DNA of 64,000 nucleotides. Origin: an uncultured delta proteobacterium (GTDB lineage: Bacteria > Desulfobacterota > Binatia > UBA9968). The notes beneath the pieces are model-generated. The model made no database searches and was not told where the DNA came from. It was given only the letters and a program-made list of their open reading frames with translations. Shown piece by piece: positions 1 through 64,000 of the stretch; position 1 is the stretch's first letter, and each line of letters opens with the position of its first letter. The position numbers and the translations under genes are program-made. The stretch is taken from assembly GCA_963737905.1 (NCBI GenBank), contig CAVTUQ010000012.1:32001-96000 (forward strand), in the 5' to 3' direction.

Positions 1-1281
1 TTAACTATAAGGGATAATCGGACCGGCAGAAACTACGAGATTCCCATTCAAAACGGGACGATTCGGTCTACAGATCTGCGCCAGATCAAAACCTCTGAAG
101 AAGATTTTGGCTTGATGGGTTATGACCCGGCGTTTATGAATACGGCGTCCTGTCAAAGTAAGATTACCTTTGTTGATGGAGAAAAAGGAATCTTGCGGTA
201 TCGAGGTTATCCTATCGAAGAGTTGGCGGATAAGAGTACTTATCTCGAGACTGCCTACCTGATTCTTTACGGGGAGCTTCCCACCGAGGCGGCGCTGAAA
301 CAGTGGGCGCATAATATTACTTTTCACACCATCCTCCATGAGAACATCAAAAAGTTCATTGACGGCTTCCATTACGATGCTCATCCCATGGGAATGTTGG
401 TGAGCACCGTTGCTGCCCTGTCAACCTTCTATCCCGAAGCCAGGAGCATCTTTGATCCCGAATCACAGCGGAAGCAGACCTATCGGCTCATTGGCAAGAT
501 GCCCACTCTGGCAGCCTTTGCTTACCGGCACAGCCGTGGGATGCCCTACGCCTATCCGGACAATGACTTGAGCTACACCGGGAACTTTCTGAATATGCTC
601 TTTAAGATGACGGAAGTGAAATATAAGCCCGACCCGATCCTCGAGCATGCCCTGGACGTCCTTTTCATTCTCCATGCTGACCATGAGCAGAACTGCGGTA
701 CCAATGCCATGCGGAGTGTGGGGAGCTCTCACGTGGATTGCTATTCCGCGGTTGCGGCAGCGGCTGCAGCTCTTTACGGCCCTCTGCACGGCGGGGCGAA
801 CGAGGAGGTGCTCAGAATGCTCAGGGAGATTGGTTCGAAAAATAAGGTTCCCGAATTCATTAAGAAAGTTAAGGCCGGTGAGGGGCTGCTCATGGGTTTT
901 GGTCACAGGGTGTATAAAAACTATGATCCTAGGGCGAAGATCATCAAACAGGTGGCTGACCGGGTCTTTGAAGTTACGGGAAGGAATCCGTTACTTGATA
1001 TTGCCCTGGAACTTGAGAGGATTGCCCTGGAGGATGACTATTTTATCAAGCGGAAGCTTTACCCGAATGTCGATTTTTATTCCGGCATTATCTACGAGGC
1101 GATGGGATTTCCGGTGGAGATGTTTCCCGTGCTTTTTGCCATCCCGCGTACCTCCGGGTGGATCGCTCAGTGGCAGGAGATGCTTTCCGATCCCGAGCAA
1201 AAGATAGCACGGCCACGGCAGATCTATTTGGGGCCCGAGAAACGAGTCTATGAAGCGATGGAACAGAGGCGTAGCGATTAG
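1..1281 (+). CDS. gltA: Citrate synthase (5' end outside window)
   Basis: Motifs LHADHEQNC, LYGPLHGGAN, MGFGHRVYKNYDPRA, YPNVDFYSG. Frame is open from base 1 (LTIRDNRTGRNYEIPI...). Confidence 0.97.
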   Translation, partial: LTIRDNRTGRNYEIPIQNGTIRSTDLRQIKTSEEDFGLMGYDPAFMNTASCQSKITFVDGEKGILRYRGYPIEELADKSTYLETAYLILYGELPTEAALKQWAHNITFHTILHENIKKFIDGFHYDAHPMGMLVSTVAALSTFYPEARSIFDPESQRKQTYRLIGKMPTLAAFAYRHSRGMPYAYPDNDLSYTGNFLNMLFKMTEVKYKPDPILEHALDVLFILHADHEQNCGTNAMRSVGSSHVDCYSAVAAAAAALYGPLHGGANEEVLRMLREIGSKNKVPEFIKKVKAGEGLLMGFGHRVYKNYDPRAKIIKQVADRVFEVTGRNPLLDIALELERIALEDDYFIKRKLYPNVDFYSGIIYEAMGFPVEMFPVLFAIPRTSGWIAQWQEMLSDPEQKIARPRQIYLGPEKRVYEAMEQRRSD

Positions 1282-1530
1282 AAAATTTTCGTCAAAAAGG
1301 CGGCAATAATCCCAGCCAGCAGAGGGAAAAGGATGCTAGCAACCATTCGGATGGTGAAGAGTCTAAACCCCAAAATCGAGAACTCGTAAAAGATGATCCC
1401 GCCACCCCAAAGGGCCCATGACGTTATGTATGTTGTGACGGTTTGAACGCTCCCGCCCGCTTGGTAAAGCGATGCTGCGATGGGAAAACTGATGAAGGGG
1501 CCCCCAAAAGTAAGAGTCCCTGCTAAATAG

Positions 1531-3002
1531 TTTTCACTGAAAAAGTCAGAAAGTTGTTGGGTGTAAATATTGGATTGATGTAAAAGAAGTCATGCGCAAA
1601 GCAATATCTGAGCAGATGAGTTTTGGCGATGGCTTCATCGATCCCAGTTTGTACCGGTTGGATGAGGAGCTCAAGAAAGTGGATGAGCTTCTGAGCCAGG
1701 GCGAGGTGCTCAAGCCCTTCGAAGCACTCTTCGATGATAGCCTGGGCCGGCCCGGCACCCCAGCGGGGATTTACCTGCGGATGATGTATCTCAAGTTTCG
1801 CTGGGGACTGAGCTACGAAGAAGTGGAGACGGAGGTTAAAGAGAGATTGCCTTGGCGCTATTTCTGCCATCTGTCTTTGATGGATACGGTTCCCGACGCC
1901 ACCACGTTGATCAAGCTCAACCAGAGATTTGGCGAGGAGCGGATTGTCAATCTGAACAAGCAGTTGGTCGGCCATTTGGTCAAGCACCGAGCGATCAAAC
2001 CGCGCCGGATTCGCATCGACTCGACGACTCTGGAAGCCCATATCGCTTACCCCACCGACATCAGCATCCTCCATCAAGCAGTGCGCACCCTTACCCGCAC
2101 GGCGAGTTCGTTGGGTCAGAAGATTGTCAGTCATGTGAGAGCCACCAAGAAAGCCTTGGCCCGCTGGGGAGCCAGTTCCAAGGCCAAGCCTAAACAGCGC
2201 AAAGCCCAAGGCAAAAAGATTCTCAAGAAAGTAGCCCAACTGGCCACCGACACGCTGGCCCAGAGCCGTCAAGCTTTCGAGCATCTGTCGACAACGGCGC
2301 CAACCCAGCTCAAGCAGAAGTTTAGCGAAACGATCGAGCTGACCGAAAAGCTGGTTGGGCAAACCCAGGACAAACTGGCGGGAAAGCGTACGATCCCCGA
2401 GCGCATCGTTTCGTTCTTTGATCCTGAGGCCCGGGCCATCGTCAAGGGCAAACTCGACAAGCCGGTGGAGTTTGGTCGCACCCTGCAGTTGCTCCAGGAC
2501 GACTCGGGAGTGATCGTTCACTACGAGATTGAGAGGGGCAATCCTAGCGACAAGACCAAGCTTATTTCTTTGGTCCGCCAGGCCAAAAAAATTCTCAAAC
2601 AAGCGCCCCGAGAATTGGCCACCGACCGCGGTTATTACAGCGCCGACAATGTGAAAAAGCTTAGTCGGCTGGGAGTCCGTAGGGTTGGCATTCCGAAGAT
2701 TGGTCGGTTGAGTAGAGCTGAGAAAAGACATCAACACGCCAAATGGTTCAAAAAGCTGCAACGGTTTCGCTGCGGCATCGAAGCGGGCATTAGTCTGCTC
2801 AAGCGCCGGTTCTCTCTGGGCCGAGTGCTGGCCAAGGGCTCGCCGGCTACCGCCGTATGGACCGGCTTTGCGATCTTTGCTTTCAATCTGTGGCAACAAA
2901 CCTAACATGTGATGAAAACCCAACTCAATGCCGATGACAACTTTCGAGACTCGTAAACACGGCTAATATCCAAATCTTTTAACCGTACTTTTTCAGCGAG
3001 AA
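1531..3002 (+). mobile_element. IS5/ISNCY-like insertion sequence
   Basis: TIRs ttttcactgaaaaagt (1531-1546) and actttttcagcgagaa (2987-3002) match 14/16; flanking direct repeat ctaaatag at 1523-1530 and 3003-3010. Confidence 0.92.
1592..2905 (+). CDS. DDE transposase (IS5/ISNCY-like)
   Basis: GRP...LRMMYLK, PDATTL, RIDSTT, TDRGY and R.GIEAGISLLKR motifs. Confidence 0.95.
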   Translation: MRKAISEQMSFGDGFIDPSLYRLDEELKKVDELLSQGEVLKPFEALFDDSLGRPGTPAGIYLRMMYLKFRWGLSYEEVETEVKERLPWRYFCHLSLMDTVPDATTLIKLNQRFGEERIVNLNKQLVGHLVKHRAIKPRRIRIDSTTLEAHIAYPTDISILHQAVRTLTRTASSLGQKIVSHVRATKKALARWGASSKAKPKQRKAQGKKILKKVAQLATDTLAQSRQAFEHLSTTAPTQLKQKFSETIELTEKLVGQTQDKLAGKRTIPERIVSFFDPEARAIVKGKLDKPVEFGRTLQLLQDDSGVIVHYEIERGNPSDKTKLISLVRQAKKILKQAPRELATDRGYYSADNVKKLSRLGVRRVGIPKIGRLSRAEKRHQHAKWFKKLQRFRCGIEAGISLLKRRFSLGRVLAKGSPATAVWTGFAIFAFNLWQQT

Positions 3003-3907
3003 CTAAATAGCCAACTACTACCCCTTTGAGCCCTGACTCTTCTCCGAGCCACTTTCGTACCACATCCTCAGGCATGAGGACGCGAACATAACCTGCTATC
3101 AAGAAGGCACCTACCAGCGTCGGCAGAACAAGCAAGAGCGTCTTACTCGCTTCAGTGATCCCCAATATGTGGCGTTGTTCGCCCTTGAGATAAGCGGCTA
3201 CAGCAAGAGCCAGCGCAATAGCATACACTATGATGTTAAGTGTCCTCATCTTAAAATGGAAGCCTCCTTTAACATTGTTCTTATCACGAACCGCTCCCCC
3301 ATATCGCCCTCATTCGACCTGGTCGCATCCGACTGAAGGATAGAATTGGAGACACTAAAACTATTCTTTCATGGGAGAGGGATTACGTGTCACGCACTTA
3401 ATTATCTAATTCGGGCCAGGCAGATTCCGAAGACGATCTGGTTCTGAACTCATCTATTCACACAAGATCAGGTGTCACGTATCTAATTTATCTATTGCCG
3501 ACGGGCTCAGCGAAGAGCCTAAGAAATTTTAAAGCGCCAGAAGAAATGAAACGACCATCAGAAACGATACGGTCGTCCCTTTTAGCTTCACCATTATCTG
3601 GCAGTCAATTGAACGGACGCGTCAGTGCAATGAGCCGAAACGTGTAGAGCAGGTTAAGACTGTAAAGGGGCGGATACCAGAGTAATTCCATAACTGCGAA
3701 CACGTTTCTAAAATTTACAAACGTTTAACCACTGGTCTGCCTATGTTAGCAAGTCGGCGCCTAGAGCTAGTCAAACTTATTATTTAGAACGCGCTGCCAC
3801 GAAAGGGTGGGGTCGTTAAAATTCCTAACCTTGCGAGAAATTCATGCGTCTGTTTGCAGAAATAAGAAAAAAACCGGCCTTTGGGTCAAAAAGCGTGGTG
3901 TATTTCG

Positions 3908-3923
3908 TGGCATAACCATTGCT
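3908..3923 (+). promoter_or_regulatory. Sigma-54 -24/-12 promoter motif
   Basis: TGGCAT-AACCA-TTGCT upstream of the first cupredoxin. Caveat: the predicted 5' leader would be very short. Confidence 0.5.
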
Positions 3924-3939
3924 CGCTTGTAAGGATGCC

Positions 3940-4674
3940 ATGAACACAAAAACAATACATCAACTCTGTGTGGGAATCTCTTTCATCGTTTTGTTCTCGT
4001 CTGCCTCAGCGGCTTACGAGGAGATCGCAGTAAACAACGGCGCCACGATTCAGGGCACCGTCAAGTTTGAAGGCAAGCTTCCCAAGCTGCCGCCTTTGCA
4101 GATTACCAAGTCCAAGGAAGTTTGCAGGAATGTGCCCAATGAAACTCTGATCGTCGGAGCGGGACAGGGTATTCGCTATGCCGTTGTGACCTTAGAAGGG
4201 ATCACGAAAGGGGTGGCCGTAGAAAAAGAGGCGGTCCATGAGCTGGATAATTTGGGATGTCGCTTCGTTCCCCACGTATTGGCCTCAAGTGTCGGGCAGT
4301 TCGTGGTGTTCAAAAACTCAGATCCAATCCTACATACGGCGCATGCTCTGTTCACCAGCGGGCAGCCGCAATTCAATGTCGGGCTTTATCCAGGCAAGGT
4401 CAGCCGCAAACCGTTGGTTACTCCCGGTGTGGTCAAGATCATTTGTGAAGTCCACCCCTGGATGAGCGCTTATATTGTCGTCACCGATCATCCCTACTAT
4501 TCGGTGACGGATGTCTATGGAGAATATCTCATCAGTGACATTCCCGCCGGGAGCTATCGGTTGAAAGTGTGGCACGAGACTTTGGGCACCGAAGAAAAAC
4601 AGGTCGAGGTGAAGGCCGGCGGTTCTCAGAATGTGGATTTTGTCTTGAGTCCAAAACCAGGAGTAAAAAAATGA
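3940..4674 (+). CDS. Secreted cupredoxin / carboxypeptidase-regulatory-like domain protein (MauL-like)
   Basis: Signal peptide; CRFVPHV; type-1 copper-like H...CEVHPWM. Confidence 0.75.
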   Translation: MNTKTIHQLCVGISFIVLFSSASAAYEEIAVNNGATIQGTVKFEGKLPKLPPLQITKSKEVCRNVPNETLIVGAGQGIRYAVVTLEGITKGVAVEKEAVHELDNLGCRFVPHVLASSVGQFVVFKNSDPILHTAHALFTSGQPQFNVGLYPGKVSRKPLVTPGVVKIICEVHPWMSAYIVVTDHPYYSVTDVYGEYLISDIPAGSYRLKVWHETLGTEEKQVEVKAGGSQNVDFVLSPKPGVKK

Positions 4675-5300
4675 CCCTACGACACGTCCGGCTATTTGCG
4701 CTTGTGCCGCTCTTGCTCGCCGCCCAAGTACAGGGCGCCGAGGTAGCGATAAAGAGCGGAATCATCAAAGGAACGATTACCGTGGCGGGAAAGCCGACGT
4801 CGGATGTGGTGGTTTCGTTGGAGGGTATCCCGGCAGAAACCGCCAAAGCCCAAATCTCGGCGGCCAAACCGAAAAAGGCGGTAATAGACCAGAGGGAAAT
4901 GAAATTTATTCCTCACGTTTTGCCCGTGCTGGTCGGTACCACCGTTGAATTTCCAAATCACGATACCGCCTGGCACAACGTCTACTCGAAAGGCGGAGCC
5001 AAAGATTTTGATCTCGGTCTTTACCCACCGGGAAAAACCGGGAGCACTACGTTTGACAAACCCGGAGTGGCCAGAATCCTGTGCAATGCCCATCCTAATA
5101 TGGAGGCTTTCATCGTCGTGAAAGAGCATCCCTTTTTCTCCAGCGCCGACAAAGGAGGCAACTATCGACTGGATGGAGTGCCGCTGGGCAAGTATCGCAT
5201 TCAAGTCTGGCATCCGGAGCTCGGGACCACTGAGACGGGAGTCGAACTGGTTCGTGCGGGAGAGGTGTTCGACGTTAATTTCGATCTGAAAAAGAAATAG
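4671..5300 (+). CDS. Second secreted cupredoxin (MauL-like)
   Basis: Signal peptide; FIPHVL, HNVYS, CNAHPNM; ATGA overlap with the upstream gene. Confidence 0.78.
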   Translation: MTLRHVRLFALVPLLLAAQVQGAEVAIKSGIIKGTITVAGKPTSDVVVSLEGIPAETAKAQISAAKPKKAVIDQREMKFIPHVLPVLVGTTVEFPNHDTAWHNVYSKGGAKDFDLGLYPPGKTGSTTFDKPGVARILCNAHPNMEAFIVVKEHPFFSSADKGGNYRLDGVPLGKYRIQVWHPELGTTETGVELVRAGEVFDVNFDLKKK

Positions 5301-5343
5301 CAAAGCAAGGTTCGACTGCAGCGAACCAAGAAAGCGCACAAAG

Positions 5344-5712
5344 ATGCGACGAAAAGAAGAGGTGCTTAAGAGTCAAAGCGAATGCGTTACCGCTCGCGTA
5401 ATGGAAACGGAAGATAACGTAATAGCCCTGAAAAACCTCACAGGTAAGCTTACCGGAGCGGAAAAGCGAGTATTGGCTCTGGTTTCTGCAGCCAAAACTA
5501 ATAAAGAGATAGCACTCGCTCTATACATCAGCCCCGCCACCGTCAAGCGCCATCTGGAAAACGTTCTTAGAAAGCTTGCGCTGAAAAACCGCGTCGAAGC
5601 GGCGATCTACGGCCTCATCGCCAATGGATGTCCTAATGGATCAAGTTCCGGTTGTCCTTTGGAGCTGTGGCGAAAAGCCAAACACGATGCCGACGCAAAA
5701 TGGGCCGTTTGA
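5344..5712 (+). CDS. Stand-alone LuxR/GerE HTH regulator
   Basis: LTGAEKRVL...TNKEIALALYISPATVKRHLENVLRKL...NRVEAA; no receiver domain. Confidence 0.85.
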   Translation: MRRKEEVLKSQSECVTARVMETEDNVIALKNLTGKLTGAEKRVLALVSAAKTNKEIALALYISPATVKRHLENVLRKLALKNRVEAAIYGLIANGCPNGSSSGCPLELWRKAKHDADAKWAV

Positions 5713-5808
5713 CCCATAGACGGCTTAACTGCGCAGTGCTATAAACCAGAACAAAACCGGTACTCCCACGTAGAAGCACGTTTCACAGCAGGAGGGCGTG
5801 GAGGAAAC

Positions 5809-6760
5809 ATGAAGCGCTGTGTGGCCCTGTGTTCGTTCTGCGTTTTATCGTTGTTGGTTTCCTTCGAGTCGTCTGGTCCGCGGAATCCGAAGCCACCCAA
5901 GCAAGCTCCCGCAACCTACGTCGGCAATGAAGTTTGCCAAGCTTGCCACGCGCCTGCCTTTGAAAAATTTACCCAGACGATGATGGGGAAAATTTTCTTG
6001 TTCAACCCGCGCAATGAGGCCGAGAAGCGGGCCTGTGAGTCATGCCATGGACCGGGTAGTAACCACGTCGCAGCTGGTGGCGGCAAAGGCGTCGGTGGAC
6101 TTATAACTTTTCGCAAAGACTCTGGAGAGTCCGCCGCAGGTCCAGAACGGCGCTTGTCTTGGATGCCATCAGCGCGGCATTCAGACCTATTGGGAGGCAG
6201 GTCCCCACGCCAGCCGCGGGCTGACTTGCGTTACCTGCCATCAGGTGATGGAGAGGACGACCGACAAGTATCAGCTCGCGAAGGTTGGTGAGAAGACGCC
6301 TTTCTTTAACAAGCGGGCGGAAATCGAAGTTTGCGGTCAATGTCATCTGCAAAGAAAAGCCCAGCTCATGCGCTCCTCGCATATGCCCTTGCGCGAAGGC
6401 AAGCTAACTTGTACCGACTGCCACAATCCGCATGGCACCCCCAATCCTTCCCAGCTCAAACAAACCAGCGTCAATGAAAACTGTTACACCTGCCATACCG
6501 AGCGCCGCGGGCCGTTTTTGTGGGAGCATCCGCCGGCGTTTGAGAACTGTAGCAACTGTCACGAGCCTCACGGAACCATCAATGACCGGCTTCTCAAAGT
6601 CACCGACCCGAGGCTCTGCACCTCGTGCCATAACGCAACGCGTCACCCCGTGACGCCGCGGCCGCCGACCTCGGTCTTTTTCTTTAACCGAAGCTGTACC
6701 AACTGTCACAGTCAAGTCCATGGATCGAATCATCCTTCGGGGAAATTCTTTCAGAGATGA
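5809..6760 (+). CDS. mtrA: DmsE/MtrA/MtoA/PioA-family decaheme cytochrome c (frameshift ~6135)
   Basis: Ten CxxCH across two frames (CQACH, CESCH, CLGCH, CVTCH, CGQCH, CTDCH, CYTCH, CSNCH, CTSCH, CTNCH); RGPFLWEH and HGSNHPSG signatures. Confidence 0.93.
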
Positions 6761-6771
6761 GGAGGCCGGAC

Positions 6772-9075
6772 ATGAAACAGACCCAGATCTGTTTTGTTAG
6801 TGGTACGACCCTGGTCCTCTTTTTGTTTCTGATCTCGCCGGCGTGGGGACAGATCAACGTCGGGGACTATACCATTAGTGGCGGCGGAGAGATCGGCGGT
6901 CTGCCGCGGGGTTTTAAGGGGGACTTGTCCTCGTTTGAACAATATCGGGATATTCCCGAGAGCGTTATTGTGCCGCAACTGCAACTGATGATCGGAGGAA
7001 AAAAGGAAGATTATTATCTCTATGCCGATTCCTACAAGACCGGACTGAGCGACCAGAGCTATACGCTTCGCGTCGGCAGATATGGGCTCTTGGATATGGA
7101 ATTCCAGTGGGATCAAATTCCGCACTGGTTCGACGGCAAGTTCGCCCGGACCCCTTATAGCGAGAGGGACGGAGTTTTCACTCTTTCCTCCAAGCCGACA
7201 GCAACCACGGCAACGACTGTTTGCGCCACTTCCCCTACATGCCAGTGGTTAAACACCACTGCGCAACCGATAAATCTCAGCCTCTATAACGGCATTGCGC
7301 GGGTCAAGGTCCGCTACACGCCTCAGCCGGGATGGAACTTTACCGCGGGTTATTGGCAAAATCATAACGTTGGAGACCGAGCGTTTGGAACTCTCTTCGG
7401 CAGCAGTCCTGGCTCGTACAATATTACCGAACTCGCCGAACCGATCAATTACCAGACTTATAATATCGAACTGGGCGGAGAGTATGCAGCGAACGGATGG
7501 TCCGTCGGTTTGAAATACAACGGATCGATTTTCAACAATCTCACTAGTAACATCGTCTGGGACAACCCGATGAACCTAACGGGTGTAGGGGCGGCATGCC
7601 AGGACTCCGCAACCTCTGAATTATAACACCGGCACTGGGAGCCTGCCGCGGTCGGATGGATCTCTATCCAAATAATCACGCCCACACGGTGACCTTATCA
7701 GGGGCAGCGGCGCTTCCGCTTAAGACCAACTTTATGGGGACGGCCTCTTATGGTTGGAGACTCCAGGATGCTTCCTTCCTGCCGTTTACCATTAACAGTT
7801 GCTACGGCTCGGGCCCGAAACCGGCCTCCTGCAGAGACGCCGCTCTGACACCCTTGCCGACGATCTCCAAAAACAGCCTCTCTGGCGACATTCGCCCGCT
7901 CATGGTTAATGCCACCCTGGTGAACAACTTCTTCGAAGGCGTTACCCTGAAGTCCTTTTATCGCTACTATGGCCTGAGCAACCACAGCAGCCAGGTCGAT
8001 TTACCGCAAGGGTATATCGTTCTCGATACCGGAGCACCGCACAGGGGCGGCGCTAGAAAACCCGCTTTATTCGTATGCGAAGAATAGCGTCGGCTTCGAG
8101 GGGAGCTACAATTTCTTCCGTTGGCTGTCGGCCAAGTGGAGCTATGGTTACGACAGAATGCATCGACATGATCGCGAGACCTTCAACGCGGACGAATATG
8201 GCGTGGGACCGACCTTCGATATCAAGCCGATTCCCGAGCTTTTATTCAGGGCTTCTTACAGACATTTGTGGCGCAACATTTCTGCATATAACGCGCTCCC
8301 GGAAGCCGATGCCGCCAATATTTCGCGAAAATACGACGAGGCGGCGCGTCGCCGGAACAAAACCAGTCTTTTCGCTCAGTATACGCCGCTGGATAACTTA
8401 GAATTGCATTGGGGTTTTGACTTGACCACCGATCGTTATCTCTATGCCACCGTGGGAGCTCAAAACGATAATAACTACTCGCCCTCTGTCGGTTTTGTTT
8501 ACACGCCGCTCCAATGGCTCAGAGTCTTTGCGGATTACAATTGGGATCGCACTGATTGGAAGATGGATGTGCAGGACCGGACGTCTCTCACTCAGACACC
8601 CGCGACCAATTGTTTTCCTGCGGTCCCCATTAACCAAAATCAGTGTTGGACCAGCCGGGGAAAGGACTTTGCCAACACCATCAGCTTTGGCAGCGATGTG
8701 GATATTATCCCGAATCTTTTTGGATTTCGCCTGCAGTACACGTTTTCTAACGGTCACAGTATAGTTTCGGCCAGCGGTGACCAGCAAAGTACCACCCCAG
8801 CCGGTAATTATCCGATTATCAAAAATCAGTGGTATGAGTTGCTGGCGCGCTTTGAATACAAATTGCAGGAAAATTTAGCCCTGCGATTCGGCTATTATTA
8901 TAACCACGCGACCGAGCAGGATTTTGGCGTCGATATCATGAAGCAATGGATGGGTGATGTGGACGTCGTCCCCACGCCCAATGCTAATGTCGCAAGGTCG
9001 GCGTTTTTGGGTGATCGCATCAAGGGACCGTTTACCGCCAACGTTGGATTCGTAACTCTGGGGTTTAAGTTTTAA
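6772..9075 (+). CDS. mtrB: MtrB/PioB decaheme-associated outer-membrane porin (frameshifts ~7620-7640 and ~8045)
   Basis: Follows mtrA; FEQYRD, ELAEPINYQT, WDNP, LYPNNHAH motifs; beta-strand pattern; terminal Phe (LGFKF). Confidence 0.9.
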
Positions 9076-9237
9076 GAACCTTCCAGCAGTAAAAATGGTT
9101 CAGGACAATCGATGCGGGCAGTTTCTTAGCTTGGCCCTTGGTCGAAACCGCGGAGCGAGGCTTTCTTGGCCACAATTGAAATCTGACGAAGTAGCTCTTC
9201 TCATGGCTTTTTTTGAGCGATCAACGCGGAGCGAACG

Positions 9238-10494
9238 GTGAAGGTCGACAGAGTGATTGTTTTTGCGGCCCTGGTTTTTCTGACTCTAGCCATAGCCGGC
9301 GTTCTGCAGGCTCAACCGCAAGGAGAAACTTGCGCGGTTTGCCATACGGCACTTGGCGTGGACAATTTGACGAAGCCGGTTGAATTGTACAAGGCGGACA
9401 TCCATGCGCCGAAAGGATTTGGCTGTGTCGCCTGTCACGGTGGGGATGGTACCAAGATGGGATTGGAAGCAATGGATCGGGCGAAGGGATACATCGGTAA
9501 GCCCACACCAACTCAAGTCATCGAGGTATGCGGCCGTTGCCACTCCGACGCGCGCTTCATGAGACAATACAATCCCTCTCTTCGGGTCGATCAGGTTACG
9601 GAATATTACACTTCGGTTCACGGCAGGCGGCTCAAAGAGCTCAAAGACCCGAAGGTTGCGACCTGCGCTAGTTGTCACATACCTCACTCGATAAGGCCGC
9701 CTAGCGATGCGCGATCGTCGGTTTATCCGCTGCGCGTTGCGGATACTTGTGGGTCATGTCATGCCAATGCCGAATACATGGCGCCCTACAAGATTCCCAC
9801 TGACCAACTCGCGAAGTACAAAAAGAGCATTCATTGGAAGCTGATGACGAGTAAAGGAGACCTGTCGGCGCCCACCTGCAATGACTGTCACGGTAATCAC
9901 GGCGCCGCGCCTCCCGGCATCTCATGGGTCGGGAATGTCTGCGGCCAGTGTCACCCCGTCAACGCAGAGCTCTTTAGCAAGAGTCGGCACGGGCAGCTCT
10001 TTGTTCAGATGGGAATTCCGGGGTGCGCCACCTGCCACAGTAATCATGAGATACTCGAAACCAGTGATGCGATGCTCGGCGTCGACGATAAAGCCATCTG
10101 TGGAAATTGCCATACGCCGCAGGATACGGGTGGTAAAACAGCGGTCGCTATGCGGCAATCCATCGAAAGGCTCAGGACAGATTATGAGGCTGCGCATGCC
10201 ACCCTGGCGAAGGCGGAAAATGCCGGCATGGAAGTCAGCCAACCTCTCTTTGAGCTAAACGGAGCCAAGACGGCTCTTGTGAAGGCCCGCGCATCGATTC
10301 ACGGTTTTAATTTGGATAGCGTGAATGCTGAGGTTAAGCAGGGTTTGGAAATCAGTGACAAAGCGCGCGCACGGGGGGTAAGGGCGCTCGACGAGCTTCA
10401 GTTTCGCCGCAAAGGATTGGCAGTTTCAGTTCTGATCATTCTGGCTTTGATCATTGGACTAGTCCTGAAAATACGCCAGATGGAAAGAAAATGA
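9238..10494 (+). CDS. Nonaheme cytochrome c with C-terminal helical stalk and TM anchor
   Basis: Signal peptide; nine CxxCH; C-terminal hydrophobic helix GLAVSVLIILALIIGLVLK. Confidence 0.9.
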   Translation: MKVDRVIVFAALVFLTLAIAGVLQAQPQGETCAVCHTALGVDNLTKPVELYKADIHAPKGFGCVACHGGDGTKMGLEAMDRAKGYIGKPTPTQVIEVCGRCHSDARFMRQYNPSLRVDQVTEYYTSVHGRRLKELKDPKVATCASCHIPHSIRPPSDARSSVYPLRVADTCGSCHANAEYMAPYKIPTDQLAKYKKSIHWKLMTSKGDLSAPTCNDCHGNHGAAPPGISWVGNVCGQCHPVNAELFSKSRHGQLFVQMGIPGCATCHSNHEILETSDAMLGVDDKAICGNCHTPQDTGGKTAVAMRQSIERLRTDYEAAHATLAKAENAGMEVSQPLFELNGAKTALVKARASIHGFNLDSVNAEVKQGLEISDKARARGVRALDELQFRRKGLAVSVLIILALIIGLVLKIRQMERK

Positions 10495-10533
10495 TAGGAG
10501 AATGAAACAAAACGTAGGCGGCATCCCGAGTGT

Positions 10534-10588
10534 TGTCATTTCGACCGAAGGGAGAAATCTAGATCCCTCACATCCGTTCGGGATGACA
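10534..10588. repeat. REP-like palindromic element
   Basis: tgtcatttcgaccgaagggagaaatct...agatccctcacatccgttcgggatgaca; a related half-element lies at 60191-60218. Confidence 0.65.
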
Positions 10589-10644
10589 CCGAATGTGAGG
10601 AAAACAGCGGTTCTCACCTACGGTAGACGCGAACCAAAATAATT

Positions 10645-11107
10645 ATGGCTAAAGAACAAACATTTCTCACACACGATCCGAGCCGAAGGAATTTTCTCAA
10701 TTGGTTCCTCGGCACCACTGCCGGCGCGTTTGCCATCTCGGTTCTTTACCCGATAAGCCGTTACCTTATTCCGCCACAAGGCCGAAGAGTCTTCCGCCCA
10801 ACGTGATGCTTGCCATCAAGCCGCCAAGATATCAAACCCAACAGCGGGCAAATTGTTCGCTTCGGCAGCCAGCCTGCGATTTTGATCGATACACCAGCCG
10901 GCGAGTTAAAGGCTTTTTCTGCGACCATGCACTCATCTTGGCTGTATCGTTCAATACCGGCCGGATCTCAGCGAAATATGGTGCGCCTGTCATAACGGCC
11001 ATTTCAATTTGAACGGTAAAAATGTCGCAGGACCGCCGCCGAAGCCATTGGAAGAGTACACCGTGAATGTCAGAAGCGATCAAATCGTCGTGAGCAAAAG
11101 GGGCTAA
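10645..11107 (+). CDS. Rieske 2Fe-2S subunit of a bc-type complex (several frameshifts)
   Basis: Tat motif SRRNFL plus TM helix; Rieske boxes CTHLGC and WCACHNGHF; GPPPKPL. Confidence 0.9.
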
Positions 11108-11109
11108 GC

Positions 11110-12208
11110 ATGGAAGACCAAAGCCCAAAGTACGGTAAATTGTGGCACTGGCTCGATGAAAGAATCGGGCTGGAGGATATCGAATATCTCGCCAAGAAGA
11201 AAGAAGTGCCGGTGCACGGTCACACGTTTTGGTATTATTTCGGCGGGATGACGTTGTTTCTCTTTATGATTCAGGTTACCACCGGCATCCTTCTTTTGCT
11301 CTATTATCGACCCAGTGCCGGCGAGGCCTACGAGTCCATCCAGTTTCTGATGACGGAGGTACAGTTCGGCTGGCTGGTCAGATCGATTCACGCTTGGTCG
11401 GCTAATCTGATGGTCTTTGCCATGTTCATCCATCTCTTCAGTGCCCTGCTGGGCAAGGCCTATCGCGCACCGCGCGAATTGACCTGGCTCTCGGGTGGCG
11501 TACTGCTAGGCTTAACTCTCGCCTTCGGGTTTACCGGATATCTCTTGCCGTGGAATGAACTCTCTTTCTTTGCCACAAGAGTGGGTACTGAAATACCCGG
11601 TGTCATTCCGGTCATCGGATCCTTCCTTCGCCGGTTGCTGCGCGGTGGGGACGATGTGACCGGAGCAACGTTGACGCGTTTTTATGGCATTCATGTGGCG
11701 GTGCTGCCGGCGATTGTCACGGTCGTGCTGGGTCTGCATCTGTTCCTCGTGCAGAAACATGGTATGAGTACTCCGCCAGGCGAGGAACAGGAGGGCAAGG
11801 GCAGGCGCACGATGCCTTTCTTTCCAAACTTTTTCCTCCGCGATCTGGTCGGTTGGCTTTGTGCGCTCGGCGTACTTGCTGCTCTGGCCGCCTATTTCCC
11901 GGCAGAACTAGGTAAAAAAGCGGATCCATTTCACCCCGCGCCGATCGGGATCAAGCCGGAGTGGTATTTCATGGCCATGTTTCAAACCCTAAAACTCTTG
12001 CCCAGTTATATTCTAGGTATCGAGGGGGAGCTTCTCGGTGTTCTTGCATTCGGTGTGGTCGGCTTGGTGCTGATTCTCATACCCTTTCCTCGACCGACGT
12101 ACAGCCTCAGGGCAGCCGAGCCGCCTTCCTGCGGCTTTCGGCATCACGCTTATCTTGTACATGGTCTTGTTGACTTACCTCGGATATACCATGAGTCCGA
12201 CAAAATAA
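11110..12208 (+). CDS. Cytochrome b of a bc-type complex (frameshift ~12087)
   Basis: [32 protein letters not shown] and the Qo motif KPEWYF; corrected stop TAA at 12206-12208. Confidence 0.93.
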
Positions 12209-12260
12209 TCCGCATGGTTTTTGAAGTCGAAACGTTTCGCATATTGAAGAGAACCTCCAT

Positions 12261-13070
12261 ATGGCGCGATTTCGCATCATAGCGCTTAGCGATCGTTGTT
12301 CTAGTGGTCGTGGGAATCGGCTTTGCTGGCTATCGCAGTTACCAATACGTCGAGCATGATCCCCAATTTTGCGCCTCATGTCATTTGATGGCCACGGCAT
12401 GGACTACCTGGAAGCAAGGTCCTCACAACAAGCTCGATTGTCATGTTTGCCATCAACAGAATATTCAAGATCGCGTTCGTATTGTCTGGAGCTGGGCGAT
12501 TTCAGATATCAAAAAATGTTCCGCCGCATACCAGGCTCAACAGAAGGGTTTGCGAAGACTGTCATCTGAACGACAAGACGAATTGGCCGCAGATCAGTAA
12601 AACCGCCGGCCATGAGCTTCATGTCAAGAGAGCTAATTTAGAATGCCTGTCATGCCATTTGCCGTCTTTACATGCTGTGAAACCAACCACCAAAGAATGT
12701 GTTACATGTCACTCCAAGGCCACTGCCAATATCGGCGGGATGAAGGCATTCCATTGCACAACTTGCCATCAGTTTACGGCTAAGATCGGCACGGCCTAAA
12801 GCCCGAAGAGCGAGACATGTTGGGTTGTCACAGCGGAATGTCGTTAAAGGGAGAGACATTTCCGGCTCAAGCGCCAATGCGGTTCGGTTGTGCGACTGCC
12901 ATAAACCCCACAGCCGGCCCTTATTGACTTTCTCCGATTGTCTGGCGTGTCACCCGCAGATTACAGAAGATCGCCGCCATTTCGACCAAAAAGCGTTGAC
13001 GAGGTGTGTTAGTTGTCATAAACCCCATAGTTGGAAAGCTGTCACAGAATCCACAGTGAAAAAAAGTTAA
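12261..13070 (+). CDS. NapC/NirT-like membrane-anchored multiheme cytochrome c (~10 hemes; several frameshifts)
   Basis: N-terminal TM helix then FCASCHLM...W..GPH..LDCHVCH; further CEDCH, CLSCH, CVTCH, CTTCH, CLACH, CVSCH plus two indel-broken motifs. Confidence 0.8.
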
Positions 13071-13089
13071 GTCGAAGGGAGAAATAACG

Positions 13090-13423
13090 ATGGATAGAAA
13101 AATAGTCAGGTGCCATTTTGGGACTCTGGATCGCATGGTCCTGGACGGGTGCAGCCTTGGCGGCGGATGCGAGCGCGGGAAAGGCCATCTTTGAAAAATC
13201 CTGTGTTAGCTGTCACGGCAAGGATGGCAAAGGCAATCCGGCCATGGCCAAGGTCTTAGGGGAAAAGGGATTAGATCTCACAGGCAAGGAAGCGACCCAA
13301 AAATCTGATGAGCAGCTCCTCAAAGTAATTGCCGAGGGAGCGGGAAAAATGCCGGCCCAAAAAACGCTCAGTAAGGACGATCAAAAGCAGGTTTTGAGCT
13401 ACGTGCGGTCCTTAGCGAAGTAA
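13090..13423 (+). CDS. Periplasmic class I monoheme cytochrome c (frameshift ~13118)
   Basis: Signal peptide; CVSCHGKDGKG; axial Met in GAGKMPA. Confidence 0.88.
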
Positions 13424-13488
13424 ATGAGTCATGTCTTCCGGTGGCAAGTGCTGCAGCGAGCAATATCGCAGCGACCGTGCGGGAACGA

Positions 13489-13777
13489 TTAGAACTTAAG
13501 CTGGTGGGGCTGGGCATGGGTTAGAAGAAAAATGGCGATTACGTCGCTGAGATCGGGACGGCTGATTTCTTCCAGGTCGTAACCTACCCGACAGTGTGGC
13601 CTTCGGTCCCCGGGGATCTGAGCTGCGATGAACGCTACAACTTCGTATTCGGGATTGTCACGGAAGCAGACATTGAATGTGTGAAAGTCCCTACCGGCCG
13701 CGCCCATAATGAGCACTCGCTCCCGGTTGGATACGTGTCTGCTATCCCGTTAAAATTCGTTAGACACGTCTGCCATC
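13489..13777 (-). pseudogene. Internally deleted cyclic 2,3-diphosphoglycerate synthetase-like GTPase
   Basis: N-terminal IMGAAGRDFHTFN...YEVVAFIAAQIP joined directly to C-terminal-type RVGYDLEEISRPDL. Confidence 0.7.
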
Positions 13778-14090
13778 ATCGGTCTCCCCCCGGTGCCTAT
13801 GTTTCAAGATTTAACCGCATAGAACACATAGATCACAGAAATATTGATGGGCGACGGCGGCTCAATGCAATCGATCCTAAGGCCTTGCGTTCTTTACGGT
13901 TTCCTCTCTCTAAATCAGCAAGATATGTGCCCCTGATCTAGTGCGACTAAATTCTCAATAACGTGATCTTGAAAACTGGCCATATTCTTCGCAGCTTTGC
14001 GATTCGAACCGCTTTATATTCTCACGAATGGGAATTATCCTTGATCAAAATTACTACGGTACCAAAAAGATCCTTTTGGCTCAACTGTCG

Positions 14091-14106
14091 TGGCACAGAG
14101 TGTGCG
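14091..14106 (+). promoter_or_regulatory. Sigma-54 promoter motif
   Basis: TGGCAC-AGAGT-GTGCG (GG-N10-GC) before RBS ggag and the glgP ATG at 14132. Confidence 0.6.
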
Positions 14107-14131
14107 TTGCGTTCGTGTCAGGAGTTGTTCG

Positions 14132-15862
14132 ATGACAGAAGACACTATTCATTCTCAGCTCCCCCGCCCGGTGGACTATAGATCCACCGCTTATTTCTCG
14201 ATGGAAATAGGAATAGAGGACGGGATGCCCACCTACAGCGGCGGTTTAGGTATTCTCGCCGGGGACACCATTCGCGCTGCTGCTGATCTTAACGTGCCAA
14301 TGGTCGGGATGACGCTCCTTCATCGCAAGGGTTACTTTTACCAGCGGCTGGATTCAAACGGCAGGCAGACGGAAGAACCGGTTGAATGGGTGGTGGAAGA
14401 TTTCTTAACTGAAATGGCACAGCGAGCCGCCGTCGCCATCGAGGGGCGTGTCGTTCAGTTGCGCTCGTGGAAGTATGAAGTGTCGGGCAATGGAGATTTC
14501 AAGGTGCCGGTCTATTTTTTGGATACCGACCTGCCGGAAAATTCTGAGCGGGACCGAACTTTGACCCACTATCTTTACGGGGGCGATCAGCACTACCGGC
14601 TTTGCCAAGAAATGATTCTCGGTATCGGCGGGGTGAAGATGCTCCGCTCCTTGGGCTACGACCAAATCCGGCGGTTCCATATGAACGAAGGGCACTCCAG
14701 TCTCCTTGCGATCGAGTTGTTGGATGAGGAGGCTCAACAGAATGGTAGGGAATCCATCGTCCAGGCCGACATAGAGGCAGTGCGAAAGAAGTGCGTCTTT
14801 ACAACCCATACGCCGGTGCCTGCGGGTCAAGATAAGTTTCCCTTGGATCTTGTGAATCGTGTTCTCAGTCGCCGTGAGGTTGGCGAGATGCGCGACGTCT
14901 TTTGCTGCGGTGATCTGTTGAATATGACGTATCTGGCTCTGAATCTCAGCCATTATGTCAACGGCGTAGCTAAGAAGCACGGTGAGATATCGAGGCTCAT
15001 GTTTGCCGGTTACACTGTGGATGCGATCACGAATGGTGTTCATGCTGAGACATGGGCCACAGATTCATTTTCGCAACTTTATGATCATTACATACCGGGC
15101 TGGAGAAAGGACAATTTCAGCCTTCGTTACGCATTCGGTATTCCTAAAGAGGAGATTTGGCAGTCGCACGCGAAGGCAAAGAAAAAGTTGGTTCAATTTG
15201 TTAACCAGGAGACCAATGCCGGCTTGGACGTCGATCTATTGACCCTGGGCTTTGCACGCCGCGCTGCGGCCTACAAAAGGCCGGATCTGCTCTTCACAGA
15301 CATCGAGCGGCTGAAACAGATCGCAGCCAAAGTCGGCCCTGTGCAGGTCGTATATGCCGGGAAGGCGCATCCGCAAGATTCGGCGGGCAAGGAACAGATC
15401 CAACGAATATTTCGCGCCAAGGAGTCGCTTCGGAACGATATCAAAATTGCGTATCTTCAGAACTACAGCATGGAGCTTGGAAAGACGATGACCTCAGGAG
15501 TCGATATTTGGCTAAACACGCCACAACCTCCTCTCGAAGCGTCCGGAACGAGTGGAATGAAAGCAGCCGTGAACGGTGTGCCGAGTCTGAGCGTCTTGGA
15601 CGGCTGGTGGATCGAGGGTTGTGTTGAAGGCGTAACAGGTTGGTCGATCGGGCCAACGGACGGACCGGCCGCTGCTGCAGTCGAGGAGCACTCTAGGGAC
15701 GCGGCTTCGCTTTACGACAAACTCGAACAAGTTATTTTGCCGCTGTTTTATAAGAATCGTGATGGATTCGTCGATGTGATGCGGTACGCCATCGCGCTGA
15801 ACGGTTCGTTTTTTAATACCCACCGGATGCTGCAGCAATATGTTTTGAAAGCGTATCTATGA
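14132..15862 (+). CDS. glgP: Alpha-glucan (glycogen/starch) phosphorylase
   Basis: [33 protein letters not shown] site [10 protein letters not shown]. Confidence 0.96.
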
Positions 15863-15940
15863 GTTACGCACGATGAAAGAATGATCGAAGGCTTTGACCG
15901 GGTCTATCAGATGGCGGACGGCCGGATCACCAATCATTGA
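15863..15940 (+). pseudogene. C-terminal remnant of an ABC transporter ATPase (LolD/MacB-like)
   Basis: Reads VTHDERMIEGFDRVYQMADGRITNH* (H-loop VTHD) immediately after the glgP stop, with no start codon. Confidence 0.7.
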
Positions 15941-15956
15941 TTGGAGATGAGGAAAA

Positions 15957-16133
15957 ATGTTTATGCCCGACTGGTTGTGGTTCATTGCGTTCTTCGCAGT
16001 ATACATCGTGTTGATGCGTTGGGTACTCCCGCGCCTGGGCGTGCCTACCTGAATGGCGAATTCGTGTGATGTCGAGTCTCGACGCAAAGGTGCCGGTAAC
16101 GGCCACGATCTTAAACGAAAGATAGAGAAATGA
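15957..16133 (+). CDS. Putative small membrane selenoprotein (58 aa, Sec at codon 32)
   Basis: MFMPDWLWFIAFFAVYIVLMRWVLPRLGVPT-U-MANSCDVESRRK...IEK*; RBS gagga; SECIS-like hairpin; stop overlaps the next ATG (ATGA). Confidence 0.68.
16053..16094 (+). promoter_or_regulatory. Bacterial SECIS-like hairpin
   Basis: gtcga-GTC-tcgac (16071-16083); loop G at +24 from UGA 16050-16052. Confidence 0.6.
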
Positions 16134-16612
16134 ACGACGTAAAATTCAAACCCATCGGGCTTGTGCATACGAAGGGCAGCGACGCCGAAGTCAGGGAAAA
16201 AGGGAACCTGGAGGGAGAACTGGAGATCTATCCTGAATTCGAGGAAGGTCTTCAAGGGATTGACGGCTATTCACATCTCTTTGTATTGGTCTACTTCGAC
16301 CGCCTCCGGCCGGAACAGATCGGCCCTTTACAGGTAAAGCCGCGCGGGCTCTTGAGAAGAGGTTTCAAATTGGAAGAGCTGCCGCTGCTTGGCGTTTTCG
16401 CTTTGGATTCTCCCACGCGGCCCAATCCCATCGGACTTTCGCTCGTGCGTCTCATCAAACGAGAAGGAAACCGGCTTTTCGTGCAGGGTTTGGACTTCTT
16501 CGACGGTACGCCGATTCTCGATATCAAAGGTTACCGGCCGCAATATCGTACCGACAGTTACGTCATGCCGGATTGGTTTCGCACTTTGGCCGACGACAAA
16601 GGTTACGTCTAA
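16130..16612 (+). CDS. tsaA: TrmO/TsaA/YaeB-like SAM-binding methyltransferase
   Basis: FKPIG, GLQGIDGYSHL, GVFALDSPTRPNPIGLS, GLDFFDGTPILDIK. Confidence 0.9.
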   Translation: MNDVKFKPIGLVHTKGSDAEVREKGNLEGELEIYPEFEEGLQGIDGYSHLFVLVYFDRLRPEQIGPLQVKPRGLLRRGFKLEELPLLGVFALDSPTRPNPIGLSLVRLIKREGNRLFVQGLDFFDGTPILDIKGYRPQYRTDSYVMPDWFRTLADDKGYV

Positions 16613-16718
16613 GACATCTCCGCCAGAAGATTTCGCAGGATTGCAAAATTTCAATTTCATTTTCCTCAATAGTGGGAAGATCCATCCTTTAATGGTCGGA
16701 AAGGTTGTGACGTGAAAC

Positions 16719-16734
16719 TGGTATGTCTCTTGCT
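16719..16734 (+). promoter_or_regulatory. Sigma-54 promoter motif
   Basis: TGGTAT-GTCTC-TTGCT, ~50 bp upstream of ATG 16787. Confidence 0.65.
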
Positions 16735-16786
16735 GCTCTAACTTCTGAGAGAAGCATTCTGCCAGTGAGTCGGAGAGGAGCGATCC

Positions 16787-17754
16787 ATGTCTACAGAAGT
16801 TAGAACCGAAATATCACCGATCCAACGGAGACAAGAGCTGATAGAAAAATACTGGGCGGGGGATATGGCCCGCAAAGTCTATCTAGTGCGACATCAACGC
16901 AAGGCGATTTTGGCACACTGCCGGCGCATCGCCGTAATCGGCGCAAGCGGTGATCCCGATAGCGAGAGCTATGTCAGTATGGAAAAACTGTTAGGACTGG
17001 GCCTTGAGATCATCCCAATTTTTTCAGGCCGTGAAAGTTTTCTGGGGCTGCGCTGCTACTCTCGTTTGCGCGATGTGCCCGGCAAGATCGATATCGTGCA
17101 AGTTTATCCCGGCGGGCGGATAAATTTAGCTAGAGCTGGCTCAGGAGGCAGTCGACAAGGGTGTGTCCACCTTCTGGATTGAAAAGGGAATGGCGGCTTC
17201 CACGAGAGGTCGAGGACATCCTTTCCAACGGTAAAGTTCAGTTGGTGGAGTACGAGAGCTTGGAATCGGAGTATTTGAAACATACTCCCATGATCCCGAG
17301 CGCGGTGCCGGTCCGCAAGGAAAAGAAGACGGTGAAGGTCAAGGAGCGGATGACCAGAAATCCTACCGCGGTCACACCCGAGGAGGCTCTCAAGGATGCC
17401 GTATGCAAGATGGAGCGCGGCCATTTCCGCCATCTGCCGGTGGTCGATAACGATGGGAAATTGATCGGCATGCTTTCTGACCGCGATATCCGCCTGATTC
17501 GCCCCTCTCTGGCATTCGTCGGCAAGGAAGACGCCGGGGTTCAGCTCTGGTCCCTCGCCGTGCAGCAAGCTGCGGTCTTCGATCCGATTTCGGTGAAGCC
17601 GGAAACAACCCTCAAGGAAGCGGCTGAGCTGATGCTGCGCTGGCACGTGGGTGGTCTCCCGGTCGTTGATAATGAAGATAAACTCATTGGCATTATTACC
17701 TATACCGATTTGTTACGAGATTCTGTTGGATCTCAGCAAAGTGATCGTCCGTGA
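16787..17754 (+). CDS. CoA-binding (YccU-like) domain plus tandem CBS domain protein (frameshift ~17130)
   Basis: IAVIGAS...YSRLRDVPGKIDIVQVY, then RMTRNP...RHLPVVD...GMLSDRD...GGLPVVD. Confidence 0.75.
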
Positions 17755-17859
17755 CTACTGATACGAATCTTCCCAATCGTGAGAATGGAGATCGCGGCAT
17801 CCTCTGACAGATGACAAAAAAACTCCAGTACGTCGAGGCGGGAACATGCAGCTGAACGG

Positions 17860-17875
17860 TGGCACTTCTATTGCT
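17860..17875 (+). promoter_or_regulatory. Sigma-54 promoter motif (consensus match)
   Basis: TGGCAC-TTCTA-TTGCT upstream of ATG 17922. Confidence 0.75.
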
Positions 17876-17921
17876 CTTTGTCTTTCGAGAATCAAGCTAA
17901 AGCCAGCACGAGGAGGCGATA

Positions 17922-18638
17922 ATGTTTACTGACAAAATTGAGCTCAAGGATGTTGATAAGATGGATCCCGAATACAAAGACCTTCTAGGTCGCGTCCTGA
18001 CCATTCAGGCGGACTGCGAGATCGGCGGCCCGCATCTTTACGTGCAGAAAATGCTGCCGGCGGCACCGACAAAACTCGATCAGCTTATCGTCGCTCGGAC
18101 GGCGGCGGAAGAAATCGACCATTTTCGCAAGGTAGCGCGGGTGGCCGGCGACATCGGCATCGACGTCTCGTTTGTGCTGAGCCAACCCAACGAAAAGCGT
18201 TTCGTGGACGCGTTTCGCGGTCTCATAACGACCTGGGAGGACAACGCCGTCTTTGGTTTTTTGATCGACCGGGTCGGACGATATCAGTTGGAAGAATTCT
18301 ACGATTGCAGCTATCTGCCGCTGCAGCGCATTCTCCCGGACATCGTCACCGAGGAGCTGGGGCATATCGAGTACGGTTATAACAAGACAATGGAATTGCT
18401 CTCGAAGGGTGACGAGCAAAAGGAGCGGGTACAGAAAGCCATCGATTATTGGTACGTTCGCGCGCTCGACATGTTCGGGCGCAGCGGCTCAAGCCGTGCC
18501 GAGCGTTACCGCTACTGGGGACTCAAACGACGCGCCAATGAACAGGCTCGGGAGGATTACATGAAAGAGGTCAACCCGATCCTCGAGAAAATGGGACTCA
18601 AAATCCCCGATCCATTCAAAGGCCGTCACTATATCTGA
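17922..18638 (+). CDS. PaaA/PaaC-family ferritin-like diiron protein
   Basis: QADCE, AAEEIDH, EELGH diiron ligands; DMFG, WGLK.R.N. Confidence 0.8.
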   Translation: MFTDKIELKDVDKMDPEYKDLLGRVLTIQADCEIGGPHLYVQKMLPAAPTKLDQLIVARTAAEEIDHFRKVARVAGDIGIDVSFVLSQPNEKRFVDAFRGLITTWEDNAVFGFLIDRVGRYQLEEFYDCSYLPLQRILPDIVTEELGHIEYGYNKTMELLSKGDEQKERVQKAIDYWYVRALDMFGRSGSSRAERYRYWGLKRRANEQAREDYMKEVNPILEKMGLKIPDPFKGRHYI

Positions 18639-18654
18639 CCGGCACGGAGGTTAT

Positions 18655-18846
18655 ATGCCACAAGCAGCACCTAACATTGAAAAGCTCGATGAGCATCTAA
18701 TGGAGGTTGTACGCGCCCTGCATAGCGCGGTTAAACAGGGAGTGTCCCACTCGAACGACTCAACAGTCGTGGACAATACGATTCGGGATTGTAAAGAGAT
18801 CCTGGATGTTATCATGGCTGGAAACGTTTCGGAGTGGATGAGTTGA
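18655..18846 (+). CDS. Small hypothetical helical protein
   Basis: Strong RBS ggagg; fills the gap in the operon. Confidence 0.55.
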   Translation: MPQAAPNIEKLDEHLMEVVRALHSAVKQGVSHSNDSTVVDNTIRDCKEILDVIMAGNVSEWMS

Positions 18847-18884
18847 GGCCCACGAGATAACGACGGGCCGAAGGAATCGTCAAA

Positions 18885-19400
18885 ATGAGCGATCCACAAG
18901 TCTTCTATTACGAAACAGAAATCGAGTGGACGAAAGAAAAAGAGGGGCAAATCTGCGGACCAAGCCTGCCAGCGGTTACCGTCGGAGCGCCGCCAGAATT
19001 CAAGGGACGTGAAGGGAACTGGTCCCCCGAACATCTCTTTGTAGCTTCATTGAACACCTGCTTTATGCTTACATTCCTTGCCATCGCGGAAAATTCCAAG
19101 GTGGCCCTGTTCAGTTTCTCTTCGACAGCCAAGGGTAAGCTGGAGAGAGTGCCGGGAAGCAATTATCAAATAACCGAGATCGTGGTTAAACCGAGAGTAG
19201 TGATCGCTTCTGTCAGTGATTTGGGCCGGATGCCACGAATTTTGGAGAAGGCTAAAGAAAATTGTTTCGTTTCCAACTCGATCAAGAGCGCCATTAAGAT
19301 AGAGCCGGAAGTCTTTCACCATCAGACACAGACGTCTCCTTGTCCTCTTGGAGAAGTTCCGGGCTCCGGCGGTTCGGCTTCAAAGATGAAGCCTGAATAG
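18885..19400 (+). CDS. OsmC/Ohr family protein
   Basis: PPEFKG, WSPEHLFVASLNTC, NCFVSNS. Confidence 0.9.
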   Translation: MSDPQVFYYETEIEWTKEKEGQICGPSLPAVTVGAPPEFKGREGNWSPEHLFVASLNTCFMLTFLAIAENSKVALFSFSSTAKGKLERVPGSNYQITEIVVKPRVVIASVSDLGRMPRILEKAKENCFVSNSIKSAIKIEPEVFHHQTQTSPCPLGEVPGSGGSASKMKPE

Positions 19401-19453
19401 ATGAGTTTATGGACCAGATCGTGCTCAAACCCACAAAAAGGAGGGGAGACGAA

Positions 19454-19918
19454 ATGAAAGGCATGAAAGTTTTGCTGTCTATTGGGGCGATAGCATTGTT
19501 GTTTGCGACGACCGATTCTTTTGCCCAGAGAGGACCAGGGATGATGTGGCGCGGCAGTGGTGGTTGGGGACCGGGATCTCCTTACAACAGGATGTATGAT
19601 CCCAAAACCGTCGAAACTGTGACTGGGGAAGTCGTCAGTATTTCCCAAATCACTCCTAACAAGGGAATGGGTGCCGGGGTTTACATGACTTTGAACACCG
19701 GCAAAGAAACTATCTCGGTCCATCTCGGTCCCAGCTGGTACCTGGAGAACCAGGACGTGAAAATCGAGGCCAAAGACAAGATTGAAGTGAAAGGCTCCAA
19801 GATCACTTTCAATGGCAAGCCGGCCATCATCGCCATGGAAGTGAAAAAAGGCGATGAGGTGTTCAAGCTGCGCGACGACGCGGGATTCCCGGTTTGGGCC
19901 GGTTGGCGCCGAGGCTAA
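19454..19918 (+). CDS. Secreted OB-fold-like protein (MamS/MamX-like domain)
   Basis: Signal peptide; YDPKTVETVTGEV, VHLGPSWY, LRDDAGFPVW. Confidence 0.65.
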   Translation: MKGMKVLLSIGAIALLFATTDSFAQRGPGMMWRGSGGWGPGSPYNRMYDPKTVETVTGEVVSISQITPNKGMGAGVYMTLNTGKETISVHLGPSWYLENQDVKIEAKDKIEVKGSKITFNGKPAIIAMEVKKGDEVFKLRDDAGFPVWAGWRRG

Positions 19919-20030
19919 CTCACATGATGCGTCGCGCTCTATTCGGGAGTGTTTCAGAACAGGTCTTTGGGAGTGTGGCGGAGAGGACACTCCAGATATG
20001 GCGACTGTCCCGTACCAGTCGTGAAAAAAC
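19919..20030 (+). pseudogene. Universal stress protein C-terminal remnant
   Basis: RRALFGSVSEQVFGSVAERTL...ATVPVPVVK, with the USP FGSV motif duplicated. Confidence 0.55.
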
Positions 20031-20091
20031 AATCGTCATTGCCGAGCCGAACGAGGCGAATGGATTTCTCCTTTCGCTTCCTCGGTCTGTT

Positions 20092-22838
20092 TCATTTTTT
20101 TGGTTTTTCTAAAGGCTCAACCCGAATTCGCGCATCGACAACGGAACAACCCTGTCCCGGTGACAGGGCAAATACGGGATTAAGATCTAACTCAGAGATT
20201 TCGGGGACTTCTTCAACCAGGCGAGCGATTCGGAGCAATAGTTCTTCGATGGCCCCGATGTCCGCAGGCGGGTGACCGCGATACCCCTCCAAGAGAGGAT
20301 AGCCGCGGATGCTGCAGACCATTTCCTTGGCGTCCTGATCCGTGATAGGGGTGACGCGAAAGCATACATCGCGCAGAATCTCTACATGAATACCGCCCAG
20401 CCCGAAACCTATCAGCGGCCCGAACGAGGGATCCTGGGTAATCCCGATCATAAGCTCCACACCATCTGAGATCATGGGTTGCACCAAGACACCATCCATG
20501 ACGCCCACGCCCTTCACTTTTGCAAGCCGCTCTTGAATGGTTGCAAAGGCCAGGCGTACCGCCGCTTCATTCTCTAGATTCAGTTGAACGCCGCCAATCT
20601 CCGTTTTATGAAGGACACGGCTGGAAGCCAATTTTACCGCTACAGGGAAACCTATCTCCTTCGCTGCTTTCGCAGCTTCATCGGCCGTACGACAAACAGC
20701 AGTCTGAGGTAACGATACGGCGAATGCTGCAAGAACAGTACGAATCTCTTCAGCGGATAGCCAGCATGCTCCGCCTCGATGAAGAGCGCTCTGGCAAAGA
20801 AAACGCGCAGAGTTCGGCTGAATGTCGTCGAATTCGGGGATCACGCCCTCGGATTTGTTGCGCCACTCAGCGTAGGTCGCCATCTTGCTCAACACCCGTG
20901 CTGGAGTTTCGGGAAACGCGAAATTCGGTATTCGTTCGCCGTCGATGGCCAGTGGTTTTGTTGGCACCGCAGATGCCATGATGCAGGTGTAGACGGGTTT
21001 CATCATCTTTGCTCTCTTGCGGGCCATGGCGACTCCGGTCGTGATACCTCGGACAATCGCCTTCGGATCCGTAAGAGCTACATCGATGTACAATACAATA
21101 AGGGCGTCGATCTCATCGCAAGAGAGTAGAACCTCAATTGCTTTATGAAAGTGATCCGGGCCGGCAGATGCAATCATATCTACCGGATTCATCACACTCG
21201 CGGCCGCGGGCAGGAATTGGCGCAGAACGGTTTTTGTTCTATCCCCGAGTTCGGGCACGCTGAGACCACCCGCTTCACAGCTATCGGCGCACAGAATGCC
21301 AAGCCCGCCCGCATTCGTGAGAATCGCAACACGCCGCCCTCGCGGCAGAAGTTGCTGGTCGAGTGCAGTGGCAAGATCAAACATCTCATCCAGTGTTTCG
21401 GCCCGAATAACGCCGGTTTGGTGAAATAGCGCATCCACAGCCACATCGCTAGCGGCCAACGCCGCAGTATGGGAACCGGCGGCCCGCCGCCCTGCGCCGG
21501 TGCGCCCGGCTTTAACGGCCACGATCGGCTTACGATGAGCGACGCGCTTGGCGATTCGGGCAAATCGCCTCGGGTTACCAAAAGATTCGAGATAGAGGAG
21601 AATGACACCCGTCTGCGGATCTTCTTCCCAATACTGCAACAAGTCGTTGCCCGAAACGTCTGATTTGTTGCCCACGCTGATGAAGTGGGACACGCCCAGT
21701 TCGTGCTCGCCGGATAAAGAAAGAATAGCGAGCCCGAGGGCACCGCTCTGGGATGAAAACGCGATGCGACCCGAACGTGGAAAAAAAGCAGAAAAAGAAG
21801 CATTCAAGTTGACAGCAGGGTCAGTATTGATCAGGCCTAGGCAGTTCGGTCCCACGATGCGCATACCGTAGCCGCGAACTTTCTCAACAAGCTTGCGCTG
21901 CAGTTTACTGCCTTCAACTCCGGTCTCTGCAAAGCCTGCTGTGACGACGACAACAGCTTTGACCCCTCGTGTCGCGCAATCGTCGATGACCGGAAGCACG
22001 GCGTCTCGTGGCACTGTAATAACCGCAAGATCGGGTGCTTCAGGGAGAACGGCCACCGACCGATACGCGGTGAGCGAAGCGATTGAACTGGCGTGGGGGT
22101 TGATCGGGTAAATTGCACCGCGAAAACCAGCGGCAATCAGCGCCTGCAGGACTCGACTGCCGACGCTGTCGGGATTGCGCGAGGCTCCCACGACAGCAAC
22201 GGCCCGGGGATGAAAAAAAGGGTGTAGAGAGGCGACGGTTGAGATGCGATCGCGGATCTCGGCGCGTGCGACGCTGGCCTCAGTCGGAAGAACGGAAAAA
22301 TCAATTTCGACGTAATTGTTGTCGGCGTGGCTATGACATTCAAATCCTGAGTTTCGGAACACATCCAACATGAGCTGGTTCTCCGCCATCGTGACCGCCC
22401 AGAAACGACGCAGTCCGTTAGATGCAGCTAAAAGGGACAATCGTTCGAGTAGAAGTGTGCCGATACCTTTCCCTTGAAATTCGTCATCGACTGCCATGGC
22501 GATTTCGGCTGTTGTTTCGTTCACTGCCGCATAGTTTCCCGTAGCGATGATTCGAGGGCTGTTTCCGGATGCGCGGGTGACCACAAGGCTGAGTCGTTTG
22601 TGCGGGTCAGAATCATCACAAAAGCCATCGATCATTTTAGCGTTTGGTCTCGCCAGCCCGAAGAAGCGATAGTGCTTGGAGCTTTAGAGAGAGAGACGAA
22701 AAATTTTGTCATCGCGCTTCTGTCTGACGGATGAGCGATGTGGATCGCCGCGGTCGTTCCATCGCGCAATATGAGTCGCCCTGCGTCAGGCGAGTCCTGA
22801 TATGGCAGCGGTAGATACCGTGAACGAACGGAAGCCAC
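20092..22838 (-). CDS. GNAT + NDP-forming acyl-CoA synthetase fusion (Pat-like protein lysine acetyltransferase; frameshift ~22680)
   Basis: LRDG, QGKGIGTLLL, VAVVGASR, GPNCLG, SQSGALG, SHTAALA, ELDLNPV. Confidence 0.9.
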
Positions 22839-23040
22839 GATTTTTCCTAGGCCTTTCCTCTACCATTTGCAACCAGGTCCCTTCGGAATTCTCATCGCAA
22901 TGCAGACCTGAAATTTCCACAACACTTGTTACGATCAGCGCATTCTTAAACGTAGGAAACTTTCGCGGCGGCTTTTGCAGCGGTGCGAAGGAAACCGCTC
23001 CAGGATTTAGAAAAGGCAGCGAAATCCGCACACCGAGCCG

Positions 23041-23056
23041 CGGCACGGCGGTTGCG
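23041..23056 (+). promoter_or_regulatory. Sigma-54 promoter motif
   Basis: CGGCAC-GGCGG-TTGCG upstream of RBS ggagg and ATG 23092. Confidence 0.6.
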
Positions 23057-23091
23057 TTATAGGCAAAGCAGAACCGCTTGGGGAGGTATTT

Positions 23092-24584
23092 ATGAGCAAG
23101 ACGATGACAACAAAGGTGGAACATCTCGGAGCCGGAGTTCTGACGCTACCGAAGAAAGAAGCGCACCCGCTGGGCAATTACTGGAAGGCGTTAGTGCCGA
23201 TTGTGGTGGGAGTGGTGCTGCTACTGCTGCCGATACCCGAAGGTCTGAAACCGAATGCCTGGTACTACTTCGCGCTATTCGTGGCGGTCATCATCGCGTT
23301 GATTCTTGAACCGATTCCGGCGGCGGCAGTGGGACTGATCGGTGTTACCGCTGCCACGGTTTCGCTACTAGTGGTTCCCAAACCTGCCGATGCCATCAAG
23401 TGGGCGCTCTCGGGATTCCAGGACGGCACCGTCTGGTTGATCTTCGTCGCTTTCATGTTTGCCTTGGGCTATGAGAAGACCGGGTTAGGTCGCCGCGTTG
23501 CGCTGAGCCTGGTGAAAAGGTTGGGCAAGAAAACTCTTGGCCTTGGTTACGCAGTCGCCTTGGCGGATCTCGTCCTGGCTCCCTTTACTCCGTCCAATAC
23601 GGCTCGCAGCGGCGGGACGATTTTTCCAGTGATCAAAAATATTCCGCCGCTCTACGGCTCCGAGCCGGGACCGACGGCGCGTAAGATCGGTTCTTACATC
23701 ATGTGGACCGCCTTTGCGACCACGTGCTTAACCAGTGCTATGTTCTTGACTGCTTTGGCCCCCAACCTTTTGGCGTTGTCGCTGGTCAGAACGATAGCGA
23801 AGGTCGATATTAGCTGGACCGACTGGTTCATGGGTATCATGCCGGTGGGCGTGCTGTTGTTCGTCTTATTGCCGCTGATCGTTTACAAGATCTATCCGCC
23901 GGAGCTCAAGAGCAGTCCCGATGTGCCAATCTGGGCGGCAGAAGAACTCAAAAAAATGGGCCGGCTCAGCGTAAGAGAGATTTCGATGGCGCTGCTGGCG
24001 TTGCTCGCCCTCGGCCTCTGGATCTTCGGCGGCGACTTAATCAACGCAACCACCGTCGCGCTGTTGGTGTTGTCGTTGATGGTCATGACAAGGATCGTCG
24101 AATGGGACGACGTGCTCGCGCATAAACAGGCCTGGAACGTGCTCGTTTGGTTCGCCACCCTGGTCACCATGGCGGACGGTCTGAACAAGGTCGGCTTTCT
24201 CAAATGGTTCGCCGGCGGCGCGGCGGGCGCGCTGAGCGGTTACTCCGTGATGACGATCGTCGTGGCGCTCACCGTCGTCTACTTCGTCGTGCACTATATG
24301 TTCGCGAGCCTCACTGCTCACACCACGGCGTTGCTGCCGGTTCTCTTGACGGCTGCGATTGCCGTGCCGGAAATGCCGGTCAAGCTGATCGCGCTGCTGT
24401 TCTGCTATACGCTCGGTTTGATGGGCATCATCTCGCCCTATGCTACCGGTCCCGGCCCGATCTATTACGGAAGCGGTATATTAGCCGGAAAGATTTCTGG
24501 ACTCTTAGTTTGATTTTCGGAGCGATTTACCTGGCGGTGCTGCTGCTGGTCGGCGTGCCCTATCTCCGCTTCTTCCTGGGCTAA
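23092..24584 (+). CDS. DASS family di/tricarboxylate transporter (CitT/TtdT-like; frameshift ~24478)
   Basis: KTGLGRR, PSNTARSGG, MFLTALAPN, HYMFASLTAH, PYATGP. Confidence 0.92.
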
Positions 24585-24691
24585 GAGTGGGACGATTTTT
24601 GGAGGCGGAGCTCGCGAATATTAGCCGCGAGTTCCGCCCCAACCTGTGCAATCTCCTTGAACCGGAACTCGATCACCTTTACATTGCGCGC

Positions 24692-25939
24692 ATGGAACTC
24701 CTTCAGCGACTCGGGTTGGCGCTTGTCATCGGCTTATTGATTGGCGCGGAACGAGGATGGCAGGAGCGCTCTGCCATCGAGGGAGAGCGAGTTGCGGGGA
24801 TCCGCACCTTCGGGCTTCTCGATTTGTTGGGCGGCCTGTGGGCGCTTCTAGCCAAGAACTGGGAACTATTCTTCTCGGGTTTTCTTTTCTCGCCGTGACA
24901 CTGCTGATGATCGTTGCCCATTTTCTGGATGTCCGTGCGGATCGAGATGTTGAAAACACAGACAGTCAAAGCGGGATTGCTGACCTTTGTCTGGAAGATA
25001 CGCCGTGAAAGGTCACGAAGCCCTGGCGGCTGCCGGAGCCATAATTACAGCGGTCATTTTGAGTCTAAAGTCTTTTCTTCACGGATGGCTCAAGAAGCTG
25101 GAAGAAAGCGAGCTATTTGCAGCCCTCAAGCTCCTCCTGATTTCAGTCGTGATCTTGCCTTGGTTGCCGGATCGCGGTTACGGCCCCTGGAACGCTGTCA
25201 ACCCTTACGAAATTTGGTGGTTTGTCGACTTGGTCGCCGGAATCTCGTTTGCAGGATACGTCGCTATAAAGTTGCCGGCGCGAGGAGAGGAATTCTATTG
25301 ACGGGTGTGCTTGGTGGCATGGTTTCCTCGACGGCGGTTACGCTGAACTTCGCGCGGCTAGCTGAGAAAGAGAACATCCGACCCCTGTTATGTGCCGGCA
25401 TGCTGTTGGCCGCGGCTGTGATGTTTCCTCGCATCGTGTTCGAGGTAGCTGTCGTAAACCCTCAGCTTCTTGGATCCCTCGCGCCGATCTTAAGTCTCAT
25501 GACGCTGACGATGCTTGGGGGTGCCGTGTGGTTTTGGCGTCAGTATCATGGTGACTCGGCAAGCACAGAACTATCAATCCGCAACCCCGTGGAACTTCTG
25601 CCGGCTCTCCAATTCGGCTTATTTTTGGCGTTTATTCTCTTGCTGGGTAAGGGTCTGGTTTCCTGGGTGGGAGAAGCCGGAATATACGCATTAGCGGCCC
25701 TCTCCGGCCTCGCCGACGTGGATGCGATCACCCTATCCGTGTCGCGCATGGCGAAAGATAGCCTGTCGAGTCAGACCGCGGTCAATGCAATTGTCCTGGC
25801 ATCTATGGTGAACAGTTTAACCAAGGGTGTCCTGGCTATGGTTGTTGCCGGTAGTAAGACCGGGCTGAAGATTCTGATTCCTATGCTCGGAGCAGCGATC
25901 CTCGGAGCATTAGGTATTGCCTGGAGAGTGCATGAATAG
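24692..25939 (+). CDS. MgtC/SapB + DUF4010 membrane protein (several frameshifts)
   Basis: GLLIGAERGW, AGIRTF, GGMVSSTAVT, SGLADVDAITLS. Confidence 0.85.
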
Positions 25940-26068
25940 GGAAGAGCTCAAAGGGGTACTGAGGAAAGTGACTTGACATCACTTTGGGTGATTGGGTCGA
26001 TAACCTAATGGCCAAAGACTAGTCGGTTTCTTGACAAGGATTTGCATCCTTAAGGCTGTCTGTCAAGT

Positions 26069-27271
26069 CTAAATATTGATCCGGAAGCCATCTTTGCGCA
26101 GCCCTTCACGTAACCGTGCTATATGATCCGGGCCGGTTGTTTCGAGGATTAATTCGACTTCGGTCTCGTTGATCGCAACTTCCCCGAAACCCCGGGTCTG
26201 GCCGATTTGCAGAATATTGACACCCAGCTCTGCGATCCGGTGGGTGAGTCGTGCAAGCGCGCCCGGTCGGTCGGAAATTACAACGGAAAGTCTGCTCAGT
26301 CGCCCGTCTTGGATGAGGCCTTTTTCAATAATACGAGAAATCAAATTCATATCGATGTTGCCGCCGGAAATGACGACCCCGACGTTGCGGTTGGCCAGAG
26401 CGGTCTTCTTGCTAATGACCGCTGCGAGGGAGGCGGCCGCAGCTCCCTCCGCAACCGTCTTTTCGGTTTCCAAAAGCAACAGAACAGCGTTGGCTATTTC
26501 GCCTTCGCTCACCGTGACGATCTCGTCGATGTAATTTTTTGCCAATGCGAAGGGCGTTTCTCCGACTTCACGGACGGCGATGCCGTCTGCTATAGTCATC
26601 GCGGGTGGAAGACGAATTGGATGCCCTTTTTCCAAAGCCGCTTTCATGGATGGGACGGCTTCTGCTTGAACGCCGATGATTTGAATCTTCGGATTGAGCG
26701 TTTTGAGGACGAGACCGATGCCCGCAATCAATCCACCCCCGCCCACGGGCACCACAACCGCATCCAAGTCTGGATTTTGTTCGTAGAGTTCCAGCCCGAT
26801 GGTTCCCTGGCCCGCAACGACCCAGGGATCGTTGAAGGCGTGAATGAAGGTGAGTCCTTTTTCTTGGGCGAGGCGATGCGCTTCTGTGAAAGCAGCGTCA
26901 TAGTCGGTGCCGTGGAGCACGGTTTGGGCGCCATCATGCCGAACACGACTGACCTTGATGAGAGGAGCGTGAAGCGGCATGACAATCGTGGCCGAGATAT
27001 TTAGCCGCTGGCTGTGGAAAGCCAAGGCCATGCCGTGATTGCCGGCACTGGCGGCGATGACGCCACGCTTCGCTTCGTCTGGTGTCAACGTGAGTAGCCG
27101 ATTGAGCGCTCCGCGTTCCTTAAAGGAACCCGTCATCTGGAGATTCTCCAGCTTAAAAAAAACCCGATTTCCGGTCAATCGGCTGATGGTTTCTGAACAG
27201 GGAAAGGGCGAGAAATAGATTCGGTTTTGTATGCGTTCGCGCGCTTCTTCGACATCGACAAAGGTGATCAT
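26069..27271 (-). CDS. ilvA: Threonine ammonia-lyase with ACT domain
   Basis: KLENLQMTGSFKERGA, SAGNH, PVGGGGL, SGGNID, DRPGAL. Confidence 0.93.
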   Translation of the reverse strand: MITFVDVEEARERIQNRIYFSPFPCSETISRLTGNRVFFKLENLQMTGSFKERGALNRLLTLTPDEAKRGVIAASAGNHGMALAFHSQRLNISATIVMPLHAPLIKVSRVRHDGAQTVLHGTDYDAAFTEAHRLAQEKGLTFIHAFNDPWVVAGQGTIGLELYEQNPDLDAVVVPVGGGGLIAGIGLVLKTLNPKIQIIGVQAEAVPSMKAALEKGHPIRLPPAMTIADGIAVREVGETPFALAKNYIDEIVTVSEGEIANAVLLLLETEKTVAEGAAAASLAAVISKKTALANRNVGVVISGGNIDMNLISRIIEKGLIQDGRLSRLSVVISDRPGALARLTHRIAELGVNILQIGQTRGFGEVAINETEVELILETTGPDHIARLREGLRKDGFRINI

Positions 27272-27419
27272 GGTAAGGCAAGGTTAGAATGAATAACCGG
27301 GCACATGCAAACGGGTTCACCGGAATTTGATTTGACTTGGAGAGAATGTCTGTGGCAAGGAGAATGCTCGAAGACGAAGCGCAGATTTTGTTACCGCTGC
27401 TTATTAGACCGTATTGCTA

Positions 27420-28547
27420 ATGAAAGCTCAACAAAACACCGCTCAATCGGATGTTGCTCGCTATCAACAGAACTATCTCGTGGAGATGGATGGCATTGCG
27501 CTCTACCGTTCGATGGCCTCCGCCGAGAAGGATCAAAAGCGGGCGGCGATCTTTAAAAAACTTGCCGAAAACGAGGAACGCCACGCCCAACGCTGGGCGC
27601 GGCTGATTCAGTCGGCGGGCGGCATCGTGCCGAATTACCGTCCGAGCCTGCGGGTGCGCGCGCTGGGATGGCTGGCCCGCAGCTTCGGTACGCACCGGGT
27701 GGTTCCGATCATCAGCAGTTTGGAAGCGCGTGACGAGGCTGGCTATATGCATCAGCCGGAGGCAGAGGGTTTGCCCGCCGAAGAGCGGGCGCATAGCCGT
27801 ACGTTGTGGGCCATGTCGGGAGGCTCGTCCGGGCCTGCCTCTATCATCGGCACAGAACGTTGGCACTTCACATCGCGCGGCGGCAGCCTGCGCGCAGCCG
27901 TGTTCGGCATCAACGATGGTTTGGTGTCCAATTTCAGTCTGGTCATGGGCTTCGCCGGCGCGGAGGCAAAACCTGAATATGTGCTGCTCGCAGGCGTGGC
28001 GGGACTTCTTGCGGGTTCCTTCTCGATGGCCGCTGGGGAGTATGTCTCGATGCGGGCGCAACGGGAGTTGTTCGAGCAGCAGATCGCCATGGAGCAACAG
28101 GAGCTGGAGATGTCTCCCAAGGAAGAGGAAGAGGAGCTCTCGTTGATTTATCAGGCCAAAGGGATACCGGAAAAGGATGCAGCGTTGTTGGCTCGCCGCA
28201 TCGTCGAAAACCCGAAGACGGCCATCGATACCCTGGCGCGCGAGGAGTTGGGTTTAGATCCTTCCCAACTCGGCTCCCCATGGAGCGCGTCCGCAAGTTC
28301 TTTTGTGGCTTTCGTTGCCGGTGCCCTTGTCCCGGTGCTCCCTTATCTGTTCGTTGCCGGGCAAGCGGCATGGATCGCCAGCGCCGTGTTCAGTTGCCTT
28401 GCGCTGTTTGGAATCGGAGCCCTCCTTTCGATCTTTACCGCTCGCGGTCCGTTGCTGAGCGGTCTCAGGATGTTGCTGATCGGATTGCTGGCCTCCGGGA
28501 TTACTTACACGGTCGGCTGGTTGTTAGGGGTGTCCGTTGCTGGTTGA
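27420..28547 (+). CDS. Rubrerythrin-like + VIT1/CCC1 metal transporter
   Basis: EERHA, LRAAVFGINDGLVSN, SMAAGEYVS, REELG. Confidence 0.9.
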   Translation: MKAQQNTAQSDVARYQQNYLVEMDGIALYRSMASAEKDQKRAAIFKKLAENEERHAQRWARLIQSAGGIVPNYRPSLRVRALGWLARSFGTHRVVPIISSLEARDEAGYMHQPEAEGLPAEERAHSRTLWAMSGGSSGPASIIGTERWHFTSRGGSLRAAVFGINDGLVSNFSLVMGFAGAEAKPEYVLLAGVAGLLAGSFSMAAGEYVSMRAQRELFEQQIAMEQQELEMSPKEEEEELSLIYQAKGIPEKDAALLARRIVENPKTAIDTLAREELGLDPSQLGSPWSASASSFVAFVAGALVPVLPYLFVAGQAAWIASAVFSCLALFGIGALLSIFTARGPLLSGLRMLLIGLLASGITYTVGWLLGVSVAG

Positions 28548-28573
28548 GAGCTAAGCACTGGGCACGGTAGCGG

Positions 28574-30016
28574 TCATTGTGATTTTTTCTTTTGTAATAG
28601 AGCCCTCAGTTTCTTTCCGAAGTCGGCGTTGTCCTGATAGCCTTTGAACTTTTCCGCTCCGGCGCCGAGGGCGGCGACAAATACCGGTTGGTTAGTGTGG
28701 GCCGTGGTCAGCCAGTAGGCCTGGGTATTATTGGCAATCATCATTCCCAGAGCGCTGGTCGTCGGGTCGCTGAAACTGAAAATGGACCGTGAGATGGGTT
28801 GCCGTTTGATGATCGCCTCTTTGTAGTCGGGCGCGAGGGTAAAGCCTTTGAAATACTCTTTCATGAGGGCGTCGATGGCTTCACTGGTGGGATTCGGTCC
28901 AAGAATTCCAGAAGCCTTCTTCAGTGAGATAGGGATCGAATCGAGCTTCTTTAGGTCATCGACCGTTGCCGCCACCTGATTTGACAAGTTGGTGCTGCTG
29001 AGATCCTTTAAGGCCAGGGTGAAGCCGAGACCGCCGGTTTCATGATCCGAAGTTACGAGAATCAAGGTCTCACGCGGATGCTTCTGGTAGAACTCATAAG
29101 CGAGTCCCACCGCTCGATCGAACTCACGGTAGTCACGAATCATTGAGGCGATGTCGGTTTGGTGGGAGGCGGTGTCGACGTTCTCGTTCTCGATAAAAAC
29201 AAAGAAGCCATGGGGGTTGCCGTTGTTAAGCAGGCGAATTGCCGCCTGGGTCATGTCGTAGACGGATGGCTCCGACTCCTTGTTGCGGTCAATCTCGAAG
29301 CTCATATCGCCGAGACTGAAGAGTCCCAAAACTTTGCCGCGCTGCGCTCGCTCAAGCTCTTGCTTGTTTGAGACATAGAGATAGCCCTTGTTCACGAACT
29401 CCACGATCAGGTCTATCTCGTCCTTCCTGCGGCTCCCCGGTTGGCTGCTGGGTAGAAACTGTTCTTTGCCCCCTCCAAGAAGGAGTTCAGGTGCCAGTTC
29501 CAAATAGCGATTCAAAATTACCGGATAGTCTCGACGATTTGGGACGTGACTGACGAATGCGGCGGGACTGGCATCATAGATGGGTGCATTGGTCACGAGC
29601 CCCACACGCATACCATTTTCTTTGGCGATCTCCATGGCTGTTTTCGGAACCGATCCGTCCGCGCACATACCGAGAACCCCCAGTTTGGCCTTACAGCCGC
29701 TCGCCAATGCGGTTGCGGCTGCGGCCGAGTCCGTGGAAAGAGAATCGCTGGCGTCAGTGGTCACGAGTCCTAAGGTGCCTTCTTTCATGATCCTGTCGAC
29801 AATGACCAATCCTTCGTTGTGTAGGAGTCGATTGTATTGACGCGTGATTTCCATGTGCGTGGTGCCGGCGCCGTCGGCGAGAAAGAGAAAAATATATTTC
29901 GGCGCTACTGTGGAATTTGCTTCTCGCTGCGCTGCCCGGGGCGAGCCATCGATCCACAGCGGCGCCAGGATCAAGAGCGTTAAAACCAAGAGTCTGAACC
30001 GGTGATGTGTTTTCAT
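28574..30016 (-). CDS. Alkaline phosphatase (PhoA type)
   Basis: FLADGAG, TDSAAAATA, DTASH, VTSDHETGG; signal peptide. Confidence 0.9.
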   Translation of the reverse strand: MKTHHRFRLLVLTLLILAPLWIDGSPRAAQREANSTVAPKYIFLFLADGAGTTHMEITRQYNRLLHNEGLVIVDRIMKEGTLGLVTTDASDSLSTDSAAAATALASGCKAKLGVLGMCADGSVPKTAMEIAKENGMRVGLVTNAPIYDASPAAFVSHVPNRRDYPVILNRYLELAPELLLGGGKEQFLPSSQPGSRRKDEIDLIVEFVNKGYLYVSNKQELERAQRGKVLGLFSLGDMSFEIDRNKESEPSVYDMTQAAIRLLNNGNPHGFFVFIENENVDTASHQTDIASMIRDYREFDRAVGLAYEFYQKHPRETLILVTSDHETGGLGFTLALKDLSSTNLSNQVAATVDDLKKLDSIPISLKKASGILGPNPTSEAIDALMKEYFKGFTLAPDYKEAIIKRQPISRSIFSFSDPTTSALGMMIANNTQAYWLTTAHTNQPVFVAALGAGAEKFKGYQDNADFGKKLRALLQKKKSQ

Positions 30017-30038
30017 GGGTTCCCTTCTGCAAAAAGAA

Positions 30039-30734
30039 TTACGACGAGCCACGGCGAAATGCGAGCCATAAAGAAAGCGCCGTATAATAGGCCGGAAAAA
30101 CCAAAGATACAAATACGAGGGCGCGCGGCGGCTCAGGAAGAAGATAGATAATTCCGAGTACCGCCAAGCCCCAGAGGCTTCCCAGGCTGTTCGTTAAGAC
30201 GCGAAAGTGAGGGCTTCGACTGGGGTAGATGTATTTGATCGGAACGAAAACAAGGAGTGAGAAAAGGAGAATTGCAAAGGCATTGATCCAAGGAGGCGAT
30301 TGCAGGATATAAAAATAAAACACAATGATATTCCAGTAAGAGGGGAAACCGAGAAAAAAATTGTCGCTTGTTTTTGCTTGCTTTTGGCAGAAGCCATAGG
30401 CGCTGGCGAGCAGCGGGAGGCTTGAAAGCCATAGCGCGTCTTCTGCTGGGAGTAGATTGGCGTGAATAAAGAACCAGCAGGGAACAATGACGTAGTTCGC
30501 ATAATCGATGATGTCTTCCAGGCGGTCGCCGTCAAACCAGGGAAGGATTTGTTTAACTCGCGCGGCTCGCGCGAGGGTGCCGTCGGTGGCATCGATGACG
30601 ACGGCCAGAGACATGAGCCAAAAGGCTTCCTGAAACTTGAACTGTTCAATGAAAATGATTGTGACGAATGCGACAACGGCACCGAGCGCCGTATAGAAAT
30701 GTACCAGCCAGGCGAGCGCCAGCTTACCTGTCAT
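30039..30734 (-). CDS. pcs: CDP-alcohol phosphatidyltransferase (phosphatidylcholine synthase-like)
   Basis: AWLVHFYTA, DATDGTLAR, DIIDY, FLGFPSYWN. Confidence 0.8.
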   Translation of the reverse strand: MTGKLALAWLVHFYTALGAVVAFVTIIFIEQFKFQEAFWLMSLAVVIDATDGTLARAARVKQILPWFDGDRLEDIIDYANYVIVPCWFFIHANLLPAEDALWLSSLPLLASAYGFCQKQAKTSDNFFLGFPSYWNIIVFYFYILQSPPWINAFAILLFSLLVFVPIKYIYPSRSPHFRVLTNSLGSLWGLAVLGIIYLLPEPPRALVFVSLVFPAYYTALSLWLAFRRGSS

Positions 30735-30743
30735 CCACCTGAC

Positions 30744-31349
30744 TTAAGTCGCCGATGCGGCAAAGCTTGGCCGAGCTTTCAGGCGGGCAATCCAGGCGTG
30801 TATATTTTTATATTTCGGGTCGACCTGGACCTGTATTCGATCGAGGGTATCGATATTAGGAATGAAAGCGATATCGGCAAGGCTGAAGGGGCCAGCCAAA
30901 TATTCGCGGCCTTCGAGCTCCTTTTCAATGCGATCAAAGCATTCGGCAATTTTAGCCCTGGCCTGCTCTATGACCTTCGGGTCTCTTTCCGGTTCGGGTT
31001 TGCGAAGCTCGCGGTTGAGCTGTCCACTAGCAGGGTTGAAGTGGCTGTCCCGCAGATCTTCCATGAGGCGTGCTCGCGCGCGCCCCTCTGAATCTTTAGG
31101 CATCAAGGGCGGGTAAGGGTATTCGTCCTCGAGATATTCGTTGATAATGGTGGAATCGTAGACGACAAAGCCCTCGTCATCCAAGGCCGGCACCGTACCG
31201 AAGGGATGAATCTTGAGGTATTCTGGATTTTTTTGCTCTCTCTTGGAGAGGTCGATTGTGACGCGCTCGAACTCCAAACCTTTTTCCAGAAGAACGACTC
31301 TCACTTTTCGAGAATTGCTCGAAGCAGGGTAGGTGTATAATTTGATCAT
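30744..31349 (-). CDS. Glutathione S-transferase family protein
   Basis: SSNSRKV, HPFGTVPAL, DSTIINEYL, FSLADIA. Confidence 0.92.
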   Translation of the reverse strand: MIKLYTYPASSNSRKVRVVLLEKGLEFERVTIDLSKREQKNPEYLKIHPFGTVPALDDEGFVVYDSTIINEYLEDEYPYPPLMPKDSEGRARARLMEDLRDSHFNPASGQLNRELRKPEPERDPKVIEQARAKIAECFDRIEKELEGREYLAGPFSLADIAFIPNIDTLDRIQVQVDPKYKNIHAWIARLKARPSFAASAT

Positions 31350-31565
31350 CAGCAGCCATCCTCCTTAACGTGAAATCATTCTAGCACAAGGATAACGTCA
31401 CTGTGAACTATGAAATTTTCATTTTTTTTTCCATTAAAGGGAGGCTTGATCCTGTCCAGGCGCAAAGATGTGATCCGGCCCGCCGTCCCCGCCGTGGTGC
31501 TTTGATTTCGGAGATTAAGGACGGAAAAATGATTATTAAAAATATGGAACTGGGGGCGGGCGGGG

Positions 31566-33422
31566 CTAACTCCGCGGGCGCAGGGTTGCTTTCAAGGTCA
31601 GCGGCTGACTATTTCTGAGAACGGTGATCTCCACCGAATCGCCGGGCTTTTTACTGCGTAGCGCTGCCAGTAGATCCTCCAAATTTTGAATCTTCATCTC
31701 GGCCAGTTTGATGATCACGTCGCCCTCCCGAAGTCCGGCGAAGGCAGCGGGGCTTCCTTCGGAAACTCCGGCCAGCCGAACGCCGTCGTCGTTTGCTCCG
31801 AAATCCGGAATGCTCCCCAGGTAACTGCCATAACCTTGCCCTTCCGTGTTCCCGTCGCCAGGGGGGCGTGACGGGAGGCTGACGAAATTCATCGGCTCTT
31901 TGAGGTTGGCTATTCTCTGAGCTACGCCCAAAACCAGTTCGGTTACCGTGGCCATCCCTTGGATATTCAATTTCTCCCACGTATCGCTGGGCCGGTGATA
32001 GTCGGGGTGGGTGCCGGTAAAAAAATGGAGCGCGGGGATCTTCTTATTATAAAAAGACATCTGATCGCTGCGCCCAATATTATCGGACTCGATGACCTGA
32101 AGTCCGAGGCGCTGAGCTTCTTCAAGCACAATGGTGCTGAGCTCTTTCGCTGAACGAGTGCCAAAGACCGTTAACCGGTTGTCACGCAAGCGCCCGACCA
32201 TGTCGAGGTTAAGCATTGCCTTGGTGGACGAAAGCGATAGGGGCGGATAATTGACGTACTGTCTGGATCCGTAGAGTCCTAACTCTTCGCCGCTAAACGC
32301 AGCGAAAACGATGGTCCTTGCCGGTTTAGGTTGCGAGCGGCTCAGCTGCTCTGCCAACTGCAATAAGACCGCTGTCCCCGACGCGTTGTCGTCCGCCCCG
32401 TGGTGGATCTGGCCCTCCGTGCTGGAGTCTCGCGTGCCGTAGTGGCCGAGTCCCACGTGATCGTAGTGGGCGCCGATCACGATATTTTGGTCTTTCAATG
32501 CCGGGTCCGAGCCCGGCAGAACGCCGACGACGTTCTCGGTTCGCTGCCGAATTTCCTCCAAACTCACTTGCAAGCTGACGCGAGCGGCTGGCAGATATTG
32601 CGACGCTGGTCTTTCCTCCCGGTCAATTTTTTCTTTCAGTGGCTTGAGGGAGACAGCCTGTGCATCGAGCCATTTTTCAATGACGGCGCGCTTTACTTGC
32701 GCTGCGATTGGGCTATTACCGCTTCGCCACAGGCTGCTCCTCGTCGATAGGAGCTCTTTTTGTTCGTCTCCAGAGTGATTGAGATCTACCAGGATCATGC
32801 CCAGGGCGCCGTGGTTACGAGCATTGTCCGCCTTGGCGCGTAGCGTAGCGTGATTTGAATAGCGGGGGGCTTTTTGAAAAGGGCTTTTCTCGTCCTTTGG
32901 CGGTGGCTCGTAGCGCAGGAGGATCACGATCTTGCCTTTGGCATCGATTCCCGCATAGTCGTCGTAGCCATATTCTTTGGCGGTAATGCCATAGCCTGCG
33001 AAGACAACGTCAGCTTCGACCTTGCCCGACCCGGAAAAACCCAGCGGGGTCCAGTCTTCGTTCAATCTTAAGAGCGGTTCCTCTCCAAGCGCCATCATTG
33101 TTGGCTGCTTCACGGCCACTCCGGTGGCTACATCGAAACCTTGCAAGTAGCTCCCGTCGTCCCCTCCGGGACGCAGCCCATACTTGGCGAACTCTCGAGC
33201 GACGTAGTCTCTGGCGAGTCTGATGCCTGGGGTATCGACACCGCGTCCAGTAAGCTCTTCCGAGGCCAGGTATCGTACGTGATCTCTGAGCACGTCGATA
33301 CGAGGCTTTGATAATGAAGGGATTTCAAAGGTCCAAGCAGAGAAGGCAACGAGGACCGCAAAGGCAAGTATACTAGCAGCTGCTCGGGCGCGTGTGAAAT
33401 CGCGAAGCAATGAGTTCGGCAT
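31566..33422 (-). CDS. M28 peptidase with PA and PDZ domains
   Basis: GAHYDH, GADDNASG, SGEELGL, NLDMVGR; C-terminal YLGSIPD PDZ. Confidence 0.92.
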   Translation of the reverse strand: MPNSLLRDFTRARAAASILAFAVLVAFSAWTFEIPSLSKPRIDVLRDHVRYLASEELTGRGVDTPGIRLARDYVAREFAKYGLRPGGDDGSYLQGFDVATGVAVKQPTMMALGEEPLLRLNEDWTPLGFSGSGKVEADVVFAGYGITAKEYGYDDYAGIDAKGKIVILLRYEPPPKDEKSPFQKAPRYSNHATLRAKADNARNHGALGMILVDLNHSGDEQKELLSTRSSLWRSGNSPIAAQVKRAVIEKWLDAQAVSLKPLKEKIDREERPASQYLPAARVSLQVSLEEIRQRTENVVGVLPGSDPALKDQNIVIGAHYDHVGLGHYGTRDSSTEGQIHHGADDNASGTAVLLQLAEQLSRSQPKPARTIVFAAFSGEELGLYGSRQYVNYPPLSLSSTKAMLNLDMVGRLRDNRLTVFGTRSAKELSTIVLEEAQRLGLQVIESDNIGRSDQMSFYNKKIPALHFFTGTHPDYHRPSDTWEKLNIQGMATVTELVLGVAQRIANLKEPMNFVSLPSRPPGDGNTEGQGYGSYLGSIPDFGANDDGVRLAGVSEGSPAAFAGLREGDVIIKLAEMKIQNLEDLLAALRSKKPGDSVEITVLRNSQPLTLKATLRPRS

Positions 33423-33577
33423 GATGGTTCTTCGGCCGGACGCCGTCGAGGATGAACCTTAGATTAACAGACGAACTAGAATATTGGAAGGAGGTTTCCA
33501 CGGCTAGGAAAAGTTCGCTATTGTATCGAGACATGTTAATATTGGAGCGCAATTCCAGCTCGGAGGTAAAGTATAGC

Positions 33578-33811
33578 ATGGCGAAAATCGTGATCGTTTA
33601 TAGTCAGCCCGGGTGAGGCCCGTGTGACAAGGAGAAAGAGTTTCTTTCTCAAAAGGGAATCGATTTTATTCACAAGAATGTCCGCGCCGACCCGGCGGCA
33701 CTGAAAGAATTGCTGGCGATGGGTTACCAAAGTACGCCCGTGACTATCATCGACGGCGAGGCGGTTGTTGGATTCGATCGGCAGAAAATCGACGAGCTAT
33801 TGGGTCTATAG
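33578..33811 (+). CDS. Selenocysteine-containing glutaredoxin/NrdH-like protein (UxxC)
   Basis: MAKIVIVYSQPG-U-GPCDKEKEFLSQKGI...YQSTPVTIIDGEAVVGFD...LGL*; in-frame TGA 33614-33616 at the redox Cys position; RBS ggaggt; SECIS hairpin. Confidence 0.9.
33617..33657 (+). promoter_or_regulatory. Bacterial SECIS hairpin
   Basis: gagaaaga-GTT-tctttctc (33632-33650), perfect 8-bp stem; loop G at +24 from the UGA. Confidence 0.75.
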
Positions 33812-33863
33812 AAACCGGAAGCCAACGGCACGGTTGCTATCTTTGTTTGTATCAATCTTGCTT

Positions 33864-34547
33864 CTAGCTTGACGAGCCGAGCATTTTTCCGCTGACTCCT
33901 TTTGACTCGTCGGAAGCGAGGTAGACAAAAATCTCCGTCACCGATTCGGGTTTGCTGCCGCTGTAGCCGGTGAGTTTGGTAGCGACATAGCCGGGTTCAA
34001 CCGTGTTGGCCCGGATGTTGTAGGACCTCACCTCAGCGGCCAGTGTTTGGGTGAAGCCCTCCAGGCCCCACTTGGAAGTCGCGTACGCGATGAAGTTGGC
34101 ATAGGCGCTGCGACCGATCGACGAGGAGACGTTGATGATCGAGCCGCTTTTTTGCTTGATCATCTGGGGCAGCACGGCTTGGGTTACCAAGAAAGGCCCG
34201 CGCAAGTTGACGGCCATCGTGTAGTCCCACTTTTTCACCTCGAGTTCGGTTATCGGCACAGGACGGGTCATGACGCCGGCGTTGTTGACCAGCACATCGA
34301 TTTGGCCAAACGCTCTTTGGACCCTGGACACCAGCTCCTTGACCGGCTCTTCTAAAGAAACGTCGCAAGGCCATCCCTCGCATCCCGCCCCCAGTCCGCG
34401 GATCTCCCGAACGGTCTGATCGATCTCAGAGGCTGTTCGCGCGCAAAGCGCCAGCCTGGCCCCTTCCCGCGCGTAGGCTATAGCGACGGCTCTACCGATG
34501 CCTCGCCCTCCTCCGGTAATGAGAGCCACTTTGTTTTTCAGTTTCAT
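33864..34547 (-). CDS. SDR oxidoreductase
   Basis: TGGGRGIG, NNAG, YATSK. Confidence 0.93.
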   Translation of the reverse strand: MKLKNKVALITGGGRGIGRAVAIAYAREGARLALCARTASEIDQTVREIRGLGAGCEGWPCDVSLEEPVKELVSRVQRAFGQIDVLVNNAGVMTRPVPITELEVKKWDYTMAVNLRGPFLVTQAVLPQMIKQKSGSIINVSSSIGRSAYANFIAYATSKWGLEGFTQTLAAEVRSYNIRANTVEPGYVATKLTGYSGSKPESVTEIFVYLASDESKGVSGKMLGSSS

Positions 34548-34671
34548 TCCGTCTTCCTCGTTCGGTGTTTTAGATTGTTACATAGTTTTCCCGGTTTGAC
34601 CAAATGTTCCGGATTACAAGGGATTGCTCAGGCGGTCCAAAAGTAATAGAAGCGGAGCAGGAGAAAAATTT

Positions 34672-35547
34672 ATGGACATGCTGAACGTAACCGGCTATCA
34701 GCGCCGGCCACCCCTTCTTGTGGCAGAAGAGAAGGGATTTTTCGCGAAGGAAGGACTGGAAGTAAACTTTCATCAAACCACTTACGCGCCCGATCACAAC
34801 CGCGGCATGGCCGAGGGGCGGTGGGATATGACCCTCAGCAGCGCGGATACGATGATAGCGCGTACCACCACAGACGGCGTCGATTACCTTCTGTTCATGC
34901 AGGCAGAGGAGGGGTTGAGCGCCTACTTGATCGGGCAGGCTGGAGTGGGCTCCATCGAGCAATTGCGTGGAAAGCTTTTAGCAGGGGATCCGGGAGATTC
35001 CAATCTCGATCTTATCCGCAAAAAAATTCTGCGAAATCACGGCATGGACGATACCGAATACGACATTGATATCATCGGCAGCTCGCCCAAACGCCTGGAA
35101 GCTTTTCTCCAGGGGCGCGTGGCCGCGGCGATGTTGACCCCACCGGCATCCGATAAGGCCATGGCTGCCGGTGGAGTTCTGCTGGCCAATTCGGAGGAGT
35201 ATGTGCCGAACTGGCCGCTCACCTGCGGATGGACGCTGCGGCGCTGGCTCGTTTCCCATCGCGAGCTCGCTGTCAGATTCATTCGCTCCTGGGTTGAGGC
35301 GACGGATTGGTTACTGAAGGCAGAAAATCGTGGGCCGACCTTGCAACTGATAATGGAAAAGGAAAACCTCAATCGGGCATCGGCAGAAGAGGCTTATCGA
35401 AAAGTCGTCCCCAAGGCGCGCATCAATCCCGCGGCCTTGCAGACGGTGATCGAGTTGAGAAAAGAAATGGGGGTCTACAAACCGCCCTATGATCCGCCGC
35501 AGCGGTTTTACGATGCCAGTTACTGGAGCGAGGCAACGGGGCTCTAG
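34672..35547 (+). CDS. SsuA/THI5/NMT1-like binding protein with no signal peptide
   Basis: VAEEKGFFAKEGLEV, LRGKLLA, GRVAAAML. Confidence 0.75.
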   Translation: MDMLNVTGYQRRPPLLVAEEKGFFAKEGLEVNFHQTTYAPDHNRGMAEGRWDMTLSSADTMIARTTTDGVDYLLFMQAEEGLSAYLIGQAGVGSIEQLRGKLLAGDPGDSNLDLIRKKILRNHGMDDTEYDIDIIGSSPKRLEAFLQGRVAAAMLTPPASDKAMAAGGVLLANSEEYVPNWPLTCGWTLRRWLVSHRELAVRFIRSWVEATDWLLKAENRGPTLQLIMEKENLNRASAEEAYRKVVPKARINPAALQTVIELRKEMGVYKPPYDPPQRFYDASYWSEATGL

Positions 35548-35556
35548 ATGCCGGGG

Positions 35557-35631
35557 TTCAAGGTTCAATGTTCCAGGTTCAACGTTTTTAATTCGTTTCG
35601 GGCCTTGAACTTTGAACCTTGAACTCTTGAA
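35557..35631. repeat. Periodic heptamer palindrome between convergent genes
   Basis: ttcaaggttcaatgttccaggttcaa ... ttgaactttgaaccttgaactcttgaac; related arms at 43306-43335, 58965-59000 and 60858-60882. Confidence 0.7.
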
Positions 35632-35649
35632 CCGCGTCTGCGGAGCCCG

Positions 35650-35988
35650 CTAGGCGATGAGCGAGCGTAGGATCATACTCACAAGGCTCAGCACGATTGC
35701 GCCAAAGAAGGCGGACCAAAAGCCGGAAACATAAAAGCCCGGAACAAGAACCGAGGCCAACTGCAGCATGAGGGCGTTGATCACAAACCAGAACAGCCCC
35801 AGGGTCAATAGCGTCAGGGGAAAGGTAATGAGTTTAAGTACTAACCCGATGGTGGCGTTGATCAGACCAATGACGATGGGCGCAATGAGTGCCGTACCCA
35901 ATCCACGCACCTCGATGCCAGGGAAGATATAGGCAACGATCAGTAGACTGGCGGTACTTATCAACCAATGGAGCAGCAGGCCGCCCAT
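35650..35988 (-). CDS. YvlD/phage holin family 4 membrane protein
   Basis: GLINATI...LITFPLTLLTLGLF.FVINA; GFWSAFFGA. Confidence 0.88.
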   Translation of the reverse strand: MGGLLLHWLISTASLLIVAYIFPGIEVRGLGTALIAPIVIGLINATIGLVLKLITFPLTLLTLGLFWFVINALMLQLASVLVPGFYVSGFWSAFFGAIVLSLVSMILRSLIA

Positions 35989-36111
35989 AATCGTTTCTCA
36001 TAACAAACTACCCGCCGATGCACAATCAAAAAGGCTTGGAAACGCTTGCGACGCGTCGCTCGGAATGGAAAAATAAGGGCGTCCTACTTCTTAAAAGGAG
36101 GAATCGAAATC

Positions 36112-37131
36112 ATGTCCAAACAAGAACTTGAAACCGTTGCTCAGTCGATGGTGGCAAAGGGAAAAGGAATTCTCGCGGCCGACGAGAGCATGGGCACCAT
36201 CAAAAGACGCTTCGATAGCATCAAAATCGAATCCAACGACCACAATCGCCGGGCCTACCGCGATTTGCTTTTTACGGCAAAGGGCATCGACGAGGCCATC
36301 AGCGGCGTGATTCTTTTCGACGAAACCATCCGAACCGCGGCCCTGGACGGAACGCCGTTTCCCCAGCTTCTCTCACGGAAAGGCATTATGCCCGGTATCA
36401 AAGTCGACAAAGGGCCGGTGGACATTCCGGGCTTTCCCGGCGAAGTCGTTACCGAAGGACTCGACGGGCTTCGGGCACGGGTTAAGGAGTATAAAGAACT
36501 GGGTGCCAAGTTTGCCAAATGGCGCGCGGTCATCACCATCGGCGACGGCATTCCGACACATACGTGCCTCAAAGCCAATGCTCATGCTCTGGCGCGGTAC
36601 GCAGCGCTTTGCCAGGAGGGCGGCATAGTGCCCATCGTCGAACCCGAAGTATTGCTGGATGGTTCTCACACCATCGAACGCTGTGAAGAGGTCACCGAAG
36701 CAACTTTAAAAGTTACGTTTGCAGAACTTTTCGAGCAGCGCATTCATCTCGAGGGTATGATTCTTAAGCCCAGCATGGTGGTGTCGGGAAAGGATAATCC
36801 CAGACAGGCGGGAGTCGAAGAAGTCGCCGACCGCACTATCCAGTGCTTGAAGCGGACGGTTCCCGCAGCGGTGCCAGGGATTGCGTTTCTGTCGGGAGGA
36901 CAGAGTGCAGAAAGCGCGACCGAGCATCTCAATGCGATGAACGCGATGGGACCCCATCCGTGGCAAGTGAGCTTCTCCTACGCGCGTGCCTTACAGGATC
37001 CGGCATTGAAAGCGTGGAAAGGCGATCCGGCCAATGTCTCGGCAGCTCAGAAAATTTTCTATCACCGCGCGAAATGCAATAGCGCCGCCCGCAGCGGTTC
37101 GTATAACAAGCAGATGGAAGCCGCGGCCTAG
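36112..37131 (+). CDS. Fructose-bisphosphate aldolase class I
   Basis: GILAADES, GIKVDKG, FAKWR, PIVEPE, LKPSMV, FSYARALQ. Confidence 0.96.
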   Translation: MSKQELETVAQSMVAKGKGILAADESMGTIKRRFDSIKIESNDHNRRAYRDLLFTAKGIDEAISGVILFDETIRTAALDGTPFPQLLSRKGIMPGIKVDKGPVDIPGFPGEVVTEGLDGLRARVKEYKELGAKFAKWRAVITIGDGIPTHTCLKANAHALARYAALCQEGGIVPIVEPEVLLDGSHTIERCEEVTEATLKVTFAELFEQRIHLEGMILKPSMVVSGKDNPRQAGVEEVADRTIQCLKRTVPAAVPGIAFLSGGQSAESATEHLNAMNAMGPHPWQVSFSYARALQDPALKAWKGDPANVSAAQKIFYHRAKCNSAARSGSYNKQMEAAA

Positions 37132-37161
37132 CTAAGCTAGGCGGACCTAAGAAAAGGTTCA

Positions 37162-37551
37162 TTGGTCAAACACAGCGGCGGATGTCATTGCGGCCGGGTC
37201 CGGTTCGAGGTTGAAGCCGAGGCTGAGATAGAAGCCGTCGAATGCAACTGCTCGATCTGCACCAAGAGCGGTTTTCTTCATCTGATCGTGCCAAGATCGC
37301 GATTCACTCTCGTTCAGGGTTCGGAGTCGCTTTCAACCTACACATTCAACACCGGCGTCGCGAAGCATCTGTTTTGCAAAATGTGCGGGATCAAATCCTT
37401 CTATATTCCTCGATCTCATCCCGACGGTTACAGTGTCAATGTGCGCTGCCTGGAGCCGGCGACAATCAGAAAAATTACAGTCATACCCTTTGACGGCAAG
37501 AATTGGGAGGAGCATGCGGTCGAGCTTGGCCCTCTGCCCACCAAGAGCTGA
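37162..37551 (+). CDS. GFA/CENP-V family protein
   Basis: GGCHCG, CNCSIC, FCKMCG. Confidence 0.92.
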   Translation: MVKHSGGCHCGRVRFEVEAEAEIEAVECNCSICTKSGFLHLIVPRSRFTLVQGSESLSTYTFNTGVAKHLFCKMCGIKSFYIPRSHPDGYSVNVRCLEPATIRKITVIPFDGKNWEEHAVELGPLPTKS

Positions 37552-37622
37552 GTGAAAATTTGGGAACTTGAATCGTTTATGTATTAAGCTGCGGATTGTT
37601 CTATAAAGCGGGAGCGAACACC

Positions 37623-37832
37623 ATGGACATCGAAGGTGCGGGTTTTATCATCGGCTTGATCGGCGCGATCTGGATGAAGTGCTCGATGAACTCGATTAGA
37701 GGATACCAAGAACAGCCGGAACTGAAAATGATCGGTCGCGAAGCGGAAAACCCTGCGCTTAGGGCGTTTATACGAGGTCTCTCATTGGTGCTCGCCGGGC
37801 TTGGGATCGAGACCTATGCCCGCCTCTTTTGA
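37623..37832 (+). CDS. Small two-TM hypothetical protein
   Basis: RBS ggag; two hydrophobic segments. Confidence 0.5.
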   Translation: MDIEGAGFIIGLIGAIWMKCSMNSIRGYQEQPELKMIGREAENPALRAFIRGLSLVLAGLGIETYARLF

Positions 37833-37952
37833 ATTGGCTAAAGTCGTCATCGCTCGCTCCAGTCGGTCTCTTTGTTGACACTATGTCCGGTTATTTCGTA
37901 TGTTGCGCGAAACGGTAGCCATGCAAGCGGATGAAGCAGGACTCGGAGATTG

Positions 37953-38039
37953 CACCGCGGAGGACGCGGAGGACGCGGAGGTAAAGAGTTCGTGATTAAA
38001 AAATTCTCCGATCTCTGCGAACTCTGTGCCTCTGCGGTG
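37953..38039. repeat. Periodic 9-mer palindrome
   Basis: caccgcggaggacgcggaggacgcggag ... ctctgcgaactctgtgcctctgcggtg. Confidence 0.7.
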
Positions 38040-38090
38040 AATAGTTCTTCACAGAAACCCGGAACAACCTAAAATTGAGGAGGATCAAAA

Positions 38091-39788
38091 ATGGACTATG
38101 ATCTGTTAGTGCGCCGTGGTCGTGTTGTCGATGGCTCCGGGCTGCCATCCTTTATAGCCGATGTGGGAGTCAAGGATGGCAAGATCACCGGAGTCGGAAA
38201 ACTCAAGGGAACGGCCGCTCGCACTATTGACGCTGATGGGTTGGCGGTCTCTCCGGGATTTATCGATCACCACACCCACTTGGACGCCCAGATGCTTTGG
38301 GATCCGTACGGCACTTGCGAGCCGCAGCACGGCATAACCACAGTCGTCATGGGCAATTGCGGGTTGACTCTGGCACCGGTGAAAAACGGCGATGAAGACG
38401 CGCTGGTCAAGAGCTTCGTACGCGTCGAAGCGATCCCCCGTTTCGCCCTGGAGCAGGGAGTCAAATGGGGCTGGCACAGCTATGGCGAATATCTGGATAA
38501 TTTGGAGGGCAAAGTCGGCATTAACGTCGGCGGGCTGGTCGGCCATATCGCCGTTCGCCACAACGTGATGGGTGAAGAGGCGGTGGAGCGTAAGGCGACT
38601 GGAAAAGAAGTCCAGCAGATGCGCGGTCTCGTCCTGGAAGCCATGGAAGGGGGCGCTTTGGGAATCTCCACGAATCGCAACGAACGCCATATGCGCGAAG
38701 ACGGCAAGCCGGTGGCCAGCCGACTAGCCGACGATGAAGAGCTTTTCGCCCTCTGCGACGTGTTGGCGGAGCGCAACGGCGGAGTGATCGAGACCATCCT
38801 GGGACGCAACAAGATCGAGCATTTTGAATTCTACCGGACCCTCGCGGAGCGCACCCAGAGGCCGATTCTCTGGCAGAGCCTGCAACATCGCTGGGTCGAG
38901 CCCAATCTCTGGCGCGAGCAGCTTGCGGCCGTGGAACCGATTTTCCGCGATGGCTATCAGGCCTATGGGTTATCCCATACCGTGCCGCTGGTCCGGCACT
39001 TCGAGCTCAAGAATTGCCAGGTTTTCGACGAATTCCCGACCTGGAAGAATTTGATGTTCCTCCCGGTGGAAGTGCGCAAGCAGGCATTCGCCGATCCCGT
39101 AACCCGGCAGAAGCTGAGGGCGGACCTGGCGGACCCGCGCCCGACGAATTTCCATCGCCGCTGGGACATTGTTCGTGTGGAAAAGGTCGTGAAACCAGAG
39201 AATCAAAAATACAACGGCAAAAACATCGCTGAGTTGGCGGCGATGCGCAACCAAGATCCATTGGATGCTTTCTTGGATCTCTCGCTGGAAGAAGATCTAG
39301 GGACGGTCTTTTGGAATGCCAATAATGGCGGTGACAGCGCCGCCATGGGCGAGATTCTCCGCAGCCCCTACGTTCTCGTTGGAACTTCCGACGCGGGCGC
39401 GCACGTCCAATTTGGCGCTGATTTCGGATACGGCACGATCCTCTTGGGCCTTTGGGTGCGCGAGCGGCAAGTGATGACTTTGGAGCAAGCTATTCACAAA
39501 CTTACCTTCCACGTCGCGTCGATTTTCGGGTTACAGGATCGAGGGCTGCTGCGTCCGGGCTACGCCGCCGATCTGGCGATCTTCAATCCGAAGACCGTGA
39601 ATTCTCATGAACCTGAATGGGCCAACGACTATCCGGCGGGAAGCCAGCGGCTGGTCCAGCGTTCTGAAGGCATGCACTACACGATTGTCAACGGCACAGT
39701 GATACATGAAGATAGCCGGATGAGTGGCGAGTTGCCAGGACAAGTGCTTCGCGGTCCGCTTTATCGGGAACATAAGGCGGCGGCTTGA
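38091..39788 (+). CDS. N-acyl-D-amino-acid deacylase-like amidohydrolase
   Basis: PGFIDHHTHLD, TTVVMGNCG, SDAGAH, DRGLLRPGYAADL. Confidence 0.9.
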   Translation: MDYDLLVRRGRVVDGSGLPSFIADVGVKDGKITGVGKLKGTAARTIDADGLAVSPGFIDHHTHLDAQMLWDPYGTCEPQHGITTVVMGNCGLTLAPVKNGDEDALVKSFVRVEAIPRFALEQGVKWGWHSYGEYLDNLEGKVGINVGGLVGHIAVRHNVMGEEAVERKATGKEVQQMRGLVLEAMEGGALGISTNRNERHMREDGKPVASRLADDEELFALCDVLAERNGGVIETILGRNKIEHFEFYRTLAERTQRPILWQSLQHRWVEPNLWREQLAAVEPIFRDGYQAYGLSHTVPLVRHFELKNCQVFDEFPTWKNLMFLPVEVRKQAFADPVTRQKLRADLADPRPTNFHRRWDIVRVEKVVKPENQKYNGKNIAELAAMRNQDPLDAFLDLSLEEDLGTVFWNANNGGDSAAMGEILRSPYVLVGTSDAGAHVQFGADFGYGTILLGLWVRERQVMTLEQAIHKLTFHVASIFGLQDRGLLRPGYAADLAIFNPKTVNSHEPEWANDYPAGSQRLVQRSEGMHYTIVNGTVIHEDSRMSGELPGQVLRGPLYREHKAAA

Positions 39789-40108
39789 CGATGGGAGTGA
39801 CTTACATTCCGGTGGCTCGGGTGGGTGAGCTGGTGGCGGGTGCGATGAAGGAAGTCGATCTCGGCGGGCGCCAAGTTTTGCTGGCGTTCGTCGAGGGGAA
39901 GTATTTTGCCTTCTCGAGGCAGTGTCCCCACGAAGAGGCCGATCTCAAGACCGGTACACTTGCAGGCGGCAAGGTTCGCTGCACCAATCACAATTATTGC
40001 TTCGATCTCCGGACCGGCGAGTGTGTTTTACCCCAAGGAGGCCCGGCTTTGACCGTTTTGCCAACCGAGGAGCGGGGCGACGAGGTCTGCATCCGGCTGG
40101 AGTGGTAG
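39785..40108 (+). CDS. Rieske-type ferredoxin
   Basis: CPHE...CTNH..FDLRTG. Confidence 0.88.
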   Translation: MTMGVTYIPVARVGELVAGAMKEVDLGGRQVLLAFVEGKYFAFSRQCPHEEADLKTGTLAGGKVRCTNHNYCFDLRTGECVLPQGGPALTVLPTEERGDEVCIRLEW

Positions 40109-40436
40109 CACCCGCACAGTCACAAGATTCTCGATTCGACAGGAAGACAAGTTATAGAGTGTCTCCCCGTTGTCTTCTATTTCCTAACAGGCTCCTTTTC
40201 GCGTATCCGACGCGGACTAGGCCAGCTGACGCAGGTCTAGCCAAGATCTCCAATAAAGGGTAAATTTTAAGATCCGGCTCGGCGCGTTTGCGCTGAGTGC
40301 GGATTCTTGACACGCGCCGAACAACTCAAGTCCCTGGGAAAATTGCGTATAGTCGGGCGCGGGGGTTCGTATCGCTGCTGTGCTGACTTCATTGATATTA
40401 AACGGAATCGGCTTTCGTTGTATGACAAGGAATCTT

Positions 40437-41336
40437 ATGATCCAATCCCTACCCAGGCGAATTATCGGTCTTGTTTGTTCTTTAGTGCTGCCGGTCATAT
40501 TGTTTTTGGCCGCCGGTGTAACTCGCGCGCAAGACAAGAGCTTCCTGTGGCGAGTTCAGTTCGACAAAGGCAATATCTATATCTTGGGTTCCGTTCATTT
40601 TTTAAAGAAGGAGAACTACCCGCTGAACAAGACCATAGAAAAGGCTTTTGACAGTACCCGGAAGCTCGTGCTGGAGATCGACCTCAACAGCGAGGATGCA
40701 GGAGCGGTTCAACGCGTGACCCTCGAAAAAGGCGTTAGTCAGGACGGCAGGACATTGCAGCAGAATGTTTCTCCCGAGACTTACGGTCTCGCGGAAAAAC
40801 GGGCGCAAGAACTGGGTATCGATATCCGTGCGCTGAGCCCATTGAAGCCCTGGGTCGTAGCGTTAACCATGACCGCATTGCAACTGCGAAAGCTCGGTTT
40901 CGATCCCAATTACGGGATCGATCGTTACTTGGCCGGGCGCGCCATGAAATCCGGGAAAACAACGGTGGGACTGGAAACCGCCGCATTCCAAATTGGGCTC
41001 ATCGATCAGTTGTCCGAGAGAGACCAGGAATCGATGCTGCGCCAAAGCTTGAAAGAGATGGATCTACTGGATAAAGGACTGAACCAGATTGTTCGCGCCT
41101 GGTCCACGGGGGACGTCGCTTCGTTGGAAGCGTTGCTGCTAAGCGGCATGCGAGACTACCCGGCGGTTCATCAGACGATGATCGCGGATCGAAACCGGCG
41201 TTGGCTGCCTCAGATCGAGAAAATGATCGAGCAGGGTGACAGTACGTTAATCGCTGTGGGAGCGGCGCATCTCGTTGGCAAAGACGGCGTCATTGAATTA
41301 TTAAAGGCGCGAGGTTATACCGTGGAGCAGATGTGA
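40437..41336 (+). CDS. TraB/GumN family protein
   Basis: LWRV...ILGSVH, GLET, RNRRW, VGAAHL. Confidence 0.9.
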   Translation: MIQSLPRRIIGLVCSLVLPVILFLAAGVTRAQDKSFLWRVQFDKGNIYILGSVHFLKKENYPLNKTIEKAFDSTRKLVLEIDLNSEDAGAVQRVTLEKGVSQDGRTLQQNVSPETYGLAEKRAQELGIDIRALSPLKPWVVALTMTALQLRKLGFDPNYGIDRYLAGRAMKSGKTTVGLETAAFQIGLIDQLSERDQESMLRQSLKEMDLLDKGLNQIVRAWSTGDVASLEALLLSGMRDYPAVHQTMIADRNRRWLPQIEKMIEQGDSTLIAVGAAHLVGKDGVIELLKARGYTVEQM

Positions 41337-41356
41337 TGCAGTCCGGAAAACCCTCC

Positions 41357-41848
41357 ATGAAACAAATTCGTGTTGCCGATTGGATGACCGAAACCGTTCT
41401 CGCCGTTGAAACCTTCGATAGTATTAGCATCGCTCGCCAACTCATGGCCAAACACCGCATCAACCAGCTGCCGGTTCTCGATAACGACGTGTTGGTTGGA
41501 ATAGTGACGGACCGTGATTTGCGCGACGCCTATCCGACGAGCATGATGATCGACCGTGGCAAAGAGATCGACCAATTTGCCGATTCCGTGACCGTCGAAG
41601 AAGTGATGAGTCACGATGTATTCACCGTACGTCCGGACACGCCGCTTAAAAAAGCCGTTGGTCTTTTACGGCGCCATCGGATCGGCTCCTTGCCCGTGGT
41701 CAAGAATAAAGACCTGGTGGGAATTATCACGAGGAGCGATATCCTGGACTTCGTGTTGAGCGGGCTGAGCGTGCGGACGCCCGCAGGTAGCAACAACCAG
41801 AAAGCCAAATCGGCCGGCCCGCGCATAAAAGGCAAACCCAGGGACTAG
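41357..41848 (+). CDS. Tandem CBS domain protein (AcuB-like)
   Basis: QLPVL..GIVTDRD; IGSLPVV..GIITRSD. Confidence 0.88.
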   Translation: MKQIRVADWMTETVLAVETFDSISIARQLMAKHRINQLPVLDNDVLVGIVTDRDLRDAYPTSMMIDRGKEIDQFADSVTVEEVMSHDVFTVRPDTPLKKAVGLLRRHRIGSLPVVKNKDLVGIITRSDILDFVLSGLSVRTPAGSNNQKAKSAGPRIKGKPRD

Positions 41849-41872
41849 TTTTCAATATCTGGAAAATTAGTC

Positions 41873-42364
41873 ATGGCGTCCTTTGATATAGTTAGCCGGA
41901 TCGATTTTCAGGAGGTCGACAACGCGGTTAATATCACCAAGAAGGCGATCCTGTCACGCTACGATTTTCGCCAATCGAAAACGGAGATCACCCTCGACAA
42001 AAAGGAAAAGAAGATTCGCGTTACCACCGAAGACGATATGAAAATGAGAGCGGTGCAAGATACGCTCATCGAAAACCTAGTCAGGCGGAAAGTCGACCGA
42101 AAATGTCTGGACGCCAAAGAAAGCCATATGGCGTCGCAGGGCATGATCCAGCGGGAAATAGGAATCAGGGAAGGGGTGGACTCGGACACCGCTCGGAATA
42201 TCGTCAAAATGATCAAAGACCAAAAGGTGAGGGTCCAAGCGGCGATCCAGGAGAATCAAGTCCGGGTGACAGGAAAGAAGATTGACGATCTGCAGGCAGT
42301 GATTCAAATGTTACGCGGAGCCAAGATTCCCATTCCACTCCAGTTTATTAACATGCAGAGTTGA
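41873..42364 (+). CDS. yajQ: YajQ family nucleotide-binding protein
   Basis: SFDIVS, RYDF, QVRVTGKKIDDLQ. Confidence 0.95.
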   Translation: MASFDIVSRIDFQEVDNAVNITKKAILSRYDFRQSKTEITLDKKEKKIRVTTEDDMKMRAVQDTLIENLVRRKVDRKCLDAKESHMASQGMIQREIGIREGVDSDTARNIVKMIKDQKVRVQAAIQENQVRVTGKKIDDLQAVIQMLRGAKIPIPLQFINMQS

Positions 42365-42410
42365 GTGAACAGTTGTCTTGGAATGAGCATCCAAAGGGAG
42401 CGAGGAGACA

Positions 42411-42809
42411 ATGATGGAAAAGATTAAAAAGAACGATGCCGAGTGGAAAAAAGAGCTGACGGACGAACAATTCCACGTTACCAGGAAGAAAGGCACGGAG
42501 CCCGCGTTCAGCGGGGAGTATTGGAATAACCACGAGAAGGGCATCTACCGTTGCAGCTGCTGCGGTAATGAGCTCTTTAGCTCGGATACCAAGTTTGATT
42601 CCGGAACGGGTTGGCCGAGTTTCTCGGCCCCTATCTCCGAAGAAAATGTCACCGCTGAAGAAGACAATAGCTTCTTCATGCGTCGAACCGAGGTTTTGTG
42701 CAGTAAATGCGATGCGCATTTAGGCCACGTCTTCGAGGATGGCCCACAGCCGACGAATCTTCGTTACTGCATCAATTCCGCTTCGCTGAAGCTGGACAAA
42801 CCGAAGTAA
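42411..42809 (+). CDS. msrB: Methionine-R-sulfoxide reductase
   Basis: [26 protein letters not shown]. Confidence 0.97.
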
Positions 42810-42828
42810 CGGCTCCGGCGATGCACAT

Positions 42829-43284
42829 ATGGTGGAACCGGCTTTTCAGGACCAGGGCTCCGTCAGTCACTGTCACGGCTGCGGCGCAGATAACGAGAAG
42901 GGGTTACAGATCAAGAGTTTTTGGGAGGGGGACGAGGCGGTCGCCACCTGGAAGGCCCAACCGCATCACTGCGGTGGGAGCAAAGATATCGTCAACGGCG
43001 GGATTGTCGCATCATTGATCGACTGCCATAGCCTTAATTTGGCAATCGCGCGCGCCTATCGCTCGGAAGGCCGGCCCATCGGGAGCTCGCCCCGCATTGG
43101 GTACGTCACCGGAAATTTGAATGTCTCTTATCTGAAGCCGACGCCCATCGCCGAGCCTTTACACCTGAGAGCACGAATCACAAAAATCGAGGGACGCAAA
43201 GCCTGGGTGAGCTGTACTCTGACCGCGGCGGGGCAAGTGTGCGCCACAGGTGAAGTACTCGGCATTCGGGTGCAACGCGATTGA
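42829..43284 (+). CDS. PaaI-like hotdog thioesterase
   Basis: CHGCG.N..GL, NGGIVASLIDCH, YLKPTP. Confidence 0.85.
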   Translation: MVEPAFQDQGSVSHCHGCGADNEKGLQIKSFWEGDEAVATWKAQPHHCGGSKDIVNGGIVASLIDCHSLNLAIARAYRSEGRPIGSSPRIGYVTGNLNVSYLKPTPIAEPLHLRARITKIEGRKAWVSCTLTAAGQVCATGEVLGIRVQRD

Positions 43285-43388
43285 AACGTCGCGCTGTTCT
43301 ATTCACTTTGAACCTTGAACCTGGAACGTTGGACCGGAACCCTAACTTTAAACCGCTCCGCTAGCTGCGATTTGGAAGGAAAGACACA

Positions 43389-44333
43389 ATGGAATACACC
43401 ACCCTTGGGACAACCGGGCTCAAAGTAAGCGTGGCCGGCCTTGGTTGCGGCGGCCCCAGCCGGCTTGGACTACGCGACAACGCGGACTCACAGGAGCGCG
43501 CTATTGGAATTGTGCGACAGGCGATCGATTTGGGTATTAACTTCATTGACACAGCACAGTCCTACGGAACCGAAGGCATTGTTAGCAAAGCGATCAGCGG
43601 AATTCCGCGAGAGCGACTGGTTATTTCCACCAAAAAGACTCTGCCGGGCGTGGATCACCCAAGTCCCGAGGACGAGATCAGGAAGGGTTTGGAGCAGAGC
43701 CTGAAACAACTCGGCACGGATTACATCGATGTCTACCATTTGCATGGCGTCGAGCCCGAGGACTATGACTTCGCCAGGGAGCGGCTCATGCCGGTGATGC
43801 GCCGCCTGCGCGAACAGGGAAAGATCAGATTTATTGGGGTGACGGAGGGCTTTGTGCAGGACCCATCGCATCAAATGCTCCAACAGAGCCTCAAGGAGGA
43901 TTTGTGGGACGTCGTGATGGTGGGCTTCAATCTTTTGAATCCGTCGGCTCGAAGGGCCGTTTTCTCAACGACTCGGGAAAAACAGGTGGGCGTGCTGAAT
44001 ATGTTTGCCGTGCGCAGAGCCTTGAGTCAACCGGATCGGCTGAAAGCAATCGTTGCCGATCTAATCCAGAAGGAAGCGATTTCTCGCGACGCCGTAAACG
44101 CTAAGGATCCTCTCGACTTTTTGCTGAGGGAAAGCGGCGCGAAGACGCTCCCCGAAGTGGCCTACCGCTTCTGTCGGCATGAACGCGGTGTCCATGTCGT
44201 CTTGACCGGCACCGGGAATTCGGAGCATTTAAAAGCCAATGTCGAGTCGATTTTGAAACCGGCTCTCCCATTGCCTTTGCTTCAGAAGCTCGAAGCAATC
44301 TTCGGCAACTTGGACACGCTCACCGGAAATTGA
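43389..44333 (+). CDS. Aldo/keto reductase
   Basis: LGTTGLKVS, DTAQSYG, LGTDYIDVYHLH, GKIRFIG. Confidence 0.92.
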   Translation: MEYTTLGTTGLKVSVAGLGCGGPSRLGLRDNADSQERAIGIVRQAIDLGINFIDTAQSYGTEGIVSKAISGIPRERLVISTKKTLPGVDHPSPEDEIRKGLEQSLKQLGTDYIDVYHLHGVEPEDYDFARERLMPVMRRLREQGKIRFIGVTEGFVQDPSHQMLQQSLKEDLWDVVMVGFNLLNPSARRAVFSTTREKQVGVLNMFAVRRALSQPDRLKAIVADLIQKEAISRDAVNAKDPLDFLLRESGAKTLPEVAYRFCRHERGVHVVLTGTGNSEHLKANVESILKPALPLPLLQKLEAIFGNLDTLTGN

Positions 44334-44338
44334 GCGAC

Positions 44339-45457
44339 TCAATTCGACTCTTCGCTTTGGAACAGCTTGGAGTACTGTTCCCACGGCGCGGGAGCGACCT
44401 GGGCGGTTTTGAGATTTTCTTCAACGTGCGAAAGCTGTTTCATCCCTACGAGTGCCGTCGTAACGCCCGGAGTCGAGCGGACGAACTGCAAGGCTCTCTG
44501 GCCGTCCGTCTCTAAAGATTGAAAAGTGTCGTTGATGATGGACGGGAGGTTACGCGTGAGCTGACCTTGCAACACCGAAGCGCTGCACATAACGCTGATG
44601 CCGAGTGCTTGCGCCGCTTCTAACGTCGTGAGTTGCTTCCCCTCGAGCTGCTGGTTGGAGAGAGATAGCGCCTCAGTCATGCCCAGGTTGAGGGGCAGCT
44701 GAATGACTTTGAACCGGTGGTTTTTCCCGCCCGCCTTGGAGGCCAGTTCCACGGTGTCGGCTAGAGACAGGTAGTCTTTTGCCGCCGGATCGTTACGGTA
44801 TCCGTTCCAGGTTGCAGCGCCGTACAGGCGGATCTTTCCCGCCGCGACAGCGTTCTCCAACGACTCAAAGGCCCGCAGCAATCGGTCGCTGAATTCCGCG
44901 CGCGCAATCTTTCCGAGTTGGGTTTCGGGATTGTGAACGTAGTAGATGTCGACACATTCCAAGTCGAGGTTGCGAAGGCTGCAATCCAGCTGGTGCGAAA
45001 GATAGCTCGGTGTCATGCAGTGACAACTGGCGATCACGTCAGCGAGCTGCGCGACGCCGGGCGTAACGAAGGTTGCCTCAAAATAGCTCCGCATGTCGCT
45101 GGGCGGGACACCCTCGTACGGAATAAAGCCGCCTTTCGTCGCTACGACGATCTCGTCGCGATTGAATCCGCGAGACACCAGCTCTTTCAGCGCTGTGCCG
45201 ATGGAGCGTTCGCTCCGCTGGCAACGGTAATTGATGGCGGTGTCGACGACGTTGCAACCCGATTCGACGGCGCGGACGATCGCGTCGTGGTAGAGCTTGT
45301 CCGTCTCCACATCGTGATTACCCAGATAAGTGCCGATGCCGATGGACGATAGCCACAGTCCTTGAGACTGGCGAAAATGTCCGGACGAAATCTTGCCTTC
45401 GAAACGCTTGCGATAGCGCTCCGTGCCTTCAGCCGTGGCTGATCCTTGAAGCTTCAT
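44339..45457 (-). CDS. Aldo/keto reductase
   Basis: SSIGIGTYLG, DTAINYR, YYVHNPE, ALVGM. Confidence 0.9.
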   Translation of the reverse strand: MKLQGSATAEGTERYRKRFEGKISSGHFRQSQGLWLSSIGIGTYLGNHDVETDKLYHDAIVRAVESGCNVVDTAINYRCQRSERSIGTALKELVSRGFNRDEIVVATKGGFIPYEGVPPSDMRSYFEATFVTPGVAQLADVIASCHCMTPSYLSHQLDCSLRNLDLECVDIYYVHNPETQLGKIARAEFSDRLLRAFESLENAVAAGKIRLYGAATWNGYRNDPAAKDYLSLADTVELASKAGGKNHRFKVIQLPLNLGMTEALSLSNQQLEGKQLTTLEAAQALGISVMCSASVLQGQLTRNLPSIINDTFQSLETDGQRALQFVRSTPGVTTALVGMKQLSHVEENLKTAQVAPAPWEQYSKLFQSEESN

Positions 45458-45924
45458 CTTGTACCTTTGCCTCCGCGAAAAATAAGACCATCCAATCCCA
45501 GCGCGCGGCCGGGGTTGGAGAGTAGGAAGATGATCAGTGAGACGATGAACGTTTGTTGTTGGGCCAGGGTCGCGCCGCCCCGGGCCATGCCGGGTCCAAG
45601 ATAATAATTGATCACCATGAACAGAGCGACGAAAGCGCTCAGGCGCGTCAGGAGACCGAGGAGCAAACATCCCCCCGCTAGAATCTCACCCGACATTACA
45701 AGGTAACCGAATAGCTCTTGATGCGGAACCACATAGTCAACGAGGAACTTTTTGTACCATGGGTAGAGGTCGAGGGTGGCGAGGTCGCCGATTTGTCGGC
45801 CGATCCAGTCGCCGTGCGGAAAATCCCGCTGAAACTTTCTGACACCCTGCTGCAGCATATAGTAGCCGACGTAAATGCGCAGAAGGGCGACGTACCAGAG
45901 ATAGGTCCTCTCCTTAAGGTTCAT
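45454..45924 (-). CDS. DoxX family membrane protein
   Basis: LLRIYVG, GEIL.G.LLLGLLTR, GRALGLD. Confidence 0.85.
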   Translation of the reverse strand: MNLKERTYLWYVALLRIYVGYYMLQQGVRKFQRDFPHGDWIGRQIGDLATLDLYPWYKKFLVDYVVPHQELFGYLVMSGEILAGGCLLLGLLTRLSAFVALFMVINYYLGPGMARGGATLAQQQTFIVSLIIFLLSNPGRALGLDGLIFRGGKGTR

Positions 45925-46049
45925 TTTGTTTCCCCGCGAGACAGACGGAGGGTGCCACCGGATTGTTGATTTGATCTCAACCAGGAGCTGAGAATGAAAG
46001 ACGTCTCAACATGCGCCCGCATGGGGCGGCAAACCGTGCCAAGCCACCG

Positions 46050-46820
46050 CTAGAATGCGTCTTTAAGCTTCCGCACCGTTGCAAATACTGAAATCGGATC
46101 CAGTCGAAGACCGGGCGAACCGGCTTTCAAGCTCGCCTGGATTTCCTTGCTGTCCCAGCGTAGGAACGGGTTCGTTTGCTTTTCCTCTTCGATCGTCGAA
46201 GGAACCGTGGAGGCGCCGCGACTTCTTAACCCCTGGACTCTTTCGAACCGAGAAACAAGTTTGTGATTTTTAGGTTCCAGGGTCATGGCGAAACGGAGGT
46301 TGCTCTCCGTGTATTCGTGACCGCAGTAGACTTTTGTGTCGTCGGGCAGGCCCATGAGCTTCTTCAAGGACCCGTGCATCTGCTCCGGTGTGCCCTCGAA
46401 CAGGCGACCACAACCCGCGGTGAACAATGTGTCGCCGCAGAAAAGATTATTGCCGAAAAGATAAGCGACATGGCCCGTGGTGTGGCCCGGAATGAAAAGG
46501 ACGCTTCCTCGCTCCTCACCGATAGTGATCTCGTCCTCTTCCTCAACGCCGTGGGTGAGTCCCGGGATCCTTCCTTGGTCGCTCTTGTGACCGTAGACCT
46601 CGAGACTCTGCTTGGCCAGCAACCCCTCGTTCCCGCCCGTATGGTCACGGTGATGGTGGGTATTCAGAATGGCTTTTAATGTCACCTTCTCCAGTTCGAC
46701 GCGCCGCAAAACCGGTTCGGCTTCAGACGGATCGACAATCCCCGCCGTATTGGTTTTTGGGCAGATGAGAAGGTAGCCATAATTGTCTCGAAGCAACGGA
46801 ATTTGAACGATTTTCATCAT
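46050..46820 (-). CDS. gloB: Hydroxyacylglutathione hydrolase (glyoxalase II)
   Basis: DNYGY, THHHRDHTGG, GDTLF.AGCGR, CGHEYT, TNPFLR. Confidence 0.95.
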   Translation of the reverse strand: MMKIVQIPLLRDNYGYLLICPKTNTAGIVDPSEAEPVLRRVELEKVTLKAILNTHHHRDHTGGNEGLLAKQSLEVYGHKSDQGRIPGLTHGVEEEDEITIGEERGSVLFIPGHTTGHVAYLFGNNLFCGDTLFTAGCGRLFEGTPEQMHGSLKKLMGLPDDTKVYCGHEYTESNLRFAMTLEPKNHKLVSRFERVQGLRSRGASTVPSTIEEEKQTNPFLRWDSKEIQASLKAGSPGLRLDPISVFATVRKLKDAF

Positions 46821-46958
46821 CGATTTTTTCTTTGCTCCTGATAGCGCGGTGGGATGATACTTACAACTATCGGATTTTACCCGACTCTTCAATCAAAAAA
46901 TAATGCGTGAACAGTTTCGCTTGACCCGGCCGCGGTAAGTCTCCTATAGTCGAGCATC

Positions 46959-48137
46959 ATGATTCGTGCCGGAGCCGGGCAATCCGCTAACCCATCGACG
47001 GAGCGGGCGGCTGAGCAAGCCGCAATGGAAGCGATGGCCCAAGCGGGAATTTCGCGGGCTGACGCTGTGGTCGTTTTTTTTACGGCGGATCATGCTCTTC
47101 ACAGCCAAAGCCTGCTTTCCACGCTGACCCGAGTGACTCGAAGCGACCGGATCGTGGGCTCCAGCGGCGCCGGAATCCTGACGGGCGACGGAGAGATCGA
47201 GGGCCAGCACGGCCTGGCGGTGCTCGTGCTCGCGTCGGATCAAATGCAGAGTCGGCCTTTCCTATTTGAGCCGTTGCGCGAGCGTGATGAAGAAGTCGGG
47301 GCCGAAATAGCACAAATGGTCGGTGCTGATCAGCGCTCTCTGTTAGCCCTGTTTCCGGACACCTACAACGGCCAACCGCATCAGTTGTTGCACAGCATTG
47401 AGGAAAAGATCGGCTTTGTTCCCGTGGTCGGCGCCGGATCCACCGAGAATGGAGTGGCGCAGGCGACTTATCAAATTTGCGGTGAAAAGTGTCAATCGAA
47501 TTCCGTCGCAGGGCTGCAACTTTCAGGTTCCTTTGAAGCGGTCATCGATATCACACAGGGCTGCCAACCGATCACGGAGCCGATGGTCATTACGAAGGCC
47601 GAGAGAAATCTAATTCACGAGATCGATGATCGCCCGGCTCTAGAAGTTTTCGCTAAACTCCTTAAAGGCCCTCTCGCAGAAGACCTGAGGCGCGCACTGA
47701 TGTTCATTTTCGTCGGACTGCCGCCCGGCCCGGACCGAGACACTATCGTCCCTGGACAATATCTCGTGCGCAACATCATCGGCTTGGATCCCGCGAAGGG
47801 AATCATAGGCGTTGCGGACCAGGTAAAAGAAGGACAGTCGATGATCTTTACCTTGCGCGACGGTCAACGAGCGCGGGAGGATCTGAATCAAATGCTCGAG
47901 CGGCAGGCTCGAAAACTAGAGGGAAGAAAGCCCGCCTTCGGTCTCTATTTTAACTGCTGTGCTCGCGGCAACTCGCTCTATGGAATGCCCGGAATCGATA
48001 CGGCCTACATTCAGCAGGCACTGGGCGGTTTTCCCTTGCTCGGCACGTTCGGCGGCTATGAGCTTGCACCTCTGGGAGCAAAGAATCATCTTTTCGCCTA
48101 TACCGGCGTCTTGGCCTTAATCACCGACAAAAGTTAG
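46959..48137 (+). CDS. FIST N/C domain protein
   Basis: TQGCQPI, YLVRNIIG, YFNCCARG, GYELAP. Confidence 0.9.
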   Translation: MIRAGAGQSANPSTERAAEQAAMEAMAQAGISRADAVVVFFTADHALHSQSLLSTLTRVTRSDRIVGSSGAGILTGDGEIEGQHGLAVLVLASDQMQSRPFLFEPLRERDEEVGAEIAQMVGADQRSLLALFPDTYNGQPHQLLHSIEEKIGFVPVVGAGSTENGVAQATYQICGEKCQSNSVAGLQLSGSFEAVIDITQGCQPITEPMVITKAERNLIHEIDDRPALEVFAKLLKGPLAEDLRRALMFIFVGLPPGPDRDTIVPGQYLVRNIIGLDPAKGIIGVADQVKEGQSMIFTLRDGQRAREDLNQMLERQARKLEGRKPAFGLYFNCCARGNSLYGMPGIDTAYIQQALGGFPLLGTFGGYELAPLGAKNHLFAYTGVLALITDKS

Positions 48138-48149
48138 AGTGCGAGTCAA

Positions 48150-48279
48150 TTTTAGATTTTCGATTTTCGATTGTCGGAGCGAAAATCATAACGCTTCATT
48201 CCGCGTTTCTCTATCCCGTTCCAAAATCGAAAATCGGCAATCCAAAACCTGTCCTGAGCTAAGCCGAAGAATCCAAAAT
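48150..48279. repeat. Periodic heptamer palindrome with REP-like insert
   Basis: ttttagattttcgattttcgattg ... caaaatcgaaaatcggcaatccaaaa-cctgtcctgagctaagccgaag-aatccaaaat. Confidence 0.7.
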
Positions 48280-48301
48280 GGGGGTGAGGTGAGATGGCCG
48301 G

Positions 48302-50128
48302 TTAGGCGCGTCCGATTCGTTTCCGCTTGTTGGCGATATAGTCCACCATGATGTAGTTGCCCATCTGATCCGGCGAGGTGTAAAAAACCCGCCCCGTATT
48401 GAGACGGGAAAGCTGATCAATGAAACCCTGCCGGTAAAAGTCGGCGCCTAACATAAAAGTATTGATTTTGATCCCGCTCTGAGTGCAGCGCTTCACTTCC
48501 TTCAGTGTCTCGTGAACGATGCGGCTATGGAGTAGAGCAGAACCCCAGCCGCTGTGGAGCCGCCCGCCCCGGTCCAAGGTCGCCGCGGTGGGCTCACCGT
48601 CGGTGATCAGGATGATCTGCCGGTTGGTAGTCTTGTGCGAGCCCAGCAGTTGGCGCGCAAAACGCAGGGCTTCCTTAATGTCCGTGCCGTGCTCCATAAA
48701 GTAAGTGAGAGAGACGATCGACGGAAGGTCCTCCGCCTTGATCAGCTTGGCGTTGGACCGAAAGGCGACCAGGTGCAAAGTATCCTGCGGGTATTTGGTC
48801 TCAATGAGCCGGTGCAGAGCCAGCGCGACCTTTTTACCGGCGTGGAGCGCGTCGTTCATCAACATCGAATAGCTCACATCAATCAATAGAGCGGTTTCGC
48901 TGGCGGTGGAAAATTCCACGCGGTGAACGGAAAAATCCTCCGGTGCAATTTTCAGCGGAGCGCCTTTCTTGCGTTTTTCAAGGGCGTTCAACAGTGTTTC
49001 GCTGATATTGATATTCATGGGGTCGCCGTACTCATAGTTTTTCGTTTCTTCGAGGCGGTCACCCTGCGAGCCCCGTACGGCGGTGTTGTGGTTGCCCCAG
49101 CGGCTTTTGTTTAGCATCTGAAAGATTTCGCGCAGCGCCTTGTCCCCGATCTTTCTTATGCCCTTCGGTGTCAACTTGAGTCCGTGGTTGGTCCGGACGA
49201 TGTATCCCTCTTCTTCTAGCATCTGCTCGACGCCTTTAAGATATTTCAAGTTCTCGTAGGCTTCTTCGCCAAGGAGCTGGCGAATTTCCTCGAGGTCGAG
49301 CTCGGAAGGATCACCCATGCCCCGTTGTCCCCAGCGGAGAAAACGCTCCAGGCCGCGCAGTTGGCCGAGGATCTGACCCGCCTCACCCATGCCCATGCGC
49401 TGGGAACCCTGAAATGGGTATTGATTCAGAAGTTGTTCCAGCTGCTGCATCTGGCTCATCATGTCGCTCAATTGCTGCAGTTGTTCTTGGGTCATGGAGT
49501 CGAGGTTTTCCAGCATGTTGTCGAGATCGTCGACGGCGGCGTCCAGCATGTTGGGTAGGTTCTTGAGAAAGTTCTCGTCCTGTAAAAGCTGGTTCATTCT
49601 ATCGAGCATATCCATCAAGCTCTGATAGTTCTGTCCCGTCAGGTTTTGGCGCTGCTGGGTGCTGCGCTCGGAGATCTGATTTTGCAGCCGGTTTCTCAAT
49701 TCTTGATAGCGCTGATAAGCCTCCTGCATCCGGCGCTGCATCTCGTCCATGTTCCCGGCATATTTCCCCGATAGGCGTTCCATGAAATTCCGCATTTGCT
49801 CGTGGTAGGCCTCGAGTTTTTCCGCCAGGCTGCTGAGTTTGTCGCTGAGGGCTTTTTCTTCTTCCGGGGTCAGCTTGAAAGAATCGGGAGAATATTTTTT
49901 GAGCATCTCGCGGCGCTTCTCTTCCGCTTCGCGCAGGAAATCGCGCATCCCTTTGACCGAACGCAGCCCGTCTTCCGACGTCAAGCCGCGGCGCATGAGA
50001 TCACGGAGCGCGCGCCGCACCCCTTCTTCTTCCAAGAGGTTGTCGGAAAGATGCTTGAGGAGATCGTCCGTGGTGGGAAAGAGCACTTCCTGCGTGCCGT
50101 CCCATTGGGTGTAGCGATGGATTCTCAT
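48302..50128 (-). CDS. VWA domain-containing protein
   Basis: RYTQWDGTQ, LTPKGIRKIG, DVSYSM (MIDAS), ITDGEPT. Confidence 0.9.
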   Translation of the reverse strand: MRIHRYTQWDGTQEVLFPTTDDLLKHLSDNLLEEEGVRRALRDLMRRGLTSEDGLRSVKGMRDFLREAEEKRREMLKKYSPDSFKLTPEEEKALSDKLSSLAEKLEAYHEQMRNFMERLSGKYAGNMDEMQRRMQEAYQRYQELRNRLQNQISERSTQQRQNLTGQNYQSLMDMLDRMNQLLQDENFLKNLPNMLDAAVDDLDNMLENLDSMTQEQLQQLSDMMSQMQQLEQLLNQYPFQGSQRMGMGEAGQILGQLRGLERFLRWGQRGMGDPSELDLEEIRQLLGEEAYENLKYLKGVEQMLEEEGYIVRTNHGLKLTPKGIRKIGDKALREIFQMLNKSRWGNHNTAVRGSQGDRLEETKNYEYGDPMNINISETLLNALEKRKKGAPLKIAPEDFSVHRVEFSTASETALLIDVSYSMLMNDALHAGKKVALALHRLIETKYPQDTLHLVAFRSNAKLIKAEDLPSIVSLTYFMEHGTDIKEALRFARQLLGSHKTTNRQIILITDGEPTAATLDRGGRLHSGWGSALLHSRIVHETLKEVKRCTQSGIKINTFMLGADFYRQGFIDQLSRLNTGRVFYTSPDQMGNYIMVDYIANKRKRIGRA

Positions 50129-50286
50129 TACGTCTGGACTATAGCGCAGTTTATTTGGGATTAAAACCCCGAAGAAGGCTCCGATGACGCCTGAAATCAG
50201 CCTTACGAGAACGCGCACCGGCGCCGCCGTTGGCAGGGTATGGCCCAGGCCACGGGAATGAGCTATGTGTAGAGAAGAGATTGCTC

Positions 50287-51402
50287 ATGATTTCGGCGGA
50301 TTGCGTTGTCATCGGCGCGGGGTTCGCGGGAGCCGCGACGGCTTATCATTTGACCCGGTTAGGACTAACGGACATCTTGCTCCTGGAGCAAGAGACTGTC
50401 CCGGGGTTTCATTCATCCGGGCGCAATGCGGCGATGATTCGCCAATGTGTTCCGGACCCGGCGCTGGCCCAGCTCACCCGGGACGGCGCCGCGTTTTTAA
50501 GGGATCTGCCTTCGGACTGGCCCGTGCCGGTCGAGTTCAAGCAAAACGGCTCCCTGCTGCTCGGAAGCGGCAAAGGTTGGGAGAAGCTCAGGCACGATAC
50601 CGGCATCGGCCTAAGCTTGGGCGTTGAGGTAACTTCGTGGACTCCGGAGCAGGCGAAGAGCCACGTTCCGGTTCTCAAAGAAGCGGAGTTCGACGGCGCA
50701 GCATGGTGCGCTAGCGACGGGATTATCGATATCCATGCGCTGTTATCGGGCTATCTCAAAGCAGCGACAGCCAGAGGAATACGCGTTCGCTATGGCAGCG
50801 CGGTCCAGGCCATTCGCCCGATGGGTGTTGATGAACTTGAAGTCATCAGCAATGGCGAGAGTATCAAGACCGGCGTAGTGGTTAACGCAAGCGGTGCCTG
50901 GGCGAATACAGTTGCGAAGATGGCCGGAGCAGTCGAGTTGCCGCTTCACCCTTGCCGGCGTCATCTGTTTGTGTCGCCGCCACTCGATTGGGTTGATCCG
51001 AGTTGGCCGTTTGTCTGGGACGTAAGCCACGATATCTATTTCCGTCCCGAAGGCGAGGGCTTACTCCTTTGCGCCTGCGATCAACAGGAGTTGCCACCGG
51101 GCGATCCGCCTGTGGACGAAACGGTGCAGGAGCTTTTGGCGGAAAAAATCCAAAATTACATCCCCGCTCTTTCACGGGTAAGCATAAGCAAAAGATGGGC
51201 TGGATTTAGGACCTTGTCTGCCGACGGTCGTTTCGTTATTGGTTGGGATCCGAAGGTCAGGGGTCTGTTTTGGGTCGCCGGTCTCGGAGGTCACGGCGTC
51301 ACTACCAGCTCAGCTGTCGGTGCCTTGGCTGCCGAACTGATCTTGGGAGGGCCCGACCAGAGATCCGATCCTTTCTCCCCCCATAGATTTATTGGCTCTT
51401 GA
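50287..51402 (+). CDS. FAD-dependent oxidoreductase (DAO/sarcosine oxidase family)
   Basis: VIGAGFAG, SSGRNAA, WAGFRT, GLGGHG. Confidence 0.9.
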   Translation: MISADCVVIGAGFAGAATAYHLTRLGLTDILLLEQETVPGFHSSGRNAAMIRQCVPDPALAQLTRDGAAFLRDLPSDWPVPVEFKQNGSLLLGSGKGWEKLRHDTGIGLSLGVEVTSWTPEQAKSHVPVLKEAEFDGAAWCASDGIIDIHALLSGYLKAATARGIRVRYGSAVQAIRPMGVDELEVISNGESIKTGVVVNASGAWANTVAKMAGAVELPLHPCRRHLFVSPPLDWVDPSWPFVWDVSHDIYFRPEGEGLLLCACDQQELPPGDPPVDETVQELLAEKIQNYIPALSRVSISKRWAGFRTLSADGRFVIGWDPKVRGLFWVAGLGGHGVTTSSAVGALAAELILGGPDQRSDPFSPHRFIGS

Positions 51403-51418
51403 ACATTTGGAGGGTGTC

Positions 51419-52186
51419 ATGGCTGATCCTACAGAAAAGCTCTTGCCACGATTTCGTTACGGCGTGATCCATCCCCGCGCAAACGAAGAGTTCCAGCGAG
51501 GGCCGGGTTACCAACTCTACCGGCTCGTGCCGCTGGATGTCATGGAAATATCCACCGGGCTTGGCCTCGAGAACTATACTCCCGAGGGGGTCGAGAAGGC
51601 GGTTGGCAACTACTGGAAATGCGTCGAGATCCTGGCCAAGCAAAAGGCGGACATGATTATTTTCAGTGGCGCGCCGATCTCAGGAGTGTTGGGCCGGCCG
51701 CGGGTGGTCGAGTTGCTGCGCCAGACGAAAGAAAAAACCGGCGTCCCGGCAGATGCGCCGCTGGAAGCTCTCATAGCCGCCATGAACCATCTAGGGCTCA
51801 AGACTTTGACGATTGGCAGCAGATGGGCCGACGCAGTCAACGAAGCGATGACGCGTTATCTGGAAGCGGGCGGAATTAGAGTCGTCGGAATCACCAAAAG
51901 AAACCAATGGGCCGCCGACGCGTTTGCCATGTCCCTAGAGGAAGGGCTGAAGATCGCACTCGACGTTGGGCGGGAAGCGGCAAGGCTGGCGCCCGAGGCG
52001 GATGCCATCGCCGTGCCTGGGGGAGCGGCTATGGCTCTCCACGTCATCCCCGCTTTAGAAGAGGAATTTGGCAAGCCGGCATTTACAAATATGAGCGTGG
52101 AGGTTTGGAACGACTTGGTGCGTCCCGGTATTATCCCGCCGGTCCAAGGATGGGGATGTCTGCTCGCAAATCAGCGCCGGCCATAA
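51419..52186 (+). CDS. Arylmalonate decarboxylase / maleate isomerase-like protein
   Basis: ALIAAMNHLGLK, YLEAGGI, ALEEEFGKP; no Cys at the expected catalytic sites. Confidence 0.7.
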   Translation: MADPTEKLLPRFRYGVIHPRANEEFQRGPGYQLYRLVPLDVMEISTGLGLENYTPEGVEKAVGNYWKCVEILAKQKADMIIFSGAPISGVLGRPRVVELLRQTKEKTGVPADAPLEALIAAMNHLGLKTLTIGSRWADAVNEAMTRYLEAGGIRVVGITKRNQWAADAFAMSLEEGLKIALDVGREAARLAPEADAIAVPGGAAMALHVIPALEEEFGKPAFTNMSVEVWNDLVRPGIIPPVQGWGCLLANQRRP

Positions 52187-52271
52187 GGTCCTTTTTACTG
52201 TGCTTCACGCTTTTCGCAGCTTGCCTAAATTTTTCCAGTGGCCCGTGGTGACAATCCAAAACGGGGATTTG

Positions 52272-52387
52272 CTCGCGCCAAGACGCCAAGAACGCCAAGT
52301 TCAGAAGTTTAATTTCTTTGCGCCCTTTGCGCCTTTGCGCGAAGTATTCCGAATTCTTTTTTTGTGTTCTTTGCGCGTTTTGCGGTT
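52272..52387. repeat. Periodic palindrome (cgccaag / ctttgcg units)
   Basis: cgcgccaagacgccaagaacgccaag ... ctttgcgccctttgcgcctttgcgcg. Confidence 0.7.
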
Positions 52388-52455
52388 AATTCTCCGGTTC
52401 CGAATCGGTTTTGGTTACAGCTCTGCCGCGCTAGGCGAATAAGGAGCAAAAGGTA

Positions 52456-53598
52456 TTGGATTTTGGCCTAACGAAGGAACAGAAAATCTTGGTCGAACGG
52501 GTCGAACGGTTGGTGCAAGAGCGAATCGCGCCGCGTGCCGCTGAGTACGATCTTGCTTCGGAGGCGCCGGCGGAAGACATCCAGGATCTCCATCACGAGG
52601 GATGGCTGTTGGCCAATCTCGAAAAAAAACGCGGCGGGCTCGGTTTTGGTTTATATGGCGACGACCCGCTGGCTTTTTTTCTGCTCGACGAACACCTCGC
52701 CTATGGTAATCCATCAACAGCGCATTGCTTCCAGGTCCACAACAATGCCTTGATGATGATCGCTCAGGTGGGGACCGAAGAGCAGGTCGCCCGCTGGATC
52801 GAACCCACGGTCAAGCGCGGCGCCTTGCTCCCCGGTTGCGGCGCCGAACCCCAAGGAGTACCGCCCAGCAGGGCAACACGGGTCAAGGGCGGGTTTCTGG
52901 TAAACGGTATGAAGCATTATGCGACCAATGCAACCTTAGCCGAGTGGTTTTGGATCGGCAGCGTGGGATTCGAAGACCAACCGAGGGCGCTCATGTTCAT
53001 GGTGCACAGAGACACTTCCGGTTTGAAGATCGATGCCGAAGTCTGGCGTCCCATGGGGATGCGCGCTTGTGTGAGCCCATGGATCACTCTGGAGAACTGT
53101 TTTGTTCCTGAAGAAAACCTCTTGGGGAGGCCGGGGCAATTCCTCGGCGAAAATTGGCTGGGGAAGATCAATTTTGCGTTTACCGCAAACTATCTCGGCT
53201 CCGCGCGGGCGATCTACGATTGGGGGCTGGGGTATGTGCAGGAAAGAGGCGGGAGCAAAGATCCCTATCGGCAACTGCGCTTTGGCGAGATGAAGAGCTT
53301 GCTCGACGCTTCGCGGTTTCTTCTCTACGGCGCGGTGCGAATGTTCAAACAGGATCCTGATGCTGCCATGGTCGCGGCTCACGAAGCCAAGTGGATGGCG
53401 AAGGAAATGCTGGAGAAAGTGATGTGGAGCGTCGCTGCCGAAGTTTGCGGCTCGACATCGCTGTTTCAGAAACATCCGTTGGAACGATTTTACCGTGACA
53501 TGCATCTGCACATGCTACACGGCCGGCACGACATCGCCGCCCAGATCGTCGGCGCTTCCGAGTTGGGCGAGCCGTACGACATGAATCGAAATCATTAG
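52456..53598 (+). CDS. Acyl-CoA dehydrogenase family / flavin monooxygenase
   Basis: MDFGLT, VNGMKHYAT, MGMRA, HPLERFYRD. Confidence 0.85.
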   Translation: MDFGLTKEQKILVERVERLVQERIAPRAAEYDLASEAPAEDIQDLHHEGWLLANLEKKRGGLGFGLYGDDPLAFFLLDEHLAYGNPSTAHCFQVHNNALMMIAQVGTEEQVARWIEPTVKRGALLPGCGAEPQGVPPSRATRVKGGFLVNGMKHYATNATLAEWFWIGSVGFEDQPRALMFMVHRDTSGLKIDAEVWRPMGMRACVSPWITLENCFVPEENLLGRPGQFLGENWLGKINFAFTANYLGSARAIYDWGLGYVQERGGSKDPYRQLRFGEMKSLLDASRFLLYGAVRMFKQDPDAAMVAAHEAKWMAKEMLEKVMWSVAAEVCGSTSLFQKHPLERFYRDMHLHMLHGRHDIAAQIVGASELGEPYDMNRNH

Positions 53599-53649
53599 CC
53601 AGGCTAGTGAAAAGACTCAAAGATTTAGTTGCACTGAATCGCTCGCTTC

Positions 53650-53722
53650 ATTTGGCTTATGGCGTATGGTTCAAAGCGATGGTTCAAAGGTCGAACTTTA
53701 AGCCGTAAGCTATCAGCCATAT
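53650..53722. repeat. Periodic palindrome (tatggc / gccata)
   Basis: ggcttatggcgtatgg ... gccgtaagctatcagccata. Confidence 0.5.
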
Positions 53723-53801
53723 GGAAGTAGGTGCGGCTCGCTGCTGAGACAGTTTAGAGCCTGCCATCAGACCGTCAAGAACTGAAACGATACTCGCCAG
53801 T

Positions 53802-54774
53802 CTATTGCAGTTCCTTCATCGCCTGCCGGGCGAACGAAAAATCTCGCACTTCATCCAGCGGGCGCTTTTTCTCTCCCACCCGCGCAATGATCGCTTCGAT
53901 TTCAAGGTCGGTCATGATGCCGTCCCGGCTGAGAGTCTTGAGCTCCCCATCATAAGAATGCTCGGCGATATCGAGCGGCTGGGGTAGCCATTTGATCAAG
54001 GTTTGGATCGTGTCTTGTCTATTCTCCAAAATATAATGATGCGAGCGCAGCAAAGCCTTGAGCGTCCGTTTAACCAGCAGGGGATTTTCTTTGATCAAAC
54101 GGTCGGACGTTAGCATGCCCGCCGAGGGGAGACCAACTTCCGGCGGTCCGGCCAACGCGGGATAGCCCATTTTGCGAAGCATCAAATCATGGGGCGGCGC
54201 CACTGAAATCGCATCGACCGCGCCGCTCACCAACGCCTGCATCCTGACCGGCCCGTCGCCGATGGCCACTGCTTGAAGCTGGTTTGGATTGAAACCCTTG
54301 GCCTGCAGCATCTCCTCGGCCACCAACTGATCCGTGCCTTTGATCGTGGCCACGCCGAGCTTCTTGCCCTTTCAATTGCTGAACTTCTTTGATGTCGGGC
54401 CGCACCATGACATAGTAGGGGCCCTTTTTGAGATGGATAAGCACGAGCTTCATCGGAAAGCCCTGGAGGATGCCGCGAAACGTGCTGGTAAACGGCGTGG
54501 CGAAGGAGACATCGCCGTTGACGACCGCCGTTGCCCCGAGGCGAGGATTCATCTGAATGATCTCGACCTCCAGCCCTTCGGCTTTGAAGTAACCTTTTTG
54601 CAACGCCATATAGAGCGGCATGGCCGAGCTGCTGCGGCTCGCGTAAGCGATACGCACTCGCTGCGGTGCGTCGGCGCTCCATCCTTCATTGCCTGCGCCG
54701 GGCAAAGTCCCGGTACAAAAAAGCAACCCCAGAAAATAAAGCGCTAGTTTTCCTGTATTCATTTGTCTCGCCAC
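53802..54774 (-). CDS. SsuA/THI5-like periplasmic binding protein (frameshift ~54368)
   Basis: KGYFKAEGLEVE, LKG(KKLG)VATIKG, ALVSGAVDA. Confidence 0.85.
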
Positions 54775-54812
54775 CTTTATCGAACGCCCTTTTCCTTTTC
54801 GCTTCCCCCAAC

Positions 54813-55904
54813 TTAAATCGCGTAAAACTTCCGCGGATTATCGTAGAGAAGTTTCTGTCTCAGCTGCGGCGAAATATCCTCCCGAACGTTGATCGCATTG
54901 ACAAACTGGTCTTCTCGGGATGGATCGCTGTGCGGATAGTCCGAGCCGATGAGCAAATGATCCTCGCCGGTGTATTTGGCAATGTAGGGAATGTCTTCGT
55001 CCGCTTCGCAAGCGATGTAGAGCCGGTACTCGTGGAACAGATCAGCGCTCGTGCCATACCGCCATTTCTCTTTCAGGAGCCGGCGCAAGATATGGATCAG
55101 AAACGGCGTCCAGCCGGCCGCCGCTTCGATGAAGCCGAAGCGCAGTCCGGGAAACTTTTCAGGGATTTTATTGGCGACGATGTCGCGAAAAGCCAACAGC
55201 GGCATCACCCGCGTATGCCCGAAGGTGTGATTGCGCGAGATGTCGAACATCTCGAGTATCTCCTTCACGCCGCAGCCGGTGTGAACGCAGATAGATAGGT
55301 TTTGTTTTTGCGCTTCTTCGTAGATTGGAAACAGATAGGGATGATCCAGAGTGTGCTCTCCTTCGATGCCGCGAAAAAAAACTCCCACCGCGCCGTTCTG
55401 TTGTGCGAAACGGATTTCATCAATGGCGTCCTTCATGGACTGAAACGGCAATACCACCACCCACTTGATCTGCTCCGGCGCCGCGGCCCATGCGGCGGCG
55501 AGAAATCGGTTATAAGCGCGGCAGAGTGCGAGCTCCAGCCCGGCATCGTTGGTGTTGTAGACCAGGAACAGGGTCGGATAGACGATTTGCACGGCTGTGT
55601 TCAGCTTGTCCATATCCGCGAGACGGTTCTTGATATCTGTCATCTCCCGCGTGCCGACGGTGGAATCTCGGCGGCCGGCCTGGACGCTTTGCGCCGAGGG
55701 CGTGACCAGGGCGAAACTCCCCTTACCTGCAGGCTTCGGATAGATCTCACCGTCGATCAGCCAGAAAGCGTCGCGGTTGCCATACCAGGTATCGCTGGGA
55801 ACCTTCAGCATGATGGGCCGGCGCGGCAGAAAATCCGGCTCCAACATCTTCCACATCGCCTCGCCTTCCGAAATATGAGTATCGGCGTCGATAATACCGT
55901 TCAT
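54813..55904 (-). CDS. Amidohydrolase_2 family protein
   Basis: IDADTH, CVHTG, FIEAAAGW, GSDYPH. Confidence 0.9.
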   Translation of the reverse strand: MNGIIDADTHISEGEAMWKMLEPDFLPRRPIMLKVPSDTWYGNRDAFWLIDGEIYPKPAGKGSFALVTPSAQSVQAGRRDSTVGTREMTDIKNRLADMDKLNTAVQIVYPTLFLVYNTNDAGLELALCRAYNRFLAAAWAAAPEQIKWVVVLPFQSMKDAIDEIRFAQQNGAVGVFFRGIEGEHTLDHPYLFPIYEEAQKQNLSICVHTGCGVKEILEMFDISRNHTFGHTRVMPLLAFRDIVANKIPEKFPGLRFGFIEAAAGWTPFLIHILRRLLKEKWRYGTSADLFHEYRLYIACEADEDIPYIAKYTGEDHLLIGSDYPHSDPSREDQFVNAINVREDISPQLRQKLLYDNPRKFYAI

Positions 55905-55952
55905 GATTAGCCTCCTTTTGCGTTAAAGAAAATTATGACTTCGTATGCTCGA

Positions 55953-57107
55953 TCATTCAAATCGGAACGGTGGAAGCTCGTATAGCAAATAGCCCATAAC
56001 GCGATAGTTGGTTTCTCGCTCCCGCGACACCGGTACTTGCACCCCTAGGGCAATCGCCCAGTTCCCTGCCAAGGTGAGTCCTTTGCGAAGGGCGGGTGTC
56101 AGGTAGAATTGAAAATGCTTCGCGTTTTGATTGCCCCACTCGCTCTTACCGTTGAATTCCAAAAGCGCTTGCGCCTCTGTTCCTCTGCCTCGATCAAAAA
56201 TAGGATAGGATAACGCCAGATTATAGAATACACTCTTGGGCGCCCGGCGCGTGACAAAGGGATATTCGAACTTTAAACTTCCCTGGCTGACAAACTCTCC
56301 CCACGCTTTTCCGCTTGCCAGGAAAGGTGAAAGAGTTGTTGTCCCTTCTCCTAACTCGCGGCGGAAGCTGCCTGTCGGTATACCGACTTCAAGTCCGCCG
56401 CTCAGAATAAAAAGAGTTTCCGGGTTGTCGTAGAGAACATATTTTGCCCCAGCCTCGATGTCTCCGACGCCTCCAACCGTCGCCCCGTTTTTCGGATCTC
56501 TGACGTTAAAAGGAATATTCAGCTCAATCTGACCGCGGGATCCGATACGTTTCTCGAAGCTCCATATGAACTGAGTGTTTCGCTGTTTATCGGGGGTTCT
56601 GCCGAAATTCCAGCTCAAGACGACCTCGTTTTCAGGATAGGCCTTTTCGGTTACAAGTGGCCTGGGAAAATTGAGATCGCCCGTTGGCCAATCTTCGGTG
56701 CAGAATGTTCTAACGTAAGCGAGTGCTAAATTGATCTGTTGTTCCGTCAGCGCCTCACGAAAAGAAGGCATCTGCTCAGAACGTCCCGCTGCCGGTCCGC
56801 CTTCGGCAACAACAAGAGCCCAGTCTCGGTCACTTTCTTCTGAATTGAATGCGCACCAGGTGAAGTCTGGGAGCTCAGCGGCGACGCCTAGGCCGGCGAC
56901 CTTTCCCTTGCCATCGTCGCCGTGGCAAGAAGCACACGCGTCCGCATAAAGTTGCTTCGCTTCTTCCCAATCCTTACCCATCAGGCGTGTTGCTCCCCAT
57001 CCTATGGAAGTCCCGAGCAGGAAAAGACCTAGTCCAACAAAGATGAGACTGACTCGGTTCAATGCTTCCATTAAACGGTGCCTATGCACAGTCTGAAAAT
57101 CCGTCAA
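55953..57107 (-). CDS. Monoheme cytochrome c fused to an outer-membrane beta-barrel (COG4313-like)
   Basis: Signal peptide; CASCHGDDGKG...MPSF; then amphipathic strands including GDIEAGAKY and QFYLTPAL. Confidence 0.72.
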   Translation of the reverse strand: MTDFQTVHRHRLMEALNRVSLIFVGLGLFLLGTSIGWGATRLMGKDWEEAKQLYADACASCHGDDGKGKVAGLGVAAELPDFTWCAFNSEESDRDWALVVAEGGPAAGRSEQMPSFREALTEQQINLALAYVRTFCTEDWPTGDLNFPRPLVTEKAYPENEVVLSWNFGRTPDKQRNTQFIWSFEKRIGSRGQIELNIPFNVRDPKNGATVGGVGDIEAGAKYVLYDNPETLFILSGGLEVGIPTGSFRRELGEGTTTLSPFLASGKAWGEFVSQGSLKFEYPFVTRRAPKSVFYNLALSYPIFDRGRGTEAQALLEFNGKSEWGNQNAKHFQFYLTPALRKGLTLAGNWAIALGVQVPVSRERETNYRVMGYLLYELPPFRFE

Positions 57108-57971
57108 AACAATTTATGCTCCACAGAGAAATAGAAAAACCCCGCGAGATTGTTAACCTGCCGGTTAAGACCGATGGGTACCCCGGCACCGACCACGATT
57201 TGCAAATCTTTTTCGTTGACAACCGCCGCGCGGAATCCAGGGGATAGGAGGGGATTGAAGGTATGCACCGCCCTGCCGGTGCCATTGATGTTGTCTTGGA
57301 TGACACCAAGCCACTCCAACATCAAATGGAGTCGGGGTAAGAGGGCATAGATGGCGCTGCCTCCGACCCAGGGCGAGACCAGCGATCGCTTCGGCGAAAG
57401 TTGCCCGTCGTTCATGGGAGACCGGACGTGGGGCAGATAAGTGACACCGAAGTTGGCGTGCAAAGCGAGCCGGGACGTAACTTTCTTGCTAAAAGGGCAG
57501 ATTCCACTGGTAACCGACAACACCGTTGCCGGTGCCTTTATCACGGTTGCCGGTCGGGAGAATCAAGCTAAATCTCGGCGCGAACGCAGGCTTGCCGGGC
57601 CCTTCTTCGAGCGCTTGATAGCGGTAATTTAGAAGGATATCGCCGATTCCGTATTGGCGTTCTCCTTCATTGATCAGGTGATAGGACAGCACGGTGTAAG
57701 AAAATTGGTGATCCTGCCCATAGATCGGCCATTCCTGAGTGAAGGCAAAGGCCCAACCGCGCTGCCTTGGGTCATTGCTATAGACCGCCTGAAATATATG
57801 CTGCACCACGCCGGGCTCTTGATTGTAGGCTTCTTCGATCAAAAAACTGTTGTCTTCGATGACTTCGATCGGCTCTTGCTGGGCCGACACCATTGTCCTA
57901 AAACGAGCGATCAGAAAAACTGCCATGACGCAGACTTTGACGATCTTTCTTGCGCTCATCGTTTCCCGCAT
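57104..57971 (-). CDS. Outer-membrane beta-barrel channel (COG4313-like; frameshift ~57492)
   Basis: DNSFLIEEAYNQEPGVVQHI, GDILLNYRYQ, LPTG; C-terminal SVEHKLF. Confidence 0.8.
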
Positions 57972-57993
57972 TCTATTGATCGCATCACCGGTT

Positions 57994-58938
57994 TCAGGGA
58001 ATGAACCGCAGATCCAATAGCTGTTGCACCGTCATACTTTTGGCTTTGGGATTTTCTTTTGCTGCGGCATCGAGCACGACCTCCATGCCCTTCAACGTCG
58101 GTTTGCCGTCGTCTGGCGTGGCGCGCAACGAGCCCTCATATACGACCTCGGCCATTTGCTGCTCCGGCAGTTTGCTAAGCGCCATGATTTTCTTCACAGC
58201 TTCCGCTCGGTGAGTTTTGTAATACCGAACCGCTTCCACGTAAGCTTTCATGAAAGCTCTCACTGTTTGCGGCTGAGTTTCCAAATAATCCTCTCGCGCG
58301 ACAAAGTTTACATGGGGAAACTCGATGCCTTTTTCGATAAAATCAAGGAGCACGCCAAAACCCAGTTTCTGTGCCACCAGGGCTTCCTCGGGGCTTAAAA
58401 CCGTGGCCTGAATCGCCCCTGATTGCAGGGCCACCAGACGCGCTTGTGAGCCACCCACTTGGATGATCTGCACATCGTTGGGCGTCAATGCGAATTGGTT
58501 TAGCGCCAGTCGAACAACGTAGTCTGTGTTGCTGCCGAAGCGACTGATGCCGATCTTCTTTCCTTTGACCTGCTCGGCGCTTCGGATCCCCGAGGTTACA
58601 ACGAACGTATAGGGGAGGAGATTGGTCACGCCAGCGATGATCTTGATCTTGGCTCCTTGCAGAGAAGCGTTTACAACCGGTGGCCCACCCGTCATTAACA
58701 GATCTAGACTTTTCCCGATCAGGGCCTGCAATGACAGTGACCCGCCCGGAATGAATATCAGCTCTAGATTCAATCCCTGCTTCTTGAAGATCCCAGTCTC
58801 TTGACCGAGGTAGAGCGGCGCGACACCGCCAAAACCATTGAACGCGATGCGCACCGGTGTCTGCGCGGATACTCCGACAGGAACCACCAGACAGCAGAGC
58901 CACAGAAAGAGGAATTGGAACAGTCTCTGAATGTTCAT
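57994..58938 (-). CDS. SsuA/THI5-like periplasmic binding protein
   Basis: GIFKKQGL, KGKKIGISRFGS, ALQSGAIQA. Confidence 0.88.
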   Translation of the reverse strand: MNIQRLFQFLFLWLCCLVVPVGVSAQTPVRIAFNGFGGVAPLYLGQETGIFKKQGLNLELIFIPGGSLSLQALIGKSLDLLMTGGPPVVNASLQGAKIKIIAGVTNLLPYTFVVTSGIRSAEQVKGKKIGISRFGSNTDYVVRLALNQFALTPNDVQIIQVGGSQARLVALQSGAIQATVLSPEEALVAQKLGFGVLLDFIEKGIEFPHVNFVAREDYLETQPQTVRAFMKAYVEAVRYYKTHRAEAVKKIMALSKLPEQQMAEVVYEGSLRATPDDGKPTLKGMEVVLDAAAKENPKAKSMTVQQLLDLRFIP

Positions 58939-59012
58939 CTCACTCGTTTTCGATCTCCCCACCGGTTTGAACGTCTTGAACTCTTGGAACGACTTGAACA
59001 ATTTTCGCTTCG

Positions 59013-60068
59013 CTAGTTCCATAGCGAAATCCCCATTCGGAGTTTCCCATGCTCGAGATCCGCCAATGCCTCATTGATTTCATCGTATCGGTACGTTTTC
59101 GTGATCAGGCTCTTGAGTTCGATCCTGCCCGCCGTCGCCATCCCGAACACTTCCTCGACATCATGGGCTTGCCGGCTCGATACGCCTGTGATGGTGATCT
59201 CGCTGGTCACGAAACGGCCGCTGCTGATGGTGAAAGGGCCGTTGCCTAGACCGCCGATAATCGTTGCGGTGCCGCCCGGTCGCGTGGCTTGGATGATCTG
59301 ATCGGAGGTTTTCGGATTGCCGATGGCTTCGAATGCCTTGTCGACCCCGCCGTCGGTGAGGTTTCTAGTTGCCTGCACCGGATCCACCGTGGAAGCATTA
59401 ATAACATGCGTGGCGCCGAATTTCTTGGCGGCTTCCAGCTTGTCGTCGACGATGTCCACGGCGATGATGGGATACGCGCCGAAGCAGCGCAGGAATTGAA
59501 TCGTGTTAAGACCGATACCGCCGCAGCCGATGACCAGGGCTGAATCTCCCGGCTCCAGCCGCGCGCGATGCTTCACCGCGTTATAGGCCGTCGTTACGCG
59601 GCAGCCGACGATGCTGGCTTCCTCCATGGGCATTCCATTTGGAATCCGAAACGCCATATATCCCGGCACTGAAACATACTCGGCAAAGCCGCCGACATTC
59701 CAGCGGGTAACCGCGGTGCCGTCGGGTTTTCTTAGCGCCGGCGGGACAGGGCGCCTTTCACAGAGATTTTCCCGCGCCGTCAGGCAATAGCGGCAGCGGC
59801 CGCACTTGTAGCGCATGCCGATGATCACCCGGTCTCCCACTTTGAAGTCTTGGCATCTTGCCCCCGCTTCCTGGATGGTTCCCGCGACCTCGTGTCCTAG
59901 AATGGTCGGCGGGATGAAGCGGTTTCTTCCCTCGACGACTTTTAGATCGGTGTGACATACGCCGCAGGCCGCAACTTTGATCAGGACATCTTCGTCGCCG
60001 ACATCAGGCATCTCCAGCTCTTCGATCTGTAAGGGCTGGCGGGCTTCAAGTAACACTGCGGCTTTCAT
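59013..60068 (-). CDS. Zinc-dependent alcohol dehydrogenase
   Basis: CGVCHTD, GHE, CGRCRYC...C, GCGGIG. Confidence 0.93.
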   Translation of the reverse strand: MKAAVLLEARQPLQIEELEMPDVGDEDVLIKVAACGVCHTDLKVVEGRNRFIPPTILGHEVAGTIQEAGARCQDFKVGDRVIIGMRYKCGRCRYCLTARENLCERRPVPPALRKPDGTAVTRWNVGGFAEYVSVPGYMAFRIPNGMPMEEASIVGCRVTTAYNAVKHRARLEPGDSALVIGCGGIGLNTIQFLRCFGAYPIIAVDIVDDKLEAAKKFGATHVINASTVDPVQATRNLTDGGVDKAFEAIGNPKTSDQIIQATRPGGTATIIGGLGNGPFTISSGRFVTSEITITGVSSRQAHDVEEVFGMATAGRIELKSLITKTYRYDEINEALADLEHGKLRMGISLWN

Positions 60069-60289
60069 AAAAGCTCCTTTCAGTCTTCAGCTAGTCACAG
60101 GAAGTTTAACTACGCTACCTGAAGGTTGGTCGTCAAGGGACGAATGACATCTTGACAGGGTGGAACGCACGGCGATACCGTGTCCCAAGAAAGATTCCTC
60201 GCTTTGCTCGGAATGACATTGGATTGTTTTTTCATCTCGAACGAATGGAGGATCCTGCGTTAAAATTCCGATCCCAGGGGAGAACCGAT

Positions 60290-60832
60290 ATGCCGAATAA
60301 ACCGATACCCCAAGAGGTGACCGTCGATCCAAAGACAACTGCGCTCTTGGTTTTGGATCTTAATTGCCGTTGTGAGAACCCGGAGGAGCCTTGTTTTAAG
60401 CTAATCGACCCCGTGGCGAAGTTTTTGGACCGCGCACGGCAAGCCAACATGTTTATCGTGTATACCGCCGCGGATCGTTACAAAGGCACGGCGGAGGCGA
60501 GAATGCCGCATGCATTCAAACAACGAGACGACGAGCCGGTCATTTTTCCGCCCGCCTTCGATAAATTTTACAGCGGCGAGCTGCAGCCGATGTTACAAAA
60601 ACGCGGCATCAAGACGGTGATCGTTTGCGGCGCTTCGAGCAACCAGGCGGTTATGTATACCGCCACCGCCGCCGTGCGGCCCTTCGGCTACGATTGCGTG
60701 ATTCCGGTTGACGGACTCATCGCCCGCGGCGATTACGAACATGAATTCACCTTGCATCAGTTCACGATCCTGCCCGGCGGCGCCGCGCAAAAATTCAAGA
60801 TCACACAATTCGACAAGATCAAGATTGCCTGA
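60290..60832 (+). CDS. Isochorismatase-family protein lacking the catalytic Cys
   Basis: TTALLVLD, LQKRGIKTVIVCGASSNQAVMYTA. Confidence 0.8.
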   Translation: MPNKPIPQEVTVDPKTTALLVLDLNCRCENPEEPCFKLIDPVAKFLDRARQANMFIVYTAADRYKGTAEARMPHAFKQRDDEPVIFPPAFDKFYSGELQPMLQKRGIKTVIVCGASSNQAVMYTATAAVRPFGYDCVIPVDGLIARGDYEHEFTLHQFTILPGGAAQKFKITQFDKIKIA

Positions 60833-60890
60833 CGATTAGCCGCGGCTCGGTGCCTCCTAAACGCTTTGAACGTTTTGAACGCGCAAAATA

Positions 60891-61904
60891 CTAGTGCGGA
60901 TAGAGTTCCTTGAAAAATCCTTCTTTGGCAAGCTGTTCCAGCGGCGCGGGATCGTAGAACTGTCGCGCATCGACTCCTTTGGCTTTGGGATTGCGCGTCG
61001 CGATGTCTTCCATGACCGCTTCCATTTCCGGGAGCGTGACCGTCGGCACGTCGCGAATGTAACCGAGCACGTAGCTCTTAAATGCGCTCGCCAGCAACTT
61101 GGTATCCGTGTTCCGCGTATATTGCCCCAGAACACGAACGGTAAAGTCGGGGTTGGCTTTTGCGTACTTGATTCCTTCAAGTGTTGCCTTGAGAAAACGA
61201 TTGAGCGTCTGCGGCCGGTTTCGAATGAACGCGTCCGTGGTTACCAGCGCAGTTCCTGGATAGCGGTATTTGAGATTCGCTAGATTCATGAATTCTTTAT
61301 AGCCTAGCTCCTTCGCCCGCTCCAAAGTCGGCGAGGAGATGAGCGCACCTTTTATGAGCCCTTGCTGCAGGAAGAGGAGATTTTCCGGTACGCCACCGGT
61401 TTGAATCATTTTGATGTCTTTGTTTGGATCGAGCCCCAGTTCGCTGACGGCCCTTCTTAATCCCAAGTCGGTCAACGATCCAAAGCGACTCACACCAAAG
61501 GTCTTACCTTTTAAATCTTGAGCGGTCGCCATATCAGACGTCGTCACCAAACTCATGGGGATGACGTTGATCGTTGTAGCTATCACGGTTAAATCGGAGC
61601 CAGATAGGCGCGAGAGAGCGGCGGCGGCGCCGGAGCCTTGCACGATTTGGGTGTCGCCGGAAATGAGGGTCGTTATCGCTTGCGCGCCCGCAACATAGAT
61701 GATGTTTACGTCGAGGCCATACTTCTTGTAGATCCCGGCCTCTTTCGGTACCCAGGTGGTAATCGAGGTCGCCGCGATGGAGGAATAGCAAACGTTGATT
61801 TTGTCGGGCTCGGCGGCGTCAACAAAGTGATTCACGCCGGTCAATAAAAGACCCAAACCAAATCCTAGAACCAGCGTGGCCGTTGATGTCTCACGGAGCT
61901 TCAT
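60891..61904 (-). CDS. SsuA/THI5-like periplasmic binding protein
   Basis: GIYKKYGLDV, LKGKTFGVSRFGSLTD. Confidence 0.88.
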   Translation of the reverse strand: MKLRETSTATLVLGFGLGLLLTGVNHFVDAAEPDKINVCYSSIAATSITTWVPKEAGIYKKYGLDVNIIYVAGAQAITTLISGDTQIVQGSGAAAALSRLSGSDLTVIATTINVIPMSLVTTSDMATAQDLKGKTFGVSRFGSLTDLGLRRAVSELGLDPNKDIKMIQTGGVPENLLFLQQGLIKGALISSPTLERAKELGYKEFMNLANLKYRYPGTALVTTDAFIRNRPQTLNRFLKATLEGIKYAKANPDFTVRVLGQYTRNTDTKLLASAFKSYVLGYIRDVPTVTLPEMEAVMEDIATRNPKAKGVDARQFYDPAPLEQLAKEGFFKELYPH

Positions 61905-62005
61905 CGAACGTACCCTCCATTGTCGATTACCTTAGACAGCGTCTCTTGCTTCAACGCATTGCTGGTGACAGTAGTGGGTCAGTTTAAGGATCCACTACGT
62001 AAATC

Positions 62006-63085
62006 TCAGGTGTCCAGCGATTCTTCCCACTCAGCACCCATCACCCAAGCAAGCGCTGATAACTTGCCGTTCAGCAGGCCCCACTCGAAGTCATCCCACC
62101 CAAGATTTCGCCTACCGTATTTCCGCTCAATACGCCGAGCTGCTCTCTTGGCTTTTTCCAAGATGGGCTTCTGCTCCTCGGTCAAGGACTCTTCCCCGGT
62201 CTTTATCCTGTAGAGCCAATTTTGGTGGCGGTTCCACCACACCTTGTCCCAGAACTCGCTTTGAGCCGCGAGGATCGCCTTGTCGTTGCGCCGAAGCATC
62301 ATCGGCCACTCTTTCCCGGGATGGTCCTCGTCGGGTATCCACTCTACCTTGTCACCTTCCTTCGTGTACCCAATTCTGTAGCCGTTCGGCCCGACCTCAC
62401 CCGGCCGCACCGGGATCTGTGGCCCCGGCACTCGAACGCGGTCTCCGTCCCAAAACCTCGTCGCGGTACTTCCGGTATTCCTCCGGCGTGATCTTGTGCC
62501 GCCGATGCAGCCGAATCAGATCGGTGATCTTGAATGCTTGGTCCAGTTTGCCGCTTCGGTTGGATGGTCGTCTCGCATTAAGTTCCTGTACTCGGCGCAT
62601 CAAATCGCGGAGCAAGTGTTCGCCGCAGTTCATCGATTCCGCTGAAGCTGCCCGTGAGTGCCTTCTTATAAGTGGCGTCCTTGAAGCTCTTAAGCTTCCT
62701 GTGCTGCCTCAGGTCGATCTTGTTCGGGTCAATAGGGCGGCTAGAGAAATACAGCATCACGGGTTTCCCGGCAGCTACGAACTGGTCGACCTCCTCTACT
62801 GTGCCGGACTCAGCGACCCCAGTGCTGCTGCCGACCCTGGTCCAGAACATGCCCACCAAGATGTCGCTTCCTCGGACAATTTGGCGGTTGATAGCTTCTC
62901 TGCGGTCTGACGCCCGACTGCGGCATAGCGTGTGTTTCCCACTTGACTGGCAACAAAACCACCGACTCGGCGACCGCGTGCAGGGCATTCCAGTCGTTGA
63001 CGGTTTCCGATGCTGCTTGCCGCTCTTCTGCTAAGTCGGACGGTGAGGCGATCAGTACACGGTACGTTTCTGACTTAAACGACAT
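62006..63085 (-). CDS. DUF4062 domain fused to an uncharacterised Trp-rich C-terminal domain (three frameshifts)
   Basis: [38 protein letters not shown]; C-terminus [19 protein letters not shown]. Confidence 0.7.
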
Positions 63086-63289
63086 CGGAGTTGTTCTCAG
63101 GTGCAGTCATCTCACAACTCGGTCATTTGTAATATGACCCACCACACCTGGGTGACCTTAGAAAAGGACTTCACTAAGTCATAGACGACACAAACTCCCC
63201 CTGGTTGGGCGATCTTGCATGACATTGAGTTTACCCGGTCGCTATGGTATCTCCGGTGCAATCGAATTCTTCCGACTAAATCCCGTTTT

Positions 63290-64000
63290 ATGATTCAAGG
63301 AATAAGCAAAGTCGGCGTGGTCGGACTCGGCGTCATGGGCTTCGATATTGCCTTTCTGTACGCCATGCAGGCTGCCAAACGTTCGTGTACGATGCCGCGA
63401 AAGCGGCCATGGATTCTGTGTCTGGACGCAGCGAGCAGACCATCGAACGGCTCAAGAGAAGGAACCGGATTTCCGATAGTGAAATAGAGAACGTCCGCAG
63501 CGGCCTCATCGCTGCGGTTCGATTGGAAGAGCTGGCAAGAATGGATCTGGTGACGGAGGCGGTTTCGGAAAGCGCAAAGACGAAGCTGGCGGTCTATCAG
63601 GCTCTACGACAGGCTGGGTTTGCAGGCATCCTCACGACCAATACGTCATCCCTGTCGCGCGCGACACTGCTAGCCGGCGTTCCCGACCGATCAAAATTCG
63701 CTCTCACTCACTTTTTCAACCCGGTCCTCTATACGCAGATGGTGGAGATCGTGAAAGGGGACATGGAAGCAAAGGGCTTCGAGAACGTCGTTGCGTTTCT
63801 CAAGGGCTTACGACGCGAACCCGTCGAAACCAAAGATATATCGGGCTTCGTTTCCAACAGCATTCTCATGTACTACGCCGTCATGGCGCTTCAGTTGCTT
63901 CAATGCGGAGCGCGCATCGAAGACGTCGATCAGACGGCAAAAGAGCTGCGGCTACTTCCCCCGTTTATCAGCTTTGACAGTTGGAAGCCTTCCATTGTCG
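63290..64000 (+). CDS. 3-hydroxyacyl-CoA dehydrogenase (partial; frameshift ~63370)
   Basis: GVVGLGVMG, EAVSE, TNTSSL, HFFNP, GFVSN. Confidence 0.88.

Follow-up and report, generated by a model that had tools for sequence, protein, structure and literature searches.

A widespread and apparently uncatalogued family of single-pass membrane micro-selenoproteins predicted from comparative sequence analysis

A short open reading frame directly upstream of trmO in a genome of the Binatia very probably encodes a member of a real selenoprotein family, a 56-residue single-pass membrane peptide in which an in-frame TGA would be read as selenocysteine (Sec). Comparison of homologues shows that the candidate SelB-type recoding signals, consisting of the TGA and a downstream hairpin with a G at +23/+24, are conserved, and that the predicted product has been under protein-level selection through the motif U/C-x4-C. 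The original prediction of a hidden, membrane-anchored U-x4-C selenoprotein without a named family is supported by the invariant TGA, the hairpin, the existence of Cys orthologues in other lineages and the lack of a match to any family model. The family is widespread, apparently uncatalogued and very probably made up of single-pass micro-selenoproteins. The term window is used below for the whole 64-kb stretch of DNA that was analysed.

Results

The peptide gene and its predicted product

The features of the locus are as follows (window coordinates).

15943..15953, + strand: Shine-Dalgarno-like purine stretch, recognised from the sequence (GGAG at 15943-15946; GAGGA at 15949-15953, 9 nt 5' of the ATG at 15963)
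15963..16133, + strand: predicted selenopeptide ORF, 56 aa, with one transmembrane (TM) helix, LPxLG[VI]xT, Sec30, x4, Cys35 and a variable basic tail
16050..16052, + strand: in-frame TGA, the inferred selenocysteine codon (TGA in 79/79 loci; TGC/TGT aligned in Cys loci)
16070..16084, + strand: bacterial SECIS-type hairpin (6-bp stem, loop GTC at 16076-16078, loop G at +24; covariation in homologues)
16130..16612, + strand: trmO/tsaA, single-domain AF0241 type, 160 aa (TIGR00104, PF01980, PDB 2nv4), overlapping the peptide stop by ATGA

The elements first described for this locus were all found in the sequence: the ORF, its internal TGA, a tail of 26 codons (MANSC...KIEK) and a second TGA (16131-16133) that serves as the stop and overlaps the trmO ATG (16130). 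The N-terminal half is hydrophobic and ends in LPRLGVPT just before the internal TGA. The ORF had been assigned a start at 15957, giving 58 aa, which now appears the less likely of two alternatives. The ATG at 15963 (56 aa, Sec30, Cys35) is the likelier start because the start codon lies 29 codons 5' of the TGA in 77/79 homologous loci (read from the aligned loci), the codon matching 15957 is ACG in L010, the closest named homologue, and truncated database versions of the peptide are mostly 29 aa long. An AGGAG-type motif precedes the start in most homologues.

The hydropathy maximum of the peptide is 2.02 over 19 residues from residue 4, and an AlphaFold2 model contains a helix at residues 3-25 (pLDDT about 87), followed by a tail of low confidence. 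No K or R lies N-terminal to the helix and nine lie C-terminal to it, a distribution that suggests an N-out/C-in orientation, with Sec30 and Cys35 on the cytoplasmic side. A mixed alignment of Sec and Cys forms (n=50) shows no variation at P23, G26, T29, C/U30 and C35; across the 136 loci compared, the second Cys is missing in five. A divergent subgroup from Acidobacteriota (L159-L167, L169, L170) has the same TM segment and LPxLGVxT-TGA, with tails that begin A/G-V-P-x-P and a Cys that is shifted or absent. Tails range from 15 to 60 aa and end at any stop codon, with medians of 22-26 aa for Sec forms and 33 aa for Cys forms.

One contig from an RNA library covers 15969-16131 with a single difference, which is weak as evidence of expression since DNA can be present in such libraries. 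The sequencing runs contain small shares of the 64-kb stretch (4/22 examined), and run X1, which gives no trmO cover, is uninformative. Promoter and terminator scans at the locus gave results at chance level. Searches for a paralogue in the host's own genome and for homologues in viral contigs or plasmids found none.

Conservation of the TGA codon

A scan of species-representative genomes gave 155 relatives, with 79 loci returned; the titles of their source records are Binatia/Deltaproteobacteria, Acidobacteriota and, in a few cases, other groups. The aligned codon is TGA in all of these 79 loci (79 of the 155 relatives) and in 29/29 further loci beyond this first set. A profile search placed the family in 123/301 sampled genomes of the host's phylum, where 127/132 matches run across a single TGA and no match runs across TAA or TAG; the other five stop short, two with TGA at the site and three (L121-L123) not parsed, as was also the case for L126. 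A second sample, from the phylum of G011, was reached via a Blastocatellia record and hence taken as Acidobacteriota; here the family was found in 81/251 genomes. In this sample 72/82 matches span one TGA, the site codon of each of the nine short matches is TGA, and a doubtful match contains two TGA codons; among loci inspected for the codon itself it was TGA in 30/30 top and 12/13 weak matches (L168 not parsed). Two genomes are flagged as unpublished, and the conclusions are independent of both: G040 (L050) is counted only in the first-set tallies (79 loci, neighbours, selB, starts) and G372 is counted as selA-positive and gene-negative.

Homologues thus carry TGA or a Cys codon at the site, never TAA or TAG, and are conserved beyond it, which answers the check proposed with the original prediction. 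Past the TGA the frame is open for at least 15 codons in 136/136 loci, whereas the other two frames meet a stop inside the first 12 codons in 24/136 and 62/136 loci. The Cys at +5 is encoded by both of its codons (TGT 42, TGC 81).

Protein searches gave 515 and 769 relatives, with 265 distinct proteins among the matches listed. Parsing of 264 of these showed that 162 stop at the site, while the residue there is C in 76, W in 18 and a different one in eight, so that C is found in 76/102 listed database proteins running past the site; the 18 W forms are probably gene calls in which TGA was translated as W. Among 80 metagenome-contig loci selected for the Cys motif, the codon is TGC in 64 and TGT in 16, and true Cys orthologues carry T-C-M-S-G-x-C. 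One Cys protein is assigned to Planctomycetota by its source, and the ESM Atlas holds one unnamed cluster (score 0.89, 123 members) in which Planctomycetota are commonest, which serves as a lead only. Three Cys forms (P0002, P0014, P0122) have tails resembling SECIS-coded ones (SVESR, DAAFR, AVAAR) and possibly represent recent Sec-to-Cys changes; the 34 informative residues of the family are too few for ordering such changes.

The main alternative to Sec insertion is that the TGA is a true stop, in which case the gene would specify a membrane peptide of only 29 aa, the stretch behind it would be re-initiated or left untranslated, and the hairpin would serve some other purpose. The 162 database proteins that end at the site would agree with this reading, as would the ATG that directly follows the TGA in 118/136 loci. 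Truncation in databases is, however, the usual effect of standard gene calling on selenoproteins, and TAA or TAG occurs at the site in none of the loci examined. Re-initiation, raised at the outset for the ATG at 16053, is disfavoured and fails to explain the conservation, because a codon other than ATG follows the TGA in 18/136 loci; moreover, Met also follows the internal Cys in Cys orthologues. With the loss of the hairpin in Cys forms and the association of the gene with selA, both documented below, we regard a true stop as highly improbable.

The predicted selenocysteine insertion at the TGA also agrees with published practice. In their available text, Haft and Gwadz (bioRxiv 10.1101/2022.07.06.499078) ask for at least 10 candidates, TGA in 100% of truncated members and similarity through the site with Cys orthologues of comparable length. 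The present family shows the corresponding candidate number, TGA in its parsed truncated members and similarity through the site.

The SECIS-type hairpin

A hairpin with its loop G at +24, of the same geometry as one at the glutaredoxin-like gene at 33614, had been proposed, and this was borne out, with G at +24 at both sites. The hairpin also agrees in geometry with the bSECIS criteria given in the available text of PMC13188914 (loop of 3-9 nt, stem of 4-16 bp, G in the first two loop positions, 16-37 nt from the UGA), having a 3-nt loop, a 6-bp stem and its G at +24. Taken alone, the window hairpin is weak. Its energy is -4.4 to -6.3 kcal/mol (-4.4 for the local fold), set against a bSECIS criterion of <= -7.5 kcal/mol, and the segment 16050-16110 folds no better than shuffled sequences (z = -0.18), which would suit a true stop; most of the distant homologues compared have lower energies.

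The significance of the hairpin comes instead from the homologues. Across 76 distinct rows (L023, with a shifted hairpin, and L050 left out), 94.3% of cells are paired and 28 changes are double-sided, values reached by 0/500 shuffles, with the reservation that relatedness can inflate the result; slid controls are paired at 15-49%. A strict hairpin test, which is specific rather than sensitive as it misses the selD site of the host's own genome, was passed by 125/134 distinct TGA sites versus 7/69 Cys sites and 73/1341 ordinary TGA stops of that genome. Third codon positions within the stem are frozen (GTC for 81/89 Val, GAG for 90/91 Glu), and distant members keep the geometry with a different sequence.

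The glutaredoxin-like gene itself (33578-33811, + strand) encodes a predicted 77-aa UxxC selenoprotein, with its TGA at 33614 and an 8-bp hairpin whose loop lies at +24; the product is related to YruB and Uxx-star models, with scores below every cut-off.

Selenocysteine machinery and distribution

Absence of selABC from the genome had been named as a finding that would speak against a selenoprotein, and on this point the evidence divides. The genes selA, selB and selD are present, adjacent on contig C29 (G000:C29:71024-75669; L004, L006, L008) and all above cut-off, and selD carries an internal TGA and is thus itself a TGA selenoprotein gene. A tRNA-Sec gene was not found in the 87.5%-complete assembly by Rfam (150/852 candidates scored), lax ARAGORN, a pattern scan or blastn with the tRNA-Sec loci of relatives, and this, too, would be compatible with a true stop. 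The lax ARAGORN run returned only one spurious palindrome, on C30. A tRNA-Sec gene was found in 4/5 relatives; in one of them (G613) it follows selD, a position at which the host's own genome has none.

The first 50 loci of the set of 79 come from 49 genomes, and selB was found in 45 of these. In Acidobacteriota the peptide gene is present in 77/194 selA-positive versus 4/57 selA-negative genomes (Fisher p 7e-7, overstated as kin are non-independent), and 77/81 gene-bearing genomes have selA. In the host's phylum, the association with selB discriminates little because selB is nearly universal there (279/301 genomes). The TGA form also occurs in 5/22 selB-negative genomes of this phylum (85-94% complete; counted by eye), which counts against the selenoprotein reading.

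Relation to trmO

The protein encoded downstream of the peptide is a TrmO/TsaA protein of the AF0241 type. It scores above the TIGR00104 equivalog cut-off (107.3 versus 93.25 bits), matches PF01980 and PDB 2nv4 (E 1.4e-17), with AF0241 as its best solved relative, and has 160 aa versus 237-247 aa in two-domain forms. According to tblastn the gene is the sole copy in the assembly. Proteins of the TrmO family bind SAM.

The association with trmO is rare. The gene lies near the peptide in 4/78 first-set loci, 0/58 further Sec loci and 0/80 Cys loci (4/216 in all), counts that are to be read with the 1.5-kb flanks of the 58 further Sec loci and the shortness of many Cys contigs in mind. Where it does occur elsewhere, trmO starts about 30, 75 and 120 nt past the peptide stop, and in one locus it lies upstream. 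Seven close relatives have the peptide gene, six of which were parsed; the overlap with trmO is kept in L265 alone, from the same genus, and other parsed relatives include one in which trmO persists as a remnant and a second genome of the same genus, in which acetate kinase comes next. The suggestion that tsaA co-neighbours the peptide therefore found little beyond these 4/216 loci and L265.

In several loci that share the 26-residue tail, the peptide gene has an ATGA overlap with DUF2892, and the trmO overlap in the window may be a relic of such a DUF2892 junction. Decayed 5' remnants of trmO lie just past the peptide stop in L263 (detected by tblastn) and L015 (by eye), and a DUF2892-like remnant was seen by eye at the corresponding junction in L011; as far as can be read from sequence, these remnants show frequent gene turnover behind the peptide. 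Overall, trmO looks like a lineage-specific passenger, a local neighbour and no conserved partner, and the overlap looks incidental.

It had been suggested that translation of trmO depends on selenium. In such a leader, Sec insertion would let ribosomes reach the second stop and re-initiate on the overlapping gene, here trmO. The ATGA overlap and the weak Shine-Dalgarno sequence of trmO in the window are in keeping with this idea, as are the retention of the overlap in L265 and the overlap with the next gene in 13/76 first-set loci (DUF2892 in five, acetate kinase in four) versus 107/1595 long ORFs of the host's own genome. Yet overlaps are no commoner in Sec forms (15/134) than in Cys forms (9/56) or at control stops in other frames (25/268), and many loci have no co-oriented next gene. 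The freedom in tail length and stop codon described above speaks against it as well, and the same motif is conserved in Cys orthologues, which are independent of selenium. A translationally coupled leader would be expected to have a conserved gene behind it at a constant overlap or distance, which is not seen at the selenopeptide loci. Selenium-sensing coupling to trmO thus found no favour in the comparison, and a leader of this kind is improbable. Hardly better can be said for a combined form, in which the gene would be a redox micro-selenoprotein and also a portable selenium gate at every junction where the second stop and the start of the following gene overlap (trmO in the window; elsewhere DUF2892, acetate kinase or a P-type ATPase); if true, this gate would be a bacterial selenium-sensing leader. 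A polar side effect on trmO in the lineage of the window is possible.

The second proposal, that the peptide and TrmO form a module for metal(loid) binding or methylation, could appeal to SAM binding by TrmO and to the adjacency in the window, in L265 and in the four first-set loci. As trmO is absent from the 138 other loci and the protein, the only copy of the genome, passes the cut-off of a tRNA-methyltransferase equivalog, this module is scarcely credible.

Gene neighbourhood and proposed function

The commonest neighbour of the peptide is a YgaP-like DUF2892 gene, found at 65/216 loci (19/78 first-set, 9/58 further Sec, 37/80 Cys), in 42 of which it lies no more than 300 nt away and in the same orientation; neighbour screens with an 80-aa cut-off miss it. 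Ten genomes tested have 0-2 DUF2892 copies each; G011 and G016 each yielded a single copy, which adjoins the peptide. Conversely, the peptide was found at 0/5 DUF2892 loci of the host's phylum. Further neighbours within 2 kb (n=216, including related genomes and redundant metagenome contigs) are zf-HC2 anti-sigma/ECF sigma factors (34, mostly with Cys forms), DUF302 (27), thioredoxin (25), rhodanese or MBL-rhodanese (24), ArsR (17), HlyD (17), AcrB (16), TolC (10) and CoA-disulfide reductase-rhodanese (7); OsmC, SufS and TauE also recur. At least one tallied thiol or sulfur family is present at 117/216 loci and none at 99/216, where many contigs are short. In the window, an OsmC-like gene is the only nearby neighbour of this type. 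The ArsR, MBL-rhodanese and ZAS-type neighbours match NCBIfam sulfane-sulfur/thiol models below cut-off only.

Two compact arrangements were seen repeatedly. In the first, associated with Cys forms (L187, L202-L206, L209, L210, L212, L215-L220 and others), thioredoxin, a stand-alone zf-HC2 anti-sigma factor of ~85 aa, the Cys peptide and DUF2892 are followed by an ECF sigma factor or a fusion of a cytochrome bd subunit I-like protein with cytochrome c. The second (L147-L149, L155, L157) consists of a SufS-like desulfurase, DUF2892, the selenopeptide and thioredoxin.

The handling of sulfane sulfur is a role of ArsR proteins of the BigR/SqrR type and of MBL-rhodanese fusions, and thiol oxidation is the signal sensed by ZAS anti-sigma factors. 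In E. coli, YgaP acts as a sulfurtransferase in the membrane (PMC4730233, available part), and DUF302 is located in sox clusters, its function being given as unknown in the available part of PMC5037610. From these neighbours, we lean towards a role of the peptide as a membrane-tethered selenol/thiol relay in a sulfane-sulfur/thiol-stress module. Its helix would anchor it in the inner membrane with Sec30 and Cys35 facing the cytoplasm, and this pair could cycle between the selenol/thiol and a selenylsulfide or persulfide-loaded state. The peptide might thereby act as a tethered relay of sulfur or electrons for a module of YgaP-like DUF2892, rhodanese, MBL-rhodanese, DUF302 and RND exporter, and either thioredoxin or the CoA-disulfide reductase-rhodanese could reset it. 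The lack of the second Cys in a few loci and in part of the divergent subgroup argues against a strict two-centre mechanism. Complex prediction for a Cys-form peptide and its adjacent DUF2892 protein gave a score of 0.02, from alignments of 17 rows only.

The same selenoprotein could instead bind a soft metal or metalloid (Cu, Hg, As, Zn) through U/C-x4-C and hand it to an RND or P-type exporter, or it could be a pump accessory resembling AcrZ, a single-TM accessory subunit. Such a role would fit the HlyD, AcrB and TolC genes counted above, the occurrence of P-type ATPase, multicopper oxidase, YtkA and ArsR/SmtB neighbours and the extra tail Cys of many Cys forms (CMSGGCC). The commonest neighbours are, however, sulfur- and thiol-handling families rather than metal chaperones, and the neighbouring P-type ATPase that was scanned is of the cation-ATPase type with no match to a heavy-metal domain. 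We therefore consider metal handling, the strongest competitor, rather unlikely, and the thiol relay remains the preferred reading.

Other features of the window

At 16787-17754 (+ strand), ORFs with a CoA-binding and a CBS domain are split, whereas L018 has a single 318-aa protein with both domains, which points to a frameshift near 17100-17180, either an assembly error or a pseudogene. Cytochrome b and multihaem cytochrome c ORFs at 11110-13070 (+ strand) look fragmented or end out of frame and suggest further indels in the assembly. A secreted-looking protein is encoded at 19409-19918 (+ strand), with a weak match to MamS (magnetosome; E 1.4e-5, far below cut-off).

Discussion

Novelty and significance

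The selenopeptide had no match to Pfam or to NCBIfam 20.0 (peptide searched against NCBIfam at E <= 1), and Pfam/NCBIfam searches with 27 members and with 50 alignment members returned only stray sub-threshold TM matches; the same NCBIfam library recognises the UxxC glutaredoxin of the window as related to Uxx-star models. Among solved structures, even the best match (E 0.12) was not meaningful. Candidate novel selenoproteins from groundwater genomes are reported to have been described by Deng et al. 2026. The available parts of the literature on bacterial selenoproteins, deep-Sep, DUF2892, DUF302 and YgaP do not describe the family, with the qualification that the BSepDB sequences (PMC13326102), Haft and Tolstoy 2025 and Deng et al. 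2026 could contain it. Three hypothetical families were reported with deep-Sep (PMC12013277, available part), and the NCBIfam models of these, as named in the available text of PMC13188914, do not match the peptide. On balance, the family is likely to be new to the literature.

Occurring in 41% of the genomes sampled from the host's phylum and in 32% of those from Acidobacteriota, it would be an unusually common omission; for one Acidobacteriota test genome, the available text on deep-Sep lists only three known selenoprotein genes (PMC12013277). Hundreds of 29-aa 'hypothetical proteins' would need correction. The family would also open the poorly understood DUF2892/DUF302/RND clusters to experiment, and its Sec and Cys forms would be a natural pair of a size that permits synthesis and assay.

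Comparison with known systems

With other bacterial selenoproteins that have an in-frame SECIS element, the family shares the in-frame TGA, a hairpin with an early-loop G 16-37 nt 3' of it, Cys orthologues and the Sec machinery. It differs from catalogued ones in that none is named with T-U-x4-C or a 56-aa single-pass architecture: among the 119 prokaryotic families in Table 1 of PMC13188914, set apart by their descriptions in the available text, none fits by name or motif. KCU-star/DUF466 (NF033934) and SaoC (NF040734) are likewise small selenoproteins overlooked through truncation, and DUF466 genes adjoin a transporter (bioRxiv 10.1101/2022.07.06.499078, available part); these proteins have a C-terminal CU, whereas the Sec of the peptide is internal, following the TM helix with a Cys five residues on, and no match to their models was seen. 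TsoB (NF045694, UxxxxU) has the same four-residue spacing but is a rhodanese/DsbD fusion, and MerT-like selenoproteins (PF02411, C/SxxU) share the membrane location and a thiol/selenol pair but belong to a transporter family; neither model matches the peptide.

The YgaP-like TM domain DUF2892 (PF11127) resembles the peptide in being a small membrane protein with a conserved Cys and an L-x-x-L-G end, but has two helices where the peptide has one. Homology between the two was considered and not accepted, with an hhalign probability of 36% over 18 columns, no Pfam match and the differing number of helices. Among eukaryotic proteins, SELENOK and SELENOS are small selenoproteins that cross the membrane once and carry their Sec in a disordered tail on the cytosolic side; their likeness to the peptide, judged from descriptions, is one of analogy only, their Sec being placed near the C-terminus.
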